Below, piece by piece: positions 1 to 64,000 of a stretch of 64,000 nucleotides of DNA (position 1 is its first letter; each line of letters opens with the position of its first letter). Both the position numbers and the translations under genes were made by a program. The stretch covers positions 124,001-188,000 of IMG/VR virus record IMGVR_UViG_3300048927_000250. The stretch is one strand, 5' to 3'. A model generated the notes under the pieces. The model had not been told where the DNA came from. It saw only the letters and a program-made list of their open reading frames with translations, and searched no databases.

Positions 1-1308
1 CGGTAAGCCACGCATCGCCGATGGAATCAGCGCGTAGAGTACCGGTAAAAGGTAGAACTGGCTCAGCGGTTCCCAGTCGTAGGACTTGTCCCACAACTTG
101 ATGACCGAGGCCGGGTCTACGGTATTGTTATCAAACATCTGCCAGACCATGGCTTCCAGTAAAGACAGGTTCGTGGTGTCACGGTCGTAGAAGGCCTTAC
201 TGAGGATGTAGTAACCATCCGCCATCACCGCTGGGATATCCCGTGAACCGTCAGTGTTAGGTTCTGGTGGTGGCGGTAAGCCACGTTCCGCCCAACTCTG
301 TCCTTCCGTGATGTCCCCTGCCCGCGCATTCGGTGGGTAGACCACATCGTACAGACCGGAATAACGAATCCCGCCGTAATACGGGTTACGGTGGAACAGC
401 CGGGTTGACAGCAACTTGATTTGTTTGTCTGCACGTTTCAAGGTACGGGGACGCAAATCCACGATGGCATCAAAGAGGGTTACCGGTAAGCGTTGACGGT
501 CATCCATCACCGTAGGTTTGTTCAACCCTCGGGTAAAGACTTCCGTTACCTTATCCCCAAAGCAGGTATCGACGAAGGTGGTCAGGAACGGGTCGTATAC
601 CCGGTCAAAGCCCGGGACCAACAACGTACTGAATTCCCGGTCGATATACTGGTTCAGGTATTCCTGCGGCAGGGCCTCACGCATCTCGAGTAACTGAACG
701 TACTGTTCGTGGGCTTCGGTGGTAATCAGCGGGTTAATGCCGGTATCCAGGAAGTCACGGACGAAGTAGTATTCACGCACCGTCTTCTCAATCAGGTCCT
801 GATGGTCCTCAGGGGTCAGGTACTGTTTGAGGGTGTACTCGATAGAGTAGGTGGTCTGGGTGAAGATGGTTTTCTGTTCCACCGGGGAAATCACGATGAA
901 CAGACCAGGACGCCCGTCACCCAGGTCAGCGATAAACATGTCACCTGGGTTCGGAATCACCCCTGGGTACATGTTCGCTCGACCCCGGGCTTCGAACTCC
1001 GTTGCCTCGACGTTATAGGTCGGGTTAACCGGAATCGGGTCAGTAACCTTCAGTTCCAAATCGTTGATACGTTTGTACTGTTGGTTGATGGCTAAACGGC
1101 TGTCTTGCTGTGCCGCTGTCTCGCCGTCGCCCCCTAATACCTGGGAGAACCAAGTAACCACCCAACGACGGCCCTCAATGGCCGTCAGCAGCGTTTTCAG
1201 CGGAATAACCTGCGTATCTACCGGGACGCCTTTATAGGGCGTAGGATTGAGCACAGGCTGTTCTGGCTTAGGGATGGGCACGGACTCATCAACATCGAAT
1301 AAGGACAT
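1..1308 (-). CDS. Virion structural (tail/baseplate-associated) protein, partial; runs off the left edge of the window
   Basis: ATG at 1306-1308 (MSLFDVDESVPIPKPEQP...). Frame read by eye at both ends, no stop seen; ends ...SQFYLLPVLYALIPSAMRGLP at position 1. Absent from the ORF track, presumably because its stop lies outside the window. Position fits a phiKZ gp101-like gene. Confidence 0.7.
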   Translation of the reverse strand, partial: MSLFDVDESVPIPKPEQPVLNPTPYKGVPVDTQVIPLKTLLTAIEGRRWVVTWFSQVLGGDGETAAQQDSRLAINQQYKRINDLELKVTDPIPVNPTYNVEATEFEARGRANMYPGVIPNPGDMFIADLGDGRPGLFIVISPVEQKTIFTQTTYSIEYTLKQYLTPEDHQDLIEKTVREYYFVRDFLDTGINPLITTEAHEQYVQLLEMREALPQEYLNQYIDREFSTLLVPGFDRVYDPFLTTFVDTCFGDKVTEVFTRGLNKPTVMDDRQRLPVTLFDAIVDLRPRTLKRADKQIKLLSTRLFHRNPYYGGIRYSGLYDVVYPPNARAGDITEGQSWAERGLPPPPEPNTDGSRDIPAVMADGYYILSKAFYDRDTTNLSLLEAMVWQMFDNNTVDPASVIKLWDKSYDWEPLSQFYLLPVLYALIPSAMRGLP

Positions 1309-1320
1309 GGTAAAACCCCA

Positions 1321-2853
1321 TTAAGTAAGATTGGCAACGATAACCATGTTCATCACCGTAGGCCACACGACCCGGGGACCGAACAGTTTCGCATCCGTTT
1401 GTTTCAGGTACTGAATACAGCGCCACCATTCATCGTCAGGAATCCAGATGTTCTTGAGCGACTTCGGCAGTAACCCCTGATTGTACATCTCGGGTTCCAG
1501 TACCGTGAAGATAAGGTTCGCCCACTCCGGGTTAGACCGTAAGGTATCGGTCGCCTCTTTGGTGAGGAACGCCAACTGGGTGTACAGGTTAATGCGCAGG
1601 TGATGGACGTCCGTGAGTTTCAACGGCACCGTGCTACGGACCACCAGGTTCTCATCGACGTACAACCGACTGGAATCCAGAGGGCGGTCCCCGATATAGA
1701 GGACGATGTTGACCACGGACTGGGTACGCTTGGTGAGCCCCTTATGGTCTTTGGTCATAATCCCCAACAGTTTCTCATTCCAGGTGAACCCCGGGATGTT
1801 CTTCAAGTCGAGGACCATCGTCGGGTCGTCTTTCACCTGAATCATGAACTGCACCAGGTTCGTCAAGTCATGTCCGATTTGGGTCGGCCAGAACTCATCG
1901 AAGAACGGGATAATCATCCCACCGCGAGAGTTGTGGTTCTTAAACCCGGCGGCTTCCATCAACTGATGGTAACGGGACATGGACTTACTCGCCGCTCCCC
2001 AGATTTCACCCGGGTCGTAGATGACGTTGTCGGGACGAAACTTCTTCGGCACCAACTGGTTGTGAATCACCAACGGGTAACCGAGCACCAGTTCAATCGG
2101 GCGCTCCCACTGAAACTTAAAGGTAAAGGAAACCTCGTAAGTGTGGGTGTCTTGTTTCTTCTCTTCTACCGGCACCTGGGAGAAATCGAAATAGCCCAGG
2201 ATATCGAGTTCGTTCTCTTTGAACGCCCATTCCGGTTGGGTCCCGGCTTGCGTAGTCAGGACGGTGTTCGGCTGAATGGCGTGAGCCTGTAACCAGTCCG
2301 GGAGCGTTGTTCCCTCGGGAGCCACCGCCTCTTTCATTTTGTGGAACTGCTCCAGGAACAACAGAATCAGTTTCGGTACCACAAACTTGTAACTGGACTG
2401 GAATGACCCGTCTTTCCAGGCGAGCCCCAACTTACGGCGCATTCCGGTCTGCCAGTCTTTCGCCTTGTTGAGGTCCACCACACGGTAGCGGAATGACAAC
2501 GTGGTTTCGACGTGCTCATACACCGGTTGCAACCAGACAGGGAGCTTGGGGTCTTTCCAGATGGTTTTCTTGTCGTCGTACACAAAGGGGATATTGAACA
2601 AATACTCGTCCTTTATCTCCTCTTCTACCGTTACCTGCACTTTGTCGTAGATGGACATCTTGGCAGGTTCGGTATTACGATTGTTGGTCAGGAGGGTTCG
2701 ATAGGTAGGAATCCCATCGTTCTGTCCGGCGTATTCAATGAAGGTGTCTTCCGGGATACCGGTCGAATTGATAATACTCCGGATAATGTTCATGTTCGTC
2801 GGACGCGTCACCGACTCGTACACATCCGGAATTCCATAGTTCAGCTGTGGCAT
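1321..2853 (-). CDS. Virion structural protein (phiKZ gp99/100-like)
   Basis: 510 aa ORF, co-oriented within the structural block; assignment by synteny. Confidence 0.6.
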   Translation of the reverse strand: MPQLNYGIPDVYESVTRPTNMNIIRSIINSTGIPEDTFIEYAGQNDGIPTYRTLLTNNRNTEPAKMSIYDKVQVTVEEEIKDEYLFNIPFVYDDKKTIWKDPKLPVWLQPVYEHVETTLSFRYRVVDLNKAKDWQTGMRRKLGLAWKDGSFQSSYKFVVPKLILLFLEQFHKMKEAVAPEGTTLPDWLQAHAIQPNTVLTTQAGTQPEWAFKENELDILGYFDFSQVPVEEKKQDTHTYEVSFTFKFQWERPIELVLGYPLVIHNQLVPKKFRPDNVIYDPGEIWGAASKSMSRYHQLMEAAGFKNHNSRGGMIIPFFDEFWPTQIGHDLTNLVQFMIQVKDDPTMVLDLKNIPGFTWNEKLLGIMTKDHKGLTKRTQSVVNIVLYIGDRPLDSSRLYVDENLVVRSTVPLKLTDVHHLRINLYTQLAFLTKEATDTLRSNPEWANLIFTVLEPEMYNQGLLPKSLKNIWIPDDEWWRCIQYLKQTDAKLFGPRVVWPTVMNMVIVANLT

Positions 2854-2897
2854 GGTGCACGCGCTCCTCTAAGCAGTCTCATAGAAAGCAGCATAAA

Positions 2898-2929
2898 GCC
2901 CTCTCCTGCCAAAAAGCAGGAGAGGGGGC
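2898..2929 (-). terminator. Intrinsic terminator
   Basis: Stem CCCTCTCCTGC/GCAGGAGAGGG followed on the - strand by TTTATGC. Confidence 0.7.
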
Positions 2930-2933
2930 AGTA

Positions 2934-4376
2934 TTACTCGGCTAAGCCAACGTAGTCGCCGTTAAGCGGCAGGAAGGTCGGTTCTACATCAATGGTCACG
3001 TCGTTCAGGCCCAGCATCTGGAGCGCCGTACGTACCGCGACAGTGACGCTTTCACCCACCACTTCACCAGCCACGTTAAAGGTGTTGCTCATGGCGTGGA
3101 AGCTTGGGGATTTCAGTTCACGTTGAATGAACGTCACCAGGCCCTGTTCTACTGCTGCGACACGGTTGGTGCCACGCAGCACAACGCGCAGTGCACTGGT
3201 ACCTTTCACATTGAAGTAGAAGGCATCACTTGCGCTTGCGGCGGCTGTGGTGTTTGATTTTTCTGCGAGTGGCGCGGTTTGGGCCAGCTTTGCGAGCTCG
3301 GAGCGAATCGACAAAGGCTTTCCCGCTGGAGGAATCTCCACCTCCGGGGCATTCGGACCACCCACCGCACGTTTACCCGCTACCGACGCCAACCAGATAC
3401 GCCATGAACCACCGTTACCGGCCAGAGGGAATTTGACCCATTCCAGTTTACCGTTCAGGTAATGGAGTGCGCCTTCCATGTGGACCACGTCTTTTGGCAG
3501 GTAGGTACCTTCAAACGGGTCGCGTTTCGGGTCGATGATGATACCACGGAAACGAACGTCGTACGCGCGCGCTGCTTCTTCGCGGTCACGGTCGTAGTTG
3601 AAGTCTTCCGGTTTGATAGCGGCAGGACTCAGTGCTACCGGTGCAGGTGTTCCCTGAGGGTCACCCAGTTGGGTTTCACGGGTCAGAGCGTTAGACGCGC
3701 TGTCTGCTTCACCGTAGGCTGCCAGGATTTCAGCAATCTTCGGAGCCGGGTGTTCAACGACCTGGTCAAGCTGAGGAATCTGGAAGCCTGGGAAGGTCAG
3801 ACTGAACATGGTCTGAATATCCGCGGCCGTTAACATGCGCACACCTGGGTTCTGACCTTTGGCGTCCTGGACCGGCGCAACCTGAAGCATTTCCCACTTC
3901 TCAGCCGCAGCATTGATGCGAGCAATCGCGTTGTACACGTTAGTGGCACGAGCAATGTGACCACGTTCCAGCGGCAGGCTGAAAATCAGACCATCCGCAG
4001 AATCACGCAGTTGGAACACCGCCGACTGGGAATCACCCACGGCCACGAACTTCAGTTGCGCGTCACCTTCACCTACTACGGTGTCGTTCAGTTCAGCCAA
4101 CAGGAGAGCGTGCGGGTCAGTGACCTCCTCCAGCTGTACGTCGCTTAACAGTGCAGCTTCGTTCAGTGCATCGGTCAGCATCTCAAGGATAGCTGCATCA
4201 GGGGTTGACTTCAGGAAATCTTTAGCGCGGACAGTAATGCCATGTCCGGCGTCACCCAGACGGAAAGACGGAAGAGCGGTAACCAGTTGCTCACGTGTCA
4301 CTTCGTCAAAGAGTTGGAGCTCTGGGCTGTCAATCAACTCGCCCTGACTGTTAAATACCGTAAAGATAATTTTCAT
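2934..4376 (-). CDS. Hypothetical protein in the virion block (~480 aa)
   Basis: Long ORF; start moved to ATG at 4376 (MKIIF) because the track's upstream extension crosses a terminator. Confidence 0.65.
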   Translation of the reverse strand: MKIIFTVFNSQGELIDSPELQLFDEVTREQLVTALPSFRLGDAGHGITVRAKDFLKSTPDAAILEMLTDALNEAALLSDVQLEEVTDPHALLLAELNDTVVGEGDAQLKFVAVGDSQSAVFQLRDSADGLIFSLPLERGHIARATNVYNAIARINAAAEKWEMLQVAPVQDAKGQNPGVRMLTAADIQTMFSLTFPGFQIPQLDQVVEHPAPKIAEILAAYGEADSASNALTRETQLGDPQGTPAPVALSPAAIKPEDFNYDRDREEAARAYDVRFRGIIIDPKRDPFEGTYLPKDVVHMEGALHYLNGKLEWVKFPLAGNGGSWRIWLASVAGKRAVGGPNAPEVEIPPAGKPLSIRSELAKLAQTAPLAEKSNTTAAASASDAFYFNVKGTSALRVVLRGTNRVAAVEQGLVTFIQRELKSPSFHAMSNTFNVAGEVVGESVTVAVRTALQMLGLNDVTIDVEPTFLPLNGDYVGLAE

Positions 4377-4440
4377 TCTTAATGTTCCATTTAGAAAGGA
4401 AAGGAATGGTAGGTTGTTCAAACCATTTCCTGGTGGTGTA

Positions 4441-4480
4441 AAAAAAGAAAATAAAACAAGGGGGCCGAAGCCCCCTTGTT
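4441..4480 (-). terminator. Intrinsic terminator (UUCG-type loop)
   Basis: AACAAGGGGG-CCGAAG-CCCCCTTGTT with a long U tract on the - strand. Confidence 0.85.
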
Positions 4481-4501
4481 CAAGCACTTACCGCAGACGA
4501 A

Positions 4502-5866
4502 TTAAGCTTCGTACTGAGACAGCGCTTTAGAGCCAGCGGCCATTGCAGCACGGAACACAGCGCAGCTGTGAGCAGTGAATGCAGTGTACGGCTCTTTGGT
4601 CCAGGTGACGTAGGAAGAACCGTACTGAACGGCCAGACGGGTGCAAGACTGGTTTTCCTGGTTGACTTTATCTTCGTCAACCTTACGGCTACCAATTTTG
4701 TCCGCTGCTTTGCGCACGTTCTCGCCAGCTTTTTCCATGTCCTTCAGGCCTTTGCCTTCGGTGTAACGCTTCATGGTTTCGCAACCACGGATAACTTCTT
4801 CCGCGATGTCGACAACCTGTGCAGGCGTCAGCACGTCCAGGCTGGCTTCTTCTGGGTCTTTCTGGTCTTTCTTCGTGTCCGCCATGAACACGGTAGAAGA
4901 TTGCAGACGACGCGCGAAGTCACGGCTGTCACCGTCAACGCTACCAGACCAGGTAGAGCAGAAGATGGTTTTACCGCCCAGGATTGGGTCAGATTCAGTC
5001 AGCTTGGTGTCTTTGCTGCTGAAACGGCTGTCAGAAGAAGACTTGTCAGCGTCAGCATCTTTAGACATGTTCTTAAACATGGTGTGGATGTGACCGTTCA
5101 GTTTCTTCAGACCGTCTTTCGCGTCTTCCGGGTCAAAGCTGTTCAGGCTGTCCGCCAGCTTCTCACCGATTTTCGCTACTTCCGGGCAATACTTGGTTGC
5201 CAGGGAGTTCAACGCGCCGTTGATGTCGCGCAGACCAGAAACCAGCTCAGCGCCGTTCTTAACCGGTTTGTCAGCGTAAGAAATCAGACGAGCAACAGAG
5301 CCGCTCACTTCGAATTTCTTCTCTTTAGAGTGCTTACCGGTCATGCCGCCAGCACGCTTTTTCAGGTCTTCGGCAGAACGCTTCAGCGCAGACAGACGAG
5401 AAGTCATTTTACGCCAGAAGGATTTCAGACGCTCGATGATTTTCTTAATCATGCGCTTGATGGTTTCGATGATGTTGCGAACAACTTCACGGAAGCCTTC
5501 AGTTGACACTTTAGAACCGATGTAGCTCTCAACCGCAGGCATCACGGTTTCAGCGCTTTCATCAGAACCGGCAGTCGCCAGGTCAGCAACCTGTTCAGCC
5601 AGAGCAACTTCACCTTCAGTTGCGCCGTCTTCTTTCTGGTTGATACCCTGCTCGATGTAATCGGCAGTTTCTTCGGTTTTGTCAGCCACGTCTTGCAGAC
5701 GGTAGACTTCGTCGAGCTCAGCGTCGGCCGCAGCCAAATCATTCGCTTGCTCTTCGACAATCAGTTCTGCTTCTTCGTTGCTGACTTCCGGCCAGCCCTC
5801 ATTAGAAACCTGAGAACCATAACCACGCAGACCACTTGAAATACGACCCATTTGGGTAATCTCCAT
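4502..5866 (-). CDS. Internal head (ejection) protein, phiKZ gp93-97 / SPN3US gp53-54 paralog family
   Basis: Acidic N-terminal propeptide with (S/A)xE sites (VSNE, AVE, VSTE), then the amphipathic basic helix IIETIKRMIKKIIERLKSFW. Confidence 0.8.
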   Translation of the reverse strand: MEITQMGRISSGLRGYGSQVSNEGWPEVSNEEAELIVEEQANDLAAADAELDEVYRLQDVADKTEETADYIEQGINQKEDGATEGEVALAEQVADLATAGSDESAETVMPAVESYIGSKVSTEGFREVVRNIIETIKRMIKKIIERLKSFWRKMTSRLSALKRSAEDLKKRAGGMTGKHSKEKKFEVSGSVARLISYADKPVKNGAELVSGLRDINGALNSLATKYCPEVAKIGEKLADSLNSFDPEDAKDGLKKLNGHIHTMFKNMSKDADADKSSSDSRFSSKDTKLTESDPILGGKTIFCSTWSGSVDGDSRDFARRLQSSTVFMADTKKDQKDPEEASLDVLTPAQVVDIAEEVIRGCETMKRYTEGKGLKDMEKAGENVRKAADKIGSRKVDEDKVNQENQSCTRLAVQYGSSYVTWTKEPYTAFTAHSCAVFRAAMAAGSKALSQYEA

Positions 5867-5942
5867 TACAAATTGAGAAAGGTAGGGAAAACGTTTTCCC
5901 TACCATTTAACCAGAATCCTCGAACGCATGAGCGCTATAGGA

Positions 5943-7319
5943 TTAGTACGCGCTCAGAGAACGGTTGCAGTAGTTCAGCGTGTTTTTACCAACGCTCATG
6001 AACACACCGCTCAGTTTCGCAGACGGCTCGTCAATCAGCAGACGCGCAGCTGGGATGATGCGACGGATGTCAGACAGAATCGCAGACATGCCTTCTTTTG
6101 CATCACCGTCGTTGGCTTCACGCTCAACGTGGTCGCCAGCCTGGTCAAGGTTCTTGTGCGCTTCTTCGCTCTTAGCGAATTTACGCTTGTAACCTTCGAT
6201 GATGTCAGCCATCTTGATGACTGCATCGCAGATGCTGATAATCTGCTGGGTGGTCGCGGTATCAACGCTGACAGAAGAATCATCAACGTCTTTCGCCAGT
6301 ACGCCGGTCACAGTCGTTTTACGACGGGCCAGGGCATCGGCAGCGCCTTTGATTTTGTCTGCTGCGCCAGTAGCGCCAGCGCCTGCCGGTGCGAAGCACA
6401 CGAAGATAGCCTGGTTACCCGGCATCTGCTCGGTACGACGCAGAGTCAGACCTTCGCCGATTTCACCGAAGCCAGTAGCTTTCGCATCCGGAACGTCTTT
6501 GCTGAACAGCTGAGTATCAGGGTTCAGGTCAGCCGCCGCTTTCACCAGGTTGTCACCCAGAGAAGACAGAGACGCTTCGTCGCTGAACTTAGCAGCTTCG
6601 ATAGCTTTCAGGATGTTGTCCGCAACTTCGATGGACTTAGGCTGTACGGTTTCGAACAGCTTACCAGCGGTGTCAGCAGCAGTGTTCAGCGCAGTGGCCA
6701 GACCCTGTGCACCCGGGAACTTACCGTCGAGGCCCAGCACTTTGTTCGCTGCGACAACTTCGATTTTCTTCTCTTTAGCCACAGACGTGGTTTTCTGAGC
6801 GCGTTCACGGATAGACTGTGCGTTGGATTTCAGACGCGGAGCCGCAGCCCAGGTCTTTTCCCACCAGGTTTTCAACTTGGCGCGCATTTTCTTGAACCAG
6901 GCTTTCAGCTTCTGCCACCAGTTTTTGATGGTAGCTTTCAGGCCTTCAACCGCTACGCGAGTAGACTGCGCAGAACGGCCAGAGTCAGAGAACGATTCAA
7001 CCGATACAGACATCGCATCTTCGATACCGTGTACGCGGTTCAGGATGTTAAGCAGACGAGCAGACTCAACGGAGATACCACCGTTTTCCTGGGCTTCTTC
7101 CAGGATTTCGATGACTTCCGGATAAGTCTCAGTCATTGCTTCAGTCAGCATTTCGCCTTCCGGCTCAACTTCGTTCAGCTGTGCTTCGACTTCATCCATT
7201 TCTTCCAGGGCAGTACGGGTGTCCAGTTCAATCTGGGCAGCCTGTGCCTGTTCCTGGTCGATGGAGCCACCGTAGTTTTCAACAGACGGTGCGCCAAGTG
7301 TGCGAGCTAATCTTCCCAT
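5943..7319 (-). CDS. Internal head (ejection) protein, paralog of 4502..5866
   Basis: Acidic propeptide with SVE/AVE sites, then GLKATIKNWWQKLKAWFKKM; similar length and C-terminus to its neighbour. Confidence 0.8.
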   Translation of the reverse strand: MGRLARTLGAPSVENYGGSIDQEQAQAAQIELDTRTALEEMDEVEAQLNEVEPEGEMLTEAMTETYPEVIEILEEAQENGGISVESARLLNILNRVHGIEDAMSVSVESFSDSGRSAQSTRVAVEGLKATIKNWWQKLKAWFKKMRAKLKTWWEKTWAAAPRLKSNAQSIRERAQKTTSVAKEKKIEVVAANKVLGLDGKFPGAQGLATALNTAADTAGKLFETVQPKSIEVADNILKAIEAAKFSDEASLSSLGDNLVKAAADLNPDTQLFSKDVPDAKATGFGEIGEGLTLRRTEQMPGNQAIFVCFAPAGAGATGAADKIKGAADALARRKTTVTGVLAKDVDDSSVSVDTATTQQIISICDAVIKMADIIEGYKRKFAKSEEAHKNLDQAGDHVEREANDGDAKEGMSAILSDIRRIIPAARLLIDEPSAKLSGVFMSVGKNTLNYCNRSLSAY

Positions 7320-7346
7320 TTTTCAAATAACCTCTTGCAAGAGTGT

Positions 7347-7874
7347 TTAGTTTACGGCTTTTGCATCACCGTCGAATTGGCCGAAGATGATATTCAAAGT
7401 ACATACCATGTCGGTAAAGCCATCCGGGTGCTTCAGCCAGTGCCACATATAATCCTCTACGGGTACGTGTAACAGACTGATAAGCTTCGGGGTGTGTCGA
7501 CCGGGACGGAACTTACTCGCGCCATCAGAACGCTCATAACGAATACATTCCCAGCGACTGGTAAGCGCCATCGGGCGACGACCGGTACTGATGTACTGCA
7601 AGGTATCTTCGAGCAGAGCCCGCATATGGATAGTCATGCGCGGGTTCTTCTCATTGGCTTCCAGCCAGTCACGCAAATAACCGAACAGGTCTAACGCACG
7701 ATTGATAATCTTGCGGCGGAACTGCCAGGTGTTGCACTCGCTGGAAATGGACAGGCGCACTTTGTGGTACGCCTCCACGACAAGGGCGTCCGCTTCGATA
7801 CCAGATTTAATCCCGTCGTATAACGGGGACTGGAAACCGCAGGGGGACACCTGGTACGAAACTAACATGGCCAT
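7347..7874 (-). CDS. Head-associated protein (phiKZ gp91-like)
   Basis: 175 aa; SD AAGGAG upstream; synteny. Confidence 0.6.
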   Translation of the reverse strand: MAMLVSYQVSPCGFQSPLYDGIKSGIEADALVVEAYHKVRLSISSECNTWQFRRKIINRALDLFGYLRDWLEANEKNPRMTIHMRALLEDTLQYISTGRRPMALTSRWECIRYERSDGASKFRPGRHTPKLISLLHVPVEDYMWHWLKHPDGFTDMVCTLNIIFGQFDGDAKAVN

Positions 7875-7884
7875 CGTTTACTCC

Positions 7885-8793
7885 TTAACTGGCGACGCCG
7901 TATTCTTTCTCCAGACGCACAACCTCGTAGTTAAGGTTACGCAGGCGCTCTTCGGTGACTTTAATCACCTTATCACTGGCCGCATCGCTGTTCCCTTCAC
8001 GGGCAGCACGCAGCTGGGCCAAACGCAGTTCCAGACACGCACGTTCATCACGCGCTTCCTGAAGGACTGCCGCCTGGTGTTCTACCCAACGGGAGCCGAA
8101 GAACCAGATGATGTCAGAAATAACCGGAACGAAGCCCAGACCCAGTGGGTCGAGTTTGCGTGCACCGGTTACCGACTCCACTGCTTCTACTTTACTCTCG
8201 TCGAACACGATGTCCGGAACGCTGTCAATCTTCGCCAGAATCTTTGGCATCGGTTCAGCGAACAGCTTAATCAGACGCGCAAAGGACACGGCGTTTTCTT
8301 CCAGCCACTTCACTTCACCCGCTTTGAACGCCGGAGTCGAGTCAATGCCTTTGAACGCCGCCGGGGTTTCTTTGCTGTAAGTATAGTGGAGCACGCGACG
8401 GGAATAACGAGAGACGAAGCCAATCAGGGAAATCACACGCAGCAAGGTCGCCTTCTGATAGGTCAGACCCAACTTCGCGGCAGAGCCCTTGAAGTGGTTC
8501 TCAATCGCTTTCTCGAGGTACGGGAAGCCTTCCGTCAGAGAAGACAGTACCAGCGTGGTCGTTTCCACGTAGTTGGTACGTGAGCCGGTTTCCTGGCGGA
8601 AGCGGTCGTTGAAACGTTTCACCTCGGTGGTGTGGAACGCAGACGGCCCCTGGTAACCTGCGAACTGTACGGCATCTTTGTACGGTTGCAGGGCGTCGTT
8701 GATTAACGACTCCTTGGTGTTCTCCAAGGTTTCCATGATGCGCCCTTTGTCCAACGTCGGGGTGAGGAACGCAAAGAAGTTCTTGATACTCAT
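7885..8793 (-). CDS. Virion head / inner-body protein (phiKZ gp90-like)
   Basis: 302 aa with a C-terminal coiled coil; SD GGAG; synteny. Confidence 0.65.
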   Translation of the reverse strand: MSIKNFFAFLTPTLDKGRIMETLENTKESLINDALQPYKDAVQFAGYQGPSAFHTTEVKRFNDRFRQETGSRTNYVETTTLVLSSLTEGFPYLEKAIENHFKGSAAKLGLTYQKATLLRVISLIGFVSRYSRRVLHYTYSKETPAAFKGIDSTPAFKAGEVKWLEENAVSFARLIKLFAEPMPKILAKIDSVPDIVFDESKVEAVESVTGARKLDPLGLGFVPVISDIIWFFGSRWVEHQAAVLQEARDERACLELRLAQLRAAREGNSDAASDKVIKVTEERLRNLNYEVVRLEKEYGVAS

Positions 8794-8805
8794 CGGGGGT
8801 CTCCG

Positions 8806-9912
8806 TTAGAAAGTCGGGGCGGAGCGCTGTTGCAGCATTTCCGCGAATTTCAGCAATTCCTGACCGTTACCACCCTTGTTCGCATTCTTCATCTGAGATA
8901 CGGACAGCTTGGTCGAGTGCTCGATGCCGCGGTAGAAGATTTCCACCTGCTCGTACGCCTGGTCCACCACGTACAGGACCAGCATCCCTGAGTTGTCAAA
9001 GATACGCTGGCGGTCTTTGAACTTGCTCAGCTTGATGGTCAGGGAGCGTTCGATTTCGAGCTGCGTCTCATCGGAGATAATCACGATGTTGGACGCGGAG
9101 GCCACAGACGGTTTACCGGTCAGCCAACCTGTCAGCGCGTTACGACGTTGGTCGCGAATCGCTTTCATGTACAACCCGGTTGGGTCGTTCAGTTGGGCCT
9201 TACGGTGCTGGTCGAGCAAGTCCGCACAACCCAGGAGGTCCTGGAAGAAGCGCAGCTTATCCGCCTTAACAGCATAATAACGGTCTTTCAGGTCGCGGTT
9301 CTGCGCACCGGCGGTCAGGATGTCCGCGATGGAAGAGCCCACGGCTGGGATGGTGTTCAGACGCACGGAGACTTGCGTAGAGACGCTTTCACCGTTAGCG
9401 GTCAGTTCCACATCCAGAATTTTACCTACAGCGAGGTTGGTGTTCTCACGCAGCTGCGCCAGGTTCTCACGGGAGAACTTCGCACCCACAGTGTTGGTTT
9501 CCGGCGCATCGTTACCTTTGCGGCGATACCCTTCAACGGCCACCTGACGCACGGTTGGTAAACCGAACTTCATTTGCTCGTTGGAGACCATGCGGGCCAC
9601 CGTGTCAGCCAGTCCGTTAACGGGGTCACGTTTCGGGTTGAACTGCTCCAGACGAGAACCCACGGTCACGTTGTTCAGGGTGGCAGACAAACCCACAGCA
9701 GACAGATACAGGCTGGCAAACATGCTCAGTGCCGACTGCATGATGTCAGGAGTGTAAGGCTGATTCCACAGAGCAGTTTCAACCAGAGTAATCGGTTCCA
9801 CACGCGTAGTGGCCGTGTACCCAATGAGGTTATCGGTTTTCGCTGCGCGCACAAAGTTTGGAAGGCCGTTGGCCAATTCCAATAGTGTGAGTGGGTTAAA
9901 TGTTAATGACAT
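8806..9912 (-). CDS. Virion head / inner-body protein (phiKZ gp89-like)
   Basis: 368 aa; internal VSNE/VAVE protease-type sites; divergent from the two + strand tail genes as in phiKZ. Confidence 0.65.
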   Translation of the reverse strand: MSLTFNPLTLLELANGLPNFVRAAKTDNLIGYTATTRVEPITLVETALWNQPYTPDIMQSALSMFASLYLSAVGLSATLNNVTVGSRLEQFNPKRDPVNGLADTVARMVSNEQMKFGLPTVRQVAVEGYRRKGNDAPETNTVGAKFSRENLAQLRENTNLAVGKILDVELTANGESVSTQVSVRLNTIPAVGSSIADILTAGAQNRDLKDRYYAVKADKLRFFQDLLGCADLLDQHRKAQLNDPTGLYMKAIRDQRRNALTGWLTGKPSVASASNIVIISDETQLEIERSLTIKLSKFKDRQRIFDNSGMLVLYVVDQAYEQVEIFYRGIEHSTKLSVSQMKNANKGGNGQELLKFAEMLQQRSAPTF

Positions 9913-9940
9913 GGCTTTACCCTTATCAAGAGGTTACAAT

Positions 9941-11107
9941 ATGGCATCGAGAAATGACCAGATTCGCGAGAGTCTGGAAATCTTGCATCGGTCCAACGGC
10001 TTAGGGGGATTGAGCGCACAAGCGTTCGAGATGCTGTATGGCATCAACTACCGTGCCACGGGGGTTATCCTCCCCGCGAACACCGACCAGGTCGGGTTGA
10101 CGTTCTTTACGAAAACCGACATGAACTTGCAGGAAGAGAACATTACACAAGATAGAAGCTTAAGTCCCATGATTTCACGGGAAGCGTTGACGTACCCCCG
10201 TGCTATCCGAGCGTATCTTGACCCTTGGGGTGCCGCAAACAGCGGTTACGATACCCCGTTAGTTAACCCACGTCAGGCTTTCATTGCACCGTTAACCAAC
10301 CTATTGACCTCCGTTTCCGGTTGGCCAGACCCGGTGATGGGGACGCACGTTTCCCGGGAAGGTATCCTCGGTGAGCAGTGGGGGATGGCAGATGGCATCT
10401 ACGAGTACAATGGGCAATGGGACATGTCCGCCACCTTCAACAACGTCGAAGGGAACTTGTTGGTGTCCATGTTCAACAACTGGGTACGTTACGAGGATGG
10501 CGTGTACACGGGACGACTGATGCCGTATCCGTGGAACAACTTCATGTCCCGTATCGACTACGTTACCCGGTGCTATCGTCTGATACTCGACCCCGGTCGT
10601 CAGTTCGTTCAGAACATCATGGCCTGTGGTTACGGTTTCCCTACCACGGTACCTTGGGGTGGGATTGCTGACTTCGACTCCTCGGACAACTTCGCGACGG
10701 CCAACAATAAGATAACGATTCAGTTCCGTTGTTTTGGCGCGATGTACGACGACCCAATTCTGTATTTCGAGTTCAACCAGACGGTGGCGAAGTTCAACCC
10801 GGACTTGCAGATTGCCAACGCCGGGCGGTTGTACCAGGAAGACATCAAATTGAAAAGCGCGGACTATTATCGTGTCACCGCTGAACAACGCGATTACCTG
10901 GTCGGCTATTGCTACCCACTGATTCACCCGTTCACCCAGGAACTGTGCTGGTTCATCGAGAAAGCGGTGTACAACCAAATCATGAACTATTACGGTGCTG
11001 GCCGTGTGGCAGCGCAGGACTTTAATGCGATTCAGCAGGATACCGCAGATGTGGCCGGTGGCTACATGGCGAACACGCTGGAATCCGCCGATGACACCGG
11101 CTTATAA
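9941..11107 (+). CDS. Virion tail/baseplate protein (phiKZ gp88-like)
   Basis: Start moved to ATG 9941 (SD AGAGG), which avoids overlap with the divergent gene; synteny. Confidence 0.65.
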   Translation: MASRNDQIRESLEILHRSNGLGGLSAQAFEMLYGINYRATGVILPANTDQVGLTFFTKTDMNLQEENITQDRSLSPMISREALTYPRAIRAYLDPWGAANSGYDTPLVNPRQAFIAPLTNLLTSVSGWPDPVMGTHVSREGILGEQWGMADGIYEYNGQWDMSATFNNVEGNLLVSMFNNWVRYEDGVYTGRLMPYPWNNFMSRIDYVTRCYRLILDPGRQFVQNIMACGYGFPTTVPWGGIADFDSSDNFATANNKITIQFRCFGAMYDDPILYFEFNQTVAKFNPDLQIANAGRLYQEDIKLKSADYYRVTAEQRDYLVGYCYPLIHPFTQELCWFIEKAVYNQIMNYYGAGRVAAQDFNAIQQDTADVAGGYMANTLESADDTGL

Positions 11108-11124
11108 TTGAAAAGGTAACCAAG

Positions 11125-14070
11125 ATGTCAGACTTCGATTTAACCACACTGATGGAGCAAGCCGTGCGTAACCCGGCGGGTCTCCAGACCGTGGCCATCG
11201 ACTACGTCCAATGGCGACTCGACGGACTCACGGTACCGGACCCGTTGTCCCCCATGGTGCAAATCATGGAGGTCGGCTCAACCCAAACTGCTATCGCCAT
11301 TAACCAGGCCCTGGCCCTGGACCGTCGTCGTTATGGGTTACTGGCCACCACCTGGGAAGACCTGTACGCGGTCATGACTGACCGTGACTTCCTCAACCGG
11401 TTCTCCAAACCGGCGGGGATGCCGTTGTCCATCTGGGTAGAACGCGACACGGTACTTTCCTTGATGGCGTCAGTAGGGAACGGGTCGAAGAAATTGACCA
11501 TTCCACGCTACACGGAGTTCACGGTCTCCAACCAGTACACCTTTACCTTACTTTACCCGATTGAGATTCGCCAACTGCAACACGGTGCTATTCAGATTGG
11601 GTACAACTCGGATAAGCTGACGCCACTGCAAACGCTGACGGACAACGTGATTCCGTGGTGGAGTTCCAGGGACGATGAAGGGGTGAACCGTATTCGCCTT
11701 GACGTTAACCTGCTCCAGTTAAAACGGGTGTACCAGTTGTTCTCCCCGATGGGCGGTTCAGCCAACTCCTTCGTCATGACGTTTGAAGACAGCTACTTCT
11801 CTGCCCGCGTGTTCCGTAAAATCAACAACGGTTGGGTGGAGATGAAGACCACCCACAGTGAGCAGATTCACGACCCGCAGACCGCCACGGCGTTCCTGGA
11901 GGTAGATGAAGGCGCATTGCGTGTCACCATTCCACCTATCTACCTGACCAACGGGTTGATTCCGGGTGACATTCGTGTGGACGTCTACACCACCAAAGGA
12001 ACCCTGGAGGTGCCGTTGAGTCAGTTGGACTCGGCTGCATACAGCTGGGAATTCGGCGAAGACCTTGACGACCCGTCACAAGCGGCGTTCTGGAAAGGCT
12101 TACCGGACCTCAGCATGGCCGTGTTCTCCGAGGGTATCATCTCAGGCGGTACACCGGGCCTCACCTTTGAAGAAGCACGTGACCTGGTGATTTCTCGTGG
12201 TAGCAGCATTGATACGCCTATCACTCCGCCGCAGGTACGTGCGAACCTGGAACTTCAGGGCTTCAACGTCTTACTGGGTCGGGATGACTTGACGGACCGT
12301 GTGTACTACGCAACGCGGGGTGTACCGAACAACCCGAACAGCGAATTCACCACGTCTATCTCGTCAGGGATTGTCCCCATCAGCATTTCGATGGAGAACC
12401 TGGCGCGGTTACCGGGCTGTTACGACAACGGTGACCGGGTTACCATGACACCGAAGACGTTGATGCGTATTGAGAGCGGGCGGTTACAGGTTGTGAAAGC
12501 AGCTGAGTACCCGAACAGCGGTGCAGCGACCACGGAAACGTTGGTGGCGGCCGTGAACAACACGGAGTACGTGTATTCGCCGTTCCACTACGTACTGGAT
12601 GCCAGCAACAGCAACTTCGCGTTACGGGCGTATTACCTCGAGAACCCGAAGATGACGTTACGTGAGTTCCTGGCCGAAAACCAGTCAACGCTTCTCAGTG
12701 TCTCTACCCAGACCTTCGCCATTGAACGCACCACGTACGGTTACCGGATTGTGATTAACTGCAAACCGTCAACCGGCTATGATGCAATCAAGCAAGAAGA
12801 CGTGCACCTGCACCTCGGGTATTACCCACGCGGAGAAACGGAACTGGCCTATCTGACCGGAACCGTGTTGGGGATTATCGACGGCGTCTGGACCTGGGAG
12901 TTCCAACTCCACACCAACTACGATGTGGACGCGAACGACGACCTGGTGTTGACCAACTTCCTGCAATACGACACCACACCGCGTAACCTGACCATTGGGT
13001 TAGAGACTCGTTTCTTCCTGGTGAACTCGGTGACCAATTACCGGGTACTGAACCTGGAAGGCTCGGATGTGGATGCGTACGTTCCGGCGTTCCTGTTACC
13101 GAGCGGGGTTGACTGGGTGGGCGTGCAGTTAGAAGCCATGACCTTCCAGTTGGGTACGGCACTGACGGATTTCTGGCGTGGCTGCCGTCCGGTTGCCGGG
13201 AGTCAACAGTACCAGCTCTACACCCAAGACGTGCTGAAGTACTACGCGTCGGATGTGTACGAGATGGACCCGAGCACCAAACGGCCGAAGTATACCATCG
13301 TCAACGGTGAGATGGTGTACACCAAGTTGCACTCGAAAGGGGACCCGGTACTGGATGCCGTGGGTAACCAGGAAATTGAGTACTATGCCGGGCAGGTGAA
13401 GGTTGATGACAACGGGGAACCGATAGTCGTCTCAGAGCGTCCTACGCTGCGTCTGATGGACCTGTTCGTTATGGACGGGGCTTACTACTTCACAGACCAG
13501 AAAGAGGCGCTGGCTGACGCACAGTACCTTCCAGCGCGTATTGCCGATACGTACGTAGCAACCATCGAGCAAATCGCAGGGCGTGGCCTGGAAAGTACCT
13601 GGTATTACTACTATCCGAAGACCACCATCGGGCAGATTAACGTGTTGACGGATTCTTCACGCTCTCTGATGATGAACTCTCGGGTGAACGGTGTCTGTAC
13701 GCTGAAGCTGTCAGAGTTGGGCTACAACAACGAGGAATACCAGAAGTCAGTGAGCAGGGTGATTACGGACATCATCAATGCACACCTGAAACTGGAAACG
13801 GTGTCGAAGATGGATATCATGGCCGACATCAAGGAGAAGACCGACAGCGACCTGATTGGGTGCGAGTTGTACTTGTACTCGAATGGGGTTGAAGTTGAAA
13901 CCATCTCCGCCGGTGATGAAGCCGTTCGCTTCTCGCTGAACCGTGTTCTGTACCTGCGTGATGACGGTAAGCTTGGCGTGAAGGAAGACATGACCTTTAC
14001 TCCGAAACCGCACATCACCAAGTCGGATTCGTTGTACAGCACCAGTGTCAACAAACTGACGCAAGTCTAA
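11125..14070 (+). CDS. Large virion tail/baseplate protein (phiKZ gp87-like)
   Basis: 981 aa, beta-rich; SD AAAGG; synteny. Confidence 0.65.
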   Translation: MSDFDLTTLMEQAVRNPAGLQTVAIDYVQWRLDGLTVPDPLSPMVQIMEVGSTQTAIAINQALALDRRRYGLLATTWEDLYAVMTDRDFLNRFSKPAGMPLSIWVERDTVLSLMASVGNGSKKLTIPRYTEFTVSNQYTFTLLYPIEIRQLQHGAIQIGYNSDKLTPLQTLTDNVIPWWSSRDDEGVNRIRLDVNLLQLKRVYQLFSPMGGSANSFVMTFEDSYFSARVFRKINNGWVEMKTTHSEQIHDPQTATAFLEVDEGALRVTIPPIYLTNGLIPGDIRVDVYTTKGTLEVPLSQLDSAAYSWEFGEDLDDPSQAAFWKGLPDLSMAVFSEGIISGGTPGLTFEEARDLVISRGSSIDTPITPPQVRANLELQGFNVLLGRDDLTDRVYYATRGVPNNPNSEFTTSISSGIVPISISMENLARLPGCYDNGDRVTMTPKTLMRIESGRLQVVKAAEYPNSGAATTETLVAAVNNTEYVYSPFHYVLDASNSNFALRAYYLENPKMTLREFLAENQSTLLSVSTQTFAIERTTYGYRIVINCKPSTGYDAIKQEDVHLHLGYYPRGETELAYLTGTVLGIIDGVWTWEFQLHTNYDVDANDDLVLTNFLQYDTTPRNLTIGLETRFFLVNSVTNYRVLNLEGSDVDAYVPAFLLPSGVDWVGVQLEAMTFQLGTALTDFWRGCRPVAGSQQYQLYTQDVLKYYASDVYEMDPSTKRPKYTIVNGEMVYTKLHSKGDPVLDAVGNQEIEYYAGQVKVDDNGEPIVVSERPTLRLMDLFVMDGAYYFTDQKEALADAQYLPARIADTYVATIEQIAGRGLESTWYYYYPKTTIGQINVLTDSSRSLMMNSRVNGVCTLKLSELGYNNEEYQKSVSRVITDIINAHLKLETVSKMDIMADIKEKTDSDLIGCELYLYSNGVEVETISAGDEAVRFSLNRVLYLRDDGKLGVKEDMTFTPKPHITKSDSLYSTSVNKLTQV

Positions 14071-14082
14071 ACGGCATAAAGG

Positions 14083-14108
14083 CCCTGGTACCCTTCGGGG
14101 TACCAGGG
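14083..14108. terminator. Bidirectional terminator between convergent genes
   Basis: CCCTGGTACCC-TTCG-GGGTACCAGGG. Confidence 0.85.
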
Positions 14109-14114
14109 TTCCTT

Positions 14115-15485
14115 TTATTTCTTCATTCTGCTTTCGAGGTACTTCTTCTCTTCCGCAGTGACGTTCTTCAGGATATCAGACGCATCCATGTTCGCTTTCG
14201 CTGCTTCGCGTTGCGCCACATCGAATTCAAACGCCAGACACGCTGACACCTTATCCGCGAACTGACGCATCAGATGCAGTAACCAGCCCGACAGCAACAC
14301 ACAGGTGTTGAAGATTTGCTGGAACTCGCCCAGAGCACGGATGATGTCCTGAAGCAGCGTGAAGTCCGACATGCGACTTTCGTGGAAGGTGTTGCGAATC
14401 TGCTCGGTGTCCTTCAGCATCTTCTCCGCATACTTCGAAATTTCTTCCTGCGTTTTGATGATGCCTTCTGGAATCGACAGCATGTTGCGGCTGTGACCCG
14501 GACCACCCACGATACGGGCAATACCTTCTTGCAGTTTACGGATAGACTTCGAATCAGTCGCGATACTTTGCTTCTGGTCGTTCTTCTCCGCCAACTTGGC
14601 ACGGAAGTCCTTCAGACCGTTCACGATGTCTGCTGGTTCACTTCCCGCCACCTTAACCTGGTTCTTCGCCAACATGCGCTTGAGGCCCGGGAAGGAACGG
14701 TCAATCGCCGTGTCTTCCTGAATACGCTCCAGACGCAGTTTCACCTGGCCCGCACCCACGGTACCTTTCTCACGCAGATAACCTGAACAGGTTTCTTCGC
14801 CCACCTTGTAGCTTTCGCTCAAGACTTTCGCGTAGTTGTTCAGGTCACCCAGCATCCCAAAGATATCCGCGGATAACCCGTTCGGATTCAGCAGGTCACG
14901 CGTTAACCCGGTGTAGTGCTCGAGCAACCCATCGGTTAAGCGCTTGTACTGTTCCGCACTGGTCAGGACCTTTTCCACTTCCTGGTCACCGACTTTGCTG
15001 CGGATGTTATCCGACCCTTTGGCAGAAGCAGACCCGCCCGTGGAACTGCCCATCAAGGCACCCGCGTCGTCTTTCCCTTTCCCAAAGAAGCCCAGCACCC
15101 ATTTAATCAACTTGTACAGGAACGCTGCGCCAGCCACCAGGACTGCTGCAATGATACCTGCACGTTTGCCGTCGATGTCTTCAATAGCAACCTGCATGTT
15201 GGTGCGAGACCGACGCTGCGTGTAGCTTTGAACCGGGTACAGTTCATTCAGGGGACCGGCGAACGATTCAACGGCCGCCATAGTATCGCGGTTCACCCCG
15301 CGCGCTTTGACATCGGCACTCATGCGCTCGAGTTCGCTAATCAGCGGCTCGGCGTTGTTGCGCTGGACTTCATACTCAGAATAAATCTGGTTGATTTCCA
15401 TCACCATGGTGCGTAGGTCTTTACCGTCAGCGGCGATGAAGTTGAAAATCTCCTTCACCGGCTTGACGACTTGTTCGTTATCCAT
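14115..15485 (-). CDS. Internal head protein with a hydrophobic segment (phiKZ gp86-like)
   Basis: AVE/AIE sites followed by GIIAAVLVAGAAFLYKLIKWVLGFF; SD GGAGG. Confidence 0.65.
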   Translation of the reverse strand: MDNEQVVKPVKEIFNFIAADGKDLRTMVMEINQIYSEYEVQRNNAEPLISELERMSADVKARGVNRDTMAAVESFAGPLNELYPVQSYTQRRSRTNMQVAIEDIDGKRAGIIAAVLVAGAAFLYKLIKWVLGFFGKGKDDAGALMGSSTGGSASAKGSDNIRSKVGDQEVEKVLTSAEQYKRLTDGLLEHYTGLTRDLLNPNGLSADIFGMLGDLNNYAKVLSESYKVGEETCSGYLREKGTVGAGQVKLRLERIQEDTAIDRSFPGLKRMLAKNQVKVAGSEPADIVNGLKDFRAKLAEKNDQKQSIATDSKSIRKLQEGIARIVGGPGHSRNMLSIPEGIIKTQEEISKYAEKMLKDTEQIRNTFHESRMSDFTLLQDIIRALGEFQQIFNTCVLLSGWLLHLMRQFADKVSACLAFEFDVAQREAAKANMDASDILKNVTAEEKKYLESRMKK

Positions 15486-16520
15486 CTATTCCTCCAGCGT
15501 GGAATCCAACAGATTAACCACCTCGTCCACGGCACCCTGATGGGTGTCATCAACCTGTCCCAGATGGAAGAACAGGTATTCCCACTGGACGGTCAGGGTG
15601 GTGGTTAACAGATTGAGGAGTGTGCGCACGGCGTTCAACAGTAAGTAACTGTGGCTGTGCAGTGCAATCATCGGGTTGTACAGTTCGTGGAGCAGACCGT
15701 CGATACGGTTCCGACGAGACCCGCTGACTTCCCGCAGACTGTAGATGCAACGCAGGCGGTTGTCCGCCTCAAGGATACGGGCACGTAACGTGTACGGCAG
15801 TAACTTACGCAGTTGCTCTAACAGCTGAAAGTTCCCTTGTGCCAGGGTCCAGGTTAAGGTCTCACGAGGAGTTTCCATTATCCGGTCCGTGACCTTCGGG
15901 GTAGCCAGGTCTAACAGTTTCGCCAACCGCACTGGGAGGTCCGTCTCTTTACAGTTCAACGCTCTGATGAGGTCAGTGCTGACCCCAATGGCTTCGTACT
16001 GACGGTAGACGTCATCCAGTCGGGCGTTCAGGTCACCGGGCGGTTCCCACAGGGGGAAGGTGCTGGCGTCCAACAACAGTTGGATTTTATCCAGCAATCC
16101 GCTCAGGTCACTCGGGAACGCCGGGAACGACGCGACCACGTCGCGCACGCTCAAGGTTTGCGCGCAAAGCCCTTCGGCGTAAGGGGTGCGGAGACCATTC
16201 AACCGTTTAATCGCCTCACTCAGGGAATGAGGGTAGATATGGTTGACCGGATATTCAATTCGCAAGTAACTGATAATCCGGCTTAACGTGGATGTCAGGT
16301 TTAAATGGTCGGTGGCAACGCTCGCTACCTGGTAGAACGCTTCGACTACTTCCGTAACCCCGGTCAGATGGTTAAGAAGGGTATCGTCCTCCTTTTCCGT
16401 GACCGACAGCGCAGGTAAAGGGTGGTAGGCACTCAACGTTGCCAGTTTGTTGCGTAGCGCCGGAGCAATTTCCGGCTTACGGGCGTATAACGCCGCGAGA
16501 CTCTGCTCCATGGTGTTCAA
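15486..16520 (-). CDS. Hypothetical helical protein
   Basis: 344 aa Leu-rich ORF filling the operon gap. Confidence 0.6.
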   Translation of the reverse strand: MNTMEQSLAALYARKPEIAPALRNKLATLSAYHPLPALSVTEKEDDTLLNHLTGVTEVVEAFYQVASVATDHLNLTSTLSRIISYLRIEYPVNHIYPHSLSEAIKRLNGLRTPYAEGLCAQTLSVRDVVASFPAFPSDLSGLLDKIQLLLDASTFPLWEPPGDLNARLDDVYRQYEAIGVSTDLIRALNCKETDLPVRLAKLLDLATPKVTDRIMETPRETLTWTLAQGNFQLLEQLRKLLPYTLRARILEADNRLRCIYSLREVSGSRRNRIDGLLHELYNPMIALHSHSYLLLNAVRTLLNLLTTTLTVQWEYLFFHLGQVDDTHQGAVDEVVNLLDSTLEE

Positions 16521-16531
16521 CTCCCGAGAGC

Positions 16532-16978
16532 TTAGGTATGGCTCTCTTGCACTTTAAAGGCCTCTTCCACCTTCTCTCCCAGCGCACAGGCCGCAGACAG
16601 AATGGTTTCACGGGTCTGGTCATCCACTGCATAGCCGCTTAACAGGTCAGCAATCGGACACGCTTTAGAAACGTGCGCCGCCAAGCCGCCGTAATCGGTG
16701 AAGAAGACGTTCTTGTAACGCAGCTCCCACAGGCCACGGGTAATGTCCGTCACCGTGGTGGTTTCCAGCAGGAAGCGTTCGTTAAACTCAGACACGAACT
16801 GCGCCACGTCAGCAAAGTAATGTTTGACGTAGTACAGCTCGGGGTTCTCCTGACGACTGGAAGGTAGCGGCAGGCTGTACGCCAATGCAACACCGAGGGC
16901 CAGGGAGATTTTCTTTTTGTCATTGCCGAGAGACATGACCAGGGGTTCCACCATCCCCGCAACAAGCGCACGATTCAT
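16532..16978 (-). CDS. Small virion protein (phiKZ gp85-like)
   Basis: 148 aa; SD GGAG; synteny. Confidence 0.55.
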   Translation of the reverse strand: MNRALVAGMVEPLVMSLGNDKKKISLALGVALAYSLPLPSSRQENPELYYVKHYFADVAQFVSEFNERFLLETTTVTDITRGLWELRYKNVFFTDYGGLAAHVSKACPIADLLSGYAVDDQTRETILSAACALGEKVEEAFKVQESHT

Positions 16979-16992
16979 CGTTCTACTCCGAA

Positions 16993-18288
16993 TTAACTGA
17001 GAACACGCAGCTGAGCAGCCGCAGTGAAGAGGTCGTTGTTCATCAACGCCTCGAGGTTCTGTAGCTCCTCACGCTTTGCCTTCTGGCCGCGTGTTGCAGG
17101 AGACACTAACAGGTAAATCTTTTCCAGCACCGTTTCCCGGTCCTTCAGGTCAGCAATCAGACCGTCAATGACTTTGACGTCTGTGGTCAGCTGAATGGCG
17201 CGTGGTTTCGGTAACGCTGGGTGCTTCATCTGCGAGATTAAATCCCGTTTGATGCGCGTCAGGCGTTCACGCGGTTTGTCGTACTCACGCTCATGCGGGG
17301 AGACCAACAGCACCATGATGGACATGTACATCAACAGGAAGTTGAAGCTCATGACTGCCACGGTGGCCATCAGGATGTACCCCACCACCTTCACCAACTC
17401 CATCACGAAGTAGGTCAAAGTGTTGCGATAGGAGTTCGGGTCAACCTGGTTCATGATTTTGAACAGGCCGCTGGCCAATGCACGACCGGCACCCATACGG
17501 GAGGCGAATTGGTCGGACAAAGATTCCCAGCTACGGTTGTCATAAAGACTGGTACCGAACTCAGAGCGGGATTGGTTCACCACTTCGGTCAAGAGCACCA
17601 GTTGCATGGTTTTCTCGTCGGTGGTGTTCAGCAGCTCTTCGTTCTTGGTCACGTCAACGCCAGTTTTCTCTTTGAGTTCACTGAACAGTTTCACCCGGTG
17701 CTGTTTCTCAGTCACGCCCAGGGCGGAGCGAGCGAAATGGGTCAGGACGAAGCATGTCGTGTCTACCTGGCCAAGGTAGGTGAAGTACGACATCAGGTGC
17801 CCGATTTCATGCAGCACAACAGCGGCAATCTCTTCCGCTTCAAACGTGCCGGAAGAAATACAACCCGTGGTGATGTAAACTTTGTTCACCAGTTTAGAGA
17901 AAAAGCCCGAGACCTTGGCGTTTTCCAAATCAACCGTACCTTCAACCCCTTCACCACCCCAACGGATTTGCGCCATCCCGTCTGTGCGTTCTGCAAAGTA
18001 CTGACGCCAGCGGTTGACCAGGGGATGGTTGACATCAATCTGTGGTGCCACCACGTAAGCATTAGGTTTGGGGTAGTTCTCTAACTCGAACTCCACAAAC
18101 AGGTTCATGTGAACTTTAAAGATATCCTGAAGACGTTTCTTCTGAAGGAAAACCTTCTTCGTTTTTTTGAATTCGTTAATCATGTCTTCAAACGCGAGTG
18201 TCAGTTCTCGGAAGACTTTGGGGTTCTCCTGAGGATTCACCGCTTCGACACTGACAATCGGGAGCGGCGCAATAGGGGCGATTAACAT
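16993..18288 (-). CDS. Virion protein with a zinc-metallopeptidase motif and membrane segment (phiKZ gp83/84-like)
   Basis: AAVVLHEIGH (HExxH), downstream ESLSDQFASRMG, long hydrophobic stretch, N-terminal VSVE site. Confidence 0.7.
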   Translation of the reverse strand: MLIAPIAPLPIVSVEAVNPQENPKVFRELTLAFEDMINEFKKTKKVFLQKKRLQDIFKVHMNLFVEFELENYPKPNAYVVAPQIDVNHPLVNRWRQYFAERTDGMAQIRWGGEGVEGTVDLENAKVSGFFSKLVNKVYITTGCISSGTFEAEEIAAVVLHEIGHLMSYFTYLGQVDTTCFVLTHFARSALGVTEKQHRVKLFSELKEKTGVDVTKNEELLNTTDEKTMQLVLLTEVVNQSRSEFGTSLYDNRSWESLSDQFASRMGAGRALASGLFKIMNQVDPNSYRNTLTYFVMELVKVVGYILMATVAVMSFNFLLMYMSIMVLLVSPHEREYDKPRERLTRIKRDLISQMKHPALPKPRAIQLTTDVKVIDGLIADLKDRETVLEKIYLLVSPATRGQKAKREELQNLEALMNNDLFTAAAQLRVLS

Positions 18289-18426
18289 GGTTCCGTGGCC
18301 TCGTCAATAAGAGATATACAGGGTTGAGTACACAGAATAGGCTCTGTCGTATAGAGGTGGTAATAAAAAACGTCAGGGTACCTTGTTATAGAGACTTAGA
18401 AAATACGTTGGAAAGGAATAACCTCC

Positions 18427-20184
18427 ATGACCGAAGTAGCGAAACCTAAATTATTAGGGCGTGAGTTTAAGCACGCCACGAAGGTGAATTCCAAATTCAA
18501 TGACCACGATGAGGCCATCTTCGTAAAAGAAATCGAACACTGGGACAACGGTGTGCGTATCCCGAAAATTCGAATGATTAAAAACTTCGAGCGCACCTTC
18601 TACGTCACCCGTGATAAGTTCCGGACCCACAAAGAGAAACGGAGTTGGGAAGACAAAGACAAGCTGCGCGAATACCGCTGTACCGAACGCGAGATGCCAC
18701 TGGCCATCGTTAAAGCGTTAGGGTACGGCAGACCTTCCAGTATTAAGCAATTGAACCGCAGTCCCTATCTGTACGGTACGGACATCAACTCCACCACCAT
18801 TATCAAACGGGAATATGACCGTAAGTGGGGCGAGTACAAATCGGACTATCTGACCGCACACCTCGATATCGAACGTGACGTGACCTTCGGTACCGAAGCG
18901 ATTCAGATGATTTCCATCTCGTGTGGCAACGAAGTGTTCCAGGTTATTACTGAACACTACATGGCGGGTGACACCGAATTCCTGGACAAGGTACGCAAGT
19001 GTTACGATGCTGAAATCCCACCTATCTTCGAAGAACTGGCTGCCGCCCGTGACGAAGACGGGAAACCGAAGTTCTTTAAAGGGAAAGTCCACGAACCGTT
19101 CAACATTATCCTGAAGACGGCGAAGACAGAAGCGGAAGCGGTTATCCTGGCGTTCGACTATCTGCACGAGAAGAAACCGGATATCCTGTCCATCTGGAAC
19201 TTACCGTACGACTTAGAGAAGATGTGCATTGCGCTTAAGCGTGAGAACATCGAACCTGAGGATGTGTTCTGTGACCCGAAGATTCCAAAAGAATACCGTT
19301 ACTTCCGTTTCCAGGAAGGGTCCGCACGTATCCTCGATGCGAACGGCGAAGGGGCTAACAAAGAACCGCAAGACCGTTGGCACCGTGTAAACTGTCCGTC
19401 CCACTTCTTCTGGGCAGACCAGATGTGTGTCCGCCGTGCTATCCGTAAGCACTTGCCGAAAGAAGGTGGTTACGGATTGGGTGCCGTGCTGATGCGTGTG
19501 TTCGGTTTCGGTAAGCTCAAAGGTGACGCCGGTAAGAACCGTTCAACCGGTATCGACTGGCACCGTCAAATGCAACGTAACGAAAAGGTCTTCTACTGCG
19601 TCTACAACATGTTCGATAACATCGGTGCACAGTTGTTGGATGAGTATACCCTGGACTTACGTAACACCTTCCCCGCGCAGTGCGGTTGGTCAGACATGTC
19701 CAACTACGGTTCGCAGGGTAAGAAGTTGTATGACGACCAGTACTTCAAACTACTGGAAAGAGAGAACACCGTTATCTGCGGTATCTCTGACCAGATGCAG
19801 AATGAAATGGACGACTTGCTGGTTACGCTTGAAGGTTGGATTTGTACCCTGTCTTCTCACCTCATTGACCGCGGGATGGGTAACAAGGTCATCAAGGAAT
19901 TCCCGGATATCCTGACCAAGGTTATCAAATGGGTGCTGGACATTGACGTGAAGTCTTCCTACCCGTCCACCGGTGTGTGGATGAACCTGGAACAGCAGAC
20001 TATCATCCGTCAGATGTGCAAAATCCTGGGGATTACGATGGAAGAGCAACGTCGCCTTGGTATTAACTTACCGGCAGGGGCTGTAAACGCCGTAAACATT
20101 ATGACAACTATCTGCAACGCGCCGAGCCAGGAAACCATGCTGCATCGCTTTGCTAAAGCTCGGGGTATCACACTGGAATACTAA
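18427..20184 (+). CDS. Split family-B DNA polymerase, exonuclease + motif A subunit (phiKZ gp82-like)
   Basis: ExoI LDIERD, ExoII WNLPYD, ExoIII YNMFD, polymerase motif A DIDVKSSYPS. Confidence 0.85.
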   Translation: MTEVAKPKLLGREFKHATKVNSKFNDHDEAIFVKEIEHWDNGVRIPKIRMIKNFERTFYVTRDKFRTHKEKRSWEDKDKLREYRCTEREMPLAIVKALGYGRPSSIKQLNRSPYLYGTDINSTTIIKREYDRKWGEYKSDYLTAHLDIERDVTFGTEAIQMISISCGNEVFQVITEHYMAGDTEFLDKVRKCYDAEIPPIFEELAAARDEDGKPKFFKGKVHEPFNIILKTAKTEAEAVILAFDYLHEKKPDILSIWNLPYDLEKMCIALKRENIEPEDVFCDPKIPKEYRYFRFQEGSARILDANGEGANKEPQDRWHRVNCPSHFFWADQMCVRRAIRKHLPKEGGYGLGAVLMRVFGFGKLKGDAGKNRSTGIDWHRQMQRNEKVFYCVYNMFDNIGAQLLDEYTLDLRNTFPAQCGWSDMSNYGSQGKKLYDDQYFKLLERENTVICGISDQMQNEMDDLLVTLEGWICTLSSHLIDRGMGNKVIKEFPDILTKVIKWVLDIDVKSSYPSTGVWMNLEQQTIIRQMCKILGITMEEQRRLGINLPAGAVNAVNIMTTICNAPSQETMLHRFAKARGITLEY

Positions 20185-20190
20185 GGAGTC

Positions 20191-20718
20191 GTGATGGGGT
20201 CGTTAATCCAACGCGCTTTACAGCAGAGTAACGGGGACGTGGTGATTCAGACCATTCGTGAACGCTCGGACCCGGTACTGCGCCACTACCTCCAACCCAT
20301 TATGAAACTGTACCAACAGCTGGACTACGAGATGTCAGCGTTCCACGAGCAGGCCTTTGGCGTGTCCGGTGAAAGCTACCAGTTCAGTGAAGGAGAACTC
20401 TTCGACGAGTTAGACCAGGGGAACATCCTGCTGGTCATTCATGACTTGTCGGGTGCTCTTGGGTTGGCACAGGTGAAGGTGGAAGAGGAAGGGACACGGA
20501 CGAAAGAGTTGGTCATCCGTTACCTGGTGGTTGGTGAAGAGCAACGCGGGAAAGGTTACGGTACTCACCTGTTAAACAAGGTGATGACCATTGCCGAAGA
20601 AGAAAAGGTAGACCACATCACACTCGGGGTCTACGTGCAGAACGAAGGAGCCATGCGTTTGTACAGCAAATTCGGGATGCGTCCGTACTACCAGGCGTTG
20701 GTACGCAAAAATAAATAA
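20191..20718 (+). CDS. GNAT-family acetyltransferase
   Basis: Motif A LVVGEEQRGKGYGTHLL; motif B LGVYVQNEGAMRLYSKFG. Confidence 0.9.
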   Translation: MMGSLIQRALQQSNGDVVIQTIRERSDPVLRHYLQPIMKLYQQLDYEMSAFHEQAFGVSGESYQFSEGELFDELDQGNILLVIHDLSGALGLAQVKVEEEGTRTKELVIRYLVVGEEQRGKGYGTHLLNKVMTIAEEEKVDHITLGVYVQNEGAMRLYSKFGMRPYYQALVRKNK

Positions 20719-20756
20719 CAGGTACCCTGCTTCCCCAAAAGGGAAGCAGGGCCTGT
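20719..20756. terminator. Terminator between convergent genes
   Basis: CCCTGCTTCCC/GGGAAGCAGGG stem. Confidence 0.75.
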
Positions 20757-20762
20757 ATGCGC

Positions 20763-21425
20763 TTACTCGCTGATGCGGGTAATGTAACCAATCAGACGCT
20801 CGCGGGCCGCAGTGGTGCGGCAGACGCTGGCAGACTGTTGCAGGTTGTAGTACTGCAATGCGTTCTTGCGCCCTTTCGGGTCAGCGAAGGTCAGCACGCA
20901 GTCGATGGCGAAACGAATCGCATTGATACGTTTGTCGGACAGGTTCAGGTGAGAGAAACCACGGAAGATGGCTTCGGCACCAAACACGCGATTCGGGTTC
21001 TCACGAACCAGACCCATCAGACGACCCATTACCACCACGAAGTCTTCGTCGCTTTCCAGGTTAAAGGTGGTGAGCACCAGATTAACCAGGGATTCTTGCA
21101 ACGATTTCAGTGAGCTCACGGTTTGGCGGTTCGCAGGGTTGGCGTCTTTGACGTACTTATCCCACTGAAGAACCAGAGACTTCGCCAGACCAGAGACTTC
21201 GTCGTACTGGGTGAACGCAGAGTTTGCATCGGCAACCGGACGCTGAGTTTCAACCGCTGCGCCAACAGACGCCTCTGTGGTTTCAACCGCCACTTCGGCT
21301 GCTACCTGAGTGTCATGGACGGTTTGTTCGCCGTCTTGCTGCTGTTGGGTTTCCGCCACCTGGTTAGACAGGTCGCTGGAGGTGCGCAGGAGGTCCTGCA
21401 CCTTATCGGCATTGTTCTTTGACAT
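20763..21425 (-). CDS. Hypothetical (probably virion) protein
   Basis: Start moved to ATG 21425 (MSKNN, SD AAAGGA); low-complexity N-terminus with AVE sites. Confidence 0.6.
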   Translation of the reverse strand: MSKNNADKVQDLLRTSSDLSNQVAETQQQQDGEQTVHDTQVAAEVAVETTEASVGAAVETQRPVADANSAFTQYDEVSGLAKSLVLQWDKYVKDANPANRQTVSSLKSLQESLVNLVLTTFNLESDEDFVVVMGRLMGLVRENPNRVFGAEAIFRGFSHLNLSDKRINAIRFAIDCVLTFADPKGRKNALQYYNLQQSASVCRTTAARERLIGYITRISE

Positions 21426-21474
21426 GGAAACTATCCTTTCAAATGAATGGGAGTGGTACATAACAAGGTTGGGG

Positions 21475-22875
21475 TCAGCGCATGGCTTTCCAGTCCATCT
21501 TCTCGACCTTCAGTGCCACACCGTGCATACGTGACATCATGATGTACATCAGACGGTTACCGATTTCCGTGGCAACCGCAGGGAGAGATTGTTCACGGTT
21601 ACGGAAGTTCTCACCCATGCAGTGGATGCAGAAGTTACCTTCAGTCGCTGCGCAGTACATTGGGCTACGCAACAGTACACGTTTACCAATGAACTCTTTC
21701 TCGTTGTCCACGGTAATGAGTACGTCTTTCGACGGACCCTGAGCGTACGTGCCGTGATACGACTGGATGTTGTCGTTGTCCAGCGTACGGAAGCGTCCCA
21801 GTTTGGTCTTACAGTCTTCCATGGAGATAACGGTTGACATGAAGAAGCGCTGGAACACTTTTGCCAGTTCACCACCGAGGGCGGTCATGGCACCACGGTT
21901 GTACGAGCCGTCAATCAGGCTGTTAGCCATCTGTGGGAGTTTGGTGATATCCCACTGCTCAGAAAGCGAGCGTTCAATGACGGTGATTTTAGAGCGGTCT
22001 GTGAAGTCGTACTCGATACCGTGCATCAGGAACTGTTTGGCACGCACAACGTCAAAGGTCTTACCCGGTTGCAAGAACCCTTTGTCGGGGTCGTTCGCCT
22101 GGAACTCTTTGTCCGCGTCAATCAACGTCTTCATGATTTTCGCAATGGTCGCCGGGTTTTGTAAGTCGTCGATGTATTTCTCGAGCAACTCTTTACGCAG
22201 CTTACGAATCTCAGGGGACACGGTGATGGTGAACGGGGTTGCGGCCGGAACGCCTAATGGGAGCCAGCCCGTAGTGGAATAGGCCGCATGGTAATAGCGC
22301 TCATCCAGTTCATCCACGTAAATGGCTTTCGGGTCACGAGGCTTCCCTTCTTCCGGCAAGGATTGGGTCAGCTCCGCGATAATCATCTCAACCTTTTTCA
22401 GGCTGAACTTCCCTTCCTGATACGGGATACGGTCACCGAACGAATACACCAGAACCACCATGTTCAGTAAGAGGTTACCGTAACAGGTGTGCTTTATCGG
22501 TTCCAGGACGTTCGGGATGGCGCGCTTCGGTAAGAAGATGTGCTCCAGGAAGCGGAAGAAACTCTCACGCTTCTGCATCCGTGGCGTAAGCTCTTCCAGC
22601 TCCACCCAGACGTTCTCTTCCGGGTCAGCGTACACAACCTTCCCGTTATCGTTAAAGAGCTGGTACGGGTACTTCTCGAACGCATAGCGGTCGGGTTCAT
22701 CGGTGAAGCGGTAAGGGAGCATCTCCTTCTCTTCCACCGGTAAGGCACTGTAACGAACCAGCTCCCCTTCCGGCTTCGGTAGCAGACGCACAATCCCGAA
22801 ACACTCGATAATCCATTCCTTGTAAAGGTACGCACCCCCGTTAAGGGCGCGCAGGAAGTATTCCAACTTATTCAT
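21475..22875 (-). CDS. Virion RNA polymerase beta' middle subunit (phiKZ gp80-like)
   Basis: Bridge-helix-like SYNRGAMTALGG; zinc ligands DCKT and RSPMYC...CIHCMG. Confidence 0.85.
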   Translation of the reverse strand: MNKLEYFLRALNGGAYLYKEWIIECFGIVRLLPKPEGELVRYSALPVEEKEMLPYRFTDEPDRYAFEKYPYQLFNDNGKVVYADPEENVWVELEELTPRMQKRESFFRFLEHIFLPKRAIPNVLEPIKHTCYGNLLLNMVVLVYSFGDRIPYQEGKFSLKKVEMIIAELTQSLPEEGKPRDPKAIYVDELDERYYHAAYSTTGWLPLGVPAATPFTITVSPEIRKLRKELLEKYIDDLQNPATIAKIMKTLIDADKEFQANDPDKGFLQPGKTFDVVRAKQFLMHGIEYDFTDRSKITVIERSLSEQWDITKLPQMANSLIDGSYNRGAMTALGGELAKVFQRFFMSTVISMEDCKTKLGRFRTLDNDNIQSYHGTYAQGPSKDVLITVDNEKEFIGKRVLLRSPMYCAATEGNFCIHCMGENFRNREQSLPAVATEIGNRLMYIMMSRMHGVALKVEKMDWKAMR

Positions 22876-23710
22876 GGTTATCCCCTACTTCCGGTAAGGC
22901 CCGCAGCGCACGACCTACCTGAATGGCTTTGTTCGGGTCACCAAAGATAACGTTCAGGGTTTCCCCGGCTTTGGTCTCAAACGCTTCCCCGGTCAGGTTG
23001 GCAAATAACCCGATGGTCTTCAACATCTTGGCGGCTTTCTGCGCATCCAGGGTGGTGATTTCACGGTAGAAGTAATCGACGTAATGGTCAAACGTCAACC
23101 CCAGTTGTCCGCCGTGCTGGAAGTACCGGACCATCCCGGTGGTTTCGTACAGTGCCATACCGGCTTTCACACGGGCACGGTGTGCCGGGTCATCGGTACT
23201 GTCTTCTTCCATCAGGTAGTCTCGTCGGTCGGCGACAAGTTCTCGGATTCGCTTAATGAGTGACGTGGAGACTTCCTGCACCAGTTCACAAAAGCTCTCT
23301 GTGGCAACGTCGGATGAGATGGAGTTGACGATTTCGCCCATAGCGAGCTTAGGTCCCATGGCATCGTTAAGAATGGTGCGAAACTCTTCCAGGTTATCGT
23401 GATGCTCGAGCTTGTACAATGCATCGCAGATGGCATACAGCAGTGGTAAGGCTCCGTAGTATTCAAAGTCATCATTCAGGTACACTCCGAACTCTTCGAT
23501 ACGTTCACACAGGTTGTTAACCAACCAGCTGTAGAACCCGTTCACGTTGTCCGCGGTAGTATTATTTTCTACCGTTGACGCTAATGTATTGAGTAACATA
23601 TCCGTGGTAACGGGGTCAATCTCACGAATCAACTTAGCGGCGTCTTTATATAGGGTCGCCTGTTCCGGACCGAGTGCCCGGAAAATATAATCGAGATAGT
23701 CGTCAATCAT
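22868..23710 (-). CDS. Conserved hypothetical protein (phiKZ gp79-like)
   Basis: 280 aa; SD GGAG; overlaps the start of the vRNAP subunit gene. Confidence 0.6.
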   Translation of the reverse strand: MIDDYLDYIFRALGPEQATLYKDAAKLIREIDPVTTDMLLNTLASTVENNTTADNVNGFYSWLVNNLCERIEEFGVYLNDDFEYYGALPLLYAICDALYKLEHHDNLEEFRTILNDAMGPKLAMGEIVNSISSDVATESFCELVQEVSTSLIKRIRELVADRRDYLMEEDSTDDPAHRARVKAGMALYETTGMVRYFQHGGQLGLTFDHYVDYFYREITTLDAQKAAKMLKTIGLFANLTGEAFETKAGETLNVIFGDPNKAIQVGRALRALPEVGDNHE

Positions 23711-23807
23711 TGGTATCTCCCGCTTGGCGGTTATTTTTTCACATATATCAGACTTAAGATGTTAAATTCTACGTCACCCATCCACTTATCCAAAAAGGAA
23801 GTGCGCC

Positions 23808-24338
23808 ATGCCTGTTTCAAAGAACAACCGTAAAACCAAAAAGGTCAAAAAACAAAAAGGTTACCGCCCGGTTCGTACACTTCCGGGGTACAAGCTGGTT
23901 AAAGAAACCTGCCAGAAGATTGATGACATCTTGTTCGAGACTGCAAAGCTCGCCAAGATTGTGGGTGTGATGGAAGACCAGTTCTCTCCGGAACACAAGA
24001 TTGAATCGCAAGCGCACCTGCGGGCGATTATTGAAGTGCTGGCTCCGGGTAAAGCCATTGATGCACAGGGCGTGGAAGTGGAATACGCCGCCTTCCCACT
24101 GCGTGTCTCTGCGCTGGAAAAAGAAGCGGATAAGATTGCTGCGCGTGCGCACGCAGACGACCTGGAGTTCGTCCCGATTCTGAACATGGCTGAAAATTAC
24201 CTGTCCACCCTGATTACGGGTACCGGTGAAGCCATTTCTCAACTGGCCATTCTCGTTGACACTTACGCACCACGTGAAGACGGCGTGAGCGAAGTGCTGG
24301 AAAAGCAAAAGGAAGAAACTGATGTCCAACCTGCCTGA
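23808..24338 (+). CDS. Hypothetical protein with a Lys-rich N-terminus
   Basis: 176 aa; SD AAGGA. Confidence 0.65.
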   Translation: MPVSKNNRKTKKVKKQKGYRPVRTLPGYKLVKETCQKIDDILFETAKLAKIVGVMEDQFSPEHKIESQAHLRAIIEVLAPGKAIDAQGVEVEYAAFPLRVSALEKEADKIAARAHADDLEFVPILNMAENYLSTLITGTGEAISQLAILVDTYAPREDGVSEVLEKQKEETDVQPA

Positions 24339-26145
24339 AGATACCCCGCCACTCCCGGCGGGTCTACGTCCGTTACCCGATACCGCATTTAAAGACGATG
24401 ATGCGGTCGTCGAAGTCGTCAGCCAGCAGCCGGAGATTGCTCAGGTGGCTGCTGAACCTGCTCCCCAGCAAACTGAACCTGTTGCTGATGCCCAACCCGT
24501 TCCTGAAGCGGTAACTGAAGCAACGGCGACTGCCACTGACCTACCGAAAGACGCCACCGTGTCTGACGATGATGCGCCAGTGGAACAGGCCCCAGAAGTG
24601 AGCGAAGTCGGGTTCTTCTTTGATGACGACAAAGTGGAAGGGAAAGTTGACCTTTCTCGTTCGCCATTAAAGGATGCGTCGAATAAGGCTAACTTCTCAG
24701 CGAACCTGTCTCTGCTGCGCACCACTCTGGAGGATTACTACCTCCGCGGTGAGAGCATGGGCGACATGGCGGGACTGGATGATTACAACTGGTTCCTGGC
24801 CATGCGTGATGCTATCGACTCGTCTCTCTCCGGTAAAGGTCTGACTGAAGCTGTGGTGCGTGACCAAGCGCACTGGGTGAACGAAATCGCCACCGGGAAG
24901 AAAGGGCGTGAACTTCGTCTGCGTAAGACCCTGTTCAAACGTCCTGAAGGTCAGAAGAACGGTCAGGCGTTGGTGGGCAGTCGTGCTACTGAAGCGTTCG
25001 TTACCGGTACAGGTATCGGTCACCCGGTTCAGGTTCCTCTGTGGCGCACCGGTATCTGGGTGACCATGCGTACCCCGTCTATCGGTTACCTGGCCGAGAT
25101 TGACCGTGCGCTGGCGTTTGCCCGTCCTGAGCTCGGCATGGACACGTCTGGGATGTTGAACTCCAACGAAGCGTTGCTGTTCGAAGAAATCCTGGTTGAT
25201 GCTGCACTGCGTCTGGTAACGTCTACCAGCTACCCGATTGCCTCTTCGCCGCTGGAACTGAAAGAAGTCATCAGTGCCCACGACAAAGACCAGTTAATCT
25301 GGGGGATGGCTGTGGCGGCGTGGCCGGATGGTACTGACATTGCGATTCCGTGTACTGACGGTGAATGTCGTCACACTGACCGCGTCTTTGCTTCTCTGCT
25401 GCGTATGTCCTGGGTGGATGAAGGTCGTCTCACCACGGCACAACGTACCCACATGGACCGCGCGGGTACCGGTCGTGTAACGGATGAAGACCTGGAGAAA
25501 TACCAGGCTGACTTCCTGACGCACGAGAACGAGTACTTCGAGTACAAGAGTCGTCGCTTCAACTTCTTCGTTTCCACGCTGGCAGAATACTTCGCAAACG
25601 GTCGTCAATGGATTAACTCCGTGAACCGTGCGCTGGTTGAAGCCATGGGTGAAGACCTGGAAGGGAATGACCAGAAGCGTGCTGCGCTAATCAACAGCCT
25701 GATTAGTTCAGAGCAACTCTGTCGTTACGGTCACTACATCCGTAACATCGAAATACCGAACCCGGAAGATGAAGACTCCCCTGACACCATCGACGGGGAA
25801 GATGAGATTCGCGATATCCTGAAACTGCTGTCCGCAGAACCGGCTACCGTGAACGAACTGTTGCGTGCGGTGGATAGCTATATCCAGAACAGCATGGTTT
25901 CCCTCATCGCCTCCATCAACGTGCCGTGCTCGGCGTGTGGTAAACTTCACCTGAACCGTGGAGGTGAAGCACGACTGATTCTGCCGTTCAATGCTGCACT
26001 GGGTTTTTTTACCCTTGCGCAACGCAAGATGGTTCACGCGGGGATTCAGCCGCTGACCGACCTTTCGACGTTAGGCATCCGGAATTTTGTACAACAGGTC
26101 TCGGCGAACGCGTCTATGGCGTCCTCGAGTCTGCCGGTAGCTTAA
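24322..26145 (+). CDS. Conserved zinc-binding protein (phiKZ gp77-like); putative tail/baseplate-hub assembly chaperone
   Basis: 607 aa; CxxxxCxH and CxxC pairs; slippery GGGTTTTTTT near the 3' end. Confidence 0.65.
   Translation: MSNLPEDTPPLPAGLRPLPDTAFKDDDAVVEVVSQQPEIAQVAAEPAPQQTEPVADAQPVPEAVTEATATATDLPKDATVSDDDAPVEQAPEVSEVGFFFDDDKVEGKVDLSRSPLKDASNKANFSANLSLLRTTLEDYYLRGESMGDMAGLDDYNWFLAMRDAIDSSLSGKGLTEAVVRDQAHWVNEIATGKKGRELRLRKTLFKRPEGQKNGQALVGSRATEAFVTGTGIGHPVQVPLWRTGIWVTMRTPSIGYLAEIDRALAFARPELGMDTSGMLNSNEALLFEEILVDAALRLVTSTSYPIASSPLELKEVISAHDKDQLIWGMAVAAWPDGTDIAIPCTDGECRHTDRVFASLLRMSWVDEGRLTTAQRTHMDRAGTGRVTDEDLEKYQADFLTHENEYFEYKSRRFNFFVSTLAEYFANGRQWINSVNRALVEAMGEDLEGNDQKRAALINSLISSEQLCRYGHYIRNIEIPNPEDEDSPDTIDGEDEIRDILKLLSAEPATVNELLRAVDSYIQNSMVSLIASINVPCSACGKLHLNRGGEARLILPFNAALGFFTLAQRKMVHAGIQPLTDLSTLGIRNFVQQVSANASMASSSLPVA
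26001..26033 (+). other. Candidate -1 programmed ribosomal frameshift site
   Basis: GGGTTTTTTT followed by hairpin CTTGCG-CAA-CGCAAG; the -1 frame is open from 25968 to 26489. Confidence 0.7.
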
Positions 26146-26489
26146 CGGAGTTTCAGGCCAAGTTAGCGCTGCGACGGGCGTACGACCTGGACCACCGTAT
26201 CTACACCCCCGAATACGCCGCCAAACATCCGTACGCTCCCATGGAGATGCATAAGACGGAGATGGCGGCTAACCGAGGCATGTACGAGGCGTTAGTGGAA
26301 AAGTTCCGTGTCTACCGCATGAAGGACCTCTACGGGTATAACTACTCCGAGTTCCTTCTGTTACCGAATGACACGGCCCAGATGTTAATCCGGGATGCCA
26401 TCAAAGCGTCTGCTGCGGAAAACAAGCAAGACGCTGCTGCGGCGCAACTGGCTGATGAGTTGCGTAAGTTAGAAGGGAATAAGCAATAG
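26010..26489 (+). CDS. phiKZ gp76-like ORF, probably the -1 frameshift extension of the upstream gene
   Basis: Frame open well upstream of the first ATG (26241), which has no SD; ends immediately before a terminator. Confidence 0.6.
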   Translation, partial: YPCATQDGSRGDSAADRPFDVRHPEFCTTGLGERVYGVLESAGSLTEFQAKLALRRAYDLDHRIYTPEYAAKHPYAPMEMHKTEMAANRGMYEALVEKFRVYRMKDLYGYNYSEFLLLPNDTAQMLIRDAIKASAAENKQDAAAAQLADELRKLEGNKQ

Positions 26490-26527
26490 CCTTACCGTAC
26501 CTTCGGGTACGGTAAGGTTCTTTTATG
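26490..26527 (+). terminator. Intrinsic terminator
   Basis: CCTTACCGTACC-TTCG-GGTACGGTAAGG followed by TTCTTTTATG. Confidence 0.9.
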
Positions 26528-26573
26528 CGACTTCTTATAGCACTGGCAAAGTTAAGGTGAGGGAGCCTCTATA

Positions 26574-27206
26574 ATGGAAGCTAATCTGATGGGGTCGAGA
26601 AAGAAATCAAACGTCGTCGTGGACATTGACTTCGCAAACGCTGTAGTGGGCGACAAAACCCTGAGCAGTAAGATAGGTGGGTATAACTTCGTCCGGAAGG
26701 CCGGGACCGGTACCGCAAACGGCGATGATGGCGTTGTGGATGACCCAACGTACGGGAAGTGTTACCGTTTTAATGGCGTGACGTATTTTGAGGACGCAAT
26801 ATTACGTCCAGGTATCTGGAATAAAGAGTATCGCATCACCATCAGCTTCCAGAGTTTGTCCTCTCGGGCAGAGGCGGTATTCGGTACCGGGGATTATAAC
26901 CCTTCTCCTCAAGTAGGGTCGTCACTTAGCATTAACAACTACGCCAGCCAATGGATACAGTACTTCATGTGCAGTGGGGCTTACCAGAGGGTGCTATTAG
27001 ACGGTGCACGTCCAGCTGTCATGGAAACTCTGGTAATCACCCGGCGTTCAACGGGGATAACCATCGAGAGTACTCGAACGGGGCAAAAGAACACCTACCC
27101 AGACTTTAATACAGGTGGTGAAACCTTCTGGCGTATTGGCGTGGCTCAGAACCCGGCATACTGCTTCACGGGACTGTTAAAGTCGTTGAAGATTGAGTTG
27201 CTCTAG
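26574..27206 (+). CDS. Putative virion protein, ConA/LamG-like beta-sandwich, paralog 1
   Basis: Shares DxDFAxAxVGxK, GANGDxGVVxDPTYGKCYxFxG and FTGxLKSL with the next gene. Confidence 0.6.
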   Translation: MEANLMGSRKKSNVVVDIDFANAVVGDKTLSSKIGGYNFVRKAGTGTANGDDGVVDDPTYGKCYRFNGVTYFEDAILRPGIWNKEYRITISFQSLSSRAEAVFGTGDYNPSPQVGSSLSINNYASQWIQYFMCSGAYQRVLLDGARPAVMETLVITRRSTGITIESTRTGQKNTYPDFNTGGETFWRIGVAQNPAYCFTGLLKSLKIELL

Positions 27207-27217
27207 GGGAGTCAAAG

Positions 27218-27859
27218 ATGCTTGAATCTAACTTGTTCGGCGGGAAACACAAAAAAGTATTGTTGGACATCAACTTTGCTGATGCGGCCGTGGGCAGTAA
27301 AGTTATCACCGACTCTGGTCCCCTGGGGATACCGCTCACGCGTGCTGTCGTTGCAGGTGGTGCGAATGGAGACGGCGTAGTCAACGACCCCACGTATGGG
27401 AAGTGCTACTACTTCGATGGGTACGCGTATTTTCAGAACCTGTCACCGGTGTTGAATTTGGCGGACAGTAACTACGAGTTGACAATAGAGTTAGCGTTGG
27501 TGGGTAGTGGATTCATGTGCACGTTCGCTACGGGTGACTACCCGGCTGCCAACAACATCAAGAAAGGACTGGAGTTACTGCACAACCAACTCAGTCAGCC
27601 TATTCAGGTCTTCCAGACCACGGACGCGGGAGCGTTTCAACGCACTTACGGTTATGGTAGTGCCAATAACCAAATGTTGAAGCTCACGGTAAAAGAGGAC
27701 AGTACGAACATTACCGTCTCCAACAATCAAAACAGTAACCAGGCTGTTGCTGCCAGATTCCGGACTGGGGGTGATTCGTACCTGATGTTGGGGACGTCTC
27801 ACGGACTGGCTAACCGTTTCACGGGATACTTGAAGTCTCTACGGGTTGTCAAACTGTAA
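27218..27859 (+). CDS. Putative virion protein, ConA/LamG-like beta-sandwich, paralog 2
   Basis: Tandem paralog of 26574..27206; SD GGAG. Confidence 0.6.
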   Translation: MLESNLFGGKHKKVLLDINFADAAVGSKVITDSGPLGIPLTRAVVAGGANGDGVVNDPTYGKCYYFDGYAYFQNLSPVLNLADSNYELTIELALVGSGFMCTFATGDYPAANNIKKGLELLHNQLSQPIQVFQTTDAGAFQRTYGYGSANNQMLKLTVKEDSTNITVSNNQNSNQAVAARFRTGGDSYLMLGTSHGLANRFTGYLKSLRVVKL

Positions 27860-27865
27860 CGAAAC

Positions 27866-27900
27866 AAAAAAAAAGAAAGAGGGGCGAAAGCCCCTCTTTT
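27866..27900. terminator. Bidirectional terminator
   Basis: AAAGAGGGGC-GAAA-GCCCCTCTTT flanked by A and T tracts. Confidence 0.9.
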
Positions 27901-28363
27901 ATTCTCCATCCACCTCGTAAGGGTGGTGGACATCAATCTCTAAGTCAGTGGGGCCTAGAATGCGCTGTATCATCGGATAAACCTCCCAATGTTTCAGCCA
28001 CCCATTTCCACACCCGGGCATCGTCATCGCGATATCGAAGAGCCCACGCTGGTCATACGTGTCTCTGAGCTTAATCAGTCCCTGTTCAACCCACTCCATC
28101 TTAGACGGGGCTTTCCAGTCTACTTTAGTGGGGAACAACAGGATGATTTTTCCGTCGGGCATCCGCTCGCTGTACAACATGCCAATCTTGAACATCCCGG
28201 CGCGGCACCACTTACGGTACTTTTCGTAGAGGGCAGGATAGTTATCACGGCAATCCTTCGCAATCCCCGCACCCATCGCCCCAACGCAGTTCACCGTTAT
28301 CATGATGCACTCTTTATCAGTGTCCCAGATGTTCTGGTTCTTGAGCTTCCTGATGATTGCCAC
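27899..28363 (-). CDS. Macrodomain ADP-ribose hydrolase, DarG/TARG1-like
   Basis: VNCVGAMGAGIA, LFPTKVDWKAPS and IAMTMPGCGNG motifs. Confidence 0.9.
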   Translation of the reverse strand: MAIIRKLKNQNIWDTDKECIMITVNCVGAMGAGIAKDCRDNYPALYEKYRKWCRAGMFKIGMLYSERMPDGKIILLFPTKVDWKAPSKMEWVEQGLIKLRDTYDQRGLFDIAMTMPGCGNGWLKHWEVYPMIQRILGPTDLEIDVHHPYEVDGE

Positions 28364-28688
28364 TTTCTGATTTCTCCTTTATTTTTTCTACTAATCGCGT
28401 AATGGCATCGCCGCATTGGAAGATGACGTTGGTAAGATGACTGTGGTGCCCCAGTTTGTGGTGAATGGCTGTAACAAAATAGGGAAATTGTTCTTCGGTC
28501 GGGAACCAGCCGACGAACTGGTTCCACCCGATTCGAGCGACGTTGTCCTGGAGTAAATGTACTGCCACCATTGACTCAACGAGGTACCCCACTGTAATGA
28601 AATTGGAACCGGGTGAGACCTCATTCACTGAGACGAGATGTAACCCTTTCTCCTGACATTGGTAGTTATCAAAAACTTTAGGTTCCAT
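28317..28688 (-). CDS. Hypothetical protein
   Basis: 123 aa; SD AGGAG. Confidence 0.6.
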   Translation of the reverse strand: MEPKVFDNYQCQEKGLHLVSVNEVSPGSNFITVGYLVESMVAVHLLQDNVARIGWNQFVGWFPTEEQFPYFVTAIHHKLGHHSHLTNVIFQCGDAITRLVEKIKEKSESGNHQEAQEPEHLGH

Positions 28689-28703
28689 GAGCTGTCTCCT
28701 ACG

Positions 28704-28739
28704 AAAGAAAAAATAAGTAGGGGCAAAACGCCCCTACTT
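28704..28739 (-). terminator. Intrinsic terminator
   Basis: AAGTAGGGGC/GCCCCTACTT stem with a U tract on the - strand. Confidence 0.8.
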
Positions 28740-28849
28740 TCGGTTAAATTTCCCACCACGTATCGTTGGCTTTCGTGATGGTATCGGACCCCGACAAATG
28801 TGCTTTGTAATCTCTACGCATACAGAGTGGAGTCCAAGTAAAAAATAAC

Positions 28850-29368
28850 TCAAGGGCGGCGGGTGATGTTGAGCATGATGAAATAAATCAGGAGTGCCAT
28901 GATTTTACGGTTCACCTCAGCAGCCACACGCAGCTCTTTGTTCGCCTCCCGAATCCGGTCGTTGACATCTTTAAAGCATTTGTCGACGTAGAAGAAATCG
29001 GGCTGGTAGAGATACTGGAACTTCTCACACAGGACCAGGTCACCTTGGCGGGTTGCCAACACGACTTTGCGTTCTTCCAGGTTACAGCGGATAGCGAGCC
29101 AGGGGGCGTGGGTAGTCAGGTAACTGACCGCTGCAAAATCAAAGGTGCAACGTGTATCCGTATCCCCGGTATCGCGATAGACCAGTTTCAGTATCTGGTG
29201 AGCAATCTGACCACGACGGTTGGTGTCGTAAGTGTTAGCCAGGTCGTTCACCAGACAAGTTAATTGATAGCCCCGCTTACGGAAACGGAGATGACAGAAC
29301 AGTGCGTACAGTGGGTAGAGCAGAATCCCAAAGAACCGCCAGATGAAGTAGTTAGTGTTCGCAGACAA
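28850..29368 (-). CDS. Hypothetical membrane-associated protein
   Basis: Hydrophobic N- and C-terminal segments; SD AAGGAG before a TTG start. Confidence 0.6.
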   Translation of the reverse strand: MSANTNYFIWRFFGILLYPLYALFCHLRFRKRGYQLTCLVNDLANTYDTNRRGQIAHQILKLVYRDTGDTDTRCTFDFAAVSYLTTHAPWLAIRCNLEERKVVLATRQGDLVLCEKFQYLYQPDFFYVDKCFKDVNDRIREANKELRVAAEVNRKIMALLIYFIMLNITRRP

Positions 29369-29402
29369 AAGAAAAACTCCTTATCCCGTGGAGGGAATAG
29401 AA

Positions 29403-29428
29403 GCCACCAGAGGTTTCCCCCTGGTGGC
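29403..29428 (-). terminator. Terminator hairpin after the helicase gene
   Basis: GCCACCAG/CTGGTGGC stem immediately after the TAG stop. Confidence 0.7.
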
Positions 29429-29432
29429 CACG

Positions 29433-30953
29433 CTAGATTAAACGTCCCAGCCGCGCCTGACGCGTTCGCTTGATGCGACTTTTAAACAACGTCTGCCGTC
29501 GTTTACCGTACGTGACCTGTTTGGGAATATCCTCACAGATGTACGCATGGTACTCGACTTGAACGTTGGGTCGCTTCGGCAGCTCACGTAGACGACCGAG
29601 GCACTGTACGTTTTGGTTCGGGGAGTCTGACGACACGGTGTTGTGCACCTGCGTCAGGTCTGGGATATCAACCGCTGTACCGGCCTTGATGACCGTTGAG
29701 AAGATGATGTCCGATTCTTCCAGGACCGTATAGTCGTCACCGGCATTAAACGAGTTAATGATTAAGTCCGGTAGCTTTCTACGGAAGTACTCCAGAAGGT
29801 GTTGGCCCATTTCGACCAGCCCGGTGAAGATAAGCAACTTGGTCCCTTCTTCCTTCTCCAGTACCCACTTGTCCAGTGCGTAGTTGTAGACGGCGTCCAG
29901 ATACCGTTGCATCATCTCCGGGTGACGCATGATAACCTTCTCGTACTCGTTGTGCGAGTACACCGACTGTTTGTTGAAGTTCTCAAACAGTCGAGGGTCT
30001 TTCACGTTGTAGAACACTTCCACCATGTCTGCGTAAACGCGCAGTTCCGCGGCTTCCTTACGGATGCGGTGCGGGAGCATGGTTTCGTACACGCGCTTGA
30101 TGAACTCGTCACGTGGGAACAATGTACCAGTCAGGTACACGGTCATTGGCATGTGAGTGTACAAGTCAGCGATGTAGTTCGCGTGATACTCCTGGTGGGT
30201 TTCATCGGTACCGCGTAACCCAATCCCCAGAAACTCGTAGAGCTCCCAAGGTGGGACATCTTCCGCTCCGGTTCCGGCATCTGCGCCAGACTCGTAGTTG
30301 TTGATGTAGGTACGAATCGCCCCGTTAGAGATAAAGATGGCTTTGACGCCGTCTAACCCCTTCTTCTTTTTCTCCCGAATCAATTGGTACAACCGTGCCG
30401 CACCACAGCAGCTGCGAATCTCGTCGGGCGTAAGTGAGAGGTGTTTATGAAACGCCTCCAACCATCGCCCTTCGTAACCGCCTTTGGTCTGCACGGCAAA
30501 GCGCTGACCGAAACGAGCGGCGATAAAGAGAAACATCAGTGTCTTACCGCCGCCTGGCTGAGTGGTGATACAGGTTTGTCGGTCCCCACGAAACGCGAAG
30601 TCAATAACGGGCACCTGGTTATCCCAGGGCACCCATTCCCCCATGTCCAGTTCCACGCGGGCTCCGGCTACCGGTTCATGGTAGCGAAAGTCCAACGAGG
30701 TGTCCTGAATCCCGTGCTTCTTGAGATGGTCGTGAAACAACTCCCATTCGTTACGGTGGAGGTGGTACCGCCCGTGCTTTGGCGACTTAGCCGCGTACAC
30801 ACAGTGCGGTTCCATGTAGAACTTACCGCGTTTCTTCGTCAGCTTCTTTTCAATCAACCCCGTGAGCCATTCGCGCAATGCCACACGCATCCTGGGACCC
30901 ACGGGATTAACCGTATAGAAGTGGCTGTAGAACTCCAGTACGCCCTCAACCAT
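29433..30953 (-). CDS. SF2 DExH helicase (phiKZ gp75 / UvsW-like)
   Basis: Walker A QPGGGKT, motif II DETH, motif III LTGT, motif VI QCLGRLR. Confidence 0.9.
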   Translation of the reverse strand: MVEGVLEFYSHFYTVNPVGPRMRVALREWLTGLIEKKLTKKRGKFYMEPHCVYAAKSPKHGRYHLHRNEWELFHDHLKKHGIQDTSLDFRYHEPVAGARVELDMGEWVPWDNQVPVIDFAFRGDRQTCITTQPGGGKTLMFLFIAARFGQRFAVQTKGGYEGRWLEAFHKHLSLTPDEIRSCCGAARLYQLIREKKKKGLDGVKAIFISNGAIRTYINNYESGADAGTGAEDVPPWELYEFLGIGLRGTDETHQEYHANYIADLYTHMPMTVYLTGTLFPRDEFIKRVYETMLPHRIRKEAAELRVYADMVEVFYNVKDPRLFENFNKQSVYSHNEYEKVIMRHPEMMQRYLDAVYNYALDKWVLEKEEGTKLLIFTGLVEMGQHLLEYFRRKLPDLIINSFNAGDDYTVLEESDIIFSTVIKAGTAVDIPDLTQVHNTVSSDSPNQNVQCLGRLRELPKRPNVQVEYHAYICEDIPKQVTYGKRRQTLFKSRIKRTRQARLGRLI

Positions 30954-30962
30954 TTAGTCTCC

Positions 30963-32951
30963 CTAGACCACTTTCACCCCTTTCGTCTGCCAGTACTGAT
31001 TCCACTTCTTGATGTTCAAGAACAGTGGGTCAAATGAATGGTTAGGACGAATGCGGTGAATGTAAGATTTCGGGTCAGCTATCATCTCGAACTGTCGTTC
31101 GTACGCCGCTTTCGCAGACAAACTACGACCGCTCATGATGCGGGTTTGTGGTGCAAAGTGAATCCCGGTCCCGAGCTTCGGCAGACGGAAGTCGCCGTTT
31201 TTCGGGTCACGACCCATCATGCAGTACAACACCAGTTCCACAATACCCAAGTTGACCGAGAACTTACGGTTGGTCATGTCACACACCAGTCGAATTGCAC
31301 CGGCCAAGTTCACGGGGTCGGTCAGGTCACGGCGGAGTAACTCTTTACCGATGTCCGACGACATGAAGATGACCGATTTCAACTCTTCCATTTGCTCCAG
31401 GGTTGAACCACGGCGTTCCGGGAAGCGCAGGATGATTTCTGCGTTGTCCCAGTTCATCAGGTCAACCTCAATATATTTGCCGACGGTTTGGAAACCAAAG
31501 TCGCGCATATATTGGAGGAACTCTTTGGTCAGGAATGGGCGGTAGGAGCCACGGCTGACAGGGACGATGTCCATTTTCTGGTTCTTATCCCCGTTATCAA
31601 TAACGAGAACAATTTCCTTAATCGTGGAGATACGGGACAAGTCACCGTCTTTCAGTTCGTTAAAGATGGAGATATCTGCCAGACGGAAGATGTCACTCAC
31701 ATCGAAACGGACTTTAACGTGCTTGCCCCAAAGGTCCCTGGAAAGCGTTATCTCCTTATCGTCACCGAGGTTGGAGATGTACTTCAGTTCGTGGTCATGA
31801 ATCACGTACGATTCTGACTCCGCAGAGACCAGGTGGTGTTTGGTGGAAATAACGTCCTGTGATACGGCTTCGTTCTGGGTAACCGTCAGGGCGAAACCAG
31901 GGTTGGTGTCGTCCTGTACCCGCGACGCATTCTCACAAAGACAATACTTACACACCACACCGTCTTCTGGATGCTGGCACTTCGACGGTGTACGCATTCG
32001 AATCACGGTACCCACTAAGTGGTTATCGTAACCTTTCCCGCGCACCATCTTCAAATCGCCATCCCGGTCAAAGTAATACTTGCCCGGTAAGACGTGTTCC
32101 AGGTCATCCTTCGTGACTTTCCACGGGATGGTTTCTTTCGACCCACAGTCTTGCTGGTCAACGCCGTGTACGACGTAGGTTATCAGCTGAAGTTCGCGGT
32201 TATAGTACTCAGTACGTTTAACCGGTTCACTCGTGGCTAACTGGGCTTGTGCAGCAGAGCAACGGTCCATTGCGGAGAAGGACAGTCGTTTCAGGTGTTC
32301 CGAGAACCCAACCGGAATCGGGTTAACGAAGATACGCTGGTTAATCTCGCTACGGAAGCCCACCTTGTCGACCACCTGTAACAGCTGACCGGTTTTGGTC
32401 ATCGAGTTACGGTGTGGAATGGCCAGGTTATTGTGGTTCAGGCTCGGGTCATGGGAGAGGATATACACGAACTCTTTATAGCCGTTCGAGATATCGCGTT
32501 TCCCGGTTATCGGCCGTTCACGAATCTCCTTCAATTGTGGATGGCGGTGAATCTCCAGGAAGTCGAGGGCGTCGAGTGTGGTTTGGAACTCTTCGCCATC
32601 GGTTGCAATCGCATTGTGCAGCGCTTGCGTTATCCCGGCGTTGATTTTGTAAACGTTCTGGCGGTCTTCCAGCGGATACTCCGCATAGACCTGTTCAGCA
32701 GCACGTTGGTGCAGCTTGTTCTCCAGACCTTTACTCAACGGTTCACCGTAGACGTGGTTCTTAATGCAGAGCGGTATCGACGGGTACTGACGATGATACT
32801 CCCAGAAATACCAACTGATTAAGGTTTGTGGGAAGTCAGCAATGATTTCCCCGTCGGCAAAGATTAGGGCGATAGGCTCGAGGTCATCGAGCCGTGCCCA
32901 TATTTGTCGCTCACTCCAATGCAGAATATCATCGGCGTAGAAAGTGCGCAT
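30963..32951 (-). CDS. Non-virion RNA polymerase beta' C-terminal subunit (phiKZ gp74-like)
   Basis: VGFRSEI, DCGS, RTPSKC...VCKYC zinc site, trigger-loop-like ISTKH. Confidence 0.9.
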   Translation of the reverse strand: MRTFYADDILHWSERQIWARLDDLEPIALIFADGEIIADFPQTLISWYFWEYHRQYPSIPLCIKNHVYGEPLSKGLENKLHQRAAEQVYAEYPLEDRQNVYKINAGITQALHNAIATDGEEFQTTLDALDFLEIHRHPQLKEIRERPITGKRDISNGYKEFVYILSHDPSLNHNNLAIPHRNSMTKTGQLLQVVDKVGFRSEINQRIFVNPIPVGFSEHLKRLSFSAMDRCSAAQAQLATSEPVKRTEYYNRELQLITYVVHGVDQQDCGSKETIPWKVTKDDLEHVLPGKYYFDRDGDLKMVRGKGYDNHLVGTVIRMRTPSKCQHPEDGVVCKYCLCENASRVQDDTNPGFALTVTQNEAVSQDVISTKHHLVSAESESYVIHDHELKYISNLGDDKEITLSRDLWGKHVKVRFDVSDIFRLADISIFNELKDGDLSRISTIKEIVLVIDNGDKNQKMDIVPVSRGSYRPFLTKEFLQYMRDFGFQTVGKYIEVDLMNWDNAEIILRFPERRGSTLEQMEELKSVIFMSSDIGKELLRRDLTDPVNLAGAIRLVCDMTNRKFSVNLGIVELVLYCMMGRDPKNGDFRLPKLGTGIHFAPQTRIMSGRSLSAKAAYERQFEMIADPKSYIHRIRPNHSFDPLFLNIKKWNQYWQTKGVKVV

Positions 32952-32953
32952 TC

Positions 32954-34492
32954 TTACTCCTCTTCATCGGAATAGTCGTCGTCGCTGTCGTCTTCGGAGT
33001 CGTCGTCTTCACTGGACTCTTCTTCCGTTTCAACCACGCTATCCTCAGGAACGATGTCGTCTTCTTCCTCTTCAGCTTCTTCTTCCGGGTCAATGGGTAC
33101 TGCCACCGGTTGAGCCACATCAGGCGGAATCCCTAAACGGTCCACGTCGAAGTACGCAAACTGAGCGCCTGCGCAATACATCGTGTTGTTCAGGTAACTC
33201 AATGCCAGGGAATTCCCGACCGGAATCTCTTCACGGTCCACAACACGCTCAATGTCAGTTGGGCGGTCTGTGTTCATGATGTTACTGAAGATTTGATACA
33301 AGGCTTTCGGGTTGTTCGGACGGTCTACCTGGTCGGCCATATACTCGCCACCCAGAATACCTGCCTGGTTACGTACCTCGGCCTCACCCATCAGACGGAT
33401 TGCCTGATAACGCCACGGGAGTGCATGGCGGTCTTTCTGCGACATCTTCGCCGGAACCCCATGAACCTGGCGACGCGGTGCATCGACGGCGGACCAGTCG
33501 TGACCCGTTTTCTCCAGGACAATCATGTAGTTAGCACCGATACGAATCTTGCTGCGTGTACGACGGAGGTCACCCTTCTCGTTGTAGAACGTTACCGGAC
33601 CGTAATCTGACGGGAACCGGTCTTCGATGTCACCTACGCCTTCCACCCCGATGTTCTGAGTGTGGGACGGTAAGTAAATGTACATCATGTCTTCAACGAC
33701 CGAGTTCACATGACGCTTCACGCGGCGAATGTCGTTACCCATCCCGTTGAACTCAATCAACTTATCGTAGAACGGTTTGGACAACACTTCGTAGAACGAC
33801 ATCAGCAGTTTGTACGCTTCCCGATAGCCATCGTCAGAACTGTCACGTTTAATCATTTCACGGACGCGTTCTTCCATGCGCATACACTGGAAGTTGTAAT
33901 ACTGCTCGAACACTTTCGGCGGGTTCATACGGTTGATGGAGACAACTGGAGCAGACAACACTTCAGCTACCACGCCGTATTGGTCCATCGGCATTTGTTC
34001 GCGCTTCAGCACTTTACAAATAACCCCTTTGTCACCCCAGCACCCGGTTGCTTTGAACCCGATGGTTGGTACGACGTCGTAGGTGTATTTGATGACGATA
34101 CGGCAGGTGTTCAGCTGCTGGCCGTTGTAGTTAGGGACCAGCTTCAGGCGACCCAGTCCTGGCATCTCACTGGTGGCACCCGCAGAGTCACGAATCAGAC
34201 GCGAGAACTTCTTAGAGAACTTCGGCGTCTTGTTGACCTTACGGTTGTCACGGATGATTTTATCGTAGGCGTCCAGGATACGCTTGTGATACTGACGACG
34301 GGCGTTATCGAAACGCGTTACGTCATCGGTTGGCGTCATCCCTTGTTCTTCCGGCGTCGGCTGCTGTTCCAGCGGGTCGTTTTCCGGTTTCCAGACTTCC
34401 ACGTCAATCACACGAGCATTGCGGGTGTGCGCCTCAATGTAGACGAATTCATCGAAGAAGTAATCGAGTTGCATAATATATTTAGGTGACAA
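32954..34492 (-). CDS. Non-virion RNA polymerase beta C-terminal subunit (phiKZ gp71-73-like), 3' part
   Basis: GFKATGCWGDKGVI, NRMN and RLMGEAEVR beta motifs; in frame with the upstream ORF across a single TAG. Confidence 0.85.
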   Translation of the reverse strand: MSPKYIMQLDYFFDEFVYIEAHTRNARVIDVEVWKPENDPLEQQPTPEEQGMTPTDDVTRFDNARRQYHKRILDAYDKIIRDNRKVNKTPKFSKKFSRLIRDSAGATSEMPGLGRLKLVPNYNGQQLNTCRIVIKYTYDVVPTIGFKATGCWGDKGVICKVLKREQMPMDQYGVVAEVLSAPVVSINRMNPPKVFEQYYNFQCMRMEERVREMIKRDSSDDGYREAYKLLMSFYEVLSKPFYDKLIEFNGMGNDIRRVKRHVNSVVEDMMYIYLPSHTQNIGVEGVGDIEDRFPSDYGPVTFYNEKGDLRRTRSKIRIGANYMIVLEKTGHDWSAVDAPRRQVHGVPAKMSQKDRHALPWRYQAIRLMGEAEVRNQAGILGGEYMADQVDRPNNPKALYQIFSNIMNTDRPTDIERVVDREEIPVGNSLALSYLNNTMYCAGAQFAYFDVDRLGIPPDVAQPVAVPIDPEEEAEEEEDDIVPEDSVVETEEESSEDDDSEDDSDDDYSDEEE

Positions 34493-35251
34493 CTACAACC
34501 CACCCAGGATATCGTCGTGCTTACGCATTGCCAACAACAAACCGTCTTGTCGAATCCTGTCACCCGGTTCCGGGATAAGTTTCTGACGGTCTATCGTACC
34601 GTTCACGTTCAACAGGTAGTGGTCTTTCGGTACGTTAATTGCCACGGTACCAAAGCCACGAGATTTTGCTCGTTCGCACCATTCGTCCATGACCACAAAT
34701 CCGTCTTCAGTAGTATACGGATGGGACATGGTGGCAGTTGTCGTCAGGAGACCTGGACGCCAGATGCCGTATTCATCAATTGACGGAGATTGCGCCAGCG
34801 TTGCCCCTGCCTGGAATGCGCCACCACGGTGGGCTTGTTCCAATGCTTTGAGGTTCAGCTTCTGCTCATATCCGAAATTGTTATGATGCGAGACGTATTT
34901 GTCCACGTGCACGATATCGTATTCTTCTTTCTTACGGTTAAACACGACGTACGTGGTGCGTGGGTTTGTTGTGAAAGCGCCAAGACCTTGCCCAACATTG
35001 AACTTTTCGATTTTTTCAATGATGTCCATTGGGTCTTTGATTTTGGTCTTCCAGGTATACTTACCATACTCGCGGCCAACTCCGGTATAAAACCGGTCGC
35101 GGGTACAGCCTTCAATCACCAACGCTTGGGGTAACTGACTACCCCACATTATCAAACGCGAGGCTGACACACCGCCCATCCATGGCAGCAAGTTACACGC
35201 CAGTCCCGTTAGTTCGGTATAGAGTTGATTCTCATTGGCTAGAGTACTCAT
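34493..35251 (-). CDS. Non-virion RNA polymerase beta C-terminal subunit, 5' part (ends at an in-frame TAG)
   Basis: NLLPW..VSASRLIMWGSQLPQA and YTTEDGFVV beta motifs; SD AAGGA. Confidence 0.85.
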   Translation of the reverse strand: MSTLANENQLYTELTGLACNLLPWMGGVSASRLIMWGSQLPQALVIEGCTRDRFYTGVGREYGKYTWKTKIKDPMDIIEKIEKFNVGQGLGAFTTNPRTTYVVFNRKKEEYDIVHVDKYVSHHNNFGYEQKLNLKALEQAHRGGAFQAGATLAQSPSIDEYGIWRPGLLTTTATMSHPYTTEDGFVVMDEWCERAKSRGFGTVAINVPKDHYLLNVNGTIDRQKLIPEPGDRIRQDGLLLAMRKHDDILGGL

Positions 35252-35286
35252 TGATAATTCCTTAGTATTGGAACACTGTCACTACG

Positions 35287-35302
35287 GTAATATATACTTT
35301 AA
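35287..35302 (-). promoter_or_regulatory. phiKZ-type early (virion RNAP) promoter
   Basis: TTAAAGTATATATTAC on the - strand, containing the established TATATTAC consensus. Confidence 0.75.
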
Positions 35303-35342
35303 TTCCCGTATGGTTAAACACATCCGTTGAACAGGTGGCGTT

Positions 35343-35690
35343 ATGTCCGAAGTTAACACCCTCATGGTAAACCCGGGCTCAGCCTGGTATTACCGCCCAT
35401 CATGGTACGCGACCATTGAAGACCACATGTACCTGTTTCGCGATACCACCAACTCCGAATTAGTAACGGTAGCGGATATTGACCGCCATCGTTACGAAGC
35501 TGATTTCTACGGTTATCTGCGAGACGTACACGAAATCAAACAACCGCAATACTGGTACGTGATTCTGCGAACCAATCACATGACCTCACCGCAAGAATTT
35601 GGGGCGGATAACCAGGCAATCTACTTACCGAAAACGGCAGTGGTTGACCGGGTTATGGAGCTGTTCAAAACCGCAAAAGGAATTGGGTGA
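35343..35690 (+). CDS. LysM-like baseplate wedge protein (T4 gp53 / P2 gpX type), tentative
   Basis: YWYVILRTNHMTSP...IYLP resembles the LysM-type W..I...N....P...l.iP pattern. Confidence 0.5.
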   Translation: MSEVNTLMVNPGSAWYYRPSWYATIEDHMYLFRDTTNSELVTVADIDRHRYEADFYGYLRDVHEIKQPQYWYVILRTNHMTSPQEFGADNQAIYLPKTAVVDRVMELFKTAKGIG

Positions 35691-35717
35691 ATACTACATC
35701 CCATGTGGTCTCGGCGT

Positions 35718-35747
35718 AAAAAAGGAAGGGCGCAAGCCCTTCTTTTA
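35718..35747. terminator. Bidirectional terminator
   Basis: GAAGGGC-GCAA-GCCCTTC flanked by A and T tracts. Confidence 0.8.
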
Positions 35748-36077
35748 TTCTGCATTTCGGAGTGCGGTGTCGTAAAGTTGGTCCAGTCGTTTCTGACTGA
35801 AATGGTAACCCATCTTCTTAACCCGACAGTAAACCAGTTCCCGTAATTGACGGTCACGTTCTTCCGGCACCAGTGACTTCAACAATGCACCAAAATCATC
35901 CCCTTTCTTGGGGGACGTTGAACTCAAACGGAAATCAACAAATACCTCTTTCGAGAGTATCTGGGGAATGAGGGAGGGAACAACTTCCAGCTGACGACCA
36001 ATTTCCTTGTCCGTCATCCCTTTTGCTTTTAGAGCCATCACTTCCTTGCGTGTCAAATATAGCTCGATGGTAATCAC
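35745..36077 (-). CDS. Small HTH DNA-binding protein
   Basis: LKAKGMTDKEIGRQLEVVPSLI helix-turn-helix. Confidence 0.65.
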   Translation of the reverse strand: MITIELYLTRKEVMALKAKGMTDKEIGRQLEVVPSLIPQILSKEVFVDFRLSSTSPKKGDDFGALLKSLVPEERDRQLRELVYCRVKKMGYHFSQKRLDQLYDTALRNAE

Positions 36078-36080
36078 GGG

Positions 36081-36299
36081 TTATTCCTCTAATTGACCGT
36101 GTTGTTCAAAGTGCTGAATCTCTTCAACAGAAAGATTGAATACCGCAGAGAGGCTGTCTATGGGAACGCCATTCTCCAACCCATTACGCAAGTGCGTTTC
36201 CATGCGCAACCGGTGCATTTCTTTGGCGTCAATTTCCGCCTGCTTAATCAGGTCGTCGAGAGATTTCCTTAGCGGGCTAGGTTTGGGTGTTTTTGCCAT
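36081..36299 (-). CDS. Small HTH-like protein
   Basis: NGVPIDSLSAVFNLSVEEI; SD GAGGA. Confidence 0.6.
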   Translation of the reverse strand: MAKTPKPSPLRKSLDDLIKQAEIDAKEMHRLRMETHLRNGLENGVPIDSLSAVFNLSVEEIQHFEQHGQLEE

Positions 36300-36315
36300 C
36301 TTTTGGGTCCTCTAA

Positions 36316-36353
36316 GAAAGAAAAAAGAAAGAGGGGCCGAAGCCCCTCTTTTC
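36316..36353 (-). terminator. Intrinsic terminator
   Basis: AAAGAGGGG-CCGAAG-CCCCTCTTT with a U tract on the - strand. Confidence 0.85.
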
Positions 36354-36355
36354 TG

Positions 36356-37714
36356 TTAACGACGCCAGCCGCCGCGTCCACGGTCGCGACTGCGGTCATC
36401 ACGTACGGATTCACCCCAGTCACGGCTGATACCGGAGGAGGTGGTTTCACGTGCATCATCGCGTCCACGCCCGCGGTCATCTTCGCGGTCACGGCTATAG
36501 CGGTCGTCACGGTCACGTTCACGACCACGGCGGTCGTCGTAATCATCACGGCTGCGACCACGGTCACGACTGTAACGACTGTCGCGGTCATCGCGGTCGT
36601 CATCACGCCCACGTCCACCCCAGTTACCACCACGTCCACCACGGTCATCGTCACGTTCGTCACGACGTCCGCCACCCCAAGAGGCACGACGAGGTTCATC
36701 ACGGCTACCACGATTGTCCGTATAACGGTTTCCGCCACGGCTGTGCTGGTCACGGAGTTCACGACGTTCTTCACGTCCTTTCTCTTTGGCCAGACGGTCC
36801 TTCTCTTCCTTCAGCGTCCCTTCGTCCGCTTCCCCTTCGTTACCCGGCAGAGAGGATGGAATGTCTAAACGGTAATCGTTCAGCATTGACATCTCTTTCG
36901 TCCAGTTGGTCGGGATAATCCAGGCTTTCAGCGCCGGGTTATAGGACTCAAAGATTTTGAGCTGTGCGTTGATGTCTTTCGCCACACGGCTGTAGGCCAT
37001 CATTAACGCATGGAAGTTTGGAGCCACCGGTGAATTCGACCCGTAGTTGTAATGCAGGTCGGCTTCGTCGATACCCGGCAGGATGTGACGAATCAGCTTG
37101 AAGAAAGCTTCTTTGTCAGAGACCCGTGCCAGGTTCTTACCGTAGATGGCTTTACCGCCGGTGTACTCTTCATCCATCACGGGGAAGGACACGGAACACA
37201 GACGTGCCACTTCTTCGCCTTTCCAGGTACCGTTACGACGCACGAACAGGTTGATGAGGGCTTTCTCCTCACCGTCCATGTTCTTCAACAGAACGTCTTT
37301 GATACCTTTATAGGTGCGCTCGTCCGCATCTTCCATCAGACGCAGGAAGCCTTTCTGTTCGGTGGTAACCTGAGAATGCTGCTCGGTTTCCGCCGCCAGT
37401 TTGCTCATGGTCAGAATCAGTTCAGTCAGTGCGCCGTTCAAATGGTGTTGTGCCATCTTCACGGTACGTTCATGAATCAGAGACTTCTTACGAATCAGGT
37501 TCTCACCGAGCGGATGGAATGCCCAGAAGTTATCCCAGTCTGGGTCAGCCAGGAACTCTTCGGTTGGGACACGCAGTTGCTTCCCTTCGATGGTGAAGGG
37601 GATGTTAACCCCCTCCTGTTTCAGCGTTACGAAGCCGGTGTCGTCAACTGACAGTCCAATGGCAGTAAGGACTTGACCGTAAAACTTCGCAATAGGTTTC
37701 TTTTTATCGGACAT
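36356..37714 (-). CDS. Conserved Chimalliviridae core protein (phiKZ gp70-like) with an Arg/Asp-rich tail
   Basis: Lies between PicA and nvRNAP beta; AFHPLGEN motif; RD/RG low-complexity C-terminus. Confidence 0.7.
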   Translation of the reverse strand: MSDKKKPIAKFYGQVLTAIGLSVDDTGFVTLKQEGVNIPFTIEGKQLRVPTEEFLADPDWDNFWAFHPLGENLIRKKSLIHERTVKMAQHHLNGALTELILTMSKLAAETEQHSQVTTEQKGFLRLMEDADERTYKGIKDVLLKNMDGEEKALINLFVRRNGTWKGEEVARLCSVSFPVMDEEYTGGKAIYGKNLARVSDKEAFFKLIRHILPGIDEADLHYNYGSNSPVAPNFHALMMAYSRVAKDINAQLKIFESYNPALKAWIIPTNWTKEMSMLNDYRLDIPSSLPGNEGEADEGTLKEEKDRLAKEKGREERRELRDQHSRGGNRYTDNRGSRDEPRRASWGGGRRDERDDDRGGRGGNWGGRGRDDDRDDRDSRYSRDRGRSRDDYDDRRGRERDRDDRYSRDREDDRGRGRDDARETTSSGISRDWGESVRDDRSRDRGRGGWRR

Positions 37715-37728
37715 TTTCTACTGGTTCC

Positions 37729-39261
37729 TTATAAATCGAGCAGGAAGCGTGACGCAGACGTTTCTTCACGACGGGTGTCGCGGCTACGGCTGTTATGGTC
37801 AATCGCGGCGGTAATCAGGTCGTCCATGTCGTTCACGATGTTTTGCAGGACACTACTGTCATTTGCTTTCATCGGAGACAACAGGCCATCACAGAAGACC
37901 GGTGAGTTAAACGGTTCCATTGGACTACCGTCAACGGAGATTTTAATCAGCATGTCAGTAGTAACACGGATGTTCACGGACATGTTGAACGGCAGCTGGT
38001 TGTTACGAGACAACAGCAGACCCAGGTCGGTTTCCAGACGCAGTTCCAGCGCCTGTTCGTAACGGGAGATATCCATGTCACGAATCAGCGGCATTGCGTT
38101 GATAACGCTGCAACGAATTTGACCGTCGAGAGTTTCGTTGGTCATTTCGATGATGGCAGACGAGATGAAGTTGTTCATGACCAGAGCAGGTAAGGTCTTC
38201 GCAATCATCTCAGCGGCCATGGTCACGTTGTTCGCGCCACGCCATTCGTTGGTATCACCACGACGAACACGGTTGGTGTCGGTATGACGAGCAGAGCCGA
38301 AGCCTACCATCATTGCACGCACATCACGCGGCCAGTCAACACAGTCCTGGAATTCAGAGAATGTGATTTCGGCATTGCGTTCGTATTCGGTACGAGACAG
38401 GAAGTTACGGAACAGTTCATTACGGTGCAACTCGGTGCCACGCAACATCGCTGCTGCACGTTCGCTCGGGTTGAGGTCGTCCTGACGTTCCATTTCTTCG
38501 TCCATACGGTTATCGTCAGAATGACGGGTACCGCGTTCGTTCTGGTCAACGGTTTCCGCCGTTACACCGGTACGAATGATATCGGACAGGTAGTTCGCTG
38601 GGTTGTTGTGGATACGACGGGCTGTCTTAAAATCACCGGACAGGTTCGTACGGGAATCGTTGTACGCATCAGCGCCACCGAAACGTCCCACGGTTTGTGC
38701 TTCGGACTTCTGGAAGAAGATGTCCTGTGGACGAATCAGAGTATCATGGTTCTGCACGCCAATGAGGTTACGTTCCGTTGCACGACGGCCACGGATGATG
38801 TACTCACTGGATTCCATACGGCTACCACGACGACGGCCACGACCCGTTTCAATTTCTTCATCACGGATGGTGAACGTGTTGTTGATGTACAGCACGGTAT
38901 CCGGGTCCATCTCACCGGACAACGACAGGTCAGCTTTGTCAGTAAAGCCGGTCAGTACCTGACGGCAGGAAGACCCTGCGTAGTCTTCGGTCAGGACCAC
39001 GATGATGAACGCCAGACGTTCTTCATCCCAACCGTTGGCAATCTGGATAATGTCATTACGACCCACATCGGCACGCAGTTCCAGGATTTCACCTACAGCA
39101 CGGGCGCAGGTGGAGGCATCCAGGTTACGCCCATCATTGGTTTCACGCAGGAAGGTTTCACGTACATGGTCAGAACGACGGTTCGGGACGTAGTGACGAC
39201 CGTACTGGTCTTCTTGACCGGAAGTTACGTAGAAGGTTGCTTCAAGTACACGCGGTTCCAT
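37729..39261 (-). CDS. picA: Phage-nucleus protein import factor PicA/Imp1 (phiKZ gp69-like)
   Basis: 510 aa directly after the gp68-like gene; IANGWDEERLAF, LTGFTD and LIRPQDIF segments; assignment mainly by synteny. Confidence 0.75.
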   Translation of the reverse strand: MEPRVLEATFYVTSGQEDQYGRHYVPNRRSDHVRETFLRETNDGRNLDASTCARAVGEILELRADVGRNDIIQIANGWDEERLAFIIVVLTEDYAGSSCRQVLTGFTDKADLSLSGEMDPDTVLYINNTFTIRDEEIETGRGRRRGSRMESSEYIIRGRRATERNLIGVQNHDTLIRPQDIFFQKSEAQTVGRFGGADAYNDSRTNLSGDFKTARRIHNNPANYLSDIIRTGVTAETVDQNERGTRHSDDNRMDEEMERQDDLNPSERAAAMLRGTELHRNELFRNFLSRTEYERNAEITFSEFQDCVDWPRDVRAMMVGFGSARHTDTNRVRRGDTNEWRGANNVTMAAEMIAKTLPALVMNNFISSAIIEMTNETLDGQIRCSVINAMPLIRDMDISRYEQALELRLETDLGLLLSRNNQLPFNMSVNIRVTTDMLIKISVDGSPMEPFNSPVFCDGLLSPMKANDSSVLQNIVNDMDDLITAAIDHNSRSRDTRREETSASRFLLDL

Positions 39262-39276
39262 TTATAGGCCTCGTTA

Positions 39277-40830
39277 TTAGGAATTGAGTTTAATGTAAAA
39301 GTCTGCTAACACCTGGCGGAAATTCATCGGCACGATGTAGCAACTGTCTTCGACGCGAATCATTTCTGATTCATCGTGGATAGCATCAACAACTTGTGGT
39401 GACCAGCAGTGGTCTGAGCACGCCGCCATGATTGCTTCAATTGCAATCACCGCCGGGTTCTTAGACGTGGTGCGGTTACCTTGTTTGTTCAGCTTCACGG
39501 TACGTCGATAAGGGAGCAACTTCTCCAGCGCCGAGTTCTGGTAATCTTTGGTTTGAACACGGCCGAATTTGTTGTCCCCTAGAGAGGGGTCACGGCGTCG
39601 AGCTTCGCTTGCGCCAATCAATTCTGCGATGGTGGAGAATCCCCACTCATGACAGACGACCTGTGCAATCGACATCAGCTTGACCGTACCATCTCGGTTG
39701 ATGTATCCGTAAGAACGTGGCGTAACGACCGGCTTGGTAATTAACCCTGCCAGACGCATCTGAAACTCTTTCGGGTTGAAAGACTTCCTTGCCATGTTCA
39801 TGTTGATTTGATGACGCACCATCTCCAGGTCAATGTCCGGCTTTATCGCCAGTGCATTCGCCCTGTCGTCTTCTGTATAGAAGTCGAAGATGGCTTCTGT
39901 TACCTCCGAAACGTTAGCACGTAATGTATGGTTCTCCGCTGTGGATGTATTGTCCTCTTCGTTTTTGCCACCACGGTCTATCTCTTTATCGCGGACACGG
40001 AACCCCTGGCGTTCTTCTACGGCTTTGACACGGGTGTCAATGTAGTTGAACAAGTTCGCAATGACGTTCCCCGTCTTCTCCTGGTCATCGTCTTTGTGCG
40101 ACAGACGAATCTGGGTCAAACGGTCAACAACGCATTGACTGAACATCCAGTCTGGCATGTCCAACGTCCCAATCCCTTGCAGTAACGTACTGGTGCCGGA
40201 AATGATTCCTTTGTGCTCCAACGTTGCACTCACGAATTCTTCCAGACGCTGATAAGCATTGCTCTCAGCCAGTACCGTTTGTTCCACTAACCCCAACGCC
40301 CGTTTCTCTGGGAACGTATCGGTTATTGAGTTACGCATCCCGAGGTATTCCCCCCAGATAGGTAACATCACTTTCAGTACCACCGACAATGCTGTCAAGT
40401 CATGGTACTCAGGTTCCAGGTAGGTTTGCTCTACCCGGTGTCCGTCGTTTAGGGTGGTCGCCAACGTATCCGGGAAACGGATGTCGCTGTGCGTTTTCAC
40501 CCAATGGCACATCAGGTCAACCGGATGCAATGCCATTAATTTTTTCACCACGTCCCGTACTTCACGGAAGCGGTATGTTTGGTTAATCGTGTTATTCAAC
40601 GATTCTGCTGCTTCTTTAAACAACGCAAAGACTTCACGGGTTTCATCATCCCCCATCTTCTCACGCCATTCCCAATAATTGTTAATGTCGCGGAAAGTAT
40701 CGTTGATGTCGCCTGCCCGGATTTTCGAATAGTACCCAAGGTTGTAAACAATCTGTTCACTCCCATGCTCGATTATAACCGCTTTGGTTTCACCGAGCAG
40801 CTCAACATCAGAGCGGATTCTCATTGACAC
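39277..40830 (-). CDS. Non-virion RNAP promoter-specificity subunit (phiKZ gp68-like)
   Basis: 517 aa; QTYLEPEYHDL..LSVVLKVMLPIWGEY segment; synteny. Confidence 0.8.
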   Translation of the reverse strand: MSMRIRSDVELLGETKAVIIEHGSEQIVYNLGYYSKIRAGDINDTFRDINNYWEWREKMGDDETREVFALFKEAAESLNNTINQTYRFREVRDVVKKLMALHPVDLMCHWVKTHSDIRFPDTLATTLNDGHRVEQTYLEPEYHDLTALSVVLKVMLPIWGEYLGMRNSITDTFPEKRALGLVEQTVLAESNAYQRLEEFVSATLEHKGIISGTSTLLQGIGTLDMPDWMFSQCVVDRLTQIRLSHKDDDQEKTGNVIANLFNYIDTRVKAVEERQGFRVRDKEIDRGGKNEEDNTSTAENHTLRANVSEVTEAIFDFYTEDDRANALAIKPDIDLEMVRHQINMNMARKSFNPKEFQMRLAGLITKPVVTPRSYGYINRDGTVKLMSIAQVVCHEWGFSTIAELIGASEARRRDPSLGDNKFGRVQTKDYQNSALEKLLPYRRTVKLNKQGNRTTSKNPAVIAIEAIMAACSDHCWSPQVVDAIHDESEMIRVEDSCYIVPMNFRQVLADFYIKLNS

Positions 40831-40880
40831 TTCTCCTTAAAAAGTATAACCATTGTCAATAAAGCCAATGCTTCACTTAG

Positions 40881-40896
40881 GTAATATATACTCGAG
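40881..40896 (-). promoter_or_regulatory. phiKZ-type early promoter
   Basis: CTCGAGTATATATTAC on the - strand, upstream of the gp68-like gene. Confidence 0.75.
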
Positions 40897-40915
40897 TCTT
40901 TTTAAGATTCGGAAT

Positions 40916-40943
40916 AAACCGTCGCGGCCTTAGCCGCGACGGT
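40916..40943 (-). terminator. Intrinsic terminator
   Basis: ACCGTCGCGGC/GCCGCGACGGT stem followed by TTTATT on the - strand. Confidence 0.8.
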
Positions 40944-40984
40944 CATCGCTGTGCTGTCTTTGCTACATGCTCAGACGAAGGGAA

Positions 40985-41764
40985 TCAGAACGGGATGTCG
41001 GAATCGAAATCGCCGCCAGTGGCGCTACCACCACCAGTTTCGCCGCCCCATCCGCCGCCTGTAGCCTGCTGTTGAGGAGCTTGTTGTTGCTGGTTCTGTT
41101 GAGGTTTGCCCCAACCGCCGCCGCCCTGGCCGCCGTTCCCACCACCGTTCCGGCCGGAGAAGGCATTCTTGCGTTTGTTCTCTGAGGCAATCTTTACCTC
41201 ATCGCGGTCCATGTAACCGGCGTCAATCAGACGGAAGAACTGACGTTCGAAGATTTTCGCTTTCGCACGGGCCACCAACATGGAGGCTTCGTTGTTCGGC
41301 AGGATAGAACCGTCTTTCGCCTGGTAGACAACGTCACGACCCGGCTTGAAGTAGAACTTCACGCTTGGACGACCCTGTTGCGCCAGACCGAAGAACACAC
41401 CATCGTTGTCACGCATGATAACCAGTGACACGTCCAGCTCTTTTTTATCCAGCTTCTTACCGAACTTCCACAGCACCATGTTACCCACTTTGAAGAAATC
41501 ACGGGTACCAGAGGCAATGGCGTGGAGCTCGTCCAGAATAATCTGGAGGTTTTCCGGGTCGGTATAGAAGTCGATGCGACTGTTTTTATCATCGGTACGC
41601 AGGTTAACACCGATGTGCGGGATAGCCACTTTACCGTTTTCTTCGTAACGGAAGTCCCAGAACATGAACGGTTGTTTGTCACCGCCATTCAGGGGGTCCG
41701 CGAACAGACGCATGTTCCAGTCATCCAGTAAACGCGTCGGTCGGTTCAGCTTGTTATCAGCCAT
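40985..41764 (-). CDS. chmC: Nucleus-associated nucleic-acid-binding protein ChmC/Imp6 (phiKZ gp67-like) with an SSB-like tail
   Basis: Immediately upstream of the gp68-like gene; folded N-domain plus a G/Q-rich disordered tail ending DFDSDIPF. Confidence 0.7.
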   Translation of the reverse strand: MADNKLNRPTRLLDDWNMRLFADPLNGGDKQPFMFWDFRYEENGKVAIPHIGVNLRTDDKNSRIDFYTDPENLQIILDELHAIASGTRDFFKVGNMVLWKFGKKLDKKELDVSLVIMRDNDGVFFGLAQQGRPSVKFYFKPGRDVVYQAKDGSILPNNEASMLVARAKAKIFERQFFRLIDAGYMDRDEVKIASENKRKNAFSGRNGGGNGGQGGGGWGKPQQNQQQQAPQQQATGGGWGGETGGGSATGGDFDSDIPF

Positions 41765-41832
41765 TGTTCATTCGCCTTCTTAGGTTTTGATAAGGGGTCC
41801 ACATTAGATAAGACCCGTTCGTAAAAAATGTC

Positions 41833-42693
41833 TCACAGCAGGCGCTGGAGCTGCTTCGCCAGGAATTGGTCCTTCATTCCCTTCAAGTTATACTTGATTT
41901 TTTCCATGGTGGTAACCGGGGTCCACTTGGCCGAGGTGGCCACTTCGAGCAGTTCACGTCGGGCTTTAATTGCCCAACGATTGAAGTGAACCCCACCGTC
42001 ACCAAACACCTGGATGGTAAAGTAGTTGAAAGGAACAATCTTCATCTCTTTACCTTCCGTCAGTTTGGTGGACCACTGACTTTTGGACTTGATGGCACCG
42101 GTATGGGATTCCAGTAAACGCAACTGGTTGAACTTGGTACGGGAGAGCAGGTCAACCGGACAATGGGTAATAATCAGCGACTTGGTCTGTTCACCACGAA
42201 GTTCGCTTCCTTTATCCTGTTCGATTAACGTGTCGGCGTCTTCCATTAACACGTAGTCCAGTGTGCGTTCCATCAGGTCGGCGTACTGCTGTTGCAACGG
42301 GGTTGTTGGGACACGCAGAATCGCCATTGGGTACTTCTTGGCGAGGTCTTTGTACCCCAGGTGGTACACACGTACCCCTTTCAACTTACCGTCCAGGAAG
42401 CCGCGTATCTGTTGCAGTTCTTCCTTCATGGTGTCTGCCATCGCCTTACAGATTTGACGATAGTGGGCGTCCATTTGTGCAGGGGACGGCGGTTTAATCA
42501 TCCGTTCCCGGTCTTCGCGTTCAATGGCGTCGTAGATGTTACGCCACAGCGTACGAATGTTAATCCACAGCGTATCGTACTTCTCATACACCGCAGGTTC
42601 TTTCAATGCTTCGATGGCCATGGACGTGCCGATGGATAACGGAAGTTCACCGGTAGCACGCTTGGCCAATATGTCATACGGGTCTGCTGCCAT
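41833..42693 (-). CDS. Conserved core protein (phiKZ gp66-like), possible degenerate PIN/FEN fold
   Basis: SIGTS, WINIRTLWRN, ITHCPVDLL and LLESHTG segments; synteny. Confidence 0.6.
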   Translation of the reverse strand: MAADPYDILAKRATGELPLSIGTSMAIEALKEPAVYEKYDTLWINIRTLWRNIYDAIEREDRERMIKPPSPAQMDAHYRQICKAMADTMKEELQQIRGFLDGKLKGVRVYHLGYKDLAKKYPMAILRVPTTPLQQQYADLMERTLDYVLMEDADTLIEQDKGSELRGEQTKSLIITHCPVDLLSRTKFNQLRLLESHTGAIKSKSQWSTKLTEGKEMKIVPFNYFTIQVFGDGGVHFNRWAIKARRELLEVATSAKWTPVTTMEKIKYNLKGMKDQFLAKQLQRLL

Positions 42694-42724
42694 GTCGTCG
42701 CTCCTTTAGATAGATGGGTTAAGA

Positions 42725-42755
42725 ACTGCTACAGGGGACCCACCCCTGTAGCAGT
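42725..42755 (-). terminator. Terminator-like hairpin
   Basis: ACTGCTACAGGG/CCCTGTAGCAGT 12-bp stem. Confidence 0.7.
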
Positions 42756-42757
42756 CG

Positions 42758-43903
42758 TCAGTGCATTACGCCGCGGACCAAGTTCACCGCGTGATTGATT
42801 CGTCCAGAAGCTTCTCCGGTACTTTGCAGGTGCTCGGTCAACAACCCGACCAGGTTCTCTTCCGTGAGCGGGGTAACCGCATTGCCCACGTTCAACAACT
42901 TGAAACCGGTGTTAACCTTGTTGTCTTTTTTACCGCCCTTCTCTATCGACGTTAAGATGTAATCCTGGTACAAGTCCTGGAGTTCTTCGAGAATCGCCCG
43001 CATGGGGTCAGTGGCTCCGTGCTCCAGTCGGATAGCACTCCCTTTCGGTAAGTTCTGTCCTTCAATTAACTGGGCAATGTCCGTGACGGTAAAGTCATAG
43101 ACTGCGAGGGTCACGTACTTTTTCGCCAGCTGATTCTCAATAAACCGGAACTCGTGCTCCACTTTATTTCGGTAAGTAATGTCCAGGAACCCTTTCGCTT
43201 CTTCTTCCCCGTGCCCACAGCGGTTCGTTGAACCGATGGAGATGTGTTTCAGAAAACGCGAGAAGGTATGGACATGTCCGGAAAGGATTGCCATCGTTAC
43301 CAGTTCAGACCATTTCTCTGCATCGTGATACGCAGGGGACTGGTGTCCTTGTAACTGGTGTAACCATGCCCCGTGCATAATAGACAGGTCAGCTTTGGCC
43401 AGGCCACGCGAATGCAACAGCTCTTTCGCTTGCTGGTAAGTCTGTTCGGCTTCGGGGTGGTACTCATCAGGAATGTACAACACGTTCAGGTCGTACTCTT
43501 CCATGTAGTCCAGCGTCATGGTGGTGAAGTACTTTACATCGCAGTTCGTTTCCATGGCTTCGTTCAACCAAAGGAAATGTTTTGACTGTCCGCGGTCATG
43601 GGAGCGCGTTCCTTCCAGGATACGCAGTTTGATGTTGTACTTTGCACACACACGCAGGACGTGCGCCATGGCCATCTGCGCCGCGTAGACGTCTTCGTCT
43701 GACATGGTAAGCAAATGGTCAAAGAAGTCGCCAGGGATGAAACAGATGTCGTACACGGCGGTTTCGGGGCTATCCGGGAAATACCGGCGAACCGCAGCTA
43801 ACGTTGACAGGGATGGCGTACGATTGTGTCCGAAATGTGGGTCACTGAACACAAAGATACGCAGCCACTCAGAAATCGTCTTCAACAAAGTCGACGTCGC
43901 CAA
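42758..43903 (-). CDS. sbcD: SbcD/Mre11-like metallophosphoesterase nuclease
   Basis: SDPHFG, GDFFD, GTRSHD, HG and GHVH motifs; the true start may be slightly downstream. Confidence 0.85.
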   Translation of the reverse strand: MATSTLLKTISEWLRIFVFSDPHFGHNRTPSLSTLAAVRRYFPDSPETAVYDICFIPGDFFDHLLTMSDEDVYAAQMAMAHVLRVCAKYNIKLRILEGTRSHDRGQSKHFLWLNEAMETNCDVKYFTTMTLDYMEEYDLNVLYIPDEYHPEAEQTYQQAKELLHSRGLAKADLSIMHGAWLHQLQGHQSPAYHDAEKWSELVTMAILSGHVHTFSRFLKHISIGSTNRCGHGEEEAKGFLDITYRNKVEHEFRFIENQLAKKYVTLAVYDFTVTDIAQLIEGQNLPKGSAIRLEHGATDPMRAILEELQDLYQDYILTSIEKGGKKDNKVNTGFKLLNVGNAVTPLTEENLVGLLTEHLQSTGEASGRINHAVNLVRGVMH

Positions 43904-44465
43904 TTTCGAAATCCTCAGTCGCGTTAACTACCGTAGCCCCTTTACTGCCCGGACCGAGTATCCCCGTCTTTGGTTTCCCGTCAAGGTAACCAAAGTCTTT
44001 CAGGATTTTGTACCAGTCCAACGCCCATTGTTTCTGCTGCGCATCACTTTGGGAGAGGTTGTTGAACATCTCTTTCTGCGCACGGATACCGAATGACACC
44101 AGGCGGTTCATCTGCGCTTGCATCATACGGGTACGGGATTCGATTGAATGGGGGTTCCCTGTCTGACGCGTCTGTACCGTACCGGTAATGGGTGGCACGG
44201 TATACAGGTGATTACCGGCTTTGTCCACAATCAATACTGGGCGGCGAGCGTTCTTTGACACTTCCGCTTCCCACATACGCAGGGCAGCCACCGAGTCTTT
44301 CGAATCCAGGTCACCGGCGAGGTATGGGAGATAACGAGTACGGAAGATGTCGATGTCAAGTTTGGGTAACTCTTCCATCGTGTACTCGGTAAGGATGTAG
44401 TCAAGGAATGACGTATCCTCAGGTTCTAAGGGAGGCGTCAGTTCCACTTCTTCGGGTTCAGTCAT
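43869..44465 (-). CDS. Conserved hypothetical protein
   Basis: 198 aa, coupled to both neighbours; core-block position. Confidence 0.65.
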   Translation of the reverse strand: MTEPEEVELTPPLEPEDTSFLDYILTEYTMEELPKLDIDIFRTRYLPYLAGDLDSKDSVAALRMWEAEVSKNARRPVLIVDKAGNHLYTVPPITGTVQTRQTGNPHSIESRTRMMQAQMNRLVSFGIRAQKEMFNNLSQSDAQQKQWALDWYKILKDFGYLDGKPKTGILGPGSKGATVVNATEDFEIGDVDFVEDDF

Positions 44466-44859
44466 CGCCGTTCGTCCTCTTTATAGTTTTCACGAAGGCA
44501 CCGTTTCGGGATTGCACTTCATGGCCGACGTTAAAGTTCACACCATTGTACTTTCCCGTAATTTCTAACACGATGGTACAAATCCCGGTGGCCGTGTCTT
44601 CCTCTACTGAACAGGTGGCGTCAGCGGTTCCAAAGACACGGGTGAACAAATCCTTGTACATCTGCTCGACAGCGGCAGCCAGTTGCTCGGGTTTGTTGTT
44701 GAAGTCTTTCATCAACGTATCGAGTGCGGCCACTTTACCGAAGTAGATTTCGCTGTAACGGTTTCGGGCAAAGATAGAGGCGGCAAAGACCTCGTCACAG
44801 ATGGTCCCGATATCGGTGGCGTAGCCATTACCGTTCAGGGTAGGGAAGACAATAGACAT
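44458..44859 (-). CDS. Conserved small protein, possibly gp25-like baseplate fold
   Basis: Start moved to ATG 44859 (MSIVF, SD GAGGA); the fold guess is weak. Confidence 0.55.
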   Translation of the reverse strand: MSIVFPTLNGNGYATDIGTICDEVFAASIFARNRYSEIYFGKVAALDTLMKDFNNKPEQLAAAVEQMYKDLFTRVFGTADATCSVEEDTATGICTIVLEITGKYNGVNFNVGHEVQSRNGAFVKTIKRTNGDD

Positions 44860-44884
44860 GGGTAAATCCTCGCAGCTGAGATAC

Positions 44885-44912
44885 AAAAAAAGAAGGGGAC
44901 CGAAGTCCCCTT
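44885..44912 (-). terminator. Intrinsic terminator
   Basis: AAGGGGAC-TTCG-GTCCCCTT with a U tract on the - strand. Confidence 0.85.
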
Positions 44913-44916
44913 GCTT

Positions 44917-45552
44917 TTAGAGTTTTTCCAGGAATCGACTGGTTGGGTCGATACCATCGTCGAGTGCTGCATCCACCAACGCATGGGTTGCCAAGAGGTC
45001 AAGTTGCTGTTCAATGAACAGTTCCTCTTCACCTTCCACGGTATGGGCACCAATCTCGTACTCTGTTACCCAACGCACGGTCTCGTCTTCTTGCTCTTCC
45101 GGTCTGGCTACGCCATTCTGGATAGCTTTCCAATACGGGTCCGGTGCATTCATTGGGGTCACATCAAATACCCCAGGTTTAGCACCCCAGGCCTCAATTG
45201 ACTGCGAATGGTAGCGCGAACGTAAGCGCGGGTTAGCCAGAAGCCAGCGGCGCATGGTATCCGGTGCCATGGAGATTTCGCTGTAATCGTCCAGGTACTG
45301 AATTACGTTATCGCGATACAGACCTCGCTTCGACGTGTTTAGCGCGTGTAAGGCGCGACGCACCGATGGGTCAAAGAGTCGGGTTAACGTGTCACGTGTC
45401 CGCTCCAGATACCCAACCGCGCGGTCAGACAAGTTTCTACTGTACTCTTCAAGACGTCGATAACCTTCTTCCAGATTACGGCGGTCGGGGATACCGAATG
45501 CCGAGGCCTGAAAGACGGTGTCATCTCCGTCAACAAAGTGAAATTTTACCAC
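44917..45552 (-). CDS. Conserved core protein (phiKZ gp59/Imp3-like by position)
   Basis: 211 aa, TAGTG-coupled to nvRNAP beta'; MRRWLLANP and DPTS segments. Confidence 0.55.
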   Translation of the reverse strand: MVKFHFVDGDDTVFQASAFGIPDRRNLEEGYRRLEEYSRNLSDRAVGYLERTRDTLTRLFDPSVRRALHALNTSKRGLYRDNVIQYLDDYSEISMAPDTMRRWLLANPRLRSRYHSQSIEAWGAKPGVFDVTPMNAPDPYWKAIQNGVARPEEQEDETVRWVTEYEIGAHTVEGEEELFIEQQLDLLATHALVDAALDDGIDPTSRFLEKL

Positions 45553-46961
45553 TAGTGAGCCCGTCCATACATTAAGTTGTTAATGGTTGCTAGTACTGGC
45601 ACACCCAGCCCCATGTTGGAAGTCATGGCGTTAGGTTTGTTCAGGTCGGCCAGACCAGATTCCGGGGACAGCTTCCGTGCAACTTTCCAGTCTTCATGAG
45701 AGAGGACCGGTTTTCCGCCCAACTGGTCGCCATCGAAGTCGGCGTTCGGACTGCGCAGTACATGCACCGAGAGAGAAATCGTGTTGTCGTGGATATTACT
45801 TTTAATCTCTGTTACGTACAGCGCCTGAATGGAGCGTAAGTTCAGAGTTGGGTTTCGACCAAGAAGTATTGGTAACCCTTTATATCCCGATTCGCGTTTC
45901 AGTTCCTCGAAGATGTCGTGTAGCCCTGCATCGTATCGACTCATGGCTTGTATCAGGTAACCGCGTGCGCTGTTTGGCGTATAACCCCGGCGCAACAGTT
46001 TACTGATGAGTTGTGGCATATACACTGCAATGGCCATTGCCCACGGCAAATGTATTTCGTCGTAGTCGTGCACACCCGCCAGCGAGGTAATTACCCCACG
46101 GAATGACGGACCGTCACGCGTACCGACAACCTGCTTACGAATCCACCCTTCCTTTTGTCCGATAATCTTCTTGTCCACGAATACGCGGAAGTCAATCATC
46201 ATCTGGAGCGAACGGAACACATGGTATTCTTTTCGCGCCAACGACATGGTGTCTTCTTGTCCCACGATACTGTACAACGCGCGCGCAGCATCGACAATCG
46301 TGAACATACTTTTCACGGCGGTCTTTGCACGGGTCGACGTTTCAGTGATAATGGAACGTTTGTTTGGCAGGGGAAGATGCTTCGGGAACAACACATGGCG
46401 GTTCTCTTTGATGCACGTATAGACATCGCGGCGACGCTGCATGTTGTTCTTAAAGATTCGGGCCGCCATCAGCGTTTCCAGAATCTCATCGAAGTTATCA
46501 ATGAAATGGTTGTACCCACGGGGAATGTTTAACGCCATGAACTGCCGATAGACAATGCTGTTCGGGTCGTCAAACTTGTAGCGCGGATTACACAGCCATT
46601 CAATGGCACTGAACCCTTCTTGCGTGAACGCTTCAAGTAGCATCCCAAGCAAGTTAGGTCGGATAAAGGCTCGCACACCTTTCGGCGTTTGTAACCACAC
46701 GTCAGAATAGAATCCACGTTCCATCACTGACAGGACTTCATCTCCACAACGCTCACACACTTTAAGATGACGTCCGCGACTGTGACCACATCCACACGTT
46801 GGCATTGTGTCAATGTAATCGCAATCGTACTCCGTAACCATCAAAGCCTTTACCACGTCGATACCTTCAACACCGGCATGGTATTGGTTCAGGATTATCG
46901 GCTCGCGCGGCAATCGTTTAATGTCTTCATCGAAGTCCGGGTTGATTAGAAATATACCCAT
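45552..46961 (-). CDS. Non-virion RNA polymerase beta' N-terminal catalytic subunit (phiKZ gp55-56.1-like), uninterrupted
   Basis: Zinc ribbon CGCG...CERCG, FRGVIT, GRNPTL, catalytic NADFDGD. Confidence 0.95.
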   Translation of the reverse strand: MGIFLINPDFDEDIKRLPREPIILNQYHAGVEGIDVVKALMVTEYDCDYIDTMPTCGCGHSRGRHLKVCERCGDEVLSVMERGFYSDVWLQTPKGVRAFIRPNLLGMLLEAFTQEGFSAIEWLCNPRYKFDDPNSIVYRQFMALNIPRGYNHFIDNFDEILETLMAARIFKNNMQRRRDVYTCIKENRHVLFPKHLPLPNKRSIITETSTRAKTAVKSMFTIVDAARALYSIVGQEDTMSLARKEYHVFRSLQMMIDFRVFVDKKIIGQKEGWIRKQVVGTRDGPSFRGVITSLAGVHDYDEIHLPWAMAIAVYMPQLISKLLRRGYTPNSARGYLIQAMSRYDAGLHDIFEELKRESGYKGLPILLGRNPTLNLRSIQALYVTEIKSNIHDNTISLSVHVLRSPNADFDGDQLGGKPVLSHEDWKVARKLSPESGLADLNKPNAMTSNMGLGVPVLATINNLMYGRAH

Positions 46962-47001
46962 TTCTCTCTAACCTCTTATGGCTTTTTCGGTACGAAAAGA
47001 C

Positions 47002-47036
47002 AAAAAAGAAGGGGACGCGAAGTCCCCTCTTTTTTA
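47002..47036 (-). terminator. Terminator after chmA
   Basis: AGGGGAC-GCGAA-GTCCCCT flanked by A and T tracts. Confidence 0.85.
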
Positions 47037-47048
47037 TCGCACTACAAC

Positions 47049-49019
47049 TTAGCGACCGAAGCCGTAACCACCACGAGAGTTGAAGGTGTTACCGTTGTAG
47101 TTACCGGAACCGCCGAAACGGTTGTCGAAGTAACCACGACGAACGCTGTCTTGCAGCAGACCTTCAGTCGGGATGGTCAGGCCAGCTTTATCCACCGCCT
47201 GAGTCAGTTTGTACAGCCAGTCAGGGTTAATCTGAACCAGGTACGCATGACCAGTGATGGTGTAGCTGCCGGTAACGGAAGCGATGATTTCTTCCATTTT
47301 CGCCAGACGTGCTTCTTCGCTGATGTTGCGGTTCCAGCACGCGTCATCCCACATGGCAATCGCTTCGAGGTCGCGGTTCTTCGCCAGACCGAAGTGGGTC
47401 ATCATGAAGAAACGGTCCAGTTCACGCAGGTCACGGATACGACCTTTAGAATCGGTCCAGTGGCCCAGCAGGATGATGCGCTCTTCCAGAGCACCGAACG
47501 GAGTAGCTTCATCGAGGTAATCTTCGATGACGCCGCCGGTCAGACGGTGTGCCGCTTCCCACAGCTGGATACGAGCCTGACGGTGGTTCGGGTGCTTATC
47601 GTCAGCCGCTTCCAGGTACAGACGCTGGGTACGCGTTTGCAGGCCGGATTTTTCGATGTGCAGGAAGACGTTCAGAGAATCTTCCTGAACGACCGCTTCG
47701 TTCAGCTCAGCCCACTCAACTTCTGATGGGTCAGCTGGAATCGGCGGGTCAAACTCGACCAGCTGCTCAACTTCCAGAGCACGTGCATCACGCAGGTCAG
47801 CAGAATCGCCAACCGGGCGCAGAGATTTCACCAGGCAGTCTTCACGCATCAGAGCCGATACGGTGGACAGACCCAGCAGGTTCATCTCGGTAGTGAAGTT
47901 GTTGTTGGACGCAATCTTGGTCAGGTTCAGACCCAGTGCGTAGATGTCCAGCTCATCAACTTCACGACGACGTGCACGGCTACCGCCACGACGACGACCG
48001 CCATCTTTTGGACCCAGGTAGATGTAGTCGGTGAAACCGTCAATCTGCACCAGGTTAGAGTTACGGTTACCTTCCAGGGCGTTTACCTGACCTTTGCGGC
48101 CCGCAGGACCGGTAGTGACTTGCAGAGACAGGTCACGACGCAGTGGTTCGCCAAAGACGGTAGAGTCATCACCCGGTGCGTAAGTTACGCGACCGCTGAC
48201 TTCGTAGTTCTCTGGAATGATATCTTCCAGCTTGAACTGGTGGTCACCCTGAGTCAGCTCATCGTACATGCTGTACGCTGCGGTGTTAATCAGGTTGGTG
48301 ATAACTTCATCCACTTCACGCTCGGAGTAACCGAAGGTGACCGGAACGGTTACCGCACCGAAGAGGACAACCGGTACATCAGCACCCAGGCCAACGTTTT
48401 TCTGCACCTGATTGATGACGGAACCTTTGAAGCCTTCGGTCCACACATCGCTCGGTACCGCAGAGAACACGTAACGGCGCTGACCTTCAGTCACTTCCTG
48501 CTTAGGCAGCTGCTGGCGACCCATCATGACCGCAGTGATTGCGCCGACGAATTTCACGTCGCCGTAGGTAAAGGCCGCAGCCAGGACAACTGAGTCCAGC
48601 TGGAAACCAGTCAGATGACCCGGAACCGGAATCAGCTGCCACTTAGTTTTGCCACCCATGCTCAGACGGTTTTTGTTCGCTTCGAGGAACTTGTTACCCG
48701 CGTCGATGAATTTACCCATCTCGTCGCCGCCAGCGGCAGACTGAATCAGCGGTTGACCAGGATTGAACATGTTCAGGATATCGTTCATTGCAGTTTTCCC
48801 TTTATAGGCTTCTGTATTAGTTTCGGTTTGTGGTACATGACGAGCTGCGACAACTTCTTCTTCGTGAGGAGCTGACGCTTGGGTATTCGGTTGCTGCTGC
48901 GAGTGCTTTTTGGCACTCTGGTGTTGGCGATACTGAGCTAACGGGTTAGGCGGGTTTTGGCGTTTGCCTTCACCTTCATCCTTATTACCGTGTTCACTAT
49001 CACCAGAATTCCAACCCAT
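47049..49019 (-). CDS. chmA: Chimallin, major phage-nucleus shell protein (phiKZ gp54-like)
   Basis: 656 aa directly upstream of the nvRNAP beta' N subunit; GEPLRRD, IDGFTDYIY and LGHWTDSKGRIRDLRELD segments; disordered termini; strong SD and highly biased codons. Confidence 0.85.
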   Translation of the reverse strand: MGWNSGDSEHGNKDEGEGKRQNPPNPLAQYRQHQSAKKHSQQQPNTQASAPHEEEVVAARHVPQTETNTEAYKGKTAMNDILNMFNPGQPLIQSAAGGDEMGKFIDAGNKFLEANKNRLSMGGKTKWQLIPVPGHLTGFQLDSVVLAAAFTYGDVKFVGAITAVMMGRQQLPKQEVTEGQRRYVFSAVPSDVWTEGFKGSVINQVQKNVGLGADVPVVLFGAVTVPVTFGYSEREVDEVITNLINTAAYSMYDELTQGDHQFKLEDIIPENYEVSGRVTYAPGDDSTVFGEPLRRDLSLQVTTGPAGRKGQVNALEGNRNSNLVQIDGFTDYIYLGPKDGGRRRGGSRARRREVDELDIYALGLNLTKIASNNNFTTEMNLLGLSTVSALMREDCLVKSLRPVGDSADLRDARALEVEQLVEFDPPIPADPSEVEWAELNEAVVQEDSLNVFLHIEKSGLQTRTQRLYLEAADDKHPNHRQARIQLWEAAHRLTGGVIEDYLDEATPFGALEERIILLGHWTDSKGRIRDLRELDRFFMMTHFGLAKNRDLEAIAMWDDACWNRNISEEARLAKMEEIIASVTGSYTITGHAYLVQINPDWLYKLTQAVDKAGLTIPTEGLLQDSVRRGYFDNRFGGSGNYNGNTFNSRGGYGFGR

Positions 49020-49138
49020 TTCATTTCTCCTTAAACGTACTGTGACGTTACGGTCCTTAGAGAACCTTCTATGAATTTAGCTTTTCCGGAAAGACTAAAC
49101 GTTCGAATCAATTCCTATAAAGGACTCAATTCACTACA

Positions 49139-49156
49139 GTAATGTATGCCTGAAAA
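49139..49156 (-). promoter_or_regulatory. Early-type promoter of chmA
   Basis: TTTTCAGGCATACATTAC, one mismatch to TATATTAC. Confidence 0.6.
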
Positions 49157-49270
49157 AAGTTTCAAAAGGCACTTACTCCCGTTAATCCAGCATTGCCATT
49201 CTGGATGGCAATACTTTCTACATAAGATATATACAGTAACGTAAAAAATGATTACTGTACTGGGGGCGTC

Positions 49271-50344
49271 ATGTTTGAACTCTTTAGTCAGAAAACTCAC
49301 GGCAATTCATCACTCCACGTTTCACCCCGACACGAGTACGTTTCCTCACGCTTTGATGAAGCTTACGTTAGGTTGGCGCACTACTTCCGGAAATCGGTAA
49401 GAACGGTGGAGTCGGACAATCTGCTGTGTCAGGTCATCCACCATGCAAACGTCGTGTACACGGGTAATGATGAGCAGTACTACTACGCTGTTGCCAGTCG
49501 CGTGGAAAAGATTGCCACTGCCTTACGACTGAACACAGCTGTTCACAAAAGTGGACCGCTAGTAAAAAATCACTTCTACGGTTCGGACGTGACCGAGTAC
49601 GTTCTGGCGGTGACCCGTGGTTACCCAACGGGATTGGATGCCGGGAAGTACTGGCAGTCGTTCCAACCGTTACAGGCGGTTTCCCACCCGTACAGTGACC
49701 TCAACATGAACCCCCGTAACGGCAGCGAAACTGTTGGCGTTAAAGGTGTTGCGGTCCTGACACTTGATGTACCGTTGTTGATGCTTCAATACACCCGCTG
49801 GCGTTTGTACTGCGAGAAGTATCTGGACCAACAACCGGACATCGCCCAGTTCGTGTTCCAGTATCCGGTGGTAAACCTGATACCGTCTGACACGGACGTT
49901 TGCTACTTTAACCAGTTACGTAACGCCGCACAAGGCCGTCCCAATGTACCGCAGAAACGGCGCTATGGGTTAGGCCTGAACGACGTCACCAACTTCGTGG
50001 AGAAAGAGCAAGCCGAGTTTCTGAAAGAAGCCATCAGTAGCAATGCTTCCATCATGGACCTGGCCTTGGGTACACCGATGGTGTTCAGTGAAACCCTGTG
50101 GGACTTCTTGCAGTTACCCCCGGGCGTGTACACGAACAAGAACTCCGGGCTCTGGTTACTCGGGTACCTGCCGTATCTGGCGTATCTGGTACAACTCAGT
50201 AAGAAAGCGGGCAGCAACGATAACACCGCGGCAGCCGCGTATCTCAAGAAGAAGTACCGTTACTTCAAGAACGCCGGGTTCCTCAGTTCCTATCCGGGCA
50301 TCGAGAAAGAAATAGATGAAGAAGTGATTAACTATCTAACATGA
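49271..50344 (+). CDS. Conserved core protein (phiKZ gp52-like)
   Basis: 357 aa, divergent from chmA and convergent with the DNA polymerase gene; synteny. Confidence 0.65.
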   Translation: MFELFSQKTHGNSSLHVSPRHEYVSSRFDEAYVRLAHYFRKSVRTVESDNLLCQVIHHANVVYTGNDEQYYYAVASRVEKIATALRLNTAVHKSGPLVKNHFYGSDVTEYVLAVTRGYPTGLDAGKYWQSFQPLQAVSHPYSDLNMNPRNGSETVGVKGVAVLTLDVPLLMLQYTRWRLYCEKYLDQQPDIAQFVFQYPVVNLIPSDTDVCYFNQLRNAAQGRPNVPQKRRYGLGLNDVTNFVEKEQAEFLKEAISSNASIMDLALGTPMVFSETLWDFLQLPPGVYTNKNSGLWLLGYLPYLAYLVQLSKKAGSNDNTAAAAYLKKKYRYFKNAGFLSSYPGIEKEIDEEVINYLT

Positions 50345-52478
50345 ACGCCTCATCACGGGTGACCATGTCCATCACTAACTTCGACTGTTTCTCGTCAAAG
50401 CAATAGAACTCCAGGGATTCCAGCACGAGGTAGAACGGGCTCATGGCTTTCGCCACGATTTTACGCACGTCAATCACGGGCAGGACTTCCTTGGGGATTC
50501 CCACGGACAGGATAATGGCTTCAGGAAGAAGCATCTCTCCCACGTACGACTTCCCACGACTGGCTAACCACGCCGTCATCTCATCAGCCGCACTGCGGTT
50601 CGACCAGGTCGCTATCCACTGTTCGGTCTTACGTTTGGTATCCGGTGTGATACTGAACGACAAGGCGGAATACGGAGGCGGTTCACAGGCACCGTAGTTC
50701 GGTGCGAATACCCGTTGCCACATTTCGTAGTTAATGAAGCGAGAGTTCTCGGTTGAGTACCCTTCCTCTTCGTTCACTCGCGCGGTCTTCAGGTAGTCTG
50801 TTTCCCCACTCATCACACTTTCCATTACCGTATATTCCCAACGCGCCACCATCCGGAGTATCTTGTGGATGGACACCGGCTCGTCATTCGTGACCGAGTC
50901 GATGATGTAGTGCAGTACGCCGTCCAGGTCTTTACGGATAACCGGCGGTAAGTTCGAGGCAATCAGTTCTACGCCTTTACGTTCAAAGTCGTATTCCTTG
51001 AAGATAACCCCTTCCTGCACGGCCATGTTCGCAAAGTAGTGTTTCGCACGCGAGGTCAGGACAAACACCGGGAACAGGTATTCGTTCTTCATCGACAAGC
51101 GGAACAACTCTTTCGGGTCAGTCACCCCGATGTTCGAAACCATGGTTGCCAGGTTATGGGTCGTGGTCTGCGAAATCAGGAAGCCGAAGGTTTCCGCCAC
51201 GATGATGTTAGCGTGGTTGATGGTATCGTTACCCGAGTACCAGCGTACCCAATCCTGCACCGTGAAGATGGCGGAGTCAGTATCAGACCCGACGGTCACT
51301 TTACGGATACTGGACGGGAAGTCAGCAATCAGGAACGGGATATTGCGCGTGGTGTGGAACGCATCAATAATCCGGCGGTGGTCATGCAGGCACTGCGTAA
51401 TCTCGTAGCAGGAGCTACCGATTAACCCAAAGTTCGGGTCGTTACGCAATTCCGGGTTGTCCAGTTCTTCACGTCCCAGGATATCCGGATAGATAACCTT
51501 CACCTGGTTAATGATGTCACCGTCTACTTTCTTCAACCAGTCTTCGTGGTCCGGTACAATGCGCGAGGCACGACAAGACAACCGGTCAATCCAGGTACGC
51601 ACCAGTTCTTCGTTATACAGACGCAGGTGGTAGAAGTCCCCCATGTACATGACGGCGGCACGTTCTTCCGGTTCCATATTGCGCACAAAACGCTCAATGT
51701 TGACCAGACCCACTCGGCCACTCCAGTACGGTTCGATAGACCGCTCCACCATTTGCATGACTTCGTCAGGCGAGGGCATATGGAGACGGTGATGCTCGCA
51801 CGCGTCACGGACCATGGTAAAGTCGGTGAGGTCGAGTATCGAGGCAAAGTTATTTATCACCACCTCCGGGGAGTAGTAGTGTCGGTTACCTGCCAGGAAC
51901 CGTTCGTTATGACTGTTCGCCACGCCGTTCGCAATACGGCAACTGGAGGTCAGTATCGGGTGAGTCGGACGGTCAACCAGATGCGAGTGTTCTGAACGGT
52001 GGTTACCGGAGATGGCGTTGTTCAGAATCTTTTTGTTGTTCTGGTTGTTCTTGTGCAAAGTCGCTTTGAACGCGTCACCGCGGTTCTTGGCAATCATCTG
52101 CTTATGTTTTTCTTCGTTACGGTCAGCCAAGTTACCCTTGATGTATTTGGATAACTTCGATTCACGAATCCACGGCGGGAGAACGACCGATAACGTTGGG
52201 GCAATGTAATAGCGGTTCTTGATAACGTAGTCGAGGTACTGGGTGAACGGATACGCTTTCTTCGAGCGGTCCCCCTCCTCGTCTCGTTCCAGGACGCAGA
52301 CCAGCGGGTCCTTCATCTGACTTTGCAGTTCCTGAATCACGAACACGCGACATTCGTCCATTTCTACCCCGGTCGACTTCGACAGGTAGATGGCGGTTTG
52401 TTCCACGTACGCCCGACGAATATCCAAATCGCGGCTATATTGCTCAGCCGTGCGGTTAAACGGGTTGGTTGGTTCCAT
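50328..52478 (-). CDS. Split family-B DNA polymerase, motif B/C subunit (phiKZ gp50-like)
   Basis: Motif B QNNKKILNNAISG, motif C GSDTDS, AKHY and KGVE; start moved to ATG 52478 (MEPTNPF) downstream of a terminator. Confidence 0.85.
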   Translation of the reverse strand: MEPTNPFNRTAEQYSRDLDIRRAYVEQTAIYLSKSTGVEMDECRVFVIQELQSQMKDPLVCVLERDEEGDRSKKAYPFTQYLDYVIKNRYYIAPTLSVVLPPWIRESKLSKYIKGNLADRNEEKHKQMIAKNRGDAFKATLHKNNQNNKKILNNAISGNHRSEHSHLVDRPTHPILTSSCRIANGVANSHNERFLAGNRHYYSPEVVINNFASILDLTDFTMVRDACEHHRLHMPSPDEVMQMVERSIEPYWSGRVGLVNIERFVRNMEPEERAAVMYMGDFYHLRLYNEELVRTWIDRLSCRASRIVPDHEDWLKKVDGDIINQVKVIYPDILGREELDNPELRNDPNFGLIGSSCYEITQCLHDHRRIIDAFHTTRNIPFLIADFPSSIRKVTVGSDTDSAIFTVQDWVRWYSGNDTINHANIIVAETFGFLISQTTTHNLATMVSNIGVTDPKELFRLSMKNEYLFPVFVLTSRAKHYFANMAVQEGVIFKEYDFERKGVELIASNLPPVIRKDLDGVLHYIIDSVTNDEPVSIHKILRMVARWEYTVMESVMSGETDYLKTARVNEEEGYSTENSRFINYEMWQRVFAPNYGACEPPPYSALSFSITPDTKRKTEQWIATWSNRSAADEMTAWLASRGKSYVGEMLLPEAIILSVGIPKEVLPVIDVRKIVAKAMSPFYLVLESLEFYCFDEKQSKLVMDMVTRDEAFMLDS

Positions 52479-52527
52479 TGTACAGGTCCTGTAGTCCGAT
52501 ACTTTTGTTCTACACCATGACAGGAGA

Positions 52528-52560
52528 AAATAAAAAATAAATGGGGGACCGAAGTCCCCC
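52528..52560 (-). terminator. Intrinsic terminator
   Basis: GGGGAC-TTCG-GTCCCC with a U-rich tail on the - strand. Confidence 0.8.
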
Positions 52561-52566
52561 GCTTTA

Positions 52567-52989
52567 TTACTCGAAGTTGATGGTAAAGTCGCTGATGTCC
52601 ACTGACGAAATTGCCAGACGAAGTTCAGACAACTTCGCATCACTCAAGTTAGGGAAGTAACCCACGGCATTGCGGGTAGATTCGACCGTGATACTGTCGG
52701 CACGAATCCACGGAATCCCCACCACTAACTTCGTAGTCGGGTCACCTGCCGGGGTAACTACCAGGTACTGGTAACTGGCGTAGTCCAATGGGATTTGTCC
52801 ACGGGGGACGTTCTCATCAGCAATCACCTGACCATGTACTGCGGCGGCATCGAAGTTGAAGTACTTCGTGGTATCCGCAGACACTTGGTCGGTTACCTTA
52901 ACACGATTGAAGGGTCCACCTGCCAATGTGGAGTAACACTGGAAGGAGATGGTATCCCCAATTTTGAACTTGTCGAGAATCAGGCTCAC
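52567..52989 (-). CDS. Conserved small protein (phiKZ gp49-like)
   Basis: GTG start overlapping the upstream TGA (GTGA), SD AGGGG; VGIPWI segment. Confidence 0.6.
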   Translation of the reverse strand: MSLILDKFKIGDTISFQCYSTLAGGPFNRVKVTDQVSADTTKYFNFDAAAVHGQVIADENVPRGQIPLDYASYQYLVVTPAGDPTTKLVVGIPWIRADSITVESTRNAVGYFPNLSDAKLSELRLAISSVDISDFTINFE

Positions 52990-53369
52990 TGCAACACCCC
53001 TTTGAATCGGTAGACTATACACAGAGAAGGGCCGGTAATCGGTTCAACCTTGTAACTATAGTTCTCGCCAATCGGAAGTTTGTAATGTTCGCTGATACCG
53101 TTGACAATGCGTTTCAACACAGACACCCACACGTCGTCGTAGTTACTCCAGGCGTCATGCGGTGAACTGCCCTCCAAAAGCACGCGCATCTGCGTGGTCA
53201 CCCAACTTACGGCCATTTGGGCAGCCAACATCGGCGGCATGTCAGGGTCGTCTTTCAGGTATTCCCGGCCGACACCGTCGACCAGGTACGGAAACAGGTT
53301 ACAATCACAGAGGACCGCGTTAGGGGTTTCCGTGATGTTGATTTCCGGTACTTTTCTTTTTTTGCTCAT
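52986..53369 (-). CDS. Hypothetical protein, small-gene array member 9
   Basis: 127 aa; ATGA coupling; SD GAGGT. Confidence 0.65.
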   Translation of the reverse strand: MSKKRKVPEINITETPNAVLCDCNLFPYLVDGVGREYLKDDPDMPPMLAAQMAVSWVTTQMRVLLEGSSPHDAWSNYDDVWVSVLKRIVNGISEHYKLPIGENYSYKVEPITGPSLCIVYRFKGVLQ

Positions 53370-53740
53370 CTGCGAACGTACCTCACCACGATGGTTTGGG
53401 CTTTGAACAGAAACTTCCAGTCTGTCACCACCAGGACGTTTCGAGCGTCATCGGCTGCCACTTCATCCCACTGCTTCCGGAACATGTCAATGATACGGAC
53501 TTGCGCGTCGTAAAGGACCGTACGATACCACTCTTGTTCGCCCCGGTCGCTACTGCACCAGGTACAAGCTGTTTCCCACTCACCGCCCTGATTAGTCAGG
53601 GCTTGACGGAGCGCCCCTCCTAACCAGAGGTCGTAGTTGATGTGACAGCCCATGGGGGCCATCTCTACGACGTCATCGAGGAGCTCAAAGGCGCGCATAC
53701 ATTCAAATATTTGAACGCCGCTGCTACTTGGCTCTTTCAT
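53366..53740 (-). CDS. Hypothetical protein, array member 8
   Basis: Start ATG 53740 (MKEP), SD GAGGT. Confidence 0.65.
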   Translation of the reverse strand: MKEPSSSGVQIFECMRAFELLDDVVEMAPMGCHINYDLWLGGALRQALTNQGGEWETACTWCSSDRGEQEWYRTVLYDAQVRIIDMFRKQWDEVAADDARNVLVVTDWKFLFKAQTIVVRYVRR

Positions 53741-53747
53741 AAATACC

Positions 53748-54176
53748 TCAGCGCTCGACAGCAATACTCACGGCAATCCCTACCCCCAGTAACTCCGCCC
53801 CCTGTACTTCATAATCCATACGGCGGAAGTTGAAGTTAAAGTGGTCAAGGCTACCCAAGAGACCGGGCTCGATTACTGCACACAAATCACATATGGAATT
53901 AGCGCGTTCTTCCGAAAGGTCTTGCAGGTGGTCCATCAAGAAGATTTTCTCGTCACGGTACACATGACGAAGAACTTCCTCGACGGCATCTTGCAGGTCT
54001 TCGAACCAACCGCTGTCCGGTGCTTTCTCGTACGCCATGACAGCTTCGGTTGCCATCTTGATGGCTTCTGAAACAGTGAACTCATCCAGGTACCGGCGGA
54101 CGAACTCACGTATCTCACTGCGCGACAGATTAGTGTCAAAGGAGAACACTTCAACACGATGTAAAAATGAACTCAT
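53748..54176 (-). CDS. Hypothetical protein, array member 7
   Basis: 142 aa; SD GGAGA. Confidence 0.65.
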   Translation of the reverse strand: MSSFLHRVEVFSFDTNLSRSEIREFVRRYLDEFTVSEAIKMATEAVMAYEKAPDSGWFEDLQDAVEEVLRHVYRDEKIFLMDHLQDLSEERANSICDLCAVIEPGLLGSLDHFNFNFRRMDYEVQGAELLGVGIAVSIAVER

Positions 54177-54186
54177 ATACTCTCCG

Positions 54187-54561
54187 TTAAAACGGTTTGT
54201 CGCTTTCGTCCCACTCGAACGCCTTGACTCGAATACCCGTGCTTGTATAAGAAACGTCTACAATGGTTGCATCGGGATAATGACGTCGGATGACCGCTGT
54301 CTTGTACGACTCCCAGAGAGCCTGGGCGAATCGCTGGACATCGAGGAGTTCAACACTCCCCAAATCATCCAGACGATTACGTACAATTTGAATCTGGTAG
54401 GCGATTTCATCCAACCAGTCTCGATTAGGGTGACGATGAGCATAAAGGAATGAGGACCACGCTACCGTGTGCAAGACGCGGTAGTGTGGGGAACGTAGTA
54501 GTCGCTGATGGGTTCTATCAACCCGATACGACGATGGTAGGACTATCCGAATGGTTCTCAT
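54187..54561 (-). CDS. Hypothetical protein, array member 6
   Basis: 124 aa; ATGA coupling. Confidence 0.6.
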   Translation of the reverse strand: MRTIRIVLPSSYRVDRTHQRLLRSPHYRVLHTVAWSSFLYAHRHPNRDWLDEIAYQIQIVRNRLDDLGSVELLDVQRFAQALWESYKTAVIRRHYPDATIVDVSYTSTGIRVKAFEWDESDKPF

Positions 54562-54974
54562 CGTGGTTCAAACCTCACGACCAGAATCCCTCGGGCGAAG
54601 TCAGGGGCGACCCTGACCTCCTTGATGTCTTGTACTCGGTCCGCGTAATTGTGGGTTTTGTTCCGCAACCATTTGGCCACCTGGTGTATCTCGCGATACA
54701 CCTTCCCACGAATCTGCTCCACTTCGGATTCGGTCAGGTTATGACTGTCAATCCTCAGTTGGTCACAAATGGCTTCTTCCACGTAGTCGGCCAATTCGTA
54801 ATACAGACTCATGCGCATATGGAGCCGGTCCTCGCTTTTCGCAGTGATGAAAGAAGCGAGAACAGCGGCTTTGCAGAACGTCCGGGAGCCGATAAACGAT
54901 TTCATCGCGTACTCCCCGATATCACGGTTACGTATGGCGATGTCAATGAGTTCTATTTCTTGACGTCTAGACAT
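54558..54974 (-). CDS. Hypothetical protein, array member 5
   Basis: 138 aa; SD AGGGG. Confidence 0.65.
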   Translation of the reverse strand: MSRRQEIELIDIAIRNRDIGEYAMKSFIGSRTFCKAAVLASFITAKSEDRLHMRMSLYYELADYVEEAICDQLRIDSHNLTESEVEQIRGKVYREIHQVAKWLRNKTHNYADRVQDIKEVRVAPDFARGILVVRFEPR

Positions 54975-54985
54975 ATAACCCCTGC

Positions 54986-55357
54986 TTATTTCACACGTAA
55001 GACAATCGTATCCTTACGCCGGTTCAAGAATTCCCAACGGCTGACCAGGTGGAAACGCACTTTCCCCGTGTGTCGGTAGATAACCCCTTTTGTAAATGCC
55101 TTCGCTTCCGAAAGCATCTCTTCGGCGTCAACGCGACTCACGTCAAACATCATCAGGTCAGTCACGAAATCCATCTCCCGTTCCGTGAGACCGTACTTAT
55201 CCGAAGACAAGACCGTATCCAGGAACAGGGTGATGTGGGTTTCTAAGTTCAACTGCCCTAACAAGTCGGGAAAGCGTTCCTCTATTACACATTCGTATTT
55301 GCTGTACAACCGGTCAACGGGAATCAGAATCAATTCGTCGCGGCGGTTACGGCTCAT
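54986..55357 (-). CDS. Hypothetical protein, array member 4
   Basis: Start moved to ATG 55357 (MSRNRR), SD AAGGG. Confidence 0.65.
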   Translation of the reverse strand: MSRNRRDELILIPVDRLYSKYECVIEERFPDLLGQLNLETHITLFLDTVLSSDKYGLTEREMDFVTDLMMFDVSRVDAEEMLSEAKAFTKGVIYRHTGKVRFHLVSRWEFLNRRKDTIVLRVK

Positions 55358-55823
55358 AGGCGATACCCTTATTAATACAGTACTGCTGGGCCCGCCAATC
55401 TCCGAACATTTCCAGAATGAACACCTCACGGGAGTCATTGTAGAGTTCGTAGATTTGCCAGCGGCTGTGCAACGAGAATCGGGATGCATGGTCACGGATG
55501 CGGTCTTCAATCCGGTACATGATGTCCGACAACGTTATCGACTCCTGGTCTCGAACCGTCCCATCTCGGGTTACCCCTGGGTACGGGTAGTACCCGTCAA
55601 ACCACTTCTCTATCGCGGTGTCAACATCCCAGTTGTCAGCCTGGTATTTGACGTTGCGATGACACTCATTCCAGAGAATGTTCAGGAGGGTATCCCGGGT
55701 GTCGTCGTAAGTAAGTTTGTCGCTTTTGAATCGGCGGTCAAAGGCATCGTTTCGTTCGCGCTCATGTATAATCCAGGCATGGAGTAAATCCTGCCATTGG
55801 CTCAGGTCTATCTTAAAGCGCAT
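55347..55823 (-). CDS. Hypothetical protein, array member 3
   Basis: Start moved to ATG 55823 (MRFKID), SD GAGGAG. Confidence 0.65.
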   Translation of the reverse strand: MRFKIDLSQWQDLLHAWIIHERERNDAFDRRFKSDKLTYDDTRDTLLNILWNECHRNVKYQADNWDVDTAIEKWFDGYYPYPGVTRDGTVRDQESITLSDIMYRIEDRIRDHASRFSLHSRWQIYELYNDSREVFILEMFGDWRAQQYCINKGIAYEP

Positions 55824-55824
55824 T

Positions 55825-56280
55825 TTAGTACTCCTCACTGTCGGCGACGTAGAACCACTCGGCTGTCGGTTCCGGGTCTTCCAGGCAGTATGGGCTGATA
55901 ATGTTTAGAGGTATTAACAGTCGGTCAAATGAACGCCACAGTCGTTCGTAACCATGACGTTCAGCACCTCGGCCAGTAAAGCTGTTGGCAAAGGCCTGGA
56001 ACTCTTGCCACTGTCGTTCAGGTAAGTCGTTATCGTCACTTTCATGCGAGTCGATAAACAGCTCGTAGAAGTTGGTTTCCCACGCCATTATAAACTGCTC
56101 TTCCATTCGTTTGTCCCAACGAATTTCCAATGCGTTACGGCGGTAGAATCCTTGCATAGTTACCCAGGTTTCCAGCAAGGACTGATAGACCCATTGAAGG
56201 TCGAGGTTAATTGGAGTTCGGTCTAACGCATTCTGAAGGAAGCGTGGGACATCGAACCTATGTCCAGTAATCACGTACAT
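55825..56280 (-). CDS. Hypothetical protein, array member 2
   Basis: 151 aa; SD GGAGGT. Confidence 0.65.
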   Translation of the reverse strand: MYVITGHRFDVPRFLQNALDRTPINLDLQWVYQSLLETWVTMQGFYRRNALEIRWDKRMEEQFIMAWETNFYELFIDSHESDDNDLPERQWQEFQAFANSFTGRGAERHGYERLWRSFDRLLIPLNIISPYCLEDPEPTAEWFYVADSEEY

Positions 56281-56572
56281 CTACCTCCGTCATGCTCAAG
56301 AACCCACAGCTCAACTTCGGGTCCTTCACTGCGTGGACATACGACGGCAAATGCATGGCGCGTTTACCGTAAATGTTGCGCACTTTCTCGGCCACGAATA
56401 ACTCCCCGCCGCCGATGGCTCGATGGTCGAAGCCGTCCACAATCAGGTCGTTGTCCTTAACCAAGATGTACAGCAGGATATCCAGCAGGTTATAATTTTC
56501 CCCGTCAATGAGTTCGTAGCATACCTCTTCTATAAAACTGAGTCGCCCGTGACACTCAACGGTGAATCTCAT
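56258..56572 (-). CDS. Hypothetical protein, array member 1
   Basis: 104 aa; SD GAGG. Confidence 0.6.
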   Translation of the reverse strand: MRFTVECHGRLSFIEEVCYELIDGENYNLLDILLYILVKDNDLIVDGFDHRAIGGGELFVAEKVRNIYGKRAMHLPSYVHAVKDPKLSCGFLSMTEVDVRDYWT

Positions 56573-56714
56573 GTAACGCCTCTCGGTTCGCCATAATCAT
56601 CTCCACAACCCTCGCTGAGCGCTTTAAACTATCCGCCCTATACAAGGTTCCACATAACAGAGAAAACCGCGTAGAATTTAATACAGGCGGTTTCCTGAAT
56701 TTGTATTCATCTGG

Positions 56715-56731
56715 ATAATATATCCTTTAAA
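56715..56731 (-). promoter_or_regulatory. Early-type promoter for the small-gene array
   Basis: TTTAAAGGATATATTAT, a near match to TATATTAC with upstream TTTAA. Confidence 0.55.
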
Positions 56732-56759
56732 CTCTGTTAGTTAGGAAAGAAAATAAAAG

Positions 56760-57016
56760 AAGATATTCTGGTTACCTCACCGCTCGCGCTCGTAAGCCGA
56801 TTGTGTGGGTAACCAGGTATCTTGTCGTGCTTGTGGTCCCGTCCAGAGTCAGTCGCTGCAATAGCGCTTCGTCATCGCGGTTAACGCGAGTTCCCCGCTG
56901 GGAACTTAATGGCCGCAATTAAGCAGCTTGGGTTTTTTGGGGTACCTCTGCACGCAGGTGTTGACCAGACACCCCGCAGCTATTCCATCCAGAGAACAAC
57001 TACGTTAGCTTGCATA
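56760..57016 (-). ncRNA. Candidate structured non-coding RNA downstream of phuZ
   Basis: No ORF of 60 aa or more; six consecutive hairpins; TATG motifs at the 5' end; long 3' stem followed by a U-rich tract. Confidence 0.5.
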
Positions 57017-57053
57017 TTTGTACATATAATAGACTAAACCGCTAACGGTTCTC

Positions 57054-58022
57054 TTACGAAGAGAATTTAAAGCCGTCGTCGTTCAGACCAGCGGTATCCA
57101 GCACGTCAACGCTCTCACGTTGTTTACGGGCACGGGCCAGCGCTTCGAAGTTGTCCACGGTCTTTTGCAGGCCTGCAATCACACCCGCCAGGTCCTGGGT
57201 ATAGATGATGAAGTGCAGGTCGTTCTTTTCAGCTACGCGGCGATACCCTTCACAACCGTATTCAGACGGCAGAGATGGGTTGGCACCGTCCACTGAACCG
57301 TGCAGGCTGGCAACCGCCAGTGGGTATGGCAGCGACTTCGCATGGCTGTAGTCTGGGGTGATGTCCAGTAGCGCAACGCCTGGGCCGTTTTTCACGTTGA
57401 AGAAACGGTGTACGTCAGAGCTGTCGAGACGGTCGTGTTCGCCAGAGTACAGGTCAAGGATAGACAGCAAGCCCAGAACCATCTGTGCATCAACGTCGTT
57501 GTCCTGTGCCACAGAACCGTTATCTTCGTAGAAGACGACCGCAGTGGATTCGTTCTTCTTCGCGATACCGTTCAGGGTCTGCCAGGTATCCATGGTGTTT
57601 TTGGTGGTCTGGGAGTTTTCCGCAGAACCTACCACAAAGAACACGGTTGGTTTTTTCTGGCGCAGCAGTTCTTCAGCCAGTTTCGGTCCAATAACAGAAC
57701 CGGAACCGCCACCGCCTGAGAACACCAGAATGTTCAGGTCACCGGCAGGGTGGCTGACCAGCACGTCTGGGATGGCGCGGGCGATGGGGTGATAGTTGGT
57801 ACTGCGCTCTTTGCCAGAACCGTCGGTTGCACCCGGGATGATATAACAGTCTTCATCACGGAAGTTGGAACCGCCGATGGCGCTAAAGTTTGAACGAGAG
57901 GTATCGACGAAGTGGGCTTTCACTTCGGCCAGACCCGCGAGGTTTTTCTTCATCAGCAGGCTGACAATGTTGATACCAGTGCCGCCACAGCCATAGATGG
58001 AAACGGTGTTACGTGAGCTCAT
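57054..58022 (-). CDS. phuZ: PhuZ phage tubulin
   Basis: IYGCGGTGINI, VDTS, DGSGKER, tubulin signature SGGGGSGS, RLDSSD. Confidence 0.95.
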   Translation of the reverse strand: MSSRNTVSIYGCGGTGINIVSLLMKKNLAGLAEVKAHFVDTSRSNFSAIGGSNFRDEDCYIIPGATDGSGKERSTNYHPIARAIPDVLVSHPAGDLNILVFSGGGGSGSVIGPKLAEELLRQKKPTVFFVVGSAENSQTTKNTMDTWQTLNGIAKKNESTAVVFYEDNGSVAQDNDVDAQMVLGLLSILDLYSGEHDRLDSSDVHRFFNVKNGPGVALLDITPDYSHAKSLPYPLAVASLHGSVDGANPSLPSEYGCEGYRRVAEKNDLHFIIYTQDLAGVIAGLQKTVDNFEALARARKQRESVDVLDTAGLNDDGFKFSS

Positions 58023-58124
58023 TGTTTTGGGTCCTTAACACAAAGGTTATTCAAAAAGGTTACCAACGTTATACTTCTACACAGTTACTGTGACATACGT
58101 ACATTTTGAAACGGAGCGAGCCCA

Positions 58125-58955
58125 ATGAGCGTCATCACGAAACTCATCGCTGATGTCAAAGCGGAAATCCCCCGTCAAGTCCTGGAAATTGCTTTCCTGG
58201 GTGACATGGGCCGGGAGAACCGTTTTGCCAGCAACCTCGACTTTCAGATTCGCCAGAAGGTCATTGACGCCCGTGTCTGGGTGGACTTAAGCCTTCAAGG
58301 TGCTGAAGAAGTCAACATCCCTCTGGCGCGTTGCGAAGTTGAGCAAGACGACCAGTACAAGACCATCATACGCATCCCAAAAGAATTGACGGGCGGGCGT
58401 ATCATCACGCAGGTATTAGCGTTCAACTATACCATCAACGGCGTGACCGGTATGACCAACAACGGGTATAACAACAACTCGTTTAACATGTCCAACGAAG
58501 GAAACTCCCCGCAAATGAACTCCGCGGCAAAGATTCTTCGTTCGGCATCCCCGGCACCTATCCTGGGGTCAGCGGCTACCCGTATCGTCGGGGAGAACGT
58601 AATTCTCCTGAACGATTACATGGGGTCGGTGAAGCAGGGTAATATGACCGTGCGTGTGGGACATGACCCGGAACTGAATACCTTCAAACCAACCAGTGTA
58701 AAACAGCTGTCGAAGTTTGTCGTGTACGCAGTGAAGGCGTATATCTACACCAACAGTGTGATTACGCTGGATATGGGTCATCTGTACGGTGGTAGTGAAA
58801 TCGGCCGTATCCGTGATATCATTGACGGGTATGCGGATTGTAATGAACTGTACAACACCTACTACGATGAAGAAATGATTGCGGTCAACTTCATGAACGA
58901 TGACACGCGTCACGGGAACTTCCTGCGCACCCTCATTGGCGGTGCTGCGTCGTAA
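58125..58955 (+). CDS. Conserved Chimalliviridae protein divergent from phuZ
   Basis: 276 aa; SD GGAG; EIPRQVLEIAF and AVKAYIY segments. Confidence 0.65.
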   Translation: MSVITKLIADVKAEIPRQVLEIAFLGDMGRENRFASNLDFQIRQKVIDARVWVDLSLQGAEEVNIPLARCEVEQDDQYKTIIRIPKELTGGRIITQVLAFNYTINGVTGMTNNGYNNNSFNMSNEGNSPQMNSAAKILRSASPAPILGSAATRIVGENVILLNDYMGSVKQGNMTVRVGHDPELNTFKPTSVKQLSKFVVYAVKAYIYTNSVITLDMGHLYGGSEIGRIRDIIDGYADCNELYNTYYDEEMIAVNFMNDDTRHGNFLRTLIGGAAS

Positions 58956-58993
58956 AGAAAAAAAAAGAAGGGGCGCAATGCCCCTTCTTTTTT
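58956..58993. terminator. Bidirectional terminator
   Basis: AAGAAGGGGC-GCAAT-GCCCCTTCTT with A and T tracts. Confidence 0.9.
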
Positions 58994-59001
58994 GCTGTTT
59001 G

Positions 59002-59388
59002 CTACGAAATCCAAGACAGCGCGATAACCTGTCGCTCAAAGTCTGTTTCCGCCAGGATTTTCTCGACGTCCTCTAACCATTTCAGATAATGTCTCTTGTC
59101 AGGGTCATCATCGTCAAGGGTTGTGATGGCGGTTTGTGCAATACGACGACTTTCCTCCAGCATCTCTTTAGTGAGCCGGTGGTAAGTACACTGGTCCATT
59201 CCGTTACAGAGTCCCACCAGAGTATCGCGAATCACGTAATGTTTGCGATAATAGAACAACTGGTCTTCTTTCCCTGACCCCGTATGGTAATCCACATGAC
59301 CTTGACCGGGCTTATCGTCGTGATAGTGTCCTTCATATTCTTCGAAGAACTCCCGGTCGAAACGTTCGATGTCAATATCCAGTCCCAT
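59002..59388 (-). CDS. Phage hypothetical protein
   Basis: 128 aa; MGLD...YYRKH pattern; TAATG coupling with SD AAGGAG. Confidence 0.65.
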   Translation of the reverse strand: MGLDIDIERFDREFFEEYEGHYHDDKPGQGHVDYHTGSGKEDQLFYYRKHYVIRDTLVGLCNGMDQCTYHRLTKEMLEESRRIAQTAITTLDDDDPDKRHYLKWLEDVEKILAETDFERQVIALSWIS

Positions 59389-59780
59389 TACTGCTCCTTA
59401 CCAATCAAATTTCTGAAACTATTTACCGATATCGACCTGAAAAACTTCTTCAGTGTCTTAAATACACTCGGCACCTTGTCTGCGTACAGGGTGACCTGCA
59501 TGACATGAAAGTCGATACCTTCAGATTCAAACTGAATAGAACGCCCTAATGGTGATAGCGGCTCGTCCGCCATAGCTTCCAGAACTGCCGCCATGTGCGC
59601 TTTGATATCTTTGATGCGCGGGTGAGTCTTGTGGATAATCGCGTAGGCGTCCTTTAATTTACGGGTGTCTTCCGGGAGAATATCACGGCCGGTCAACATG
59701 ATGCAGACGGGAGAAAACTGGACGCCATCCACTTTTAATGTCGTGGCGAGTTCGTCACCCACAAATACCTTCTTACTCAT
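59388..59780 (-). CDS. Hypothetical protein
   Basis: Start probably ATG 59780 (MSKKV), SD GAGGT. Confidence 0.6.
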   Translation of the reverse strand: MSKKVFVGDELATTLKVDGVQFSPVCIMLTGRDILPEDTRKLKDAYAIIHKTHPRIKDIKAHMAAVLEAMADEPLSPLGRSIQFESEGIDFHVMQVTLYADKVPSVFKTLKKFFRSISVNSFRNLIGKEQ

Positions 59781-60330
59781 TGTTAACCTCAAACTTTTTA
59801 GTGATGTACAACTTCATGCGTTGAATAACCGCGTCGACGTACTCACGATGGATACTGGCGTCTTCCAGTCCGGCGCGGACGGAGACGACGATGTTATTGA
59901 TGAGCCAACCGTTTTCTAACGCGGTGTCGACGAACTCTACCCAGTTAACGCGACTGTTGCGCTCCAGGATAATTTGCCCGAAGATGACGTCGAACGGCAA
60001 CCCGTGCGTAGCCTTCATTTCGAAAACCAGTTTTCCAGACACCATGGGGTGTTGCTTTTCGAATGCCAGGTGTTTACGGAGAGCCAGTTGGTAGTGCATC
60101 TCCTTGTCCAGCTTCTTATCGGGGTACAGACGCGCCCAGTCCTTCGTTACGGCGTCGAACGCCACCTGGGGTACCAATGGTCCATTAGAGGAGCGCGGTT
60201 GCTTGAGTAGCGCTTCATTGATTGGATTAGGGGTACTGGTCTGGCGGCGAGCATCGCTGGTGAGGGGTGGTGCCCACTCGGTGTAGCTGGCTACTGTGCG
60301 CTGAAAGCCTTTCGGTTTATTCTTCTTCAT
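59773..60330 (-). CDS. Protein containing a stand-alone alanyl-tRNA synthetase helical-domain-like segment
   Basis: VSGKLVFEMKATHGLPFDV...ERNSRVNWVEF resembles the AlaRS pattern G..AF.LYDTYGFP.DL....E....VD...F. Confidence 0.6.
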   Translation of the reverse strand: MKKNKPKGFQRTVASYTEWAPPLTSDARRQTSTPNPINEALLKQPRSSNGPLVPQVAFDAVTKDWARLYPDKKLDKEMHYQLALRKHLAFEKQHPMVSGKLVFEMKATHGLPFDVIFGQIILERNSRVNWVEFVDTALENGWLINNIVVSVRAGLEDASIHREYVDAVIQRMKLYITKKFEVNNE

Positions 60331-60646
60331 TACCCATCACCTCCGGTTCTACTCCTTCCGGTAAATCGCACGGCTCTAAGTCAGCCGGGTTAATACCGAA
60401 GACCCGCTTGTCGAAATCGAAAGGACGGACATCTAAGTTATACTTCCTGAGGATGGTCACCGTGATGGTCCCGTCTTCCGACAGCGAGTGCAACATCACG
60501 CGTTGACCGGTCGTCTTCAGGCGGTACAATTCATCGCCGACCAGGTTATATTTCTCCGCGATGTCCTGAATAACTTGTGGTCGACCGGTAATCCATTCGT
60601 ACCAACCCTTCTTCTGTTCTTCTTCCCAAATTAGCCACTTCGCCAT
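60317..60646 (-). CDS. Phage hypothetical protein
   Basis: Start probably ATG 60646 (MAKWL), SD GGAG. Confidence 0.6.
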   Translation of the reverse strand: MAKWLIWEEEQKKGWYEWITGRPQVIQDIAEKYNLVGDELYRLKTTGQRVMLHSLSEDGTITVTILRKYNLDVRPFDFDKRVFGINPADLEPCDLPEGVEPEVMGNEEE

Positions 60647-60660
60647 TTTACTTACTCCCA

Positions 60661-60693
60661 AAATAAAAAATAGAGAAGGGACCGAAGTCCCTT
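60661..60693 (-). terminator. Intrinsic terminator
   Basis: AAGGGAC-TTCG-GTCCCTT with a U-rich tail on the - strand. Confidence 0.8.
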
Positions 60694-60701
60694 GCTCGAG
60701 G

Positions 60702-61058
60702 TTAGTGCGTGACGCGAGAGATTGTTAACCCGCCACGTTTGGATTTCGTCAGGTCGTAGTTCACCTGGGTGTACTTTTCCATCCCGGTAGCTTTAACCTG
60801 GGTCTTACCTTTCTTAGACTCCATGGTGACACTGAAGTCGAGGTGCATGGTTTCCGCCACGTTCATCAGGTAGTTCAGCGAGAACGTGTGGTAGCGCCCA
60901 TTACGGATAGCGCAGATAGCGTAATACTGGATACCGAGAGATGCGGCGATATCACGCATGGTAGCCTCTTGCGCTAACTTGTCGAGCAAGTAGCTGAGAC
61001 GAACACCGAAAAAGTTACGGGCTTCTACAAGAGCTTGATTCTTAATACGTTTTGACAT
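60702..61058 (-). CDS. XRE-family HTH protein
   Basis: TMRDIAASLGIQYYAICAIRNGRYHTFSLNYLMNVAETM. Confidence 0.8.
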   Translation of the reverse strand: MSKRIKNQALVEARNFFGVRLSYLLDKLAQEATMRDIAASLGIQYYAICAIRNGRYHTFSLNYLMNVAETMHLDFSVTMESKKGKTQVKATGMEKYTQVNYDLTKSKRGGLTISRVTH

Positions 61059-61070
61059 TAGTTCGGTCCT

Positions 61071-61559
61071 TTAAATAAGAGGTTGAACGAGGGTAGCGTT
61101 ATAGCCTTTCTCAGTAGGAAGGCGATTTTGGTCATCTGCCAGAATCAACTGGACGAGTCCGTGAGTCGGCAGACAAACTTTCTGGTTGACGGCAAAGTAG
61201 GCTTTCTCTTTGATGCTCTCTGGCGTCAAGGTGCGTAACATGCAGCGGCGAAGGCTACTGCGGTTATGGTTGTCGCTACGGCTGTCCACCACCTTGAACG
61301 TGAACGGAACGTCCAGCTCGAAGGGTGCGCCATTTACCAGTGCATCAATGAAGTCTTTCAGATAACGACTGGACTGCGATAATGCGCTGGCTCCCGTAAG
61401 GACAACTTCGGGGAGTTTGAGGGTGGTGAGGCCCACGGTGTAGATAAAGTTGTTCGCGCCGTTCTTTGGGTCACGGACTTCAATCGGAACCCAGCCTCTT
61501 TCTGCGACGGCACTGCGAACGTTAGAATAGAGCTGGTCCAGTTCCTTGCGTGTACTCAT
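61071..61559 (-). CDS. DUF4262-like protein
   Basis: GW...FIYTVGLTTLKLPEVVLTG...VQLILAD...LP...Y...QP pattern. Confidence 0.65.
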   Translation of the reverse strand: MSTRKELDQLYSNVRSAVAERGWVPIEVRDPKNGANNFIYTVGLTTLKLPEVVLTGASALSQSSRYLKDFIDALVNGAPFELDVPFTFKVVDSRSDNHNRSSLRRCMLRTLTPESIKEKAYFAVNQKVCLPTHGLVQLILADDQNRLPTEKGYNATLVQPLI

Positions 61560-61594
61560 GAAAACCTCAGTAGGGAGGGAAACCCCTCCCGACG

Positions 61595-62062
61595 TTATGC
61601 CGCGATGTTGCGGAAGATAGATTGCGCAAACCCAAACACGCGTTCCGGGTCAGTCCCGGTGGCGTTGTGTTCTTGCAGCGCCTGGCGGAAGTAGTCGCTC
61701 AGCTTACCGCTGCGACTGATGATGGGACGGTCGGAGAAGGCAAGCCATTCTTCGTCGTCAATGGAAACAACGGTTGGGGAACCCCAGACGATGGCGTCAA
61801 AGGTCAGACCATAGTTGTTCTTCAGGTCATCACGGATGACTTCAGCGTAATGGCTGATGCGATGAATTTTACCTGGGCTGTTACGGGTTAATTGAAAAAC
61901 CTCCAGACCGGCGTCGGTGAGGACAACCGCGGAGTAAGGCATGTGGCGAGCGTTGTGACTCATGCGAAGGAGAACACTGCGTTTCTCATCAGTACCAATG
62001 ACGGAGATTTCGCGCAGCTTCCCTTCTGATAGGCGAATAGTGACTGTCATTAACGAGGACAT
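61595..62062 (-). CDS. Hypothetical protein
   Basis: 155 aa; SD AAGGG. Confidence 0.6.
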   Translation of the reverse strand: MSSLMTVTIRLSEGKLREISVIGTDEKRSVLLRMSHNARHMPYSAVVLTDAGLEVFQLTRNSPGKIHRISHYAEVIRDDLKNNYGLTFDAIVWGSPTVVSIDDEEWLAFSDRPIISRSGKLSDYFRQALQEHNATGTDPERVFGFAQSIFRNIAA

Positions 62063-62508
62063 GGTTTCTTACCCTTACAGTTTGGTTGGCAGTATTTACC
62101 AAACCCTGTTATGGTTGTTAAGTTAACAGGGAAATCAGAGATAACAGGGTTAACCCGACCGCAACCTTGACATTTAGCCAGCCGAATATTGTCGGGGACA
62201 AAGACCATCAGTGGATTACTTTTAAATTCTTCACGGATGAGGCGGTCGTTGGTTATGGCGGTGGTTTCCCTACAGGTGGTGCAGTACTTGTAAATTTTGT
62301 CGCGGAACGTGAACTCCGCAATGTCGAGCTGTTCTTTACAGCACGGACATTCTTTCTCGGTGAGGACCTCCTTCACTTTGGTGACCCGAGGTTTCTTAAC
62401 GTCCTTGTTGGCAGTACCGGCTTTGATAGGGGTACTGTGAAAGAACTGGTTCGGGTCGTACTGGTTGCCGTTACGGTCTAACATTTGATATTCCTTATTA
62501 GCGGTCAA
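62050..62508 (-). CDS. Double zinc-finger protein
   Basis: CPCC...CTTC and CQGC...CQPNC; start may be ATG 62484 (SD AAGGA). Confidence 0.65.
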   Translation of the reverse strand: MTANKEYQMLDRNGNQYDPNQFFHSTPIKAGTANKDVKKPRVTKVKEVLTEKECPCCKEQLDIAEFTFRDKIYKYCTTCRETTAITNDRLIREEFKSNPLMVFVPDNIRLAKCQGCGRVNPVISDFPVNLTTITGFGKYCQPNCKGKKPCPR

Positions 62509-62532
62509 TGCCGCGATGGTAAATGGTGTTGG

Positions 62533-62925
62533 TTACAGCTTGATAACTTTGTCAACGAGCATGTAGGATGGTTCGTCGTCAAAATACCCTTCGCTACTTG
62601 CAATGCGGTAGTGTTTCCGTGCTTCACGTGACGTGGCCACTTGACCGGTTTTGCGATGGAACTCCTGCTGACGTTGTATGTTTGCCAGATAGTCGACTTG
62701 GTGTTTGTCGAGTGCCTGAATGGTTTCTTCTACATCGGAGACCGGGAGACTAAAAGCGTGTGCAATCATCTCATCGGTGAAGTTGTTCTCACGCATCTGG
62801 TGAAAGCTTTCGTACGGGGCGTATTGTAAACCAGCAACCGCCCGACTACGTTCTGAGTCGATACGGTCCGACTCCATCAGAATGTCCAAACACTCACGAC
62901 GTTCGCTTTCGAATTGTTCGCTCAT
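62533..62925 (-). CDS. HTH-like hypothetical protein, paralog B
   Basis: EMIAHAFSLPVSDVE...RKHYRI...YMLVDK; ATGA coupling. Confidence 0.65.
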   Translation of the reverse strand: MSEQFESERRECLDILMESDRIDSERSRAVAGLQYAPYESFHQMRENNFTDEMIAHAFSLPVSDVEETIQALDKHQVDYLANIQRQQEFHRKTGQVATSREARKHYRIASSEGYFDDEPSYMLVDKVIKL

Positions 62926-63383
62926 GGTAGTCTCCCGAAACCATAGTCACTTTGTGGAGGGAAGTCGGGGTACAAGCTGTACATCGACTCATCAAAAGGT
63001 TTGTCGCTAAGGACGTAATCGCCCGCCCCGGCGTAAGAGTATTCGCGCTCAACCCGGTAGAAGTGTCGGGTGTTTTCGGAATGGACTGACTTACCGTGGG
63101 TCTGTTCGAACGCCGCTGATTTCTCGTTCCACTCGCGCATTTCACCACGAAACTTCTTCATGGCAGCGAGAACATTCTCAATGTCATCGTGCGACATGGT
63201 GAATGCCTGAGAAACCATCTCGACCGTCATGTAGTTATCGAGCATCTTCTGGATTTCGTAAATCGGGTCACCTTCATACGGTGCTACTGCATTCTGATAC
63301 TCCCGGTCTATCTTTATCCATTCGTTTAATAGCTCAACATATTCCCGTCGGGTCATTTCCCAACGGCGCTGGAAGATATCCAT
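62922..63383 (-). CDS. HTH-like hypothetical protein, paralog A
   Basis: EMVSQAFTMSHDDIE...RHFYRV...YVLSDK; SD GGAGGT. Confidence 0.65.
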   Translation of the reverse strand: MDIFQRRWEMTRREYVELLNEWIKIDREYQNAVAPYEGDPIYEIQKMLDNYMTVEMVSQAFTMSHDDIENVLAAMKKFRGEMREWNEKSAAFEQTHGKSVHSENTRHFYRVEREYSYAGAGDYVLSDKPFDESMYSLYPDFPPQSDYGFGRLP

Positions 63384-63391
63384 GTTACCTC

Positions 63392-63994
63392 CTAGTGACA
63401 GTTAACGTGGTTGTACTCTTCGGCCATCAGCTGTTGAATACGTTTTTTGATGCCGTCGCTCTCAACGCCCGGTGGGTTGATGACATCGACAAACGTGATG
63501 CCGTGCTGACGCAAGAGTTCCATGATACCGGACAGCCCTTTCTCTTCCGCCCCTTCGATATCAATCTTCGCAAACGCTCCGCCGTAGATTTCACCCGGTG
63601 GAACATAGTGGTCAATTTCAATCTTCAGTTCGTTCATCGGAATGGAGTGGCGGAACTTGTGGTGGATGTTCCCGGCAAAGGCAAGGACCTGACGGAAGCC
63701 GTGTTCGTCAATCACCACTTCGGTTTCGATACATTCGCTGTTGATGGAACCGGCAGTGCGAGGGAGACGGAACTTGGTGGCGGCCTCGTACAGTTCTTTA
63801 TCGGTTTCCCCATGGTCATCAAAGGTGACAGTACGGCGAACGCGGTTGGTAACACGCATTCCTTTATCGGTAGTCGAGTTTGTCTCGGCCTGAATCATGT
63901 ACTGGGCATTACCGCGTTTACTGTTCAACATGGCTTTGGACCCGACACCCAACATGACAAACAAACATAACTCTGCTTCTTTGGCAGTACTCAT
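63392..63994 (-). CDS. CYTH / triphosphate-tunnel-like protein
   Basis: N-terminal EAE, then RVRR, TKF, ETE, KFR, EID and DIE in CYTH order. Confidence 0.6.
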   Translation of the reverse strand: MSTAKEAELCLFVMLGVGSKAMLNSKRGNAQYMIQAETNSTTDKGMRVTNRVRRTVTFDDHGETDKELYEAATKFRLPRTAGSINSECIETEVVIDEHGFRQVLAFAGNIHHKFRHSIPMNELKIEIDHYVPPGEIYGGAFAKIDIEGAEEKGLSGIMELLRQHGITFVDVINPPGVESDGIKKRIQQLMAEEYNHVNCH

Positions 63995-64000
63995 GACAAA

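What the first reader, a model, noticed from the sequence alone, without database searches (positions are those of the whole stretch)
56760..57030. Multi-hairpin non-coding RNA candidate directly downstream of phuZ
Seen: an ORF-free ~480 bp gap in a densely coding genome. On the - strand, after TATG motifs (57013-57016 and 57023-57026), come consecutive stems: GGUGU/ACACC, GCUGC/GCGGC, AGUUCCC/GGGAACU, UCGCG/CGCGA and CGCU/AGCG. The GCUGC/GCGGC stem uses a G-U pair that works only on the - strand. These stems may be enclosed by an imperfect closing helix (CGU..UUGUUCUC / GGGA..ACAA..ACG), and CUCUGGAYGG occurs twice. A long CUGGUUACC/GGUAACCAG stem and U-rich tail end the segment. Established: TATG marks phiKZ late transcription starts. 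Inference: a discrete ~250-nt structured RNA. It matches no RNA family I recognise.
Basis: partly seen in the sequence, partly recalled or inferred. Interest (0 to 1): 0.8.

Follow-up and report, generated by a model that had tools for sequence, protein, structure and literature searches.

The report
Candidate structured RNA downstream of phuZ
A protein-free stretch of about 265 bases after the tubulin gene of an Erwinia jumbo phage looks like a separately transcribed, folded RNA carrying one swappable 66-base module, but neither its transcription nor its function is proven.

Summary
The window is an Iapetusvirus (Erwinia phage PhiEaH1 type, 99.5% identical). Only the proposed "closing helix" fails: it competes with a far better 12-bp hairpin and is absent from the second allele.

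The layout is phuZ stop, weak hairpin, two TATG motifs (phiKZ-type late promoter, G = +1), four stable hairpins, a 66-nt segment, an 18-bp terminator with U-tail, then an early-type promoter.

Rfam, tRNA, ORF, Pfam and PHROG searches find nothing. Folding is stronger on the - strand (z -3.6 against -2.4), but that is only about the top 10% of this genome.

New result: in phage vB_Ea277G the segment between hairpin H4 and the terminator is completely replaced, while flanks are about 99% identical.

Six of the seven other enterobacterial nucleus-forming genera examined have a TATG-type motif in the ORF-free stretch after phuZ (five as TATGTA; five end in a strong terminator), with no detectable sequence homology to this one. 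In Moabite versus Totoro that unit is better conserved (88%) than its flanking genes (67-78%).

Transcript evidence is one 207-nt contig from a wastewater cDNA library, which is suggestive only.

Verdict: plausible late non-coding RNA gene of unknown function, and a new member of a known kind.

The parts
57054..58022 (-). phuZ (tubulin-like, 322 aa), the gene upstream of the unit
   Evidence: ORF. Pfam Tubulin hit. Annotated 'tubulin PhuZ' in NC_023610.
57036..57051 (-). T1, a weak hairpin (GAACCG/CGGUUU) just after the phuZ stop codon
   Evidence: Terminator-like site. The only change in Ea277G is in its loop. In the strain seen in run X26 this segment is replaced, and identity to the window begins at 57036.
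57013..57026 (-). Two TATG motifs (57026-57023 and 57016-57013); putative late, nvRNAP-type promoter with G as +1
   Evidence: phiKZ late-promoter consensus from PMC4666361. TATG-type motifs follow phuZ in 6 of the 7 other genera examined, 5 of them as TATGTA. The cDNA-library contig starts at 57010.
56975..57004 (-). H1, a 12-bp hairpin with 4 G.U pairs and loop CUGGAU
   Evidence: (P 0.97). The G.U pairs would be A.C mismatches on the + strand.
56956..56974 (-). H2, hairpin GGGUGU/ACACCU
   Evidence: P 0.88.
56928..56955 (-). Linker rich in A and C (CCCCAAAAAACCC), mostly unpaired
   Evidence: It pairs with the cassette only in the window allele.
56912..56927 (-). H3, hairpin GCUGC/GCGGC with one U.G pair
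   Evidence: P 0.99. Ea277G differs only in the loop.
56889..56906 (-). H4, hairpin AGUUCCC/GGGAACU with loop AGCG
   Evidence: P 0.93. It is the 5' boundary of the replaced block.
56824..56889 (-). Variable cassette: 66 nt here and 68 unrelated nt in vB_Ea277G. It folds on its own in both alleles.
   Evidence: There are 40 differences in one 100-nt bin against 0-12 in the other bins of the 6.6 kb compared (0-1 in the 1.7 kb downstream, 1-4 in the 0.5 kb upstream).
56744..56823 (-). T2, an extended terminator: about 18-bp stem with inner UACG-capped hairpin (56823-56760), then the U-rich tail CUUUUAUUUUCUUUCC
   Evidence: I4; P 0.89-0.99. Identical in both alleles.
56712..56728 (-). Early-type promoter-like motif AAGGATATATTATCC for the downstream operon
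   Evidence: The same motif occurs at 35294 and 40888. Counterparts in SPLA10, PCH45, Moabite, KpLz-2_45 and Eowyn.
56650..56696 (-). Second hairpin-plus-TATG module (T3 at 56696-56661; TATG at 56656-56653), a 20-nt 80% direct repeat of the T1/TATG-1 module
   Evidence: (D1, I3).
56258..56572 (-). Downstream 104-aa ORF, first gene of the small-gene operon
   Evidence: No Pfam or PHROG hit. Weak similarity to Moabite gp028.

Best explanation
The segment from about 57023/57013 to about 56750 (- strand) is a small independent gene for a structured non-coding RNA of about 265-275 nt.

Proposed mechanism. The phage's non-virion RNA polymerase starts at the G of one of two TATG motifs placed just behind the phuZ hairpin. 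It transcribes a constant 5' scaffold (hairpins H1-H4 plus an A/C-rich single-stranded linker), then a 66-nt module that differs completely between strains. It stops at a very stable terminator with a U-tail, just ahead of the early-type promoter of the next operon. The RNA then acts as RNA, in trans. The scaffold and terminator provide stability and probably a protein-binding platform. The exchangeable module is the specificity-determining part, serving either as a pairing or decoy surface or as a dispensable peripheral domain.

Shown: the sequence anatomy, the absence of coding potential, the strand-specific hairpins, the allele replacement, and the recurrence of the same architecture after phuZ in other genera.

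Inferred: that the TATG motifs fire and are late, that T2 terminates, that the RNA accumulates, and everything about its target.
For: Anatomy and non-coding status:
- All hairpins are verified with high pair probabilities.
- H1 has 4 G.U pairs and H3 has 1, so both exist only on the - strand. The sense z-score (-3.56) beats the antisense (-2.37) in both alleles.
- H1 is a 12-bp non-terminator hairpin, rare by chance.
- No ORF is conserved between alleles and there is no family hit.

Promoter and terminator:
- TATG with G = +1 is the experimentally defined phiKZ late-promoter core (PMC4666361).
- 'Hairpin, T-run, TATG' modules recur throughout this genome.
- A TATG-type motif follows phuZ in Moabite, Totoro, FBKp24, KpLz-2_45, Proteus phage 10, SPLA10 and PCH45 (as TATGTA in all but SPLA10 and Proteus phage 10). 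In each case 70-330 ORF-free nt follow; Moabite/Totoro, FBKp24, KpLz-2_45, Proteus phage 10 and PCH45 have a strong terminator, and five genera then an early-type promoter.

Selection on the counterpart unit:
- Moabite versus Totoro: 88.4% identity in the unit, against 77.6% in the phuZ 3' end and 66.7% in the downstream CDS.
- Two both-sided compensatory changes and five wobble-compatible changes that fit only the sense strand.

Modularity:
- The only divergent block in 6.6 kb of otherwise about 99% identical sequence lies exactly between H4 and T2.
- It is one of only five local replacements in 64 kb, and the only one wholly inside a non-coding unit.

Transcript hint:
- Wastewater cDNA runs X11, X12 and X13 hold 58-65% of the sampled words of 56765-57030 and none of the rest of the gap; a fourth run of that study, X27, holds 58% of the words of 56765-57030.
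- X11 gives a single 207-nt contig, 56806-57010, starting 3 nt after the second TATG, and nothing else in 5.9 kb.
Against: - There is no direct evidence of a transcript end. The X11 library is flagged 'probably DNA', its depth is 2.5, and the runs were selected because they hold this stretch. A low-coverage DNA run (X14) shows similar isolated contigs.
- TATG is necessary but not sufficient in phiKZ (PMC4666361), and its 'late' meaning in Iapetusvirus rests on analogy.
- The folding z-score is only about the top 10% for this genome.
- There is no covariation within the genus, because there is no variation.
- Homology to the other genera's units is not detectable by nhmmer, by a covariance model of the Moabite core, or by shuffled Smith-Waterman. 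The cross-genus support is therefore positional only.
- Covariation in Moabite/Totoro rests on 3 sequences and is not statistically distinguishable from shuffles.
- The apparent conservation in the X26 strain reflects a divergent phuZ allele, not special conservation of the RNA.
- No target was found among 72 phage translation-initiation regions in the window.
Confidence: 0.45

Rival explanations
1. A cis-acting junction rather than an RNA gene. The structured stretch is the long 3' UTR of phuZ (T1 being leaky and T2 the real terminator), and/or a late leader whose terminator insulates or attenuates transcription into the early operon. Any short RNA is a by-product, as with the UTR-derived species seen in phiKZ.
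For: - T1 is weak: 6 bp with a poor tail.
- Two more 'TATG, short ORF-free hairpin stretch, terminator-like hairpin' units lie directly upstream of genes in this window, at 49224-49100 and about 28822-28700. This suggests a general regulatory design.
- phiKZ has 17 candidate RNAs derived from 5' UTRs by premature termination, plus 3' UTR-derived ones (PMC10914365, PMC8545117).
- The length and sequence of the unit vary freely between genera, from 70 to 330 nt, as expected if only the signals matter.
Against: - A second TATG module (56656-56653) and an early-type promoter already serve the downstream ORF, so a leader from TATG-1 is not needed.
- An insulator does not need about 190 nt of extra stable hairpins.
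- The Moabite/Totoro unit is more conserved than its flanking genes along its whole length, not only at the signals.
Confidence: 0.3
2. A DNA-level element: a recombination hot spot or module boundary (analogous to the promoter/stem-loop cassettes that shuffle genes in T4-type phages), or a promoter-primed replication origin with an adjacent AT-rich tract.
For: - The unit from TATG-1 to the early promoter is bracketed by 20-nt, 80% direct repeats of a hairpin-plus-TATG module (D1).
- The phuZ allele boundary in the X26 strain falls at 57036/57037.
- The cassette swap lies between two hairpins.
- An AT-rich tract (GC 0.415) follows T2.
Against: - There are no iterons or other repeat arrays.
- There is no GC-skew or composition signal beyond that of an ordinary intergenic region.
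- G.U-dependent helices and sense-specific wobble changes point to RNA, not duplex DNA.
- Recombination at module edges is compatible with an RNA gene as well.
Confidence: 0.1
3. A decaying remnant of a lost small late gene, or neutral spacer whose hairpins are incidental.
For: - The folding signal is not exceptional for this genome.
- There is no homolog outside the genus.
- A 66-nt block can be swapped without obvious constraint.
Against: - No residual ORF similarity was found.
- The - strand bias of the helices.
- The rarity of H1-type hairpins.
- The recurrence of the architecture across genera, and above-background conservation in Moabite/Totoro.
Confidence: 0.1
4. It encodes a small protein: the 42-aa + strand ORF at 56909-57037, or the 48-aa - strand ORF at 56772-56918.
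For: The 42-aa antisense ORF is intact in both alleles with one I-to-V change.
Against: - No Pfam or PHROG hit.
- The - strand ORF starts with TTG and is broken in Ea277G.
- The stop codon of the + strand ORF is altered in the X26 strain.
- No promoter is evident for the + strand.
Confidence: 0.03

Closest known systems
phiKZ UTR-associated ncRNA candidates (Grad-seq, Gerovac 2021, PMC8545117; ONT-cappable-seq, Putzeys 2024, PMC10914365)
   Same: A nucleus-forming jumbo phage. Short, structured RNAs of 100-200 nt with no ORF, bounded by a phage promoter or processing site and a hairpin terminator, lying next to protein genes. Function unknown.
   Different: - They are not homologous and not at the same locus. 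In phiKZ, phuZ (PHIKZ039) is followed after 54 nt by PHIKZ040.
- The published '5' UTR of p40' RNA belongs to locus tag PHIKZ_p40, not to gp40.
- The phiKZ species were detected experimentally, whereas this one was not.
- No strain-specific cassette has been reported for them.
Late-accumulating ncRNA1/ncRNA2 of Pseudomonas phage PAK_P3 (cited in PMC10914365)
   Same: Phage-encoded structured RNAs of about 120-210 nt, abundant late in infection, of unknown function.
   Different: Those lack their own start site and derive from 3' UTR processing. They belong to a different phage family, and no sequence relation was tested or is expected.
Enterobacterial Hfq-type base-pairing sRNAs (established knowledge)
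   Same: A stand-alone promoter, single-stranded stretches, and a Rho-independent terminator with U-tail. The short counterparts in FBKp24 and KpLz-2_45 (about 40 nt single-stranded plus terminator) look like classic sRNAs.
   Different: - This RNA is much longer and more structured.
- No conserved seed exists.
- No target was found among phage start regions.
- Hfq binding is untested.
- Transcription would occur inside the phage nucleus by a phage polymerase.
Promoter/stem-loop modular cassettes (PeSL) of T4-type phages (own knowledge: Arbiol et al. 2010; not checked here)
   Same: Repeated promoter-plus-hairpin modules flank exchangeable segments. The cassette and the whole unit are bounded by hairpins and by a 20-nt repeated hairpin/TATG module.
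   Different: PeSLs carry early promoters and shuffle ORFs. Here the swapped piece is 66 nt of non-coding sequence inside a putative RNA.
phi29 packaging RNA (own knowledge)
   Same: A phage-encoded structured RNA whose structure and position, rather than sequence, are shared between relatives.
   Different: pRNA is confined to phi29-like podoviruses, is made from an early promoter at the genome end, and needs complementary loops for ring formation. No such loop pair is evident here beyond AU-only four-base palindromes, and there is no evidence of portal association.

Membership tests
Any Rfam 15 family (riboswitches, ribozymes, introns, CRISPR-DR, 6S, tmRNA, GOLLD/ROOL/HEARO and others) | Covariance-model score at or above the family's gathering threshold | tested here: not met
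   The whole window at gathering thresholds gave 0 hits. The region 56300-57300 at E<=10 gave only two noise hits, 15.8 and 14.4 bits against cut-offs of 140 and 70.
tRNA / tmRNA | Cloverleaf or tmRNA fold detected by ARAGORN | tested here: not met
   0 genes in the window.
phiKZ-type late (nvRNAP) transcription unit | TATG motif whose G is the start site | tested here: inconclusive
   Two TATG motifs are present, and a TATG-type motif recurs after phuZ in 6 of the 7 other genera examined. [quoted passage not shown] The only start-site hint is a contig beginning at 57010.
phiKZ-type late (nvRNAP) transcription unit | Accumulation late in infection | not testable with these tools
   No time-resolved RNA-seq of an Iapetusvirus infection was available.
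Intrinsic terminator | G+C-rich stem directly followed by a U-tract | tested here: met
   About 18 bp (56823-56760) followed by CUUUUAUUUU. The simple scan missed it only because its loop exceeds 8 nt.
UTR-derived phage ncRNA by premature termination (the phiKZ kind) | Promoter, then terminator, ahead of a same-strand downstream CDS with no ORF between | tested here: met
   However, an early-type promoter and a second TATG lie between T2 and the CDS.
UTR-derived phage ncRNA by premature termination (the phiKZ kind) | Longer read-through transcript sharing the same 5' end | not testable with these tools
   Contigs carry no transcript ends.
Post-phuZ RNA of Moabitevirus (Moabite/Totoro unit) | Sequence or structure homology to the Moabite core | tested here: not met
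   - nhmmer gave no cross-genus hit.
- Covariance model R1 gave no hit in the window.
- Smith-Waterman gave p = 0.07.
- The shared ATTAAGTTCC and ACAAGATA are at chance level.
Post-phuZ RNA of Moabitevirus (Moabite/Totoro unit) | Same position and architecture: TATG-type motif after phuZ, ORF-free stretch, strong terminator, early-type promoter | tested here: met
Hfq-type trans-acting sRNA | Conserved single-stranded seed with complementary targets | tested here: not met
   No segment is conserved beyond the genus. The best duplex energies with 72 phage start regions equal the shuffled expectation. Host targets were not testable.
CRISPR repeat mimic / mini-array | Near-identical copy of a host CRISPR repeat, or two repeats flanking a spacer | tested here: not met
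   - No CRISPR-DR family hit at E<=10.
- No repeat flanks the cassette.
- No match in E. coli genomes.
- The resemblance of H4 to type I-E repeats is recalled from memory only and lacks 6 nt of the repeat stem.
Diversity-generating retroelement variable region | Differences confined to adenine positions of a template repeat; a reverse transcriptase nearby | tested here: not met
   The two alleles differ at all base types (about 39% identity). There is no second copy in the window.

The most novel reading that the evidence does not exclude
The unit is a modular, strain-programmable phage RNA. It has a constant scaffold and terminator that recruit a protein partner, and an exchangeable 66-nt module that sets specificity (a decoy or pairing surface used in phage-host or phage-phage conflict). 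Functionally equivalent but sequence-unrelated RNAs would occupy the same post-phuZ slot across enterobacterial nucleus-forming phages.
Probability: 0.1. Interest if true: 0.8.

Novelty: new member of a known kind. Interest (0 to 1): 0.42.

Why it matters
Non-coding RNAs of nucleus-forming jumbo phages are almost unexplored; a few candidates exist in phiKZ and none has a known function. If this unit is a real RNA gene, it would give a conserved, easily located slot directly after phuZ in which to look for such RNAs across enterobacterial chimalliviruses. It would also provide a natural two-allele system (PhiEaH1 versus vB_Ea277G) for testing what the exchangeable module does. If it is only a regulatory junction, it still documents how late and early transcription units are insulated from each other in these genomes.

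Tried and rejected
1. The phiKZ '5' UTR of p40' ncRNA as positional orthologue: rejected. In phiKZ, phuZ is followed after 54 nt by PHIKZ040, and 'p40' is a different locus tag.

2. Cross-genus homology: none significant.
 - MAFFT alignment, nhmmer, covariance model of the Moabite core and Smith-Waterman with shuffles.
 - The shared ATTAAGTTCC/ACAAGATA and TTAAGT motifs are at chance level.
 - A pattern scan built from them in IMG/VR found only 2050HW, the window's own contig and three copies of one unrelated AT-rich phage.

3. More alleles or relatives: only two alleles are known.
 - PhuZ-based locus search in IMG/VR found only the window's own contig, and none in JGI metagenomes.
 - Scaffold patterns found nothing new in IMG/VR, metagenomes or GTDB genomes.
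 - Exact-protein look-ups gave only contigs carrying the window allele.

4. Origin or target of the cassette.
 - No match in phages, plasmids or E. coli genomes.
 - The Ea277G cassette is absent from IMG/VR.
 - A 22-mer of the window cassette matches an rsmD coding sequence in a Burkholderiaceae MAG. About 0.07 such hits are expected by chance and the flanks are unrelated, so I treat it as chance.
 - No outlier pairing with phage start regions.

5. Paralogues in the window: none.

6. Iterons, or an origin-type skew signal: none.

7. Antiterminator reading. The linker GAGGUACCC resembles the T2 3' strand (D6), but about 3.6 such near-repeats are expected by chance. Not pursued.

8. CsrA-type GGA sponge: 5 GGA in 262 nt against 4 expected (by eye). 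Rejected.

9. Conservation argument from the X26 strain: rejected. The outlier there is a divergent phuZ allele, not the RNA.
Full report
IDENTITY AND CONTEXT

The window is an Iapetusvirus.
- The region 56400-57400 is 99.5% identical to Erwinia phage PhiEaH1 and 95.4% identical to vB_Ea277G. No other phage record matches at the DNA level.
- The window is identical to JGI contig 3300048927 Ga0496124_0000077.
- The gap 56573-57053 lies between phuZ (57054-58022, - strand; Pfam Tubulin) and a 104-aa ORF (56258-56572, - strand). No feature is annotated there in either GenBank record.

CHECKING THE OBSERVATION

Two corrections follow.
- The 'closing helix' is not supported. Its 5' strand belongs to hairpin H1 (57004-56993 / 56986-56975), which has 12 uninterrupted pairs, four of them G.U, and a mean pair probability of 0.97. 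Its 3' strand lies in a segment that a sister phage replaces completely.
- The terminator is longer than described. AAGAUA (56823-56818) pairs with UAUCUU (56765-56760), so about 18 bp precede the U-tail.

The statistical weight is moderate.
- The putative transcript has z = -3.56, against -2.37 for its complement. The second allele behaves the same way (-3.09 against -1.87).
- Windows of 249 nt across this genome average -1.3 (sd 1.7), and 5 of 48 reach -3.5.
- Uninterrupted hairpins of 12 bp or more number about 15 on this strand of the 64 kb, against about 3 in shuffles. Most are terminators. H1 is one of the non-terminator ones and is rich in G.U pairs.

No known family or coding signal was found.
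- Rfam and ARAGORN found nothing.
- ORF comparison between alleles found no conserved ORF.
- Pfam and PHROGs gave no hit.

ANATOMY ON THE - STRAND

Reading 5' to 3', the elements are:
1. The phuZ stop codon.
2. Weak hairpin T1 (57051-57036).
3. TATG at 57026-57023 and at 57016-57013.
4. Hairpins H1 and H2.
5. An A/C-rich linker.
6. Hairpins H3 and H4.
7. A 66-nt segment (56889-56824).
8. Terminator T2 with its U-tail (to about 56744).
9. An early-type promoter-like motif, AAGGATATATTATCC (56728-56712). The same motif occurs at 35294 and 40888.
10. Hairpin T3 and a third TATG (56656-56653). This module is a 20-nt, 80% direct repeat of the T1/TATG-1 module.
11. The downstream ORF.

In phiKZ, TATG with its G as +1 is the core of late promoters. 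It is necessary but not sufficient (PMC4666361). 'Hairpin, T-run, TATG' modules recur through this genome.

A NEW OBSERVATION: AN EXCHANGEABLE MODULE

I aligned the window, PhiEaH1, the IMG/VR contig and vB_Ea277G.
- The flanks are essentially identical.
- The 66 nt between H4 and T2 are replaced in vB_Ea277G by 68 unrelated nt (about 39% identity). That replacement folds on its own into a different shape.
- Along 6.6 kb the two phages differ at 0-12 positions per 100 nt (0-1 in the 1.7 kb downstream of the cassette, 1-4 in the 0.5 kb upstream), but at 40 positions in this one bin.
- Across the whole 64 kb (98.2% identity) there are only five local replacements. This is the only one that lies wholly inside a non-coding unit.
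- A third strain, seen in run X26, has a phuZ allele only about 86% identical but the same cassette. Its boundary of identity lies at 57036/57037, just upstream of the first TATG.

The cassette is therefore exchanged independently of the genomic background. Neither cassette matches anything else in phages, plasmids, E. coli genomes or IMG/VR. One 22-mer hit in a Burkholderiaceae rsmD gene is best read as chance.

RELATIVES

PhuZ homologues occur in 196 phage records. The nearest outside the genus are about 43% identical. I compared the sequence downstream of phuZ in eight further phages from seven other genera.
- Moabite, Totoro, FBKp24, KpLz-2_45, Proteus phage 10, SPLA10 and PCH45 show a TATG-type motif, followed by 70-330 nt without an ORF. 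Five of them have it as TATGTA and within 4-12 nt of the phuZ stop; in SPLA10 it is TATATATG about 100 nt after the stop, and in PCH45 small ORFs lie between phuZ and the motif. Moabite/Totoro, FBKp24, KpLz-2_45, Proteus phage 10 and PCH45 end the stretch with a strong terminator, and SPLA10, PCH45, Moabite/Totoro and KpLz-2_45 follow it with an early-type promoter.
- Eowyn has only a CATATG after the phuZ terminator and no second terminator, although an early-type promoter follows. Goslar (small ORF) and phiKZ (54-nt gap) lack such a unit.
- The units fold well: sense z-scores run from -2.3 to -4.9, and sense beats antisense in five of nine.
- Sequence homology between genera is not detectable. 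Only FBKp24 and KpLz-2_45 match each other.

Within Moabitevirus there is informative divergence between Moabite and Totoro.
- The unit is 88.4% identical, against 77.6% for the phuZ 3' end, 79.6% for the following promoter region and 66.7% for the downstream CDS.
- The changes include two both-sided compensatory substitutions, one in an internal hairpin and one in the terminator. There are also five one-sided G.U-compatible changes that work only on the sense strand, against two breaks.
- With three sequences this cannot be distinguished statistically from shuffles.

My reading is that a structured RNA after phuZ is under selection in at least one sister genus. The Iapetusvirus unit is its positional counterpart. 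Common descent is unproven.

TRANSCRIPTION EVIDENCE

Two searches of public runs found holders of this stretch.
- Wastewater cDNA runs X11, X12 and X13 (one study) hold 58-65% of the sampled words of 56765-57030 and none from the remaining 215 nt of the gap. X27, from the same study, was found only by the shorter query and holds 58% of its words.
- The one run I could lay, X11, gives a single 207-nt contig at 56806-57010 with no differences, and nothing else in 5.9 kb.
- This fits an RNA that starts at the second TATG.

The caveats are serious.
- The library may contain DNA, and the tool says 'probably DNA'.
- Depth is 2.5.
- The runs were selected for holding this stretch.
- A low-coverage run of unrecorded type (X14) shows similar isolated contigs.
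- The metatranscriptome runs (X26 and others) cover genes and gap alike and say nothing about transcript ends.

WHAT IT MOST LIKELY IS

Best explanation (0.45): a small late transcription unit that makes a structured non-coding RNA of about 265-275 nt and acts as RNA. It would have a constant scaffold, an exchangeable module and a strong terminator.

Main rival (0.30): a cis-acting junction. Under this reading the stretch is a long phuZ 3' UTR and/or a late leader whose terminator insulates the early operon. It is supported by two similar 'TATG, hairpin, terminator' units elsewhere in the window (49224-49100 and about 28822-28700) and by the UTR-derived RNAs of phiKZ (PMC8545117, PMC10914365).

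Lesser rivals:
- A DNA-level recombination or origin element (0.10). There are no iterons and no skew signal.
- A relic with no function (0.10).
- A small protein (0.03).

COMPARISON WITH WHAT IS KNOWN

The closest known things are the experimentally detected but functionally unexplained ncRNA candidates of phiKZ and PAK_P3. This unit is neither homologous to them nor at the same locus.

The lead that phiKZ's '5' UTR of p40' RNA sits next to phuZ was checked and is wrong.

Literature searches found no description of an RNA after phuZ or of ncRNAs in Iapetusvirus.

NOVELTY AND VERDICT

The unit is real as sequence anatomy, plausible as an RNA gene and unproven as a transcript. It is a new member of a known kind: phage-encoded, promoter- and terminator-bounded structured RNA candidates. 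It has one unusual feature, the strain-specific module. I score interest at about 0.4. It would rise sharply if the RNA is confirmed and the module proves to set specificity.

Noticed in passing
window 49100-49224 (- strand): Another unit of the same design. TATGTAG is followed by an 11-bp hairpin and a terminator-like hairpin with a U-run, then an early-promoter-like ACATTACTGTAGTGAA, all upstream of the 656-aa ORF 47049-49019. The 135-nt stretch folds with z = -3.9.
   Followed up: partly
window about 28700-28822 (- strand), and 28405-28703: TATG is followed by about 105 ORF-free nt and a strong terminator that abuts the RBS of ORF 28317-28688. The adjoining 28405-28703 is one of the two stretches that do not align at all with vB_Ea277G.
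   Followed up: no
window 59000-59778: About 780 bp have no blastn counterpart in vB_Ea277G, which carries different genes there (783-nt and 561-nt CDSs where PhiEaH1 has gp036/gp037). This is a gene-level module swap about 2 kb from the RNA.
   Followed up: no
window 57037-57710 (run X26): A third strain in a metatranscriptome of a eukaryotic host sample carries a phuZ allele only about 86-90% identical, while sequence on both sides is 98-100% identical. The recombination boundary lies at 57036/57037, between the phuZ hairpin and the first TATG.
   Followed up: partly
window 57023-57042 and 56651-56670: A 20-nt direct repeat (80% identity) of a 'hairpin 3' arm, T-run, TATG' module brackets the RNA unit together with the early-type promoter. 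It looks like a duplicated regulatory module or an insertion scar.
   Followed up: partly
window 26560-26739 and 27173-27305: Two short hyper-divergent blocks relative to vB_Ea277G (71 of 180 and 53 of 139 positions) lie inside the ORFs 26574-27206 and 27218-27859.
   Followed up: no
window 4401-4649 (- strand): This is the most strongly folding 249-nt window sampled (z = -8.3 with 40 shuffles, -5.3 with 200). It contains the 12-bp GC-rich terminator at 4481-4454 with a long U-tail at the end of ORF 4502-5866, plus structure in the CDS 3' end. It is probably an ordinary terminator.
   Followed up: partly
L027 2230-2251 (Burkholderiaceae MAG DATLOA010000078.1): An exact 22-nt match to the window cassette (56873-56852) lies inside an rsmD-like coding sequence upstream of coaD. 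The flanks are unrelated, and about 0.07 such hits are expected by chance in that collection.
   Followed up: partly
window 58125-58955 (+ strand): The gene divergent from phuZ is a DUF7484 protein (E = 1.5e-92). Its Moabite counterpart is annotated as a phiKZ gp042-like head protein. The divergent pair is syntenic in all seven other enterobacterial genera examined, but not in phiKZ.
   Followed up: partly
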